From: a virus
Taxonomy: Duplodnaviria; Caudoviricetes
IMG/VR virus record: IMGVR_UViG_3300033076_000083
Span: 1-38,496 of that record
Reading direction: 5' to 3' (one strand)
Length of the DNA stretch: 38,496 nt
Position 1 is the first letter of the stretch, and every line of letters starts with the position of its first letter. A program made the translations under genes and the position numbers. Shown here piece by piece: positions 1 to 38,496 of the stretch. Under the pieces are notes generated by a model. That model had not been told where the DNA came from and ran no database searches. It saw only the letters and a list, made by a program, of their open reading frames with translations.

Positions 1-359
1 TCGTAGAGTTCAATGCAGTGGTCGCCCACTCTTATCTCTGTGCAACCATCTTCATTGATCTCTACATCGTTGTTTTCCTCCCCTACCCTGACGAACCGCC
101 ACCCCGCTGTGCCCTCGAACACCTCGGTTGCGTAGTTCATCAATCGTGTATGCCCCTGCACGTCTAGATACGATTCATACCACTTGACATCGTCGCATCT
201 GAACGTAATCAGCGGTCTTTCCTTGTCCTCGCATGCACACTCGTCGAGTGCTTCGGCCATCTCTTTGTCTTCTTTGTGCTTCACGAGTTCAATGAACGCA
301 CTGCGCTCATCCATTGAGCCAAAGCCTATAACGTAGGCAACGTCTGATCTGTATCCCAT
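1..359 (-). CDS. Phage hypothetical protein (3' end runs off window)
   Basis: Manually translated, not in the ORF track: MGYRSDVAYVIG...DDVKWYESY...WRFVRVGEE. ATG at 359 overlaps the upstream stop (TAATG) and the frame is open to the window edge. Confidence 0.8.
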   Translation of the reverse strand, partial: MGYRSDVAYVIGFGSMDERSAFIELVKHKEDKEMAEALDECACEDKERPLITFRCDDVKWYESYLDVQGHTRLMNYATEVFEGTAGWRFVRVGEENNDVEINEDGCTEIRVGDHCIELY

Positions 360-1027
360 TACAAAAGCCTCCCTTGTTCGTCAAACAAATACTTGTTGAG
401 ATCGGCGAAGTCCGCAAGAATCTCGTCATCAAGCAAGCCCTCGTATTCCTCTCTCAGCGCACGATAGATGTCTTGTGCAAATATCTTTGCCTTCAACATC
501 GCTGTCTCGATCCACTCGTTGATGCGCCCCTCTACGTCGAAGCTCTCGCGCAGTTGCTTAACACTCGCGCCTTGCATCACACCTTTATGAAGCACAGCGT
601 CGTCGTGAACACGTTCCCACTCAGTCCAGTCTGAGTAGTCATACGTCATTGTGTTCTCGTGGGTGTAGTGGTATGAGCGCCGCACGATGTGCAGGTCTTT
701 GTTGACCCACTCGTCGCGTATCAACTCGCACAAGATCATGTCCTCGCCGAAACTTGCGGACTCTTTGTCCGCGTGTTTCTCTATGAACTCAAGCAAGTCA
801 ACACTGCCTGTCCACGATGCGCCGTCACCTTGTGAGTAGAACCCACTGAAGCGTATGTCCTCGATGTTGAAGCCAAGCTCTTTGCCTTTCTGTTTCGATG
901 CTTCATACACGCAGTCCCACCACTCGTGGTCGGTGCGATACTCGACAAGTTTCTGTCGGGCACGCGAACGTGCAACCCCTTGTAGCTCGCGGTATGCGTA
1001 AGCTGTGATTGTGATTTCTATTGGCAT
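359..1027 (-). CDS. Hypothetical protein resembling the family often annotated 'antitoxin of toxin-antitoxin stability system'
   Basis: 222 aa with AGGAG RBS. Motifs WWDCVYE, IRFSGFYSQGDGASW and IYRALREEYE are recalled from that family, whose function is not established. Confidence 0.6.
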   Translation of the reverse strand: MPIEITITAYAYRELQGVARSRARQKLVEYRTDHEWWDCVYEASKQKGKELGFNIEDIRFSGFYSQGDGASWTGSVDLLEFIEKHADKESASFGEDMILCELIRDEWVNKDLHIVRRSYHYTHENTMTYDYSDWTEWERVHDDAVLHKGVMQGASVKQLRESFDVEGRINEWIETAMLKAKIFAQDIYRALREEYEGLLDDEILADFADLNKYLFDEQGRLL

Positions 1028-1296
1028 GATGTGCTCCTTAAGAGTTTGATGTTTTCCAATGTGTCGTAGTCACCTACGGCAATGATTTTGTAAAGTTTGT
1101 GGTTTTCTAGATAGTCTTTTGCCCCTTGGTATATCCATACGTGCAACCATTTATTCGGCCCCTCGACTAGCACGTATTTAGTCGTCATGATAAATTCCTT
1201 TCTTATTACATACCTAGCGTCGGGGCGCGAAGCAAACCATTTACTGAGCTTGCCGTCACAGTCTTGCAACAGCAAGTGAGGGTTGTCCCCTCTCAT
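1018..1296 (-). CDS. Phage hypothetical protein (possible internal start at 1188)
   Basis: 92 aa, ATGA overlap with the upstream gene. A second RBS-like AAGGAA precedes the ATG at 1188. Confidence 0.65.
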   Translation of the reverse strand: MRGDNPHLLLQDCDGKLSKWFASRPDARYVIRKEFIMTTKYVLVEGPNKWLHVWIYQGAKDYLENHKLYKIIAVGDYDTLENIKLLRSTSCQ

Positions 1297-1736
1297 CCCA
1301 ATATCTCCTTCATTGCTTCTTTCACTTTGTCCTCCCAGTCGATGTCGTTGATGGCATCTTCGGCAAGCTCGGTTACCCTTTCTTCTGTGCAGTAGTCATC
1401 GTCGCGCAGGATTTGATTGACGCTGTGTTTTATATGATCCTCGAAGTCCGTATTGGCGATAGCTGACTGCACCATGTCGTAGATGTTGTCCTCGCCGTTG
1501 TGTTCCTCGTTGCGTTCGTGCTCACTGACGGCTATCTGCGCGGCATCGTCCGCTACGTTCTGTGAAATCTCGCGCACACGGCGCTCGAAGTCCTCGTTCA
1601 TCCATTTCATCGTGTGGTGGTTGCCCATGATCTCCTCGATGCGTTTGTCGATGAGCTTGTTGACTGTCTCCGTGACGCGTGCGTCAATGTGGATGTTGAT
1701 GGCGTGGATGATGTTTGCCAGTAGTGTGTTTTCCAT
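1293..1736 (-). CDS. Acidic helical phage hypothetical protein
   Basis: 147 aa with AGGAG RBS, fits operon packing. Confidence 0.8.
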   Translation of the reverse strand: MENTLLANIIHAINIHIDARVTETVNKLIDKRIEEIMGNHHTMKWMNEDFERRVREISQNVADDAAQIAVSEHERNEEHNGEDNIYDMVQSAIANTDFEDHIKHSVNQILRDDDYCTEERVTELAEDAINDIDWEDKVKEAMKEILG

Positions 1737-1815
1737 GATGTGCTCCTAGTTGAAATGCGGACAAACTGTCCGCGAGTTTGGGCAAAGCGCCCGAAAAAGA
1801 AGTGATGAGTGTTCC

Positions 1816-2049
1816 TTACTCTATGCCTTCCTCGCGCACAAGTTGTTCGTTGTGTAGTTGGGCTAAGAGTGTGAGAACTTCCTTGTCGCCAAAAGTGACG
1901 AGCTTGTTGACACCTTCGGTGTGTTTGTAAGCCGTGGCTACATCCCACATTTGTTTTGACCAGACCTTGTAGATACCCGTGAATTCGCCACGCACCAGCG
2001 CCCACTCGGTTGGTTCTTCGTCTTCCAAAAGGCTCGGGTGTATTCGCAT
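1816..2049 (-). CDS. Phage hypothetical protein
   Basis: 77 aa, AGGAGAAACAAAATG initiation region. Confidence 0.75.
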   Translation of the reverse strand: MRIHPSLLEDEEPTEWALVRGEFTGIYKVWSKQMWDVATAYKHTEGVNKLVTFGDKEVLTLLAQLHNEQLVREEGIE

Positions 2050-2109
2050 TTTGTTTCTCCTAGAACAACAGACTCACAGGGAAGAAAAGAATAAAAAGAA
2101 CGATGGTCA

Positions 2110-2463
2110 TCAGCGGTCTCCTTCAAAGTAGTGACGAATCAGCAAGGGCATCGGGTCGCCTTGTTCCAGCATGATGCGCTTGCCTTCCTCCTCCGACACA
2201 ATGTCTTCCATGTCTACGTCGATCTTGTGCGGATCGCGGTCTGTTTCCTCGTAGAGTTCACAGCGTCCATCTTTAGTGGCGTGCCACTTGTCGTTGTGTT
2301 GTCTCATCGGGGGTTCGTGCCAAGAGATTTCATCGGGTATGTCGGCGGGCAGTTTGGGGTTGCGTCTATGCACACAGTGCATGCCTGTGTCCTCCACTGT
2401 CCAGTTTGAATAGCCCTCGTCTTTGTGGAATATCCACTTACACCCGAGGCATGACTTGCTCAT
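2110..2463 (-). CDS. Cys-containing phage hypothetical protein
   Basis: Start moved to ATG 2463 (ATGA overlap with upstream stop). 117 aa with CxxC plus two more Cys, possibly metal-binding. Confidence 0.7.
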   Translation of the reverse strand: MSKSCLGCKWIFHKDEGYSNWTVEDTGMHCVHRRNPKLPADIPDEISWHEPPMRQHNDKWHATKDGRCELYEETDRDPHKIDVDMEDIVSEEEGKRIMLEQGDPMPLLIRHYFEGDR

Positions 2464-2648
2464 GCCCCATTCTCCCGCGCCCACTCAGCATGGGCTTTCA
2501 AGATTTGCTCTCGCGCATCTTTGTTCTCGATGAACAGGCGTAGCATCTTCTTGCTTACCCGCGCATCTTCCCTCGCGTGCATCCACAACGCCGTCATACC
2601 AAAGGCCCACAAGAGCAGGGCCATCTCTGTCAATGTGATCTCAATCAT
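2460..2648 (-). CDS. Small membrane-anchored hypothetical protein
   Basis: 62 aa MIEITLTEMALLLWAFGMTALWM..., GGAGG RBS, ATGA overlap, N-terminal hydrophobic helix. Confidence 0.7.
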   Translation of the reverse strand: MIEITLTEMALLLWAFGMTALWMHAREDARVSKKMLRLFIENKDAREQILKAHAEWARENGA

Positions 2649-2836
2649 TTCATTACCTCCATACTGGTTACTGCCGCCTTGATGATGGCGCACCGCGCCG
2701 CTGCTTTGCATAGATAGTCGAACTCCTCTCTGCTGTTGATGTCTCCCTCGTCGAGCTTGTGCCCGATCTCTTTCAATACCTCTGTTGCATGTTCAAGCAC
2801 ATGCTGTGCGTCTGCTTTGTTTTTCAGGATGCTCAT
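2645..2836 (-). CDS. Phage hypothetical protein
   Basis: 63 aa MSILKNKAD..., initiation region AAGGAGAAAGCAAATGA. Confidence 0.75.
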   Translation of the reverse strand: MSILKNKADAQHVLEHATEVLKEIGHKLDEGDINSREEFDYLCKAAARCAIIKAAVTSMEVMK

Positions 2837-2973
2837 TTGCTTTCTCCTTGTTCTAAAGCCTCGGCGATGATGAGGTAGAACCACATCTGCTGGCAGTCCC
2901 CCTTGCTCTCGTAGAACCTCCGCGCCCAGTAACGTGCGAACCATGCGGCGTTGTCTCTGGTTTTCTGTTTCAT
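2833..2973 (-). CDS. Small phage hypothetical protein
   Basis: Below the ORF-track cut-off. 46 aa MKQKTRDNAAWFARYWARRFY...EQGESK with AAGGAG RBS. Confidence 0.7.
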   Translation of the reverse strand: MKQKTRDNAAWFARYWARRFYESKGDCQQMWFYLIIAEALEQGESK

Positions 2974-2977
2974 GCTC

Positions 2978-3142
2978 TTACTCCTTTATTTCTACAACAT
3001 CGTAGATTTCACAATCGCCTAACTCTGCCTCGGTCACGTCCATCAAATCGGACATCATGTCCCATGCTTGGTCTTCTGATTCGGCTTCTAACTCAATCTG
3101 TTGGTAGTACTTGAACACCACCACGCCTTTGTATCGTTTCAT
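2978..3142 (-). CDS. Small acidic phage hypothetical protein
   Basis: 54 aa MKRYKGVVVFKYYQQIELEAESEDQA..., AAGGAG RBS. The (V/L)EAESEEEA-type motif is common in small phage proteins. Confidence 0.75.
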   Translation of the reverse strand: MKRYKGVVVFKYYQQIELEAESEDQAWDMMSDLMDVTEAELGDCEIYDVVEIKE

Positions 3143-3348
3143 GCTCTTACTCCTTTGTGTGATGAGTTGAGGCCGACCAACAACTTGGGGTCGGTGATGA
3201 GGATGTAGTTGGACTTGGGCATGGGTGCGACTGTGTGCTTGACTTGCTTGGCGTGTTGCTCCCCGCATGTCAGGCATGTCCTATACCCTAGTTGCCAACG
3301 TAGCGCGGCAACGTAGTCACCGCAGTCGATACATTCTTTGTCAGTCAT
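3139..3348 (-). CDS. DksA/TraR C4-type zinc-finger protein
   Basis: CIDCGDYVAALRWQLGYRTCLTC matches the CxxC-x~17-CxxC DksA/TraR finger pattern. Confidence 0.7.
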   Translation of the reverse strand: MTDKECIDCGDYVAALRWQLGYRTCLTCGEQHAKQVKHTVAPMPKSNYILITDPKLLVGLNSSHKGVRA

Positions 3349-3614
3349 TTGATAAGTCCTTTCTCATACATCTGTTTGATTAGCGTGCCGTGGATGATTG
3401 AATACCCACGCTTGCGTCCTTCCTCGTCCATCCACCTGAGTTCCTCTGCGGGTGTCAGGTTGAACTCGTTGGCGTAGTAACAGCAAAAGTGGACGGCCAC
3501 ATCGAAAGATCGTGACGAATCGAACCACATCCCGTCCCCGTCTACGCATCCGTAGAAGTCCAACTCGTCTGCTGAGTAACGCTGATACTTTTTAAATTCT
3601 TCCCATGTTTTCAT
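3345..3614 (-). CDS. Phage hypothetical protein
   Basis: 89 aa, AAGGAGAGAGCAAATGA initiation region. Confidence 0.75.
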   Translation of the reverse strand: MKTWEEFKKYQRYSADELDFYGCVDGDGMWFDSSRSFDVAVHFCCYYANEFNLTPAEELRWMDEEGRKRGYSIIHGTLIKQMYEKGLIK

Positions 3615-3769
3615 TTGCTCTCTCCTTGTTTGATGATTGCTACTAGCTTGTCACGCAGTGCGTTGAACTTGTCACACACCTCGTCGTCGTAGTCGAACGC
3701 ATCTGCTTCTCTGTCGCAGAGGTCTGCGAGGTCGGACAGTTCTTCGCGGGTTAGTTTCATTTCAGTCAT
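3611..3769 (-). CDS. Small acidic phage hypothetical protein
   Basis: Below the track cut-off. 52 aa MTEMKLTREELSDLADLCDRE...QGESK, AAGGAGAAAGCAAATGA initiation region. Confidence 0.75.
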   Translation of the reverse strand: MTEMKLTREELSDLADLCDREADAFDYDDEVCDKFNALRDKLVAIIKQGESK

Positions 3770-3814
3770 TTGCTTTCTCCTTTGGTTGATGCGGACAAGT
3801 TGTCCGCGAGTTTC

Positions 3815-4564
3815 TCAGTCATAAGTTTTAAGGCGTGCCTTCGCTTGGGTCAGGCGATCCTCCTCTTTGAGTGGGTTGAATGTGGGGTCTGGTGCTTTGT
3901 TCGTCTGGAATATCAGCGGCATGCGTGTGCCCATGCGTCGATCGACAGGGATGGCTTCCCACAACACGCGCACTTGATCCTTGATGTCAGGCTCAACGTA
4001 TCGAGGCCACCACATGTGCTCGGGCGGTGCGTCTGACTTCTTCGTCTTGGTGCGAGCACACATCCTGAGCCATGCGCGTAGCTTGACCAGTTCGTTCTCG
4101 TAAAAAATGGCAAACGCCAGCAAGTCAGGCACGCCACGCTTGTCGGCGTAATACCGCTGATGCTTGACCGCCGTGATCTCTCGGTTCATCTCCTGCACCA
4201 GATACATCCAAGGCTTTGCCCGAACTTTTTCCCACCTTGTGTATGCGGCGCGACGTTGCTCGGCCTTGGCCTCGGCATGTCGGCGCTTGATGGTCAGGTC
4301 ATAGGTGAACTTGTTGAGGTCGCCAGTCGATACCCTTGAGAGCAGTTCTTTGTTGCTCAACTTGCTCGGGGGTTTGCGCTTGGGCTGACAAGATTTGCAC
4401 AGCGAGGACTCGACATCCACGAGCACGTTGCCCGCGTAGCCCCTCGCCATTGCCTGCGCTCGGCTGAGTCGGCGCATGAATTGTGTCATTGGTTTGACAA
4501 CTTGGCACGATGGGCAGAGTGCGCCAGCTATGCCATCGGCTTGCTTTTCGTATGAGTCGTGCAT
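3815..4564 (-). CDS. Basic protein with N-terminal CxxC...CxxC zinc-binding motif
   Basis: Start moved to ATG 4564 (GGAG RBS). 249 aa, CPSC...CKSC, Lys/Arg-rich, possibly nucleic-acid binding. Confidence 0.7.
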   Translation of the reverse strand: MHDSYEKQADGIAGALCPSCQVVKPMTQFMRRLSRAQAMARGYAGNVLVDVESSLCKSCQPKRKPPSKLSNKELLSRVSTGDLNKFTYDLTIKRRHAEAKAEQRRAAYTRWEKVRAKPWMYLVQEMNREITAVKHQRYYADKRGVPDLLAFAIFYENELVKLRAWLRMCARTKTKKSDAPPEHMWWPRYVEPDIKDQVRVLWEAIPVDRRMGTRMPLIFQTNKAPDPTFNPLKEEDRLTQAKARLKTYD

Positions 4565-4650
4565 GTTTTTCTCCGTAAAAGTGTCATTGTGGCGGGTATT
4601 GCGTCCACCGTCCACTTTTTTTGGACTACCTTGGGGGGCCGCTTGGTAAG

Positions 4651-4834
4651 CCGCATGGATACTAGCTTTCTTGGTGGTTGCGTCAAACAGACCCACGCTA
4701 TTTGAGAAGTGCTCTTGGGAAAAACAAAAGAACCACACCCACTTGCTTCTTCTTTTATATATATATTTCTTTTTTTCTTTTTTATATATAGGTGTGTTGT
4801 GTCAGACAGGTGGACAACGCTAGTATCCATGCGG
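4651..4834. repeat. 16-bp perfect inverted repeat flanking an AT-rich core (candidate origin)
   Basis: CCGCATGGATACTAGC at 4651-4666 and its reverse complement at 4819-4834, with a (TA)n/poly-T tract at ~4748-4790. Confidence 0.75.
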
Positions 4835-4948
4835 GTTAGAGGATACCCACGCAGAGTGCATCGCGTGGTGAACGCTTGACCTAGGTGGGTATGTGGTTTT
4901 TAAGCAACACCTTCTCTGCAATACGTTGCGGACAGATTGTCCGCGAGT

Positions 4949-5134
4949 TCAACGGCGGTTCTTGAGAGGGCGCACGCCGAGCTTGACGAGTTCCCATTGC
5001 ATTTCCATTTGCTCGGCGTTGCGTAGGGCTTTGGCTTTGCGGTCTTGGATGTTGTTGTCTCGGGCTATCTCGTCGCGCAGGACGCGGAGTTTGGCGCGGT
5101 GGATTTCTTTGATTGAGGTTTGGTTGCGTTGCAT
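4949..5134 (-). CDS. Small basic phage hypothetical protein
   Basis: 61 aa MQRNQTSIKEIHRAKLR..., GGAG RBS before ATG 5134. Confidence 0.7.
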   Translation of the reverse strand: MQRNQTSIKEIHRAKLRVLRDEIARDNNIQDRKAKALRNAEQMEMQWELVKLGVRPLKNRR

Positions 5135-5136
5135 GG

Positions 5137-5397
5137 TTATTCTCCGAGGTTGAGGTTGTGGAAAAGCTCGCAAGCGAGGTTGAAGATCGGCGGGTTGTTG
5201 CCGTTTGCCGATGCGTTGATGGCGTATTCCAAGACTGCGCCAAGTGCGGCTACTTGCTCGCGGGTGAGGGTTTGGTCTTGTAGGACTTCACGTTGCCACG
5301 CCCAAAGGTCAGGCGCTCGGTGTTTGGCAGGGCCAAAGGTTTGGCCGTTGACGGCCAGTTGCCATCCATTGATGACGGATTGTGTGGAAATGTTCAT
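5137..5397 (-). CDS. Phage hypothetical protein
   Basis: 86 aa MNISTQSVING..., GGAG RBS before ATG 5397. Confidence 0.7.
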   Translation of the reverse strand: MNISTQSVINGWQLAVNGQTFGPAKHRAPDLWAWQREVLQDQTLTREQVAALGAVLEYAINASANGNNPPIFNLACELFHNLNLGE

Positions 5398-5491
5398 GAT
5401 GATCTCCAAGGTTGACAAGAAAAAGAACAGCGGCGAGGGTTGATTCCCCCGCCGCCTTGAAAAAACTCGCGGACAAGTTGTCCGCAAGCTG

Positions 5492-5854
5492 TCACACAGA
5501 AGCCAAGAAGCGGCGCTTCTCAGCACCAGTCAGTGCGTTGTAGGCCTTGAGCAGTTTGGCCACGTTGTCGGTCTTGTGGGCTTTGCCAGTGCGTTGTGGC
5601 AAGTCCGCGCTCGGGAAGCACACTTGCAAGACGCGGTTCATGGCGCGCTCGGCGGCGCTGTCGCGTGGCAACTTAGCGCCACGTTGTCCCTGCTCGATGC
5701 GGGCGTTGTGTTTCTTCGCGGCCCACTCCATTGCGAGTGGCTTGGCGGTTGCGCGGTCACCGATGCCGAGTGCGATTAGGCGCTCTGCAAAACTTGCGGA
5801 CGATTTGTCCGCGTCGTTGAACACTGCGAAGATGGCTTGTTTGTTTACGTTCAT
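5492..5854 (-). CDS. First early gene, basic hypothetical protein
   Basis: 120 aa MNVNKQAIF..., GGAG RBS, directly downstream of the leftward promoter. Confidence 0.75.
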   Translation of the reverse strand: MNVNKQAIFAVFNDADKSSASFAERLIALGIGDRATAKPLAMEWAAKKHNARIEQGQRGAKLPRDSAAERAMNRVLQVCFPSADLPQRTGKAHKTDNVAKLLKAYNALTGAEKRRFLASV

Positions 5855-5869
5855 GATTAACTCCAAATG

Positions 5870-5890
5870 AAAAAGCCCGCAGATGCGGGC
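5870..5890 (-). terminator. Intrinsic terminator-like hairpin in the early leader
   Basis: Minus strand reads GCCCGC-ATCT-GCGGGC-TTTTT. Confidence 0.55.
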
Positions 5891-5927
5891 GAAACGTCGC
5901 AGGGCGAATTCCCTAGCAACGAGTTGT

Positions 5928-5936
5928 ATTATAACA
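5928..5936 (-). promoter_or_regulatory. Extended -10 sigma70 promoter for the early arm
   Basis: Minus strand reads TGtTATAAT, a perfect extended -10, about 75 bp upstream of the first early gene. Confidence 0.7.
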
Positions 5937-6163
5937 CACAACGTATTTCTGAATACCTTTGACACTCAGTTTTGCCGTGGCTCAACCCCACGGTGGGGGC
6001 ATCACCCCATATTGGCCGTGCCGTGCCTTGTCGCCGTGAACACTGTTTCGCAACCGCACAGACCACTTTGTAAAATCCTAGACAACACCCCCGGCAAAAT
6101 CTCTACCCCACCCCAAAAATTTTTTAAAAAATTTGGAAAAACCTCTTGTCAAACGCAAGACAT

Positions 6164-6193
6164 AAAAAAGCCCCCAGTGTTTCCACCGGGGGC
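6164..6193 (-). terminator. Intrinsic terminator (leftward)
   Basis: Minus strand reads GCCCCCGGTG-GAAA-CACTGGGGGC-TTTTTT. Confidence 0.85.
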
Positions 6194-6258
6194 GTGAATG
6201 GGGCTGACCCCAGAGGAGATAGCAAATGAGCAAAGCGGCAAACCGCTTGACACCTGCG
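6164..6258 (-). ncRNA. Candidate trans-acting antisense sRNA (~95 nt)
   Basis: Bounded by a TTGCGG-17-TACACT promoter and a strong terminator. Two hairpins flank an unpaired seed complementary to early-gene RBS/start regions. Confidence 0.55.
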
Positions 6259-6293
6259 AAAGTAAGTGTACACTCCGCGCCACGGGACCGCAA
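6247..6293. promoter_or_regulatory. Overlapping bidirectional sigma70-like promoters sharing the palindrome AGTGTACACT
   Basis: Plus strand: TTGACA(6247-6252)-16 bp-TACACT(6269-6274). Minus strand: TTGCGG(6293-6288)-17 bp-TACACT(6270-6265). Confidence 0.65.
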
Positions 6294-6311
6294 CAGACCG
6301 CAGGAGCAAGA

Positions 6312-6935
6312 GTGCTTGAACATTTGGTGCAATACCAGCCGGAGGTAGAACCTCTCGGTGACTTCGTAGAATTGGACGACGCGTCGGCCAGTGAAATCCT
6401 GTCCGCACAACACGCTGCGGCAGACTGGTTGGACGAGCTGGGTGCACCGCCCGCCGACGAAGTCACAAAGCAAGCACAGACACAAGCGGCCCGCAAAGCT
6501 TTCGGAACGCTTACAACCTCCGTAGACACCTCCGCGCAGAAAGCGGACCTCATTCAGCTCAAGACCCCCGAGGCCGTGCGCCACATCACCGGTATGCTGA
6601 CCGCGTATGACTGGGAATTTGTACAGCAGGCCAAGGAGCTTCGCGGGTACACGGTGGCCAAGCTGGTGGAGGAGACACAAAACCCCAACGCCAACATCCG
6701 GCTCAAAGCTTTGGGCTTACTGGGCAAGGTCACCGAGGTCGGGCTGTTCACCGACAAGGTCGAGATCAAGAAAACGGACCTGACCGAAGCCGAGATCGAC
6801 GCCAAGCTCAAGGAGAAGCTGGCCAAGTTCATGGATGTGAGCGACGCCGAGGTCATTGACGTCGAAGACGTGTCGAAAAAAGACGAAAACCCAGATGCAC
6901 ACGACATCGACCCAGAAAATCCTGACGCCGAGTGA
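6312..6935 (+). CDS. Putative terminase small subunit
   Basis: GTG start after AGGAG RBS and downstream of the promoter. 207 aa, directly upstream of and overlapping TerL, C-terminal IRLKALGLLGK...GLFTDKVEI motif. Confidence 0.6.
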   Translation: MLEHLVQYQPEVEPLGDFVELDDASASEILSAQHAAADWLDELGAPPADEVTKQAQTQAARKAFGTLTTSVDTSAQKADLIQLKTPEAVRHITGMLTAYDWEFVQQAKELRGYTVAKLVEETQNPNANIRLKALGLLGKVTEVGLFTDKVEIKKTDLTEAEIDAKLKEKLAKFMDVSDAEVIDVEDVSKKDENPDAHDIDPENPDAE

Positions 6936-8442
6936 GGCCGCAGCCCTTGCTGCCAACCTGAGTCGGCTCTCCCTTGAGGAGAAGCTGGAGGCTTTGGAGC
7001 TGATCGAGAAGTCGCAGGAGCACAAAGCCCGCAACATGGCGCGAACCGACATGATTGAGTTCGCCAAGTACGTCTACCCCGGGTTCAAAGTGGGGCCACA
7101 CCACAGGAAGCTGGCCAAGATATTCACGGACGTGATCGAGGGACGCAAGAAACGCGTCATCATCAACATCGCGCCACGTATGGGTAAGTCCGAGTTCAGC
7201 TCATACCTGTTTCCGGCGTTCTTTCTTGGGGAATACCCTGAGAAAAAGATCATCATGGGCACCCACACCGCCGGGTTGTCGGAGGATTTCGGGCGGCGCG
7301 TACGTAATTTGATTGACAGTGATGAGTACAAAGAACTTTTCCCCGGCACGTTGGTGGCCGACGACCAGAAAGCTGCTGGTAAATGGTCTACGAGTCTTGG
7401 CGGCCAGTATTACGCTGCTGGTGTTGGCGGCGCTCTCGCCGGTCGCGGTGCTGATTTGTTCGTTATTGATGATCCTCACAGCGAGCAGGACGTCAAAATA
7501 AACTCGAGGTTGGCGTTTGACACGGCGTGGAGCTGGTTCCAGACCGGTCCGTTGCAGCGTCTGATGCCCGGGGGCGCGATCATCCTCATCATGACGAGGT
7601 GGTCAAAGCTGGACCTGACCGGGCGCTTGATCGACTACCAGACAAAGAACGACATCCCAGAGGACGACAAGTGGGAGGTGGTCGAGCTGCCCGCCATCCT
7701 CAACGAAGACACAGACAAAGAGAAGTCGCTCTGGCCGGAGCAGTGGCCGCTCGAGTCCCTGAAGGCCAAGAAGCAAGCGATGGACCCTCAGTACTGGAAC
7801 GCCCAGTACATGCAGAACCCCGTCTCGAACAACGCAGCGATCGTGAGCCGGTCCTCTTGGCGCATCTGGCCAAGCAATGAGCCTCCGCAGTGCGAGTACA
7901 TCATCCAGTCGTGGGACACGGCGTTTGAAGCAAAGACGAGCGCCGACTACTCTGCGTGCACAACGTGGGGCGTGTTCTACAACGAGGAAGAAAAGAATGC
8001 GCCGCAGATCATCTTGCTCGATGCGTTCAAGGACAGGATGGCGTTCCCGGAGCTAAAGGCGGTGGCGTTGAAGCACTACAAAGAGTGGGAACCGGATGCG
8101 TTCATCGTTGAGAAGAAGGCGGCGGGTGCACCGCTGATCCAAGAGCTGCGGGCGATGGGTATCTTTGTGGAAGAGACCAACCCTAGTCGCGGCAACGACA
8201 AGGTAGTAAGATTGAACGCAGTCTCCGACCTGTTCGCCTCCGGCGTGGTCTGGGCACCCGATACGCGATGGGCACGCGAAGTGATCGAAGAAGTGGCGTC
8301 TTTTCCCAACGGCGAGAACGACGACTACGTGGACACGACCTCCCAAGCCCTGATGCGCTTTCGCAAAGGCGGCTTCATTTCGTTGGACTCCGACGAGAAA
8401 GACGATCCGATTTACTTCAAGCGCCGAGCGGCGTATTACTGA
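6856..8442 (+). CDS. terL: Terminase large subunit (start may be 6895)
   Basis: Walker A-like APRMGKS, Walker B LFVIDDP, motif III MTRW, and RNase H-like nuclease motifs QSWDTA/DYSA/NDDYVD. Confidence 0.95.
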   Translation: MTSKTCRKKTKTQMHTTSTQKILTPSEAAALAANLSRLSLEEKLEALELIEKSQEHKARNMARTDMIEFAKYVYPGFKVGPHHRKLAKIFTDVIEGRKKRVIINIAPRMGKSEFSSYLFPAFFLGEYPEKKIIMGTHTAGLSEDFGRRVRNLIDSDEYKELFPGTLVADDQKAAGKWSTSLGGQYYAAGVGGALAGRGADLFVIDDPHSEQDVKINSRLAFDTAWSWFQTGPLQRLMPGGAIILIMTRWSKLDLTGRLIDYQTKNDIPEDDKWEVVELPAILNEDTDKEKSLWPEQWPLESLKAKKQAMDPQYWNAQYMQNPVSNNAAIVSRSSWRIWPSNEPPQCEYIIQSWDTAFEAKTSADYSACTTWGVFYNEEEKNAPQIILLDAFKDRMAFPELKAVALKHYKEWEPDAFIVEKKAAGAPLIQELRAMGIFVEETNPSRGNDKVVRLNAVSDLFASGVVWAPDTRWAREVIEEVASFPNGENDDYVDTTSQALMRFRKGGFISLDSDEKDDPIYFKRRAAYY

Positions 8443-8451
8443 GGAAACTAA

Positions 8452-10896
8452 ATGGCCACGAACATCGACAAGGCGCTGTACCAAACCCCCAAAAGTCTAG
8501 AAGAAACCGCGCTAGACGAGGAGCCGATCGAGATTGAGATCGTCGATCCCGAAGAAGTCAACATCAAGGCAGGTGATTTGCAGATCAGTATCGAGCAAGG
8601 GGAACCAAGCATCGACGACTTTGATTGCAACTTGGCCGAGTTCCTTGACGAAAGCGAGATGCAGAGCATCGCTGCGGAGCTGGAGTCCAACATCAAGGAC
8701 GACTTGGCTGCACGCAAGGATTGGGAGAAATCGTACAAAGAAGGCCTGAAGCTGTTGGGCCTCCAGTATGAGGAGCGCACGGAGCCGTGGAACGGCGCGT
8801 GTGGCGTGTTCCACCCGATGATTACTGAAGCCGTGGTGCGGTTCCAGTCAGAGGCCATCACAGAAACATTCCCGGCCCAAGGCCCGGTGCGCACCAAGAT
8901 CATTGGTAAGCAAACGCCCGAGAAGCAAGCAGCCGCTGTGCGCGTCGAGAATGACTTGAACTACGAGCTGACCGAGGTGATGAAAGAGTTCCGCCCGGAG
9001 CACGAGCGCATGTTGTGGTCGCTGCCTGCGACTGGCTCTGCGTTCAAGAAGGTGTATTACGACCCGAGCCTTGGCCGTCAAGTCTCGATGTTCATCCCTG
9101 CCGAGGACATGATCCTGCCCTACGGCGCGACAGAGTTGGACACTTGCTACCGCGTCACGCATGTGATGCGCAAGACCGAGAACGACATCAAGAAGCTGCA
9201 AGTGGCGGGCTTTTACCGCGACGTGGAGATGGGTGAGCCCTCCAACGAGCCGACCGACATTCAGAAAGCCAAGGACAAAGAGACAGGCTTCAGCGACATC
9301 GACGATGAACGCTTCACGCTGTACGAGAGCCATGTGGACTTGGTGATCGACGGCGACCCTTGCTGCGACAAGGACGACGAGGGCGAGCCAGTTGGCGTGG
9401 CGTTGCCGTACGTGGTCACGTTGGTCAAGGGCACAAACACAATCGTGGCCATCCGCCGCAACTGGAAAGAAGACGATGAACTCCGACTCAAGCGACAACA
9501 CTTCGTCCACTACCAATACATCCCCGGCTTTGGAGCCTACGGCTTTGGCCTCTTCCACCTCATCGGAGGCTTCGCCAAGTCAGCAACTTCCCTCATGCGT
9601 CAACTTGTCGATGCAGGAACGTTGTCGAACCTCCCGGGAGGCCTCAAATCTCGTGGACTTCGCATTAAGGGTGATGACACACCGATCGCCCCCGGGGAAT
9701 GGCGTGATGTAGACGTTGGCTCTGGCGCAATCAAAGACGCCATCTTGCCGCTGCCGTACAAAGAACCTTCGACGGTTCTGTACAACTTGCTGGGCACCAT
9801 CGTGGAGGAAGGCCGTCGCTTCGCCGCGACTGCTGACATGAAGGTCTCGGACATGTCCGCGCAGGCACCGGTGGGCACAACGCTTGCGTTGCTCGAGCGC
9901 CAGCTAAAAGTCATGTCGGCTGTGCAGGCCCGCATGCACTACACCTTGAAGCAAGAACTGAACTTGCTGACCGACATCATCAAGGACTACACCGACGCTG
10001 ACTACGACTACGATCCAGACAGCGACGCACCGCGCAAAGCTAAGAAGTCTGACTACGCACACTTGGACATCATCCCCGTGTCGGACCCCAATGCGGCCAC
10101 CATGTCTCAGCGCGTGGTGCAGTATCAGGCTGTGATCCAGATGGCACAGATGGCTCCGGACATCTACGACTTGCCCAAGCTGCACCGTGGCATGTTGGAG
10201 GTCTTGGGCATCAAGAACGCGGACAAGCTTGTGCCCTTGCCGGAAGACCAGAAACCACGCGATCCAGTGGCCGAGAACATGTGTGTGCTCAAGGGAGAGC
10301 CACTCAAAGCGTTCTTCTACCAAGACCACGACGCACACATCGCCGTCCACATGTCGATGCTCCAAGACCCGATGATTGCCCAAGTCATCGGCCAGAACCC
10401 CCGCGCACCACAGATTCAGGCGGCGCTCACAGCACACATCTCTGAGCACGTCGGCTACGCATACCGTCAGAAGATCGAGCAGCAGTTGGGCATGCCTCTG
10501 CCTCCCGAAGACGAGAAGTTGCCGCCCGAGATCGAGACCGCGCTCTCCGGCATGATGGCCCAAGCTGCACAGCAGGTGCTGATGCAGAACCAAGCCCAAG
10601 CCGCACAGATGCAGGCTCAACAGCAAGCCCAAGACCCGGTCATTCAGTTGCAACAGCAGGAACTCCAGCTCAAAGCAAAAGAAGTGGCCATCAAGGAAGG
10701 CAAGTTGCAGCTCGACGCGGTCAAGGTGCATGGCGACCAACAGATCGCCACCATGAAGATGGGCGCACAGATCAAAGACAGTCAAGCGAAGCAAAACGCA
10801 GAGGATCAACGCGAAGGCATGCGCCTTGGCATTGAGATCGCCAAACACAAGGCGGACCAGATGAACCAACTTAGAAAGGGCAAACCTAACCAATGA
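8452..10896 (+). CDS. Portal protein (P22-like)
   Basis: 814 aa, follows terL, with a long Gln-rich coiled-coil C-terminus typical of the barrel of P22-type portals. Confidence 0.88.
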   Translation: MATNIDKALYQTPKSLEETALDEEPIEIEIVDPEEVNIKAGDLQISIEQGEPSIDDFDCNLAEFLDESEMQSIAAELESNIKDDLAARKDWEKSYKEGLKLLGLQYEERTEPWNGACGVFHPMITEAVVRFQSEAITETFPAQGPVRTKIIGKQTPEKQAAAVRVENDLNYELTEVMKEFRPEHERMLWSLPATGSAFKKVYYDPSLGRQVSMFIPAEDMILPYGATELDTCYRVTHVMRKTENDIKKLQVAGFYRDVEMGEPSNEPTDIQKAKDKETGFSDIDDERFTLYESHVDLVIDGDPCCDKDDEGEPVGVALPYVVTLVKGTNTIVAIRRNWKEDDELRLKRQHFVHYQYIPGFGAYGFGLFHLIGGFAKSATSLMRQLVDAGTLSNLPGGLKSRGLRIKGDDTPIAPGEWRDVDVGSGAIKDAILPLPYKEPSTVLYNLLGTIVEEGRRFAATADMKVSDMSAQAPVGTTLALLERQLKVMSAVQARMHYTLKQELNLLTDIIKDYTDADYDYDPDSDAPRKAKKSDYAHLDIIPVSDPNAATMSQRVVQYQAVIQMAQMAPDIYDLPKLHRGMLEVLGIKNADKLVPLPEDQKPRDPVAENMCVLKGEPLKAFFYQDHDAHIAVHMSMLQDPMIAQVIGQNPRAPQIQAALTAHISEHVGYAYRQKIEQQLGMPLPPEDEKLPPEIETALSGMMAQAAQQVLMQNQAQAAQMQAQQQAQDPVIQLQQQELQLKAKEVAIKEGKLQLDAVKVHGDQQIATMKMGAQIKDSQAKQNAEDQREGMRLGIEIAKHKADQMNQLRKGKPNQ

Positions 10897-11090
10897 TCCA
10901 AGACTTCGCACGCGTATTGCGCGAACACATACGCAAAGACATGAACAACTACGCCGACGATCTCGCCGGTGGTAGCTGCCAAAACTTCGACCAGTATCAA
11001 AAACTCTGTGGTGTCATTCAAGGTCTAGCCATTGCAGAGCGTTACATCATCGACCTTGCAGAAAAAGTGGAGAAAGCCAACGATGAGTGA
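10893..11090 (+). CDS. Conserved small phage protein downstream of portal
   Basis: 65 aa, ATGA overlap, FDQYQKLCGVIQGL motif. Confidence 0.8.
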   Translation: MIQDFARVLREHIRKDMNNYADDLAGGSCQNFDQYQKLCGVIQGLAIAERYIIDLAEKVEKANDE

Positions 11091-11517
11091 AATCATCCTG
11101 CCCCCGGGCATCGCATTGCCCAAGCAAATCCAACCCGTAGAGGCTCCTCAAGCCGACGCGGATAACGACACCAAAGCGACTGCGCTACCGACCCCGGTTG
11201 GTCACAAGTTGCTCTGCATCGTGCCTGAAGTCTCTGACAAGATTGACGGTACGGACCTCGACCTCGTACGAGATATGGCTTCCATGCGCCAAGAAGAACA
11301 CGCCACAACCGTGTTGTTCGTGCTGCGTGCTGGGCCGTCCGCCTACAAAGACGCTGAACGCTTTCCTACCGGCCCTTGGTGCAAGGAAGGTGACTTTGTG
11401 CTTGTGCGCACCTACACAGGGACGCGCTTCAAGATATTTGGCAAGGAGTTCCGCATCATCAACGATGACCAAGTGGAATGTGTTGTGCAAGACCCGCGTG
11501 GATTGACACGCGCTTAA
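11083..11517 (+). CDS. GroES/Cpn10-like co-chaperonin
   Basis: 144 aa from ATG 11083. P.GHKLL...VLRAGP...CKEGDFVL...GTRFKIFGKEFRIINDDQV mirrors the GroES pattern VKVGD.V....G.E...G.EY.I. Confidence 0.8.
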   Translation: MSEIILPPGIALPKQIQPVEAPQADADNDTKATALPTPVGHKLLCIVPEVSDKIDGTDLDLVRDMASMRQEEHATTVLFVLRAGPSAYKDAERFPTGPWCKEGDFVLVRTYTGTRFKIFGKEFRIINDDQVECVVQDPRGLTRA

Positions 11518-11526
11518 GGAGTAACG

Positions 11527-12474
11527 ATGGACCCTAAAGACGAGTTCAAGTTTCCAGACGAACTGGAAGACGAGAAGAAAGTCGAGATCAAGACCGATGC
11601 CGATGAGGTAGAGATCGAGATCGTTGACGACACCCCTGAAAAGGACCGAGGCCGCAAGCCGTTGGAGCGTGAGGTTGAAGACCCCACCGATGACGAGATT
11701 GAGACCTACTCCGACAAAGTTCAGGCCCGCATCAAAGAGTTGACGCATGCCCGCCACGATGAACGTCGTGCCAAGGAAGCGGTGGCTCGTGAGAAGCAGG
11801 AGCTTGAGCGTCTTGCACAGCAGCTTTTGGAAGAGAACAAGAAGCTGAAGACAACCGTCCACAATGGCTCGCAGCAGTTCGCGTCTATGGCGCAGACAGC
11901 AGCGGAGGCCAAGCTGGAGAAAGCTCGCCGTGATTACAAAGCGGCGCAAGAGTCCTACGATGCCGATGCAATCCTCGCAGCGCAAGAAGCGTTGTTCGAG
12001 GCAAAGCTGGAAGCTGACCAAGCGAAAAAATTTACGCCTCCCCCTTTACAGGAGGAAAAATTTGAGGTACAAACGCGTCAAGTCGAACCCGCCCCGGTTC
12101 GCCCGGACGAAAAAACCTTGCGCTGGCAAGCCAAAAACCAGTGGTTCGGAGCCGATGGGTTTGAAGAAGTTACCAGCTTTGCACTAGGGCTGCATCAGAA
12201 ACTAGTGTCGTCGGGTGTGGACCCCCGCACTGACGAATACTTCGAGCAGATTGACGCTCGCGTGAAGTCTAAGTTTCCCGAAGTTTTCGGTGAGACCCAA
12301 GACAAGCCAAGGAACGGCGAGGCTCCAAGAAAGCCTGCGGCGGTAGCGGCTCCAGCGACACGTTCGTCTGGACCACGAAAAGTCCAGTTGACTCAAACCC
12401 AGCTTGCGCTGGCAAAGAAATTCAACCTGACCCCGCAGCAGTATGCTGCACAAGTAGCTAAATTGGAGAATTGA
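11527..12474 (+). CDS. Putative capsid scaffolding protein
   Basis: Acidic N-terminus, central coiled coil, C-terminal LTQTQLALAKKFNLTPQQYA helix, located between portal and capsid. Confidence 0.7.
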   Translation: MDPKDEFKFPDELEDEKKVEIKTDADEVEIEIVDDTPEKDRGRKPLEREVEDPTDDEIETYSDKVQARIKELTHARHDERRAKEAVAREKQELERLAQQLLEENKKLKTTVHNGSQQFASMAQTAAEAKLEKARRDYKAAQESYDADAILAAQEALFEAKLEADQAKKFTPPPLQEEKFEVQTRQVEPAPVRPDEKTLRWQAKNQWFGADGFEEVTSFALGLHQKLVSSGVDPRTDEYFEQIDARVKSKFPEVFGETQDKPRNGEAPRKPAAVAAPATRSSGPRKVQLTQTQLALAKKFNLTPQQYAAQVAKLEN

Positions 12475-12475
12475 A

Positions 12476-12928
12476 ATGGCTGAAAACCGTACCCCTCGTG
12501 AATTGAGTTCACGCGAAAAGTCTGCTCGTGCTGTCTATGTACCGCCGAGTGCGTTGCCTGATCCGACACCTGAACCGGGATATGTCTACCGCTGGGTAGC
12601 CACACATATCATGGGACAGGCCGAACCTACAAACGTCTCTAAAAAGATGCGCGAAGGTTGGGAGCCGGTGAAAGCAACCGACCATCCAGAGCTTATGCTG
12701 TTGGGTAATGCCGCCACAGGCAACGTCGAGATCGGTGGGCTGATGCTTTGCAAAATGCCTAAAGAACTTGCCGAAGCGCGTGACGAGTACTACGCCAAAC
12801 AAGCACAAGCCCAGATGGATTCCGTAGACAACCACTTCATGCGTAACAGCGACCCTCGTATGCCCTTGTTTAAGGACAACAAGTCGTCAACGACTCGCGG
12901 CGGTGGTTTTGGTTCTGGTTCAAAGTAA
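12476..12928 (+). CDS. Conserved head-module hypothetical protein
   Basis: 150 aa, YRWV...REGWEPV...GGLMLCK motif, GGAG RBS. Confidence 0.75.
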   Translation: MAENRTPRELSSREKSARAVYVPPSALPDPTPEPGYVYRWVATHIMGQAEPTNVSKKMREGWEPVKATDHPELMLLGNAATGNVEIGGLMLCKMPKELAEARDEYYAKQAQAQMDSVDNHFMRNSDPRMPLFKDNKSSTTRGGGFGSGSK

Positions 12929-12943
12929 CTTTTGGAGCTTTAA

Positions 12944-13540
12944 ATGGCATATCCTACCGTTTCAGCCCCGTACGGCCTAAAGCCTGTCAATCGCATTGAC
13001 GGCATGCCTTACGCTGGTGCTTTCCGCCAGATTCCCGTTGCTGCTGGTTTCGCAACTGCCATCTTTGATGGCGACACAGTTGTGATCGACAGCACTGGTT
13101 ATCTGGTCAAATCCACCACTACAAACAGTGGTGACATCGTCGGCGTTTGCGTCGGTGGTCAGTATGTGAACTCGAACGGCCAAACCGTTCAGGGTCAGTA
13201 CATCCCCGCGTTGGCTTCGACTTCGACCAACTTGGCTTACGCCTATGTGATCGACGATCCAATGGCTTTGTTCAAAGTGGCTGTCGTGACTAGCGGCACT
13301 ACTATGGGCACTGCTGGTCGTACCGTTGTTGGCTCTAACGTTCCGTTGGTTCTCAATGCCGGTAGCACTACAACTGGTGACTCGGCTTTTGCTGTGACCC
13401 TGACTGGTGCTGGCACTACTGCGACAATCCCCTTGCGTGTGATTGACGTGGTTCCTGAGACCGCTACCGCTGCCGACACTTACACCGAGTTGTTGGTCAA
13501 GATCAACACCCATCAGTACAACGACACTACTGGTGTTTAA
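12944..13540 (+). CDS. Putative capsid decoration/cement protein
   Basis: 198 aa, beta-rich, APYGLKPV N-terminal motif, immediately upstream of the major capsid gene. Confidence 0.6.
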   Translation: MAYPTVSAPYGLKPVNRIDGMPYAGAFRQIPVAAGFATAIFDGDTVVIDSTGYLVKSTTTNSGDIVGVCVGGQYVNSNGQTVQGQYIPALASTSTNLAYAYVIDDPMALFKVAVVTSGTTMGTAGRTVVGSNVPLVLNAGSTTTGDSAFAVTLTGAGTTATIPLRVIDVVPETATAADTYTELLVKINTHQYNDTTGV

Positions 13541-13550
13541 GGAGTAAGAC

Positions 13551-14480
13551 ATGGCTATTTCACGCGCCCAACTGCTCAAAGAACTGCTCCCCGGCTTGAA
13601 CGCTTTGTTCGGCATGGAGTACGCTCGCTACGGCGAAGAGCACAAGGAACTCTACGAAACAGAGAAATCTGAGCGTAGTTTTGAAGAAGAAACCAAGCTG
13701 GCTGGCTTCAGCGCCGCACCGGTCAAGAACGAAGGTTCTGCGATCCAGTACGACAACGCGCAAGAAGCGTTCACCGCCCGCTACACCCACGAGACCATCG
13801 CTTTGGGCTTCTCGATCACCGAGGAAGCAATCGAAGACAACTTGTACGACAGCCTGTCTGCTCGCTACACCAAGTCTTTGGCCCGCGCTATGGCCTACAC
13901 CAAGCAAGTGAAAGCTGCTTCCGTTATCAACAACGGTTTCAGCCAGAGCTACCTTGGTGGTGACGGCGTGTCGCTGTTCGGTGTCAACAGCTCTGGTACT
14001 CGTGTTGGTCACCCCTTGGTGTCTGGCGGCGTTAACTACAACAGCCCCACCACCGCAGTTGACCTGAACGAAACCTCGTTGGAAAACGCAGTGATTCAGA
14101 TTGCTGGTTGGACCGACGAACGTGGTCTGTTGATCGCTGCCAAGCCTCGCAAGCTGGTTGTTCCCCCGAGCCTGATGTTCGTTGCCAAGCGTTTGCTTGA
14201 CACTGAGCTGCGTGTCTCGACTGCTGATAACGACATCAACGCTATCAAGCAGATGGGTGCAATCCCTGAAGGCTACACCGTCAACCACTTCTTGACCGAC
14301 ACAAACGCTTGGTTCTTGTTGACCGACGTTCCCAACGGTTTGAAGCACTTCGAGCGTATGCCTTTGGCTAACTCGATGGACGGCGACTTCGATACAGGCA
14401 ACGTGCGTTACAAGGCCCGCGAGCGTTATTCGTTCGGCTGGTCTGACCCACTGGGTGTCTGGGGTTCCGCTGGAGCCTAA
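13551..14480 (+). CDS. Major capsid protein (Mu gpT-like, HK97 fold)
   Basis: 309 aa MAISRAQLLKELLPGLN...PRKLVVPP...DFDTGNVRYKARERYSFGWSD, strong RBS, followed by a terminator. Confidence 0.88.
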   Translation: MAISRAQLLKELLPGLNALFGMEYARYGEEHKELYETEKSERSFEEETKLAGFSAAPVKNEGSAIQYDNAQEAFTARYTHETIALGFSITEEAIEDNLYDSLSARYTKSLARAMAYTKQVKAASVINNGFSQSYLGGDGVSLFGVNSSGTRVGHPLVSGGVNYNSPTTAVDLNETSLENAVIQIAGWTDERGLLIAAKPRKLVVPPSLMFVAKRLLDTELRVSTADNDINAIKQMGAIPEGYTVNHFLTDTNAWFLLTDVPNGLKHFERMPLANSMDGDFDTGNVRYKARERYSFGWSDPLGVWGSAGA

Positions 14481-14485
14481 ACGAC

Positions 14486-14513
14486 AAAGGGGAGCCTTGT
14501 GCTCCCCTTTTTT
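14486..14513 (+). terminator. Intrinsic terminator after the major capsid gene
   Basis: AAAGGGGAGC-CTTGT-GCTCCCCTTT-TTT. Confidence 0.9.
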
Positions 14514-14535
14514 CTGCGGTATATTCGCAGCTAAT

Positions 14536-14607
14536 CCGGGCTTCCCGGTGTATCTGACAGTCCCGGCTGACGACATGCAGACAGATACACTTAACTCGCA
14601 TGTGAGG
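14536..14607 (+). ncRNA. Candidate structured cis-regulatory RNA (chained pseudoknots)
   Basis: Three interleaved helices ending immediately 5' of the RBS of the gene at 14613. Confidence 0.45.
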
Positions 14608-14612
14608 AAAAC

Positions 14613-15152
14613 ATGGCACGCACTACCTTCCAAGGCCCAGTTCGCTCTTTGGGCGGCGTTTATCAACAAGGCCCAGCCTCTGTTGTCGCAATCACTTCCA
14701 GCACCACGCTGAACCCCGTTGACCACGGCGGTCGTATCATTTCCGTTGGCGGCACTTTGGCCGCAGACGTGACTTTGACACTGCCTGCAATCGACGTGTC
14801 TACAAACCCTGTGACCTCTGGCCCCGGCCAAGACCCCAGCACCACCAACAACCAAGGTGTTGTGTACACAATTTGGGTTCCTACCACCATCGCTACCAGC
14901 TCGTTGAAGATCGGTACAAACGGCACTGACAAGTATGTCGGTTCCGTGATCTCGGTTGACACCGACACTTCTGGCGCTGTGGTTGGCTTTACAGCCGCTT
15001 CGACCAACGACTTCATCAACTTGAACGGCGGCACCACCGGTGGCGTGGCAGGTACATGGATTCAAATCGTTGCTGTCGCTGCCAATAAGTACATGGTGAC
15101 TGGCGTTGTAAACGGTACTGGTACTGTCGCTACACCTTTCGCTGACTCCTAA
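14613..15152 (+). CDS. Putative virion structural protein
   Basis: 179 aa, Thr/Gly/Val-rich beta composition, MARTTFQGPVRS N-terminus, located after the capsid gene. Confidence 0.65.
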   Translation: MARTTFQGPVRSLGGVYQQGPASVVAITSSTTLNPVDHGGRIISVGGTLAADVTLTLPAIDVSTNPVTSGPGQDPSTTNNQGVVYTIWVPTTIATSSLKIGTNGTDKYVGSVISVDTDTSGAVVGFTAASTNDFINLNGGTTGGVAGTWIQIVAVAANKYMVTGVVNGTGTVATPFADS

Positions 15153-15173
15153 TCCAACCGGGAGTAAAGCTCC

Positions 15174-15452
15174 ATGATGCAAACCGACATTAAAAGTGCC
15201 ACCGCTACGGCGGATGGCACGATGGTCGATCAGCCAACACGTATCAAGGGCATTTTGCTCACGACCACGTCTTCTGCTGGTTCCGTCGTTTTAAAAGACG
15301 GCGGTGCCAGTGGTACGACACGTCTGACGCTTAACACCCCTGCTGCGGCTGAAATGTTCAACGCGCTGCTTCCTGCCGAGGGCATCCGCTTCTACACCGA
15401 CGTGTATGTGGATGTAACCAACGTGGCTTCAGTGACGGTGTTCTATGGCTGA
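15174..15452 (+). CDS. Small beta-rich hypothetical protein (likely structural)
   Basis: 92 aa ending GIRFYTDVYV...VTVFYG, GGAG RBS. Confidence 0.7.
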   Translation: MMQTDIKSATATADGTMVDQPTRIKGILLTTTSSAGSVVLKDGGASGTTRLTLNTPAAAEMFNALLPAEGIRFYTDVYVDVTNVASVTVFYG

Positions 15453-16191
15453 TGAAAAGCGCATAACCCTCGCCGGTCGCACTCTGATGATTGCGATCCC
15501 GGCCTATGACGGCAAGCTCAACATTGACACGGCGTTTGCTTTGGCAAACCTTGCTGTCGAGGCTGGCAAGCTGGGGGTGAAGCTGCGTCTGACGCACTTT
15601 TCAAACTGCTCTTTGATTACATCGGCCCGCAACGGGCTGGTGTATGACTTCTTGAGTTCTGATGCCGATGCAATGCTGTTCATCGACGCGGATGTGGTCG
15701 TCAAGGCCGGTGACATCTTGCGCTTGTTTGCGTTGAGTATTGGCAAGGACATCACGGCGGGTATTTACCCCCGTCGCGGCATAGACCGCAAATTTTTCCT
15801 TGACTACTATCTGGACGAGCAAGGCGGCTTGAACTTCGATGAGAACGGCCTGTTGCGCATCAAGCGTATTGGCACCGGTTTCATGATGATTCAGCGTCAT
15901 GTGCTTGAGACCATGATTGCACGTCACCCAGAGTGGGCATACCACAACAACGTGAACAATCGCACCGAACATGCGGTGTTTGACTTGGCCGTGGTTGATG
16001 GGCACTACATGGGCGAAGACTACCTGTTCTGTGATCGTGCAGCCGCTGAAGGCTTCACGGTGTATCTCGACCCTTCGATCTGCTTGCCGCACATTGGCTC
16101 TGCCAAGTTTGAGCGCAGCTTTGAGGAGGATGTTCTCAAACCCCTGCTTAAAGACCACTGCAAGCCCGTTCTGAAAGTAGCAAATGGCTAA
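15445..16191 (+). CDS. GT-A fold glycosyltransferase-like protein
   Basis: IAIPAY, LITSARN, FIDAD (DxD motif), IGTGFMMI and GEDYLFC motifs. Confidence 0.75.
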   Translation: MADEKRITLAGRTLMIAIPAYDGKLNIDTAFALANLAVEAGKLGVKLRLTHFSNCSLITSARNGLVYDFLSSDADAMLFIDADVVVKAGDILRLFALSIGKDITAGIYPRRGIDRKFFLDYYLDEQGGLNFDENGLLRIKRIGTGFMMIQRHVLETMIARHPEWAYHNNVNNRTEHAVFDLAVVDGHYMGEDYLFCDRAAAEGFTVYLDPSICLPHIGSAKFERSFEEDVLKPLLKDHCKPVLKVANG

Positions 16192-16429
16192 GACACCAGC
16201 ATGGCAGCGCAAAGAAGGCAAGAATCCGAACGGCGGCTTGAACGCGAAAGGGCGCGCCTCCGCGAAGAAGCAAGGAATGAATTTAAAGCCACCCCAGCCA
16301 GAAGGCGGCAAACGCCGCGATTCCTTCTGTGCGAGGATGGAAGGGATGAAGAAGAAGTTGACCGGCGAGAAAGCGAAGAAAGACCCAAACTCCCGGATTA
16401 ACAAATCGTTGCGAGCATGGAACTGCTGA
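16184..16429 (+). CDS. Small basic protein (DUF6321-like)
   Basis: PAWQRKEGKNPNGGLNAKGRAS...RRDSFCARM...SLRAWNC. Family name is from recall. Confidence 0.7.
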   Translation: MAKTPAWQRKEGKNPNGGLNAKGRASAKKQGMNLKPPQPEGGKRRDSFCARMEGMKKKLTGEKAKKDPNSRINKSLRAWNC

Positions 16430-16430
16430 C

Positions 16431-16676
16431 ATGGAAATGATGCTGTGGAACGTCTTGCTGACTACATTCGTCGGATTGCTGAGTTGGAATCTGCGGGAAA
16501 AGTCAGCGGAGCTGAATCGAGTCACGATCCTGTTAAACAGGACGCGGGAAGAGATTGCTCGGGACAATGTGACCCAGCAGGAAGTGGACAAGATCGTGAC
16601 CCATCTGGACGGTCAGTTCATCCGCTTGAACGACAAGCTTGATGCGTTTATCAAGGAGTCACGCAGTGCCCTCTAA
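16431..16676 (+). CDS. Small membrane protein with coiled coil
   Basis: N-terminal TM segment (WNVLLTTFVGLLSW), then LLNRTREEIARD. Confidence 0.75.
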   Translation: MEMMLWNVLLTTFVGLLSWNLREKSAELNRVTILLNRTREEIARDNVTQQEVDKIVTHLDGQFIRLNDKLDAFIKESRSAL

Positions 16677-16992
16677 ATCGCAGAAGCAACACAATCTGAT
16701 GGCGATGGTCGCGCATGACCCCGCCGCAGCAAAGCGCCTTGGCATACCGCAGTCGGTGGGCAAGGAATTCACCAAGGCCGACAAGGGCCGTAAGTTCAAA
16801 GAAGGAGGCCAAATCATGGCTAAACAAGGTTCTGGCAACGGTATCACCAAGGCCAAAATGGGTTCTGTTCGCACTGCTGCTCCCAGCCGTGACGGTGTTG
16901 CATCCAAGGGTAAAACCAAGGGCACACAAATCGTCATGAAGGGCGGCAAGCCGCTCGGCATGTGCGGTGGCGGCATGGCCAAGAAGAAGTAA
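16666..16992 (+). CDS. Small basic Lys/Gly-rich protein (internal start at 16816)
   Basis: GTG start after AAGGAG, MPSKSQKQHNLMA...; a second GGAGG RBS and in-frame ATG at 16816. Confidence 0.7.
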   Translation: MPSKSQKQHNLMAMVAHDPAAAKRLGIPQSVGKEFTKADKGRKFKEGGQIMAKQGSGNGITKAKMGSVRTAAPSRDGVASKGKTKGTQIVMKGGKPLGMCGGGMAKKK

Positions 16993-16995
16993 TTC

Positions 16996-17283
16996 ATGAT
17001 GGCCAGTCGTGGTATGGGGGCCATCGCCCCCAGCAAAATGCCCAAGGGCGTGAAAAAAGCACGCCGCGACGACACAGACTTTACTGAGTACGCCAAGGGC
17101 GGAAAGGTCAAGTCCAAAGTCAACGAGGCTGGTGTTTACACCAAGCCCGGCATGCGCAAATCGCTGTTTGAGTCCATCAAATCGCAGGCTGTGCAAGGCA
17201 CCAAAGCTGGCCAGTGGTCGGCGCGTAAGGCGCAGTTGTTGGCCAAGAAGTACAAGGAAAAAGGCGGCGGGTACAAGTCGTGA
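16996..17283 (+). CDS. Small basic protein (DUF5872-like N-part)
   Basis: YTKPGMRKSLFESIK...GQWSARKAQLLAKKYKEKGGGY. Family name is from recall. Confidence 0.7.
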   Translation: MMASRGMGAIAPSKMPKGVKKARRDDTDFTEYAKGGKVKSKVNEAGVYTKPGMRKSLFESIKSQAVQGTKAGQWSARKAQLLAKKYKEKGGGYKS

Positions 17284-17513
17284 AAAATCCTCAGCAGTCG
17301 CTCAAAGACTGGACGGCACAGAAGTGGCGCACCAAGTCTGGTAAACCGTCAAGCAAGACGGGGGAGCGGTATCTGCCCGAGGCAGCGATCAAAGCCCTGA
17401 GTCCTTCTGAGTATGCGGCCACAACCAAGGCCAAGCGTGCTGGCAAAAAAGCTGGCAAGCAGTTTGTCAAACAACCGCCCAAGGTGGCGGCAAAAACAGC
17501 GAGGTATCGGTGA
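17280..17513 (+). CDS. Small basic protein (DUF5872-like C-part)
   Basis: QSLKDWTAQKWRTKSG...ERYLPEAA...AATTKAKR, GTGA overlap. Confidence 0.7.
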   Translation: MKNPQQSLKDWTAQKWRTKSGKPSSKTGERYLPEAAIKALSPSEYAATTKAKRAGKKAGKQFVKQPPKVAAKTARYR

Positions 17514-17689
17514 TGGCTGAGAAATGGATTCAAAAGGCGATCAAAAAGCCCGGAGCACTGCGCGAACAGCTTGGTGCCAAGAAGGGCCAGCCGATCCCCG
17601 CAAAGAAGCTTGCAGCCGCTGCAAAAAAGCCCGGTAAGCTGGGCCAACGTGCACGTCTGGCCGAAACCCTCAAGGGATTGAAGAAGTAA
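17513..17689 (+). CDS. Small Lys-rich protein
   Basis: Below the track cut-off. 58 aa MAEKWIQKAIKKPGALREQLG...ARLAETLKGLKK, TGATG overlap, fills the gap exactly. Confidence 0.8.
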   Translation: MAEKWIQKAIKKPGALREQLGAKKGQPIPAKKLAAAAKKPGKLGQRARLAETLKGLKK

Positions 17690-18637
17690 ATGGCAACACA
17701 ACTCACCTCCGGCACGTCCGGCTTTAACCTCGATCTCTCCGAGATTGTCGAAGAGGCGTTTGAGCGCGTCGGTAGTGAGTTGCGTACCGGCTACGACCTG
17801 CGCACAGCACGTCGATCGCTAAACTTACTGTTTGCTGACTGGGCCAACCGTGGTGTGAACATGTGGACGTTCGAGCAGGGCACGATCACCCTTGAGCAAG
17901 GCTTGAACACCTACGTTATTCCAGCGGATACGGTTGATTTGCTCGATCATGTGATCCGTACACAGGCCAACCAGCAGTCCAACCAAGCCGATTTGACAAT
18001 CACCCGCATTTCGGTTTCTACGTACGCCACGCTGCCCAACAAGTTGCAGCAGGCTCGCCCCATTCAGGTCTGGTATCAACGCTTGGATGGCCAGATTTCG
18101 CCCACTGCGGCCACGTTTGTGTCCGAGGACACGGCAGCGCAGACAATCACTTTGTCTACCGTGGTGGGGTTGCCTGCCATTGGTTACGTGGACATCGTGA
18201 CCTCTGGTGGCACAGAGACGGTTTTCTACAACTACATCGAGGGCAACACCCTCAGCAACGTGTTCCGTGCTCAAAACGGCACGACACAGCAAGCCCCGGC
18301 TGCGGGAGACAAGATTCGCATCAACAATACGCCCCGTGTCACGGTTTGGCCGACACCTGACGGGTCTCAGACATATCAGTTCGTGTACTGGCGCATGCGC
18401 CGTGTGCAGGACATTGGTGGCGGTGTAAATGTTGCTGACGTACCTTTCCGTTTCGTGCCTTGCCTTGTTGCTGGTCTGGCTTATTACCTCGCGTTGAAAG
18501 TCCCCGGTGGGCTGGACCGCTTGGCGGTCTTGAAGCAGCAGTATGACGAGGCTTGGGTGAGCGCAGCCGACGAGGATCAAGAACGTGCAGCGTTGCGCCT
18601 TGTGCCGCGTCAGATGTTCATTGGGGGCGGTGTCTAA
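17690..18637 (+). CDS. Putative head-tail connector / tail tubular protein
   Basis: 315 aa, ARRSLNLLFADWANRG, WPTPD and P.RF..CLVAGLAYYLA motifs, located after the head module. Confidence 0.6.
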   Translation: MATQLTSGTSGFNLDLSEIVEEAFERVGSELRTGYDLRTARRSLNLLFADWANRGVNMWTFEQGTITLEQGLNTYVIPADTVDLLDHVIRTQANQQSNQADLTITRISVSTYATLPNKLQQARPIQVWYQRLDGQISPTAATFVSEDTAAQTITLSTVVGLPAIGYVDIVTSGGTETVFYNYIEGNTLSNVFRAQNGTTQQAPAAGDKIRINNTPRVTVWPTPDGSQTYQFVYWRMRRVQDIGGGVNVADVPFRFVPCLVAGLAYYLALKVPGGLDRLAVLKQQYDEAWVSAADEDQERAALRLVPRQMFIGGGV

Positions 18638-19065
18638 TGGGCAACCGGTTTGCGTCAGGCAAGTATTCAATCGCGCAGTGCGATCGCTGCGACGGTCGGT
18701 ATTTGCTGCACGAACTCAGGATTGAGATCGTCAAGACCAAGCCGTACCAGCTCAAGGTTTGCAACGAGTGTTGGGACCCTGACCATCCACAACTCCAACT
18801 GGGTATGTACCCGGTTGATGACCCACAAGGTGTGATGGACCCTCGTCCTGATCGCAGCTATTGGTCGTCTGGCACGACAGGTTTGCAGATTCAGCAGGGC
18901 AACAGCACAAGCGTCCTTGAACAAGGCTTTCAAGGTGAAGGCAGTCGAGACATTCAGTGGGGGTGGAACCCTGTGGGTGGTGCAAGGAGCATCGACAATG
19001 GAGTCACGCCAAATTATTTGGCAATGGCCGCACTTGTTGGTACAGTTACAGTAGCAATTTCATAA
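18637..19065 (+). CDS. Zn-ribbon-containing hypothetical protein
   Basis: Start ATG 18637 (TAATG overlap). CDRC...VCNECWDPDHPQL...PRPD. Confidence 0.75.
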   Translation: MGNRFASGKYSIAQCDRCDGRYLLHELRIEIVKTKPYQLKVCNECWDPDHPQLQLGMYPVDDPQGVMDPRPDRSYWSSGTTGLQIQQGNSTSVLEQGFQGEGSRDIQWGWNPVGGARSIDNGVTPNYLAMAALVGTVTVAIS

Positions 19066-19075
19066 GGAGCCTGAC

Positions 19076-19306
19076 ATGGCCAAGAAAGAAATGCACTCTG
19101 AAAAGGGTGAGATGAAATCGGACCTCGCGCAAGACAAGAAGATGGTCAAGAAGGCCATTGGCATGCACGATAAGCAAATGCACGGCGGCAAGAAAACCAA
19201 TCTGACAAAGTTGCGTGCTGGTGGCAAGACCAACAGCGACATGCTCAAGTATGGCCGCAACATGGCCAAGATCATGAACCAGCGTTCGTCTGGTCGCGGA
19301 GGCTAA
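19076..19306 (+). CDS. Small basic Met/Lys-rich protein
   Basis: 76 aa, AAGGAG RBS. Confidence 0.75.
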   Translation: MAKKEMHSEKGEMKSDLAQDKKMVKKAIGMHDKQMHGGKKTNLTKLRAGGKTNSDMLKYGRNMAKIMNQRSSGRGG

Positions 19307-19308
19307 TC

Positions 19309-19554
19309 ATGGCCAAGATCAACAACAAACCCGCTTCTGCATACGCAAAGCCTCACACCATGTCTGGCAAAACAGTCAGTGTCAAAAGTGTTGAGGCTGG
19401 CGTTGAAGATACCAAGAAGTATCTGAAAGAGACGCCCGTGTCTGTGGCCAACACCCGTAGTCAAGGCTACAAAGGCACCAAGACTGACGGCATCAAGATT
19501 CGTGGCACCGGTGCTGCGACCAAAGGCGTGATGGCGCGAGGCCCGATGGCATGA
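19309..19554 (+). CDS. Small basic protein
   Basis: 81 aa ending GIKIRGTGAATKG, GGAGG RBS. Confidence 0.75.
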   Translation: MAKINNKPASAYAKPHTMSGKTVSVKSVEAGVEDTKKYLKETPVSVANTRSQGYKGTKTDGIKIRGTGAATKGVMARGPMA

Positions 19555-20495
19555 ATTACGAACAGCTTGTTACCGCTGTAACAAACTACACCGAGAACAC
19601 GGTTCCGTCGAGTGTGATGAACACGTTCATCCAGCAGGCGGAGCAACGTATCTACAACACGGTGCAGTTTCCCTCGTTGCGCAAAAACGTGACGGGTTCA
19701 ACTACGGCGGACAACAAGTATGTCTCGGCACCGGAGGACTTCCTCTCGGTGTATTCATTGGCCGTTGTGGATGCGGGAAGCTATGAGTACTTGCTCAACA
19801 AGGATGTGAACTTCATCCGTCAGGCGTACCCTACACCCACAGACACAGGCCTGCCGCGCTACTACGCCCTCTTTGGTCCGACCACAACCTCGGGCACACC
19901 GCCCACACCAACCAACGAGTTGTCATTCATCCTTGGCCCCACGCCAGATGCGACGTACACCGTTGAGTTGCACTATTACTACTACCCCACCTCGATCATT
20001 CAAGGCCAACTCAGTGGGCTGGGCACGATCACGGGCGGTACGGGCTACACCAATGGCACGTACTACAACGTCGCGCTCACTGGCGGTAGCGGTAACGGGG
20101 CAACAGCCACGATTGTTGTGGCGGGCGGTTCAGTGTTCTCGGTGTCTATCAACACCAGTGGTTGTCACTACGCGGTGGGCGACACCCTGTCTGCCGCAGC
20201 CGCTGACATTGGCGGTGTTGGCTCTGGCTTCTCTGTACCAGTTACCACGGTGTTGAACGTGGACGGTACATCTTGGCTTGGCGACAACTTGGATGCGGTG
20301 CTGCTGTACGGCACGTTGGTTGAGGCATACACCTACATGAAGGGTGAAGCTGACATGATGAAGCTGTACAACGACAAGTACATGGAAGCACTCTCGTTGG
20401 CCAAACGTCTGGGCGATGGTCTGGAGCGCAGCGACGCATACCGCAGCGGGCAGTTCCGTGCTCCCCCACTTCCGCAAAATAGCGGGGTCAAATAA
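19551..20495 (+). CDS. Putative head-to-tail adaptor with inserted beta domain
   Basis: FIQQAEQRI, GLPRYYA, GPTPD..Y.VELHY and WL.....VLLYGTLVEA adaptor motifs, plus a ~90 aa Gly/Thr-rich insertion. Confidence 0.65.
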   Translation: MNYEQLVTAVTNYTENTVPSSVMNTFIQQAEQRIYNTVQFPSLRKNVTGSTTADNKYVSAPEDFLSVYSLAVVDAGSYEYLLNKDVNFIRQAYPTPTDTGLPRYYALFGPTTTSGTPPTPTNELSFILGPTPDATYTVELHYYYYPTSIIQGQLSGLGTITGGTGYTNGTYYNVALTGGSGNGATATIVVAGGSVFSVSINTSGCHYAVGDTLSAAAADIGGVGSGFSVPVTTVLNVDGTSWLGDNLDAVLLYGTLVEAYTYMKGEADMMKLYNDKYMEALSLAKRLGDGLERSDAYRSGQFRAPPLPQNSGVK

Positions 20496-20932
20496 TGGCG
20501 ATCGCGCAAACCACCACGACGAGTTTTCGAGTGGAGCTGCTTCAAGCAGTCCACAACTTCAACTCGGACACGTTCTACATTGCGTTGTACACCGGTGCGG
20601 CAGACATCGGCCCAAACACTACGGCGTACACAGCGATCGGCGAAGCAAGCGGAACCGGCTACACAGCAGGTGGCCAAGCGTTGACAGTGTCCACAACACC
20701 GACTTACGCCAACGACATATACAACGTTCCAACAGCGTATGTTTCGTTTGCAAATATCTCGTGGACCAACGCAAGTTTCACGGCACGCGGTGCGCTTATT
20801 TACAATTCGACACAAGGCAACAAGTCAGTTGCGGTGCTTGATTTTGGCGGCGACAAAACAGTCACGGACGGCACGTTCACAGTTCAATTTCCAACCGCCG
20901 ATGCCAACAGTGCAATCGTGCGAATTTCGTAA
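20495..20932 (+). CDS. Putative tail structural protein
   Basis: 145 aa, TSF..ELL...HNF...FYIALY...GYTAGG...ARGALIYN...AVLDFG. Confidence 0.65.
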   Translation: MAIAQTTTTSFRVELLQAVHNFNSDTFYIALYTGAADIGPNTTAYTAIGEASGTGYTAGGQALTVSTTPTYANDIYNVPTAYVSFANISWTNASFTARGALIYNSTQGNKSVAVLDFGGDKTVTDGTFTVQFPTADANSAIVRIS

Positions 20933-20941
20933 GAGGTACAC

Positions 20942-21139
20942 ATGGCACTTGTTTTGACCACAAAAGGTGAGATGGACGAATCGTTGCTTGAGAAGCGCGA
21001 AGGGGCTATCGACAACGAAAATGAGTACACCACTTGGGTTGAGTATTGGTTGGACGGCGAGCTGGTCCATCGCTCGGCGCATGTGACTTTGAAAAAGATG
21101 CCCAACTTTGCGGGCGCTGAAGCAGCTTCTTTTGGTTGA
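20942..21139 (+). CDS. Small hypothetical protein
   Basis: 65 aa, TTKGEMDESLLEKREG...WVEYWLDGELVHRSAHV, GAGG RBS. Confidence 0.75.
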   Translation: MALVLTTKGEMDESLLEKREGAIDNENEYTTWVEYWLDGELVHRSAHVTLKKMPNFAGAEAASFG

Positions 21140-21150
21140 AGGGATAAATC

Positions 21151-21636
21151 ATGGCAAACACCCAAAGCATGTGCACATCGTTCCTTGGGGAACTGATGAC
21201 TGCTACGCACAACTTCGGCACCGCACCTGTTCGGGCCGCATCTACGGCGGATACGTTTAAAGCCGCGCTGTACTTTGCTTCGGCAACAGTTAACGCTTCG
21301 ACGACAGCGTACTCGTCCACAGGCGAGGTCACAAACACTTCCGGCTCTGGCTACACCGCTGGGGGCACGACTGTGACGAACGCAACTCCTCCGGCTTCGA
21401 CCAATACTTCGGCTACGGCGGGTGTGGCGTACTGGACTCCTTCGGCCAGCTTTTCTTGGTCTGCGTTGACTGTGACGACTGCCTTTGACGCTGTGTTGAT
21501 CTACAACTCCAGCCAGAGCAACAAGGCTGTGTCTGTTCACACGTTTGGTTCACAAACTATCACGTCTGGCACGTTCACGCTGACCATGCCGACCAACAAC
21601 ACCTCAGCCGCCCTGTTGCGTCTGTCCACAACCTAA
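21151..21636 (+). CDS. Putative tail structural protein, paralogue of 20495-20932
   Basis: Shares TSF..EL...HNF, F..ALY, GYTAGG, LIYNS.Q.NK.V.V..FG and GTFT motifs. Confidence 0.7.
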   Translation: MANTQSMCTSFLGELMTATHNFGTAPVRAASTADTFKAALYFASATVNASTTAYSSTGEVTNTSGSGYTAGGTTVTNATPPASTNTSATAGVAYWTPSASFSWSALTVTTAFDAVLIYNSSQSNKAVSVHTFGSQTITSGTFTLTMPTNNTSAALLRLSTT

Positions 21637-21663
21637 GCGGAGCGCGGTAGCACCGCGTAGTCT

Positions 21664-22380
21664 ATGTTTGGCTTTTCCGCGTTTTCTGAAGCACCGTTCA
21701 GTTCCCTTGCGGGAATGCAGGTTACGGTCGCCCTCACGGGCGTATCGGCTTCTGGAAACGTTGGAACTGTCTCGTTTACGAAGTCGTTTGATCTCACAGG
21801 AGATGCAGCTTCTGGTTTGACGGGCACGCTTACTGCGGCTTCGTCCGTTGCGCTTACAGGTGCTTTAGCGTCTGGCAATGTCGGCAACCTCACTCCGGTT
21901 CTCACTTGTGCTTTGACGGGTGTACTGGGTGAAGGTTTAGCAGGAACGGTCAGTGCCTCGGTTGCCAGCAGTATTTCTGGCGTTCTGGCTTCCGGTGCTC
22001 TTGGCACACTGACTCCGGTTTCTTCTGAGGGAGAGACTGGCGATGAGGCTAGTGGGTATGTTGGAAATGTGGGGGTCACAGTCACGGTTGCGTTGACGGG
22101 GGCTAGTGCCACAGGTGAAGTCGGTTTTGTTGGTCCTCAGCTTGTAGGCGTTGATGCGTACGGCGCTGTAGGCTCCGTTGGCACATCGCTAACGATCGCT
22201 TTGTCTGGCGTGGCAGCTGTGGGTGCAGCCGGGGATGTTTTGTCGGTGTACTGGAAACTGATTGATGACAGTCAAACAGCCAACTGGCAAAATATCGGCA
22301 ATGCGCAGACAACAGATTGGGCAGTGATCGACGACAGTCAAACAAACACCAACTGGGAACTTGTTGACACTGCTGTTTAA
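21664..22380 (+). CDS. Repetitive Gly/Val/Ala/Thr-rich tail-associated protein
   Basis: MFGFSAFSEAPFSSL N-terminus, ~20-aa repeats VALTGVxAxGxVG, and C-terminal W..I...Q repeats. Confidence 0.7.
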   Translation: MFGFSAFSEAPFSSLAGMQVTVALTGVSASGNVGTVSFTKSFDLTGDAASGLTGTLTAASSVALTGALASGNVGNLTPVLTCALTGVLGEGLAGTVSASVASSISGVLASGALGTLTPVSSEGETGDEASGYVGNVGVTVTVALTGASATGEVGFVGPQLVGVDAYGAVGSVGTSLTIALSGVAAVGAAGDVLSVYWKLIDDSQTANWQNIGNAQTTDWAVIDDSQTNTNWELVDTAV

Positions 22381-22389
22381 GGAATAGAT

Positions 22390-22848
22390 ATGGCTTTTGT
22401 ACTTGCAGATCGAGTCAAAGAAACGACCACAACGACGGGTACGGGAACCATTACGCTTGCAGGAGCCACCACGGGTTACCAGTCCTTTTCTGCGATTGGC
22501 AACGGAAACACCACGTACTACACGATTGCAGGGCAAGGATCGTCAGAGTGGGAAGTCGGGATTGGTACGTACACATCATCCGGGACAACCCTGAGTCGTG
22601 ACACGGTGCTTGCTTCCAGCAACTCTGGCTCGCTTGTCAACTTCTCGGCGGGCACCAAGGACGTGTTCTGCGATTACCCCGCAAAGCGTGCCATCGTTGG
22701 TGGTGAGGGGTACATTGAGAACGCTGCGACGGTGAGCACCAGCTCAACGATCAACACAGGCAACAACGCCATCAGTGGTGGACCGGTAACGATTGCGTCA
22801 GGGGCTTCGGTCACGGTGCCCTCGGGTTCTAACTGGACTATTGTGTAA
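22390..22848 (+). CDS. Putative tail fibre proximal/adapter protein
   Basis: LADRVKETTTTTGTGT...EWEVGIGTY...FSAGTKDVF...YPA, with C-terminal GPVTI..G..VTV.SGSNWT. Confidence 0.65.
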   Translation: MAFVLADRVKETTTTTGTGTITLAGATTGYQSFSAIGNGNTTYYTIAGQGSSEWEVGIGTYTSSGTTLSRDTVLASSNSGSLVNFSAGTKDVFCDYPAKRAIVGGEGYIENAATVSTSSTINTGNNAISGGPVTIASGASVTVPSGSNWTIV

Positions 22849-22880
22849 CGTACTTATAGAATCCCTGCATAGGAGCAAAC

Positions 22881-23471
22881 ATGGCCTCTTCTTACACCAC
22901 ACTACTTGGTTTTGTCCAGCCAACAACAGGCGATCTGACAAACCAATGGGGCACCGTTGTCAACGGTCAGTTGACACAGCTCGTCGAAGATTCGATTGCC
23001 CAGTACGCCACGGCAGATGTGACCTCGGGCAACTGGACGTTGACCACCACCGCAGGCGGTGCGCAGAACCAAGCGCGTAACGCGATCTTGATCGCAACCG
23101 GGACACCGGGCACAACGCGTTACATCTACGCGCCCAAACTCTCCAAGACGTACGTCCTCATCAACAACACCGACAGCCTCGTGTACATTCAAGGCGGTCC
23201 AACATCCCCCACAACAGGCGTGTTTGTTGGTTCTGGCCAAGCCGCATTGGTCGCTTGGGATAGCGACGTAGGAGACTTTGTCAAAGTTGCTGGCGGCTCT
23301 GGCGGCGCGACTGGCGGCGGCACCGATCAAATATTTTTCAACAACGGCCAGACGGTGACGACAGACTACACTGTTCCGTCTGCAACAAACTCTGGTACGT
23401 TCGGTCCGGTGACGATCAACGACGGTGTGTCCGTTACTGTGTCTTCCGGTTCTAACTGGACCGTGATTTAA
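22881..23471 (+). CDS. Putative tail fibre/adapter protein
   Basis: MASSYT..LG...G....WG...N N-terminus and the same C-terminal GPVTI...SGSNWT module as 22390-22848. Confidence 0.65.
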   Translation: MASSYTTLLGFVQPTTGDLTNQWGTVVNGQLTQLVEDSIAQYATADVTSGNWTLTTTAGGAQNQARNAILIATGTPGTTRYIYAPKLSKTYVLINNTDSLVYIQGGPTSPTTGVFVGSGQAALVAWDSDVGDFVKVAGGSGGATGGGTDQIFFNNGQTVTTDYTVPSATNSGTFGPVTINDGVSVTVSSGSNWTVI

Positions 23472-23480
23472 GGAGAAAGC

Positions 23481-24092
23481 ATGTCTCAAGTACGAGTTTC
23501 AGGCAACGCAAGCGGAACAGGCATCCTGACCGTTACGTCGCCCAACACAAACAGCAACTACACACTGACACTGCCTGCGGTTACGGGCACGATTTTGACA
23601 AACAATACACTTCCTGCTGGAACTGTGTTGCAGGTTGTCACCGCTACTAAAACAGACACCACGTCTTTTGCGGGGACAAACACTTGGTTCAATATATCAG
23701 GCGTTTCTGCAAGCATTACACCTTCAAGCTCATCCAGCAGAATTCTTGTTTTGTGTGTCACGATGTACAGCGCAACCAGCGGTTATAACGCCGTTAATTT
23801 TGCTGTTGCAAGAAACGGGACTAGAACACCCATTGGTGATACCGCTGGCTCTGCAAGAGTTTCCGCCTTTTGGGGTTCTGACGACGTTTATGGCGCTGGT
23901 GCAAATGCAGACCAAACAATCATCATGTATGTAGATTCCCCTGCAACAACATCATCTGTAACGTATCAACTACAAGGCAACAACGCTCGGGATTCGGAAA
24001 CTATTTACATCAACCGTGAAGCGAATGATGCTGACAACGCGCAGACAACTCGTGGCGTTTCAACAATTACATTGATGGAGATTGCGGGATGA
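23481..24092 (+). CDS. Tail fibre distal / receptor-binding module 1
   Basis: 203 aa, VLQVV...SITPSSSSSRILV...DSPATTSSVTY...STITLMEIA. Confidence 0.65.
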   Translation: MSQVRVSGNASGTGILTVTSPNTNSNYTLTLPAVTGTILTNNTLPAGTVLQVVTATKTDTTSFAGTNTWFNISGVSASITPSSSSSRILVLCVTMYSATSGYNAVNFAVARNGTRTPIGDTAGSARVSAFWGSDDVYGAGANADQTIIMYVDSPATTSSVTYQLQGNNARDSETIYINREANDADNAQTTRGVSTITLMEIAG

Positions 24093-24382
24093 TTGCCAAA
24101 GCACTTAACAGACTTCGCCCCAACGGTAAATGGATGATGAATGGGGATGACTTTTCTACCATTGAGTGGCATCCAGACAATCAAGATGCTTGCCCTTCGT
24201 TTGCTGAAGTCCAAGCAGAAATTGCACGTCTTCAGGCTGAATACGCCGCTCAAGAGTACCAGCGTCAACGCGCAGCCGAGTACCCTTCAATTCAAGCCCA
24301 ACTGGACACGCTGTACCACGGCGGCTATGACGCTTGGCGTGCGACTATCCAAGCGGTAAAAGACAAATATCCGAAAGGCTAA
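24089..24382 (+). CDS. Putative tail fibre assembly chaperone 1
   Basis: 97 aa, AL..LRP...YQRQRAAEYPSIQAQLD.L....I.AVKDKYPK, coupled to the fibre gene by ATGA overlap. Confidence 0.6.
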   Translation: MIAKALNRLRPNGKWMMNGDDFSTIEWHPDNQDACPSFAEVQAEIARLQAEYAAQEYQRQRAAEYPSIQAQLDTLYHGGYDAWRATIQAVKDKYPKG

Positions 24383-24385
24383 ACC

Positions 24386-25210
24386 ATGACACTCAAAGTT
24401 GACGGGACCAATGGTGTCCTCCAAGCCTATGACTACCAAGTCCTGACGACTGGGTTCAGCTACACCTTCGCTGCGGGCACGCAGACTCTGGTCATCAACC
24501 CCGCTGGTACGTTGGCGACTGGTACTGTGACTATGCCTGCATCACCTGTTGACGGGATGGTTATCACTGTGGTTTCGACTCAGCAGGTTACTGCTGTGAC
24601 GATTGCAGGCAACACAGGTCAATCTCTGGTTGGTGGTGCAGCGCAGTTGATTCCAAACCAGCCTTTGTCATTTGTGTACCGTCTGACTAACACCACTTGG
24701 TATCCGTTTGCTGGTGGCGCGGGTCGCGCTTCTTCTGTTGTTTCCGGTACAGCTGTTGCTTCAACATCCGGCACATCCATCGACTTCACAAGCATTCCGT
24801 CTTGGGTGAAACGCATCACTGTGATGTTTAGTGGGGTAAGCACCAACGGAACGTCAATAATTCAAGTCCAAATCGGTGACAGCGGTGGAATTGAGACAAC
24901 AGGTTATGTTGGAGGGTATGCTAGTAATGGAGTGAGTGGCGGCCTCTTATCCGGCATTCCGTTGACATACTCTGGTATGTCTGCCGTATCTGAAATTAGC
25001 GGCAGTTTAACGATTTCACTATTAAAGTCTTCCACAAATACATGGGTTTTTGCTGGCACTCAAGCCCGTTTGTCAGGGGGCGCAGCTCAAGAGGCAACTT
25101 CTTTTGGTGGTGGCAAATCCCTTAGTGATGTGCTTGATCGTGTACGCATTACCACCACCAATGGCACAGACGCATTTGACGCTGGCACTATCAACATCTT
25201 GTACGAGTAA
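24386..25210 (+). CDS. Tail fibre distal / receptor-binding module 2
   Basis: 274 aa, STSGTSIDFTSIPSWVKRITVMF...LDRVRITTTNGTDAFDAGTINILYE. Confidence 0.65.
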   Translation: MTLKVDGTNGVLQAYDYQVLTTGFSYTFAAGTQTLVINPAGTLATGTVTMPASPVDGMVITVVSTQQVTAVTIAGNTGQSLVGGAAQLIPNQPLSFVYRLTNTTWYPFAGGAGRASSVVSGTAVASTSGTSIDFTSIPSWVKRITVMFSGVSTNGTSIIQVQIGDSGGIETTGYVGGYASNGVSGGLLSGIPLTYSGMSAVSEISGSLTISLLKSSTNTWVFAGTQARLSGGAAQEATSFGGGKSLSDVLDRVRITTTNGTDAFDAGTINILYE

Positions 25211-25219
25211 GGACACACC

Positions 25220-25411
25220 ATGGAGCGCATTGTCGTAGACCTTGAAGCGGGCACCACCGCGATTGTGCCTTTGACACCCAACGAAATTGCAGAAGCGCAA
25301 GCGCAACAAGCTGCATGGGAAACTGAACAGGCGCAGCGTGCAGCAACGCCGACCCTCGAACAAATCGTAGCCCAGTTGCAGGCTGAAGTAGCCGCGCTGA
25401 AAGGAGAATAA
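25220..25411 (+). CDS. Small partner/chaperone of fibre module 2
   Basis: 63 aa with C-terminal coiled coil, AAGGA RBS. Confidence 0.6.
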   Translation: MERIVVDLEAGTTAIVPLTPNEIAEAQAQQAAWETEQAQRAATPTLEQIVAQLQAEVAALKGE

Positions 25412-25413
25412 AC

Positions 25414-26004
25414 ATGGCAGTCGTAATTAACGGTTCAACCGGGATCACAACACCGGGCCTTAGCTCCACAGCAGACGTAACCCTTGCTGGGTCTGGCGTC
25501 GAGTTGTTGAACAACTCAGGCCGTGTTGTTGTTGGGCAAACAGGCTCGGTGATTCAGGTTGTTCAAACAGTTAAAACAGACACGTTTTCTACTTCGTCTA
25601 GTTCTTTCGTAGACATTACAGGGTTATCAGTCTCAATTACACCGACTAGTAGTTCCAGCAAGATTTTGGTGTTGTTTGATATTGCCAACAGCGCGGATAA
25701 CTCAAACGCGGCGATTCTTACAATGCTCCGAAATGGAAGCACCATCTATGGTGGTGATGCAGCAGCAGGACATCCAAACGGACTTTCACAGAACTTTGTT
25801 AACGGTAACTACTTCTTGATGCGTACAACCGGGTGCTATTTGGACTCCCCAGCAACCACATCCGCTGTTACATACAAAATTCAGATGTTGTCTAGTGGCG
25901 GCGGCTCGCCAGTTTATGTTAACAGGACCAGCGCAGACCGCGCAGCTACAAGTTATGACGCCCGCGCCGCATCATCTATCACAGTTATGGAGATTGCACA
26001 ATGA
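25414..26004 (+). CDS. Tail fibre distal / receptor-binding module 3 (paralogue of module 1)
   Basis: VIQVVQTVKTDT...SITPTSSSSKILV...DSPATTSAVTY...SSITVMEIA. Confidence 0.65.
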   Translation: MAVVINGSTGITTPGLSSTADVTLAGSGVELLNNSGRVVVGQTGSVIQVVQTVKTDTFSTSSSSFVDITGLSVSITPTSSSSKILVLFDIANSADNSNAAILTMLRNGSTIYGGDAAAGHPNGLSQNFVNGNYFLMRTTGCYLDSPATTSAVTYKIQMLSSGGGSPVYVNRTSADRAATSYDARAASSITVMEIAQ

Positions 26005-26270
26005 ACCACGCAGCTATTTATGCTCTCTACCCAAATGTCGTCACGATTGATGACAGCACCGGCGCATTTGACGCTGAAGGCAATCAGGTCGTTATTGACA
26101 CGGATGCTGTCAATGCTTGGGTGGACCCCACGTTGTACCAACGCCAACGCGCTGCGGAGTACCCGCCTGTTACTGACTACATCGACGGTGTAGTGAAGGG
26201 TGACCAAGCGCAGATTGATGCGTACATCGCTGCGTGCCAAGCTGTCAAAGCCAAGTACCCCAAGCCGTAA
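26001..26270 (+). CDS. Putative tail fibre assembly chaperone 3
   Basis: 89 aa, YQRQRAAEYP...AVKAKYPK. Confidence 0.6.
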   Translation: MNHAAIYALYPNVVTIDDSTGAFDAEGNQVVIDTDAVNAWVDPTLYQRQRAAEYPPVTDYIDGVVKGDQAQIDAYIAACQAVKAKYPKP

Positions 26271-26273
26271 GAT

Positions 26274-27026
26274 GTGGACCCGTTCACGCTCCTCATGGCC
26301 GCACAAGGGATCGTTGCTGGTATTAAGCAGGGGTGTGAATTTCTCCGTGAAGGGAAAGCGCAGATCGGCGAAGTCAAGAAAGCTATCGGTGAAGTTAAGG
26401 CTTTTGTTGGCGAGGCGAAAGGCGTCTGGGCCGAGCTTCAAGCTCTCTGGTCGATGGTATCGGGTCTTTTCGGCGCTCAGAAACCACAGCAGACTCCACA
26501 ACCCGAATTGCGTAGTCCAGCGGCTACACAAATCGAGCGGGTGGAGAAAAAGGCAGATCGCCGATCGAGTCAACCAGAGCGTGAACTGAGCTATGAAGAG
26601 TACCAAGCACATGCCATTCATGACATTTGCGAGAAGCTCAAAGCATTTTTTGAAATCAAACGGCAGCTTGCAGAGCATTGCCAGCAACTAGAGGAGGAGT
26701 CCAAGACCACCACAGACATTGAGGGCGCTGCACTTGACAGGATTCAGATCGAGATGCAGATGGAGGCCATGACGGTGCAGATTCGTGAAGCCATGATCTA
26801 CACGCCCAAAGAGATTGGGTTGGCCGACATTTACAGTCGATTCCTCAAGATGTACGACCAGATTTTGGAAGAGCGCGAATTTGACCGCCAGTTGAAAGCA
26901 AAGCAAGCAAGGGATGACAAATGGCGACGCGAGTACCGCAGCAATCTTCTAAAGGCCAAACTGGGCTACGCAATAGTGGTAGCGATAGGGGCACTGTGGA
27001 TGACGGGACTGTTTTCTCTTCTATGA
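26274..27026 (+). CDS. Coiled-coil membrane protein (lysis-region hypothetical)
   Basis: 250 aa, MDPFT N-terminus, C-terminal TM helix. Confidence 0.7.
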   Translation: MDPFTLLMAAQGIVAGIKQGCEFLREGKAQIGEVKKAIGEVKAFVGEAKGVWAELQALWSMVSGLFGAQKPQQTPQPELRSPAATQIERVEKKADRRSSQPERELSYEEYQAHAIHDICEKLKAFFEIKRQLAEHCQQLEEESKTTTDIEGAALDRIQIEMQMEAMTVQIREAMIYTPKEIGLADIYSRFLKMYDQILEEREFDRQLKAKQARDDKWRREYRSNLLKAKLGYAIVVAIGALWMTGLFSLL

Positions 27027-27205
27027 AAGAATTTTGGCTGTGGGTGATTATTGTGTCGTTGATCTTGGCGTTGCTGTTTGTGACGGTGTTGGGTCTGGCG
27101 TACAACCACAAGCAAATCAAAAAGACTGAAGTGATCCTGCAACGCGCAGAACAACTGGACAAAAAGTCCAGACAAAAAATTGAACCTGAGCCTGAAAAGG
27201 AGTGA
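27023..27205 (+). CDS. Small membrane protein
   Basis: 60 aa from ATG 27023 (ATGA overlap), single N-terminal TM helix. Confidence 0.7.
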   Translation: MKEFWLWVIIVSLILALLFVTVLGLAYNHKQIKKTEVILQRAEQLDKKSRQKIEPEPEKE

Positions 27206-27699
27206 GCATGTTACCTATCGTTGCTGGCATCGTTGCCAACCTCATCAACAACGGGATGCACAAGGTCGCTGACCAAGTCATCGAAAAGGGTGTGGACGCC
27301 GTGCAGGAAAAGCTCGGTATCGAGCTGAAGCCCGAGGGCGAAGCCACCCCTGAGTACAACGCCAAGTTGCAAGCCGAAGCAAACCGCCACGCTGAGTTTA
27401 TGGCCGAGCTGGACGAGAAGTCTACCCAACGTGCGACCGACATGTATATGAAGGACGACAGCACCAAGAAGTTCACCCAGATGTACGCTTGGTTCATCAC
27501 CCTTGCGTCGTTTGCATACTTTGCAGCCGTCTCCTTTGTACCCATCGACAACCACAACCGTGACTTCGTCAACATCATTTTGGGCTTTCTGATCGGTACT
27601 GCCGTCAACTCCTTGATCCGATTCTTCTACGGCTCCAGCAACAAGAGCCAAGAGGCGGTTGACCAGAAGATGAAAGACATTAGCGGGAGCGACAAATGA
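27202..27699 (+). CDS. Putative holin
   Basis: Two C-terminal TM segments ending FFYGSS, directly upstream of the endolysin. Confidence 0.55.
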   Translation: MSMLPIVAGIVANLINNGMHKVADQVIEKGVDAVQEKLGIELKPEGEATPEYNAKLQAEANRHAEFMAELDEKSTQRATDMYMKDDSTKKFTQMYAWFITLASFAYFAAVSFVPIDNHNRDFVNIILGFLIGTAVNSLIRFFYGSSNKSQEAVDQKMKDISGSDK

Positions 27700-28352
27700 G
27701 ACCCGAAAGCCCCCTGCTTGTAGCGGCTGGGGTCAAAGACCCTGCCAAGTGGCTTGAGCCTTTGCTGGAAACTTGCACTGAGTTCGAGATCAACACGCCT
27801 CAGCGCGTTGCTGCGTTTCTGGCCCAGACTTCCCATGAGTCTGGTGGCTACACCATGTTGAGCGAAAACCTGAACTACCGCGCTGCTACGCTTGCCGCAT
27901 GCTGGCCGAATCGGTTTGCAGTGCTTGGCCCTGACAAAAAGCCCGTGAAGGACAAACAGGGCAAGCTGACGCCCACTGCGGTGGCCAACTCGATAGCCGG
28001 TAAGCCGGAGTTGATCGCAAATTTGGTGTACTCGTCCCGTATGGGCAACGGCCCCGCCGAGTCTGGCGAAGGGTGGAAATTTCGGGGAAGAGGTCTCAAA
28101 CAGCTAACTGGCAAGGATAACTATGCGAGATGTGGAAATGCTCTGGGTCTCGATCTTGTCGGCAATCCTGACCTGCTTCTTGAGCCTTTGGCAGCCGCCC
28201 GATCCGCAGGATGGTTCTGGAAAGCGAACGCCCTATCCACGTTCGCCGATGCGGGCGACATCAAAGGTATGACCAAGAAGATCAATGGTGGTTTCATTGG
28301 CCTTGAACAGCGCCAAAAGCTATACGATAAGGTACTAGCCGCCATCGGCTAA
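27696..28352 (+). CDS. Endolysin, glycoside hydrolase family 19 (chitinase-like)
   Basis: AAFLAQTSHESGG, ENLNY, GWKFRGRGLKQLTGKDNY, SAGWFW and TKKINGGFIGL motifs. Confidence 0.92.
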   Translation: MRPESPLLVAAGVKDPAKWLEPLLETCTEFEINTPQRVAAFLAQTSHESGGYTMLSENLNYRAATLAACWPNRFAVLGPDKKPVKDKQGKLTPTAVANSIAGKPELIANLVYSSRMGNGPAESGEGWKFRGRGLKQLTGKDNYARCGNALGLDLVGNPDLLLEPLAAARSAGWFWKANALSTFADAGDIKGMTKKINGGFIGLEQRQKLYDKVLAAIG

Positions 28353-28370
28353 ACGTAGGAAAATCCCGCC

Positions 28371-30716
28371 ATGCCGTTGCAAAAGATTCTGTTCAAGCCG
28401 GGTGTCAACAAAGAGAACACCCGATACACCACCGAGGGTGGTTGGTACGACTGCGACAAAGTTCGCTTTCGCCAAGGCACACCTGAAAAGATTGGCGGGT
28501 GGCAACAGATTTCCTCAAATAGCTACGAAGGTGTCTGCCGTTCGCTGTGGGCATGGTCTACGCTCAACAGCATTGATTTGACGGGTGTGGGCACGCACCT
28601 GAAGTTTTACATCGAGCAGGGCGGCTACTACAACGACGTTACGCCCATCCGGTCTGTTGCTTCAAATTTGAGCAACCCGTTCACAGCCACAACCAGCTCA
28701 ACTACGCTTGAGGTTCATGATGTCGCTCACGGCGGCACAACAGGCGACTACGTCACATTTATGGGCGCTGAGGCGTTGAGCACTCAGACATTTACACGCT
28801 CGACGGCTACAAACTTTTCGCTCTCGTCTGCGTTGGCAGAGAACACCCCCGTCATACTGTCCAGCACGGGCACGCTGCCCACTGGTTTGACTGCCGGTGT
28901 GCAGTATTACATCCACGTAGTGTCAGGCACTACAGTGAATTTCTGCAACGTGCCCAGTGGCGCAGCTGTCAGCACGTCTACGGCAGGATCGGGCACTTTC
29001 TCGTTGTACGTCAACAATGGCATCACGGCTGACGTGCTCAACCAGAACTACGAGATCACGGTTGTCGATGCGGACAACTACACGGTGACCCTGCCTGTGG
29101 CAGCAACTGCTTACGACGTGGGTGGTGGCGGCACATCGGTAGACGCAATCTACGAGATTCCTCCCGGATACGAGCTGGCGCAGGGTCTCTCTGGTTGGGG
29201 CGTCGGTGCTTGGGGCAGCGGGGCTTGGGGTATTGGCGTGACCAGTACGGCCAACCTGCGCATCTGGGGGCAACAAAACTTTGGGCAGGACTTGCTGTTC
29301 AATTACCGTGGCGGCCCAATTTACTACTGGTCTGCGTTGACCGGCCCAATGATGTCGCCGTTTACTGTTACGATTGCGTCTCCGGGCGTGTTCACGTATT
29401 CCAGCTCGGCCCTCACCAACGGCACGACTGTGCAGCTATTGACCACAGGTTCTTTGCCAACTGGTTTGACGGCGGGCACGGTGTATTACGTTGTCAACGC
29501 ATCAGGCAACACGTTCAATTTGTCCGCAACCGCAGGCGGCTCTGCGATCAACACGTCAGGTTCGCAGTCCGGCACGCATTACATCTCCCCTCGCGGGATC
29601 GCCCTGACTTCGATGGCGTATGCGTCGGATGCGCCCACCAGCACCAACGTACTGTTTGTGTCTGATGCCAACAAGTTTGTGTTTGCGATGGGGGTGAACC
29701 CGATTGGTGAGACAGACATAGACCCGATGTTCATCCGCTGGTCTGACCAAGAATCTGCCGTTAACTGGACCCCTGCAATCACCAACCAAGCGGGTGGCAC
29801 GCGCCTCTCTCACGGCTCGCAGATTCTGACTGCGGTGCAGACACGCCAAGAAATTGTGGTTTTTACGGATACGTCGGTGTATTCGTTGCAGTACCTCGGC
29901 CCACCATACGTCTGGGGTTCGCAGCTTCTTGCCGACAACACCTCTTTGGCTGGGTACAACACCGCCATCGTTGCTTCCGGCGTGGTGTACTGGATGGGTG
30001 TGGACAAGTTCTACCGCTACGACGGGCGCGTGCAAACACTGCGTTGCGATCTTCGCCAGTACATCTTCAACGACATCAACTTGGCGCAGCAGGACCAGTT
30101 CTTTGCCGGAACCATTGAGGGGTTCAACGAAGTGTGGTGGTTCTACTGTTCGGCCAACTCCACCACCATCGACAAGTACGTTGTCTACAACTACGCTGAA
30201 GACATTTGGTACTACGGCAGCATGGCCCGCACCGCGTGGCTTGACTCTGGCTTGTACGACTACCCGCTTGCTGCAACGTATTCCAACAACCTTGTGTGGC
30301 ATGAATACGGACTGGACGACAACACCTCGGGTACGCCTGCGGCGATTGACAGCTACATTTCGTCGTCTGAATTTGACATTGGTGACGGCCATGCGTTTGG
30401 ATTTGTTTGGCGTTTGATCCCGGACATCACGTTCCGTGGCTCCTCCACCAGCAGCCCACAGGTCACCATGTATTTGCGCCCCTTGCAAAACTCTGGTTCA
30501 GGCTACAACGTGCCTGAGTCTGAGGGCGGCTACAACTTTGCGGCAGTGCAGGGCACTGCGATGGTCCCGATTGAGAAGTTTACTGGGCAGGTGTTGATCC
30601 GCGTTCGTGGCCGTCAGATGGCGTTTAAGGTTGCGGGCAATCAGCTTGGTTTGCAGTGGCAGCTTGGTGCGCCGCGTATCGACATCAAGCCGGACGGTCG
30701 TCGAGGCAACACATGA
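28371..30716 (+). CDS. Tail nozzle / DNA stabilisation protein (P22 gp10 / T7 gp12-like beta-propeller)
   Basis: 781 aa, PG..KE.T, VRFRQG.PEKIGGW, IRWSDQE, FNEVWWFY and YVVYNY...W..G...RTAW motifs, upstream of the internal proteins. Confidence 0.7.
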   Translation: MPLQKILFKPGVNKENTRYTTEGGWYDCDKVRFRQGTPEKIGGWQQISSNSYEGVCRSLWAWSTLNSIDLTGVGTHLKFYIEQGGYYNDVTPIRSVASNLSNPFTATTSSTTLEVHDVAHGGTTGDYVTFMGAEALSTQTFTRSTATNFSLSSALAENTPVILSSTGTLPTGLTAGVQYYIHVVSGTTVNFCNVPSGAAVSTSTAGSGTFSLYVNNGITADVLNQNYEITVVDADNYTVTLPVAATAYDVGGGGTSVDAIYEIPPGYELAQGLSGWGVGAWGSGAWGIGVTSTANLRIWGQQNFGQDLLFNYRGGPIYYWSALTGPMMSPFTVTIASPGVFTYSSSALTNGTTVQLLTTGSLPTGLTAGTVYYVVNASGNTFNLSATAGGSAINTSGSQSGTHYISPRGIALTSMAYASDAPTSTNVLFVSDANKFVFAMGVNPIGETDIDPMFIRWSDQESAVNWTPAITNQAGGTRLSHGSQILTAVQTRQEIVVFTDTSVYSLQYLGPPYVWGSQLLADNTSLAGYNTAIVASGVVYWMGVDKFYRYDGRVQTLRCDLRQYIFNDINLAQQDQFFAGTIEGFNEVWWFYCSANSTTIDKYVVYNYAEDIWYYGSMARTAWLDSGLYDYPLAATYSNNLVWHEYGLDDNTSGTPAAIDSYISSSEFDIGDGHAFGFVWRLIPDITFRGSSTSSPQVTMYLRPLQNSGSGYNVPESEGGYNFAAVQGTAMVPIEKFTGQVLIRVRGRQMAFKVAGNQLGLQWQLGAPRIDIKPDGRRGNT

Positions 30717-31348
30717 GTCTTAATACGCCACCCGCACCAAACCTACCTCTTGCACCAGATGCGTACCAGCGTCCGTACGTGGATCAGCTTAGTAATGTGC
30801 TGCGTCTTTATTTCAACAGACTTAGTGACTCGTTGCAAAATTTAGCTGGGCGTGTTGGCGGTAGATTTCTGAGTTTTCCCTACGCAGCAATTCAACGCAC
30901 AACAGACAAGACGTTTACCGCCAATACCCCCACGCAAATCACATTTGACCAGAACGACTATCTAAATGCTTGCGCCAACGACGGTACGGATGGTATTCAC
31001 GTCACGTACGGTGGTATCTACAACTATCAATTTAGTGTTCAGCTAAAAAACACTGACACGCAGATTCATTCGTCATGGATTTGGTTGCGTGTGAACGGTG
31101 TTGATGCTGAGGGTACGGGCAGTAAGTTTGACGTAACCTCATCGCATGGCGGCACCCCCGGGTTTGTGATTGCTGCCTGCAACTTTTATGTTTCTCTCAA
31201 TGCAGGCGACTATGTTGAGATGTGGGCCGCTGTAGACAATACGGCTGTTACTTTTGACGCCACCGCTGCCTCAACATCCCCATTTGCAATGCCTGCTATC
31301 CCCTCGGTGGTGGCGACGCTTTCGTTTGTCTCGGAGATACCTTCGTGA
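30713..31348 (+). CDS. Putative tail spike/needle protein with C-terminal C1q/TNF-like beta-sandwich
   Basis: Start ATG 30713. PNLPLAP..Y...LRLYF N-terminus, then GIYNYQFSVQL...IWLRVNG...LNAGDYVE. Confidence 0.6.
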   Translation: MSLNTPPAPNLPLAPDAYQRPYVDQLSNVLRLYFNRLSDSLQNLAGRVGGRFLSFPYAAIQRTTDKTFTANTPTQITFDQNDYLNACANDGTDGIHVTYGGIYNYQFSVQLKNTDTQIHSSWIWLRVNGVDAEGTGSKFDVTSSHGGTPGFVIAACNFYVSLNAGDYVEMWAAVDNTAVTFDATAASTSPFAMPAIPSVVATLSFVSEIPS

Positions 31349-31382
31349 TACAGTTCGATAACCCCCGTTTTATGAGGCTTCC

Positions 31383-33476
31383 ATGAGTCTTCAAGCCCTT
31401 GCACAGCACATGGCCGCACAAGGCCGTGGACCAGACACGATGCTGGTTCACATGACCCCCAGAGAAGTCTCGCGTCTACAAGAAATTGCGCGTGCGCACG
31501 GCGGGTCTTTGACCGTTAACCCCGAGACAGGCCTTGTTGAAGCAGGCTTTCTTGACGACATTGTTGGCGGTGTGAAAGACATCGTCAGCAGCCCTATCGG
31601 TCAAATCGGTCTTGGTGCGCTTGGCGCATCAATGGGTCTCAGCCCAATGACGATGGGCCTCATCATGGGCGGCACTACGACGCTTGCTACGGGCAACCTT
31701 GGCAAAGGCTTGATGGCCGGTCTGGGCGCGTATGGCACCGCCAATTTGGTTGGCGGTCTGTCAGGTTTTGGTGCTGACGCCATCGGTGCAAGTGCGTACA
31801 ACCAATATGCGGGCATGACCGACTTGGAAGCGGCAGCTCAAGGATTCGGTAGCGCAGAAGAAATGGCGGGGGTTCGCGCTGCGGAAGCAATGCAAAAGGC
31901 CACTCCTTGGGAAAAACTTACTTCTGGGGCAAGTGCAGCATGGGACAACCCAAGTGCAGCTGTTGACAAATTGGGAGGTTGGAAATCCGTTGCCATGCAA
32001 GGTGCCGCAGCCGCAGCTCCTCTGTTGGCCGACTCACTAATTAAAAAAGACCAACCCGGAATCGCAGCTCCGGCACAGTCACCCGCGATGATTCGCCCCT
32101 ACCGTCTTGAGCGGCAGCGCCCCAACGTCCAGCAAGTATCTGCGGAGTACCAACCGCACGTCACAGGCGAGTACAACCCCAAAGCAGACACGAGTGAGCG
32201 TCGATGGTTTGACGACAAGTGGACTGTTTACCCAGCGTACAAAGCTGCTGCGGAAGGCGGCGTCATGCGTATGGCCGACGGCGGCATGGCTTACGGAGGC
32301 TCGATTGACAACCCCAATGTACAAACGGTGCCGAGCTATGACCCGGTGGTGCGTATGGCAAGTGGTGGCATCTCTGGTGGTGAGTCGCAGACCAGCACGG
32401 TCAACCAGTCGTATGCGAATCCGTATGTCTACAACCCCAAGACGGGCAACATCGAAGACGTGACCGGCGGCTCCACGCCAATCTACTCCGGCATCAACTT
32501 GAATCTGCCCAGCGCGGGTAAACAAGCTTTTGCAAAGTCGGTGGCAGACACTCCCGGCTATGCCCCTGCTGGAATTGAACAGCTCGGCGCTACAGGCGGC
32601 GACGCGGCCCCTGCAACGTCTTCAACAAGTGCCCCGGGCCAAGGTGTCAGCAATATGGCCACAAGCATTGGGCTTGGTTTGATGGGGTTGTCCGAAAACA
32701 TCTCCAGCATCGCCCCTGTGACCGCCGCTATTGCAAACGCTGTCGGAACTTCGATCGCTGACAGCCAAATGAACAGTATGACGGACGCCAACAACGCATT
32801 GAGCGCGATTTCGGCGATGAGTGACCAAGGTGTGAATGGTGTGCAGTCTGTAAGCGATGCGTCAGGTAATATTTCTTCTGTGTCTAACGCCGCTGCTGTT
32901 AATGCTGCCGATGCTGCTGCCGTTGGTGCACCGGGTGTTGGCGGTGGATTTGGTTCTGCAACCGGTCCCGGCGGTATTGGGGAAAGCGGTATTGGTGAAG
33001 GCGGGTTTGGTTCAGAGTCTGGCCCGGGCGGTATTGGTGAAGGCGGTCCGGGGGATGGTGCTCCCGGTGCTGGTACGGGCGGTGGAGGCGGTGATGGTGC
33101 TGCTTCTGGCGAGCGTGCTGGCGGTCTTGCCCCTCATTTCAAACGCATGGCTATGGGCGGTCTGGGCAGTCTCGGTGGCTACGCTGCCGGTGGCGCACCT
33201 TCGCTTGGCTCCTACTCCGACGGTGGTCGCATGCTCAAGGGTCCGGGCGACGGCATGTCCGACAATATCCCCGCCATGATTGGCTCCAAGCAACCTGCAC
33301 GTTTGGCCGACGGAGAGTTTGTGGTGCCCGCCGACGTCGTGTCCCATCTCGGTAATGGCTCGACAGACGCTGGTGCCCGCCAGTTGTACAAGATGATGGA
33401 CCGGATTCGCCAACAGCGTACCGGTAAGAAGAAACAAGCGCCCGAGGTCAATCCTCGCAAGGCAATGCCCGCATAA
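31383..33476 (+). CDS. Internal virion (ejection) protein
   Basis: 697 aa, GRGPDTMLVHM...TVNPETGLVEA N-terminus, Gly/Ala-rich body, C-terminal GPGDGMSDNIPA...LADGEFVVPADVV. Confidence 0.7.
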   Translation: MSLQALAQHMAAQGRGPDTMLVHMTPREVSRLQEIARAHGGSLTVNPETGLVEAGFLDDIVGGVKDIVSSPIGQIGLGALGASMGLSPMTMGLIMGGTTTLATGNLGKGLMAGLGAYGTANLVGGLSGFGADAIGASAYNQYAGMTDLEAAAQGFGSAEEMAGVRAAEAMQKATPWEKLTSGASAAWDNPSAAVDKLGGWKSVAMQGAAAAAPLLADSLIKKDQPGIAAPAQSPAMIRPYRLERQRPNVQQVSAEYQPHVTGEYNPKADTSERRWFDDKWTVYPAYKAAAEGGVMRMADGGMAYGGSIDNPNVQTVPSYDPVVRMASGGISGGESQTSTVNQSYANPYVYNPKTGNIEDVTGGSTPIYSGINLNLPSAGKQAFAKSVADTPGYAPAGIEQLGATGGDAAPATSSTSAPGQGVSNMATSIGLGLMGLSENISSIAPVTAAIANAVGTSIADSQMNSMTDANNALSAISAMSDQGVNGVQSVSDASGNISSVSNAAAVNAADAAAVGAPGVGGGFGSATGPGGIGESGIGEGGFGSESGPGGIGEGGPGDGAPGAGTGGGGGDGAASGERAGGLAPHFKRMAMGGLGSLGGYAAGGAPSLGSYSDGGRMLKGPGDGMSDNIPAMIGSKQPARLADGEFVVPADVVSHLGNGSTDAGARQLYKMMDRIRQQRTGKKKQAPEVNPRKAMPA

Positions 33477-33485
33477 GGAGCTGAA

Positions 33486-34304
33486 ATGGCTGATCCGCAA
33501 CAAATTATCCAGTCGCAAACCACGATCCCTGACTACGCCAAACAGTATGTCGAGAACATGCTGGGCACGCTCGAGGGCGCGACGTACCAGAAAGACGCCA
33601 GCGGCAATATCACCGGTTTGCAACCCTACCAGCAGTACACGGGGCAACGTCAGGCGTATTTTTCACCGCTGCAAGAACAAGCGTTTGGAACCGTAAGCGA
33701 CCCAACAAAGTTTGGCCAAGCCGTTGGCTCCATGATGTCGCCCTACATGCAGAATGTGGTGGACATTCAGAAACGCGAAGCGCAACGACAATCCAACATC
33801 ACTGGCACGCAGCAAGCAGCTCAGGCTGCGCAGGCTGGGGGTTTGGGCGGCTACCGCGATGCAATGGTCCGCGCTGAACGCGAGCGCAATCTTGGCCAGC
33901 AAATGAACGACATCCAGCAGCGTGGCTTACAGGCTGCTTACGATCAAGCTGTTGCACAAGCAAACCAACGTATTGGCCAGCAGTTGCAAGTTGGCGGCAT
34001 GCAGCAACAGTTCCAGCAGCAAGCCCTTGAGCAGCAGTACCAAGACTTCTTGAACCAGCAGAACTTCCCGTACAAACAGATTTCGTTCATGTCGGACATT
34101 CTGCGCGGCGTGCCCCTGCAACAGAGTACGCAGACCATGTACCAAGCGCCCCCATCTCTGACATCGCAAGTGGCGGGTCTGGGCACAGCCGCTGCCGGTA
34201 TTTACGGTCTGGGCAAGACAACTGGTATGTTCAAAAAAGGCGGCGAGGTCAAGCAAAACGCACCTGCGGGCCTGAACGCGCTGGCCCTGTACAAAATGGC
34301 GTAA
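33486..34304 (+). CDS. Internal virion / DNA pilot-like protein
   Basis: 272 aa, Gln-rich, MSPYMQNVVD motif, hydrophobic Gly-rich C-terminal segment. Confidence 0.65.
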   Translation: MADPQQIIQSQTTIPDYAKQYVENMLGTLEGATYQKDASGNITGLQPYQQYTGQRQAYFSPLQEQAFGTVSDPTKFGQAVGSMMSPYMQNVVDIQKREAQRQSNITGTQQAAQAAQAGGLGGYRDAMVRAERERNLGQQMNDIQQRGLQAAYDQAVAQANQRIGQQLQVGGMQQQFQQQALEQQYQDFLNQQNFPYKQISFMSDILRGVPLQQSTQTMYQAPPSLTSQVAGLGTAAAGIYGLGKTTGMFKKGGEVKQNAPAGLNALALYKMA

Positions 34305-34313
34305 GGAAGAAAG

Positions 34314-35927
34314 ATGCTGAACATCAACGCTCTCCAAAAGACACTGTCGGCAATGCCCTTGCCGCAGTTGCAGAAGTACGCCGCTTTGCACAAAAACGAC
34401 CCATACGTGGTAGCTATGGCGCTGTCGATCGCCAACACCAAGAAGCAAGCCATGACCGCCGCGCAAGGACAAGCTGGCCGTCAGCCGATGCCCAAAGTGG
34501 TGGATCAAGACATTGCTGGTATTTCCTCTCAGCCCCAAGTAGACGCTATGGGCAACGTTACTGGCTTGCCAGAAGAGCAAGGCATTGGTGCTTTGCCTGC
34601 CCCGAACATGGCGGCGATTGGCAAGGCTGCTGGCGGCATCATTGCGTTTGATGAGGGTGGTGAGGTTCCTCGGTATCAGGTTGGGGGTCGTCCTGAACAA
34701 AACTTGGGCGGCGTGTCCAGCATCCCGTATTACATGCCCGGCCCGAGCGCAGAGCGCGATCGTTTGAACGCCATTCCCGGTCAACTTCTCAGTGGTGCGG
34801 TAGATGCTGTTGGAAACTGGTGGGACCGCTTCACCGCAGGCACAACGATCGAGGCTCAACGCAAAGCCAAAGAACAAGCCAAACTTGCAGCAATCTTGAA
34901 TGAGCTTCCCGGTAAAAGTTCTTCTCTTGGCCGCAGCCCCACCAATGCTGAAATTGAAGCGCAGTATTTGGGCGGTGCCGCGCCGGTAGCGCAAGGCACT
35001 CCAAGCGTAGGGAGTCAAAAAGTTCCTCCCGTTGCCGACGCTGGTGCGGGTGCTGGTGCTGGTGCTGGTGCTGGTGCTGGTGCTGGTGCGGGTGCAGGTG
35101 CAGGAACTACAAAACCCCCTGCTGCTCCCGGCATACAAGGCCCGTTGGCTACGTTGCGTAAAGAAATTGGCGCAGACAAGATTGAAGCGCCGGACAAAGA
35201 GACGTTCATGAAAGAACGTGAAGACGCCTCGAAGCAGTTCTACGAAAAAGCGGACAAGATTTTTTCCAAGCAGCAAGATCAGCTCAAGTCGGACAAAGAA
35301 GTTTCCGTCTACATGGCCATGATTAAGGGCGGCTTCGCCGCTGCTGCGGGTAAATCCCCATACGCTCTGGCCAACATTGCTGAAGGTGGCAAAGAAGGCA
35401 TTTCCAGTTTGGAAGAATCGTTCAAAGAGTTCCGCAAAGCTGCGCAAGAGCAAAACAAGATGGAGCTGGAACTTGAGAAAGCCCGTGCTGCGGACAAGCG
35501 TGGTGACTTGGATGCTTACCAACGCGCCACAGAAAAAGCTGACGAGCGGAAAGACCGTCGTAACGATCGTTACGCCGCTGGTGTGACTTCCATCATTACC
35601 CAGCAGATGCAAAACGAGACACAGCGTGCGGTTGCCGGAACAAATAGCCCAGCGGCGCTGTACCGTGAGATTGGTCGCGATCCCACTGGCAACCTTGCTA
35701 AAGGTTTGGAAGCGTACTCAAAACTCATGGGGCCAGATGCTCGTGGCGAGTACGCAATCTTGCAGCAATACGCTGGGCCAAAAGGTGAGATTGCTTTGCG
35801 CATGCTTGAAAGCGGAACACCAGAACAGAAAGCGTACGCGGCTCAGATTCGTGCCAAGCTTGCAACGGTGCAAGGCGGTGGATTTGTTCAGCCCCCAACA
35901 GGGGCTACCGTGTTGCCGCCCAAGTAA
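34314..35927 (+). CDS. Internal virion (ejection) protein
   Basis: 537 aa, helical Ala/Gln/Lys-rich, AAGGIIAFDEGG motif. Confidence 0.65.
   Translation: MLNINALQKTLSAMPLPQLQKYAALHKNDPYVVAMALSIANTKKQAMTAAQGQAGRQPMPKVVDQDIAGISSQPQVDAMGNVTGLPEEQGIGALPAPNMAAIGKAAGGIIAFDEGGEVPRYQVGGRPEQNLGGVSSIPYYMPGPSAERDRLNAIPGQLLSGAVDAVGNWWDRFTAGTTIEAQRKAKEQAKLAAILNELPGKSSSLGRSPTNAEIEAQYLGGAAPVAQGTPSVGSQKVPPVADAGAGAGAGAGAGAGAGAGAGAGTTKPPAAPGIQGPLATLRKEIGADKIEAPDKETFMKEREDASKQFYEKADKIFSKQQDQLKSDKEVSVYMAMIKGGFAAAAGKSPYALANIAEGGKEGISSLEESFKEFRKAAQEQNKMELELEKARAADKRGDLDAYQRATEKADERKDRRNDRYAAGVTSIITQQMQNETQRAVAGTNSPAALYREIGRDPTGNLAKGLEAYSKLMGPDARGEYAILQQYAGPKGEIALRMLESGTPEQKAYAAQIRAKLATVQGGGFVQPPTGATVLPPK
35040..35105 (+). 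repeat. In-frame hexanucleotide tandem repeat (GCNGGN)x11 encoding (AG)11
   Basis: GCTGGT-based array visible at 35040-35105. Confidence 0.9.
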
Positions 35928-35995
35928 GGCACAATACAAACCAGTGCGATGACAACGCGCCTACCGCACGGGCGCAACCACAATTCGAGTGAAAA

Positions 35996-38496
35996 ATGCC
36001 AAACTACATCCGGCTCCCAAATGGCTCCTTCTACGCAGCACCCGATGGCCTCTCACCATCACAAGCGTACGAAAAGGCTTATCAGGACTACCCGGAAGCG
36101 TTTGGTGCTGCTCCCGCAGCACAGCCAGAATCTGGCTTCGTTCCCGCACTGCAAGCTGGCTACAAAGGACTCAAAGGTGACATCGCCGCGCTTGCTGGCC
36201 GCGCCGGGGTTATGGATGTAGAGGCTGCGGAGAAGTACCGTCAGCAGCAAGAGGAAGAAGCCAAGAAGATTTTCAAGCCAACCGAGAAAGGTTGGACCGA
36301 AGCGCCCCTGACCAAAGCTGGTGAACTTCTTGGTGGCTCACTGCCCTACATGGCCGCGCCCGTTGTCGCTGGTGTCGCCGCCCCAGAAGGTGCTGCCGCG
36401 CTGGGCGCTGCTGGCTTGGCATCGCTGGCCCAGTTCACAGGCTCGAACCTTTCCCGTCAGGTTGAAGAAGGCAAGCGTTTGGCCGAGACAAGTCTTGGCT
36501 CTGCTGCCGCAGCCGCCGTGCCGCAAGCGGCGTTGGACATGCTGTCGTTCAAGATGGCCCCCGGCATCCGCAACATTTTTGCTGCTGGTGGCAAAGAGCT
36601 TTCCGAGAAAGCCGCAGAACAGTACGCCAAACAAGGCATGGCGCAGATCGCCAAAGACTACACACTGGCTACCGGCAAAGCAATGGGTGCGGAGGGTCTG
36701 ACCGAAGCTGGCCAGCAACTGTTTGAGCGTTTGCAAGCTGGCTTGAATCTGACCGATGAGCAAGCGCGTGATGAATACTGGCAGTCACTTGTTGGCGGTG
36801 CCGTGCTTGGTGGTGCGTTGGCTCCGGCTGGCCGCTACGTTGAACGTGGTGCAGAGATGCGCCGTCAACAAGAGGACGAGGCTAAGAAGAAAGCTGCTGA
36901 ACGTGCCGCAGGCATCAAAGCAGAGGAAGAGCGCAAAGCCAAGCCGGACTACTTCGTGCCGTTTGTCGAGGACTACATGGCGCGTGAGGAAGCGTTCAAG
37001 CAGCAACGCCAAGAACTAAAGAAACCCGGCAAAGATGCTACGCCCGCAGACCAAGCGGCGTACAAAGAGCTTCGTGATGCGTTGGAGGTCAAGCGCAAAG
37101 AGTTGGAAGGCGAGTCCGCAGAGTTCAACAAGCTCAAGCCTTTATACGCCCAGTACCAGCAAGCGCAGACACAAGCTAAACGCGCACCTGAAGATTTGAT
37201 GATGGAGCACTTGGGTATGAAAATGCCCGAGGCAATTAAGACTCCGACTCAAACCCGCGTTGACGAGTTTGGGCGCATCACCGAGGAACCCATTCGCAAA
37301 CCCGGCATGCCCCCGCTGTTGCAGTATGCCGCTGGTCAAGTTGAAGCGGCTCGTGGCGTTGGCCAAATGGATGCCGCCGATTACGCCGACTACTTGATGC
37401 AAGACCCTGCGCAAGCCGCGCAGCTTGTGAAGAACCGCGTCAAGATTCCGGGATTGGCCAAAAACGAAAACAGCGTCGTGCTCGATGGGTTGAAGTTGCG
37501 CTTGCAAGAGCAAGAGAAAAAGCGTGCTGCGGAGACCAAAGAAGAGTTTGCCAAGCGCGAAGAACTCCTCAAAGCGCCTGTGCTGCCCGAAGACGAGCAG
37601 AAGTACCAAGACGTCATTGATTTTGCGAAAGAGTCCCGCGATCGCGGCGACGAAGACATGCGCCACCTCAACGAGCAGTTCGTTGACGCGCTGACCACAA
37701 AAGCCCCCGCTGTCGATGTTGGCGACAACATCAAGATCACCCCGCAAGCCGAGCGCCTACGCAACCGCGTGGAAGAGTTGCTGCAAACAGCGGACCAATC
37801 TGATCGTGAGTATCGTGCTGCCCGTGCAGCCAAGGAACGCGGCGCTGCCGCTGAAGCTTTTGATCGTGGCCGCACAGCTTTGCAACAACTGGACTCTTTG
37901 GCCAAATCCGGTGGCGATTACGTCAAAGAAGTGATTGAGGCACGTCGTGCCCAGCTCGCTGCGTTCAACAAAGTGCAGGATGTCACCGAGCAACTGCGCA
38001 CAGAACAAACACTGGGCGGTGCCAACAAAGAGATGGCTGCGTCCACCGAGGAAACGCTGGCCAACGAAGCTGCACGTCAGCGTTCGGTCTTTATCACCAA
38101 CGCACTGAAAGAAGCTGCACTGCACCGCCGTGCGCAAGGTCTGCCTGCGCTGACACAGGACGAAGCGATCAAAGCCGCGTCTAAACTTTACGATACCTTC
38201 AACGACTGGATTGAGCGTGCCAAGACGTTGCCGCAGCAAGCCGAGTACGAAGAGCAGATCGTTGAGCCTGCGCAGATGCGGGCCAACAAGATCGTCAAGC
38301 CTGCTGTTACCAAACGTGTTGAGGTAAAGCCTGCGGTCAAGGGCATCACACAAGCCGAGATCAAACACTTCCAACAGCGCGTGCAGGCCATCCAGCGCCA
38401 GTTGCTTGAGCTGCCTGAAAGAAAAATACAAGTTGAAAAGCCGCTGCTGCGTCGCCAATACGCTGCGTCAGAAGCAGAGAAAGTTGCCGAGGCTCG
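35996..38496 (+). CDS. Large internal virion protein (runs off window, >830 aa)
   Basis: Absent from the ORF track because no stop lies inside the window. Begins MPNYIRLPNGSFYAAPDGLSPSQAYEKAY..., then Ala/Gly-rich EGLTEAGQQ.LER region and long helical stretches. Confidence 0.8.
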   Translation, partial: MPNYIRLPNGSFYAAPDGLSPSQAYEKAYQDYPEAFGAAPAAQPESGFVPALQAGYKGLKGDIAALAGRAGVMDVEAAEKYRQQQEEEAKKIFKPTEKGWTEAPLTKAGELLGGSLPYMAAPVVAGVAAPEGAAALGAAGLASLAQFTGSNLSRQVEEGKRLAETSLGSAAAAAVPQAALDMLSFKMAPGIRNIFAAGGKELSEKAAEQYAKQGMAQIAKDYTLATGKAMGAEGLTEAGQQLFERLQAGLNLTDEQARDEYWQSLVGGAVLGGALAPAGRYVERGAEMRRQQEDEAKKKAAERAAGIKAEEERKAKPDYFVPFVEDYMAREEAFKQQRQELKKPGKDATPADQAAYKELRDALEVKRKELEGESAEFNKLKPLYAQYQQAQTQAKRAPEDLMMEHLGMKMPEAIKTPTQTRVDEFGRITEEPIRKPGMPPLLQYAAGQVEAARGVGQMDAADYADYLMQDPAQAAQLVKNRVKIPGLAKNENSVVLDGLKLRLQEQEKKRAAETKEEFAKREELLKAPVLPEDEQKYQDVIDFAKESRDRGDEDMRHLNEQFVDALTTKAPAVDVGDNIKITPQAERLRNRVEELLQTADQSDREYRAARAAKERGAAAEAFDRGRTALQQLDSLAKSGGDYVKEVIEARRAQLAAFNKVQDVTEQLRTEQTLGGANKEMAASTEETLANEAARQRSVFITNALKEAALHRRAQGLPALTQDEAIKAASKLYDTFNDWIERAKTLPQQAEYEEQIVEPAQMRANKIVKPAVTKRVEVKPAVKGITQAEIKHFQQRVQAIQRQLLELPERKIQVEKPLLRRQYAASEAEKVAEA

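Follow-up and report, generated by a model that had tools for sequence, protein, structure and literature searches.

A conserved, uncatalogued phage RNA unit with predicted antisense control of ribosome binding sites

We describe a real, conserved and uncatalogued RNA unit in a phage family that is uncultured, aquatic and widespread, whose sequence points to antisense control of ribosome binding sites (RBS). The unit is very probably an RNA gene. We consider it probable that its product is a trans-acting anti-RBS small RNA (sRNA) of ~94 nt, which would pair with tags at the starts of early genes and block ribosome loading, with repression as the presumed outcome. The closest known systems are the P1/P7 c4 RNA by mechanism and the SAS repeats of mycobacteriophages by layout.

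Genomic Context

The window, i.e., the whole stretch of 38,496 nucleotides analyzed here, is a partial phage record (38.5 kb, 61% complete). Left of ~5850 it carries small ORFs on the minus strand, and rightward from 6312 a hypothetical gene at the terS position, followed by terL, portal, GroES, capsid, tail, and lysis genes. We label these two sets "early" and "late" from gene content and strand. The first late gene (6312..6935, plus strand, 207 aa) overlaps terL and is a small terminase by position only: a PHROG search of its product returned no family, a tblastn search of phage records gave no match, and Pfam Terminase_2 matches one of 41 homologues (E 0.007).

The TerL of the window is 47-52% identical to those of HTVC023P/HTVC027P-type phages, DSL-LC04, and MinM2. 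In five complete relatives no PF00589 tyrosine integrase was detected. The family contigs found in MAGs are four in number, short, and of mixed taxonomy.

Organization and Predicted Fold of the Unit

The predicted sRNA occupies 6164..6257 on the minus strand, with its +1 placed at G6257, and comprises a stem P1 (6222..6257), an anti-Shine-Dalgarno (anti-SD) linker (6213..6221), a stem P2 (6199..6212), and an intrinsic terminator P3 (6164..6193) made of a hairpin (6193-6170) followed by U6 (6169-6164). The folding energy of these 94 nt (6257-6164) is -46.2 kcal/mol, with a z-score of -4.5. A preliminary description of this DNA had read a minus-strand TTGCGG-17-TACACT promoter here (6293-6288 and 6270-6265), a UGGGG-UCAG-CCCCA hairpin (6212-6199), and a strong terminator (6193-6164), all of which are present. 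The small 5' hairpin that it proposed (AAGCGG-UUUG-CCGCUU) exists, but is merely the tip of the longer stem P1 (6257-6222).

The full seed, complementary to the SD, spacer, and AUG of tagged early genes, lies at 6214..6232 on the minus strand. It had been described as an unpaired 19-mer. In the predicted fold the linker of ~9 nt (6221-6213) is indeed open, but the anti-AUG half (CAUUUGC) is paired within the 3' strand of P1. The model predicts that the seed is a toehold with a masked extension, rather than an open 19-mer.

Read on the plus strand, the mirror motif precedes a 40-codon frame in the window (6226..6348), and in relatives it is followed by an ATG in 47 of 80 cases. A start codon is missing from 24 of these 80 motifs, the start-bearing ORFs range from 4 to 243 codons, and the plus promoter of the window sits downstream of the motif. 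We rejected the 40-aa ORF as a conserved gene, and give almost no credence to a small plus-strand ORF, with the motif as its RBS, as the whole explanation.

Conservation in Related Phages

Two protein scans yielded 155 loci, and 94 distinct ones, window included, had sufficient upstream DNA. As the preliminary description had anticipated, the hairpin-seed-hairpin-terminator unit recurs in related phages upstream of the terS position: 88 of the 94 carry both the terminator and the promoter box. Of the six misses, five belong to a single clade; the sixth, L078, has an A-run shorter than our terminator rule demands. Stability favors the minus strand in 85 of the 88, and that strand has 320 G·U pairs among 2278 pairs, vs. 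72 on the plus strand.

RNAalifold recovered just four terminator pairs from a MAFFT alignment, in which the stems are out of register, and we therefore relied on folding each sequence against its shuffles and on a sequence-only model. Measured against 30 shuffles each, P1 outdid 29 or all of them in 79 of 86 units, and P2 in 70 of 82 segments; the fold of P2 is kept, while its sequence is variable and barely conserved in the alignment. Across 86 relatives the CUCC of the linker has an unpaired probability of 0.94-0.95, and the positions 3-12 nt 5' of it just 0.04-0.36.

The two strands of P1 are conserved differently. Among 130 distinct units chosen by the UGC-linker pattern, a choice that itself fixes the G and C, 116 have fixed letters in the 3' strand of P1 and partners that alternate between Watson-Crick and G·U (U:A/U:G 51/41 and 64/37; G:U/G:C 59/57). 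One-sided conservation of this kind is expected of a strand that has a second, fixed partner. Together with the G·U pairs and the TTG-17-TAYACT promoter, it argues for a leftward RNA.

We also searched viral contigs with the promoter pattern alone, which avoids selection on the seed. Of its 120 loci, 116 yielded the 109 distinct oriented matches analyzed, a set that overlaps the 94 loci above; the estimated number of viral stretches with the pattern is ~970. A family gene lies downstream in 65 of the 109. These 65 loci have both terminator and anti-SD in 63 cases, the terminator only in one, and neither in one. A terminator was found in none of the 44 matches outside the family.

The unit was not found in 20-33 kb stretches of the cultured relatives 023Pt_psg01, DSL-LC04, HTVC027P, and MinM2 (terL 47-52% identical), and no second copy was found in the unit-less records, which are fragments. 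Scans for distant homologues returned seven loci, the alignment of which gave no usable patterns.

Two structural variants were observed. Long forms of ~120-135 nt (L103, L110, L150, L209-, L219+, L238+, and L186+) add a TTGGC-loop-GCCAA hairpin in P1 and keep the seed, P2, and terminator unchanged. Four loci (L051, L061, L082, and L167) have a two-hairpin form without P2, which indicates that P2 is dispensable in some lineages.

A Predicted Promoter Sharing Its -10 Element With the Late Genes

One feature overlooked in the preliminary description is that the leftward -10 is a palindrome common to the plus-strand promoter. This box (6265..6274) reads TACACT on both strands and is a predicted bidirectional promoter. 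Leftward, its -35 is TTGCGG (6288..6293, minus strand), 17 nt from the TACACT at 6270-6265; rightward, the late-promoter -35 TTGACA (6247..6252, plus strand) overlaps P1 and serves the TACACT at 6269-6274. Over the 88 units the leftward -10 is TACACT in 59, TATACT in 27, and TAAACT in two, and the TTG of its -35 is spaced by 17 nt in 86 and by 18 nt in two. A rightward TTG is found in 83 of the 88, spaced by 18 nt (64 units), 17 nt (13), 19 nt (4), or 16 nt (2). The first paired base, where P1 begins, falls 6-7 nt past the leftward -10 in 82 of the 88 units and is a purine in 81 of those.

The five unit-less loci, all of one clade, have GTGTAA/TACACC at the leftward promoter and an intact rightward -10, TACATT; this loss counts as a single event.

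Symmetric -10 elements give divergent transcription in many bacteria (PMC12825309). In the available part of that source, start spacings of 18, 10, and 23 bp are reported for bidirectional promoters with a shared -10, 23 bp being the common one, and the two directions can be mutually exclusive. The phage unit resembles these promoters in the overlap of -10 elements on both strands and in its predicted start sites, ~23-25 bp apart. It differs from them, as far as that part goes, in keeping both -35s and in having a structured RNA as its predicted leftward product. We infer that the RNA would be co-expressed with the late genes; the left and right directions could also be mutually exclusive here.

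Divergent transcription of this sort (PMC12825309), a terminator oriented to suit a leftward stop, and the partial overlap of P1 with the plus-strand -35 would all fit a cis-acting element, an insulator or attenuator, that ends transcripts running leftward out of the symmetric late promoter; the mirror motif would then be a relic that recombination with the RBS repeats has preserved. We find this improbable. Such an element has no need of a conserved leftward -35 (88 of 88 at 17-18 nt), nor of stems P1 and P2 or of an anti-SD that is exposed and nearly invariant; one-sided stem conservation implies a second partner; and the leftward promoter has decayed precisely where the unit was lost.

Tagged Starts in the Window

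The second partner in the anti-RBS reading would be the starts of early genes. The preliminary description had listed matches of 18/19, 15/16, and 15/16 nt to the seed, with the mismatch at one fixed position, and all three were confirmed as starts of minus-strand ORFs. They belong to a 63-aa ORF (2645-2836; match at 2830..2848, predicted cofold -17.3 kcal/mol), an 89-aa ORF (3345-3614; 3611..3626, -12.9 kcal/mol), and a 52-aa ORF (3611-3769; 3766..3781, -16.8 kcal/mol). None of these ORFs falls in a Pfam or PHROG family. In a near-identical strain the spacer is altered at the second of these starts (3611..3626).

The sequence AGGAGANAGCAAATGA occurs four times in the window, at these three minus-strand gene starts and once on the plus strand at the unit, and 0 of 100 shuffled sequences had any match. 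When the whole RNA is cofolded with the three tags, P1 is predicted to be displaced. The weaker matches proposed earlier (ATG 2049, ATG 4564, and the late start at 23481) exist, but cofold weakly, at -5.9, -5.8, and -9.2 kcal/mol. Some untagged starts of the window also score well, namely ATG 1296 (-16.2 kcal/mol), ATG 2648 (-11.3), and the late ATG 33486 (-10.4).

Distribution of the Tag in Relatives

Among relatives the start tag is AGGAGA(A)AGCAAAUG. In counts of distinct GGAG starts, which are pooled and include kin, it is found at 144 of 744 early starts and at 5 of 211 late ones; the shorter GGAGAA occurs at 370 of 744 early vs. 24 of 211 late starts. By distance from the unit, tags are concentrated at 2-5 kb, on 108 of 291 starts, and sparse in the first 2 kb, on 4 of 116. 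They were seen in 97 of 513 gene families, and very unevenly: a 444-aa unknown family is tagged in 19 of 23 cases, a DUF2201 VWA/metallopeptidase in 12 of 18, another family in 11 of 17, and NinX in 8 of 19, whereas an M28 peptidase (0 of 22), an ATPase (0 of 16), and others (0 of 20 and 0 of 18) are tag-free. The suggested regulon of early genes with a standard initiation sequence would correspond to this gene-family-specific set of tagged early starts.

Near-complete genomes typically have a single mirror copy against several tags. Ten records were searched with the exact pattern: seven have one late-strand copy and 1-12 early-strand copies, another has two copies on the late strand, and the last two lack any there, their seed variant escaping the pattern. 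The sequence-only model gave one match per genome in the three genomes scanned whole.

In cofolds with the whole RNA, median energies are -14.0 kcal/mol for 134 tagged early starts, -8.0 for 458 other early starts, and -6.0 for 161 untagged late starts, and -10 kcal/mol or lower is reached by 83% of the first and 4% of the last. Among the 458 untagged early starts, 32% also reach this value.

Covariation of Seed and Targets

The preliminary description had called for a check of whether seeds and early RBS motifs co-vary. Seed-target covariation is partial and appears loose. On the early starts of its own genome, a seed has an advantage of ~-1 kcal/mol over foreign seeds (34 loci), with a median p of 0.002-0.004 when one locus is taken per clade (10-20 clusters). 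No such advantage was seen against late starts or with shuffled seeds. Sliding windows limit the effect to the seed and the adjoining edge of P2; a P2 20-mer that also gave an own-genome effect (z -3.0) lies at this seed-adjacent edge.

These permutation tests favor covariation, but loci with short seeds have mostly long tags (55 long, 28 short; long-seed loci 56 long, 3 short), and a quick tree offers only four independent pairs, with 2.3 changing the same way and 0.1 the opposite way (median p 0.5). The seed is steadier than the own starts of many lineages. A wobble bias in the tags (GT 12 vs. AC 4, p 0.04) was judged weak, the counts not being independent, and the 3-nt flank upstream of the SD gave no clear covariation. 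The similarity between mirror and tag could also be maintained by gene conversion between repeats.

Some of these data would suit an RNA that is real and has mainly foreign targets. These could be mRNAs of the host that carry AGGAGAA-type SDs, giving host shut-off, or early messages of related phages that superinfect the cell, giving exclusion. The sequence UUGCUUCUCCU is near-constant in lineages whose own starts rarely match it fully, short seeds stand alongside long tags, and the unit-less clade retains tags, at 9 of 55 starts vs. 147 of 647 in unit-bearing loci, on contigs that are 7-36% complete. The own-genome advantage of the seed and the avoidance of GGAGAA by late genes speak against foreign targets, as does the rarity of the full tag in two MAGs that contain family contigs and may not be the hosts (one occurrence in 1.9 Mb, none in 3.2 Mb). 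Overall, we hold foreign targets to be unlikely. Retention of tags in the unit-less clade does indicate that the RNA is not indispensable.

Proposed Mechanism

We thus return to control of the phage's own early genes. Leftward transcription would start from the promoter whose -10 is common to the late (packaging and virion) promoter. The open UCUCCU linker would nucleate on the Shine-Dalgarno sequence, and the mRNA would then displace the 5' strand of P1, so that pairing could grow through the spacer and AUG to about 15-18 bp. The resulting SD-to-AUG duplex would block initiation, probably at the onset of late transcription, and P2 and the terminator may protect the RNA. A duplex over the SD and AUG excludes the 30S subunit sterically.

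Pairing as predicted by cofolding would equally serve an RNA that acts on the tagged starts positively or on stability, by opening structure or by nuclease cleavage, and lambda OOP is reported with RNase III-dependent decay in the available part of PMC12197685. With the predicted duplex spanning the SD and AUG themselves, we regard such an action as quite improbable.

A bolder version of the anti-RBS reading is a barcode-and-mirror regulon, in which one RNA from the palindromic -10 of the late operon would silence all tagged early genes at the early-to-late switch by toehold strand displacement; the SAS repeats might have a similar explanation. We put this forward tentatively, as a plausible extension.

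If the phage does control its own genes in this way, the timing of a whole set of unrelated genes, in a phage with no integrase detected, would depend on one RNA and a shared RBS tag, and a gene could join the regulated set merely by gaining the tag. The unit would also be a natural toehold-type repressor of use in synthetic biology.

Comparison With Known Systems

Among the features of trans-encoded antisense sRNAs, an own promoter and an intrinsic terminator were found here by sequence conservation, as was a conserved, accessible seed to the SD/AUG, the open part of which is predicted to be the anti-SD only. We found no description of such a phage RNA in the literature searched, which consisted mostly of papers outside subscription.

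Like the role proposed here, the P1/P7 c4 RNA is a structured phage RNA that pairs near the RBS of an mRNA of the phage itself and blocks its translation (PMC12197685). As described in the available part of that source, c4 acts on one antirepressor mRNA in temperate phages, and its targeting sequences are likely in loops. In contrast, the unit has many unrelated candidate targets with a common RBS tag, and its seed consists of a linker plus a stem strand. The tagged families in relatives include the DUF2201 VWA/metallopeptidase and NinX, not the antirepressor (ant). Against Rfam, its C4 antisense model included, the window had nothing relevant up to E 5, and four relatives had nothing at the gathering score.

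VpdS, PreS, sar, and OOP (PMC12197685) are likewise short phage RNAs (50-90 nt) that act by base pairing, as predicted for the unit. Their targets are host genes, mixed host and phage mRNAs, or a single phage gene, and in the available part of the source none is described with a mirror of a common RBS tag. The candidate structured RNAs of PMC10690425, drawn from IMG/VR, have the same type of source data, and many have terminators. The seed strings had no match in part of the supplements of that study, and an unannotated entry for the unit is possible.

By layout, the closest parallel is the SAS/ESAS repeats of Cluster K mycobacteriophages (PMC3203893). Like the phage tag, they contain AGGAG and stand in one orientation at the starts of non-structural genes, and a single copy in the opposite orientation lies away from a gene start, as in our unit. 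The 13-bp SAS consensus GGGATAGGAGCCC and the tag AGGAGA(A)AGCAAATG have just AGGAG in common, and the hosts differ. The available text of PMC3203893 does not place an RNA gene at the inverted copy; the terms "antisense" and "small RNA" occur in it 0 times. Unlike that of SAS as described there, the inverted copy of the unit comes with a conserved promoter, fold, and terminator of its own.

The partner of SAS, RNA or protein, was left open by its authors (PMC3203893), and the mirror copy of our phages adjoins the late -35. The tag might then be a protein site, for a translational repressor or a DNA-binding factor, with the inverted copy a further protein site and not an antisense seed. The G·U bias, the terminator, and the promoter all favor the complement-bearing strand, not the tag strand, which makes a protein site very improbable. 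The antisense reading of the unit bears on the role of start-associated repeats in phages, and Cluster K phages are culturable and have a single inverted SAS.

Other Sequence Elements of the Window

A 17-bp palindrome, GCGGAC-N5-GTCCGC, occurs six times in the window (756-772, 1757-1773, 3791-3807, 4928-4944, 5469-5485, and 5796-5812), giving 12 strand matches vs. 1.55 expected. All copies are in the early region, some within ORFs, and lineage-specific versions are present in 3-7 copies in most relatives. These palindromes are likely operators for a phage DNA-binding protein and recall the ESAS repeats. Inverted repeats of 17 bp are found in the SAS phages as well (PMC3203893), but, unlike the SAS/ESAS case in the available part of that source, the palindromes of unit-bearing phages are unlinked to tagged starts.

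Past the RNA terminator, at ~6050-6160, conserved non-coding motifs (A/T tracts, TGTCAAAC, and C-runs) persist even in the unit-less clade; this region may serve in packaging, as a genome end, or as an origin. On the minus strand, just ahead of the first early ORF (5854), a TG-n-TATAAT early-promoter-like site has a terminator-like hairpin at most ~40 nt downstream (5875-5890 and ~5926-5934), an arrangement that suggests attenuation or antitermination where the early operon begins. The 249-aa early ORF is preceded by a long stretch of A and T only that includes TATATA runs (4750-4800), a possible origin or promoter element; similar AT runs are found in relatives. At 37142-38458, a long frame on the plus strand continues past the end of the window, and the two minus-strand ORFs listed there look like its shadows.
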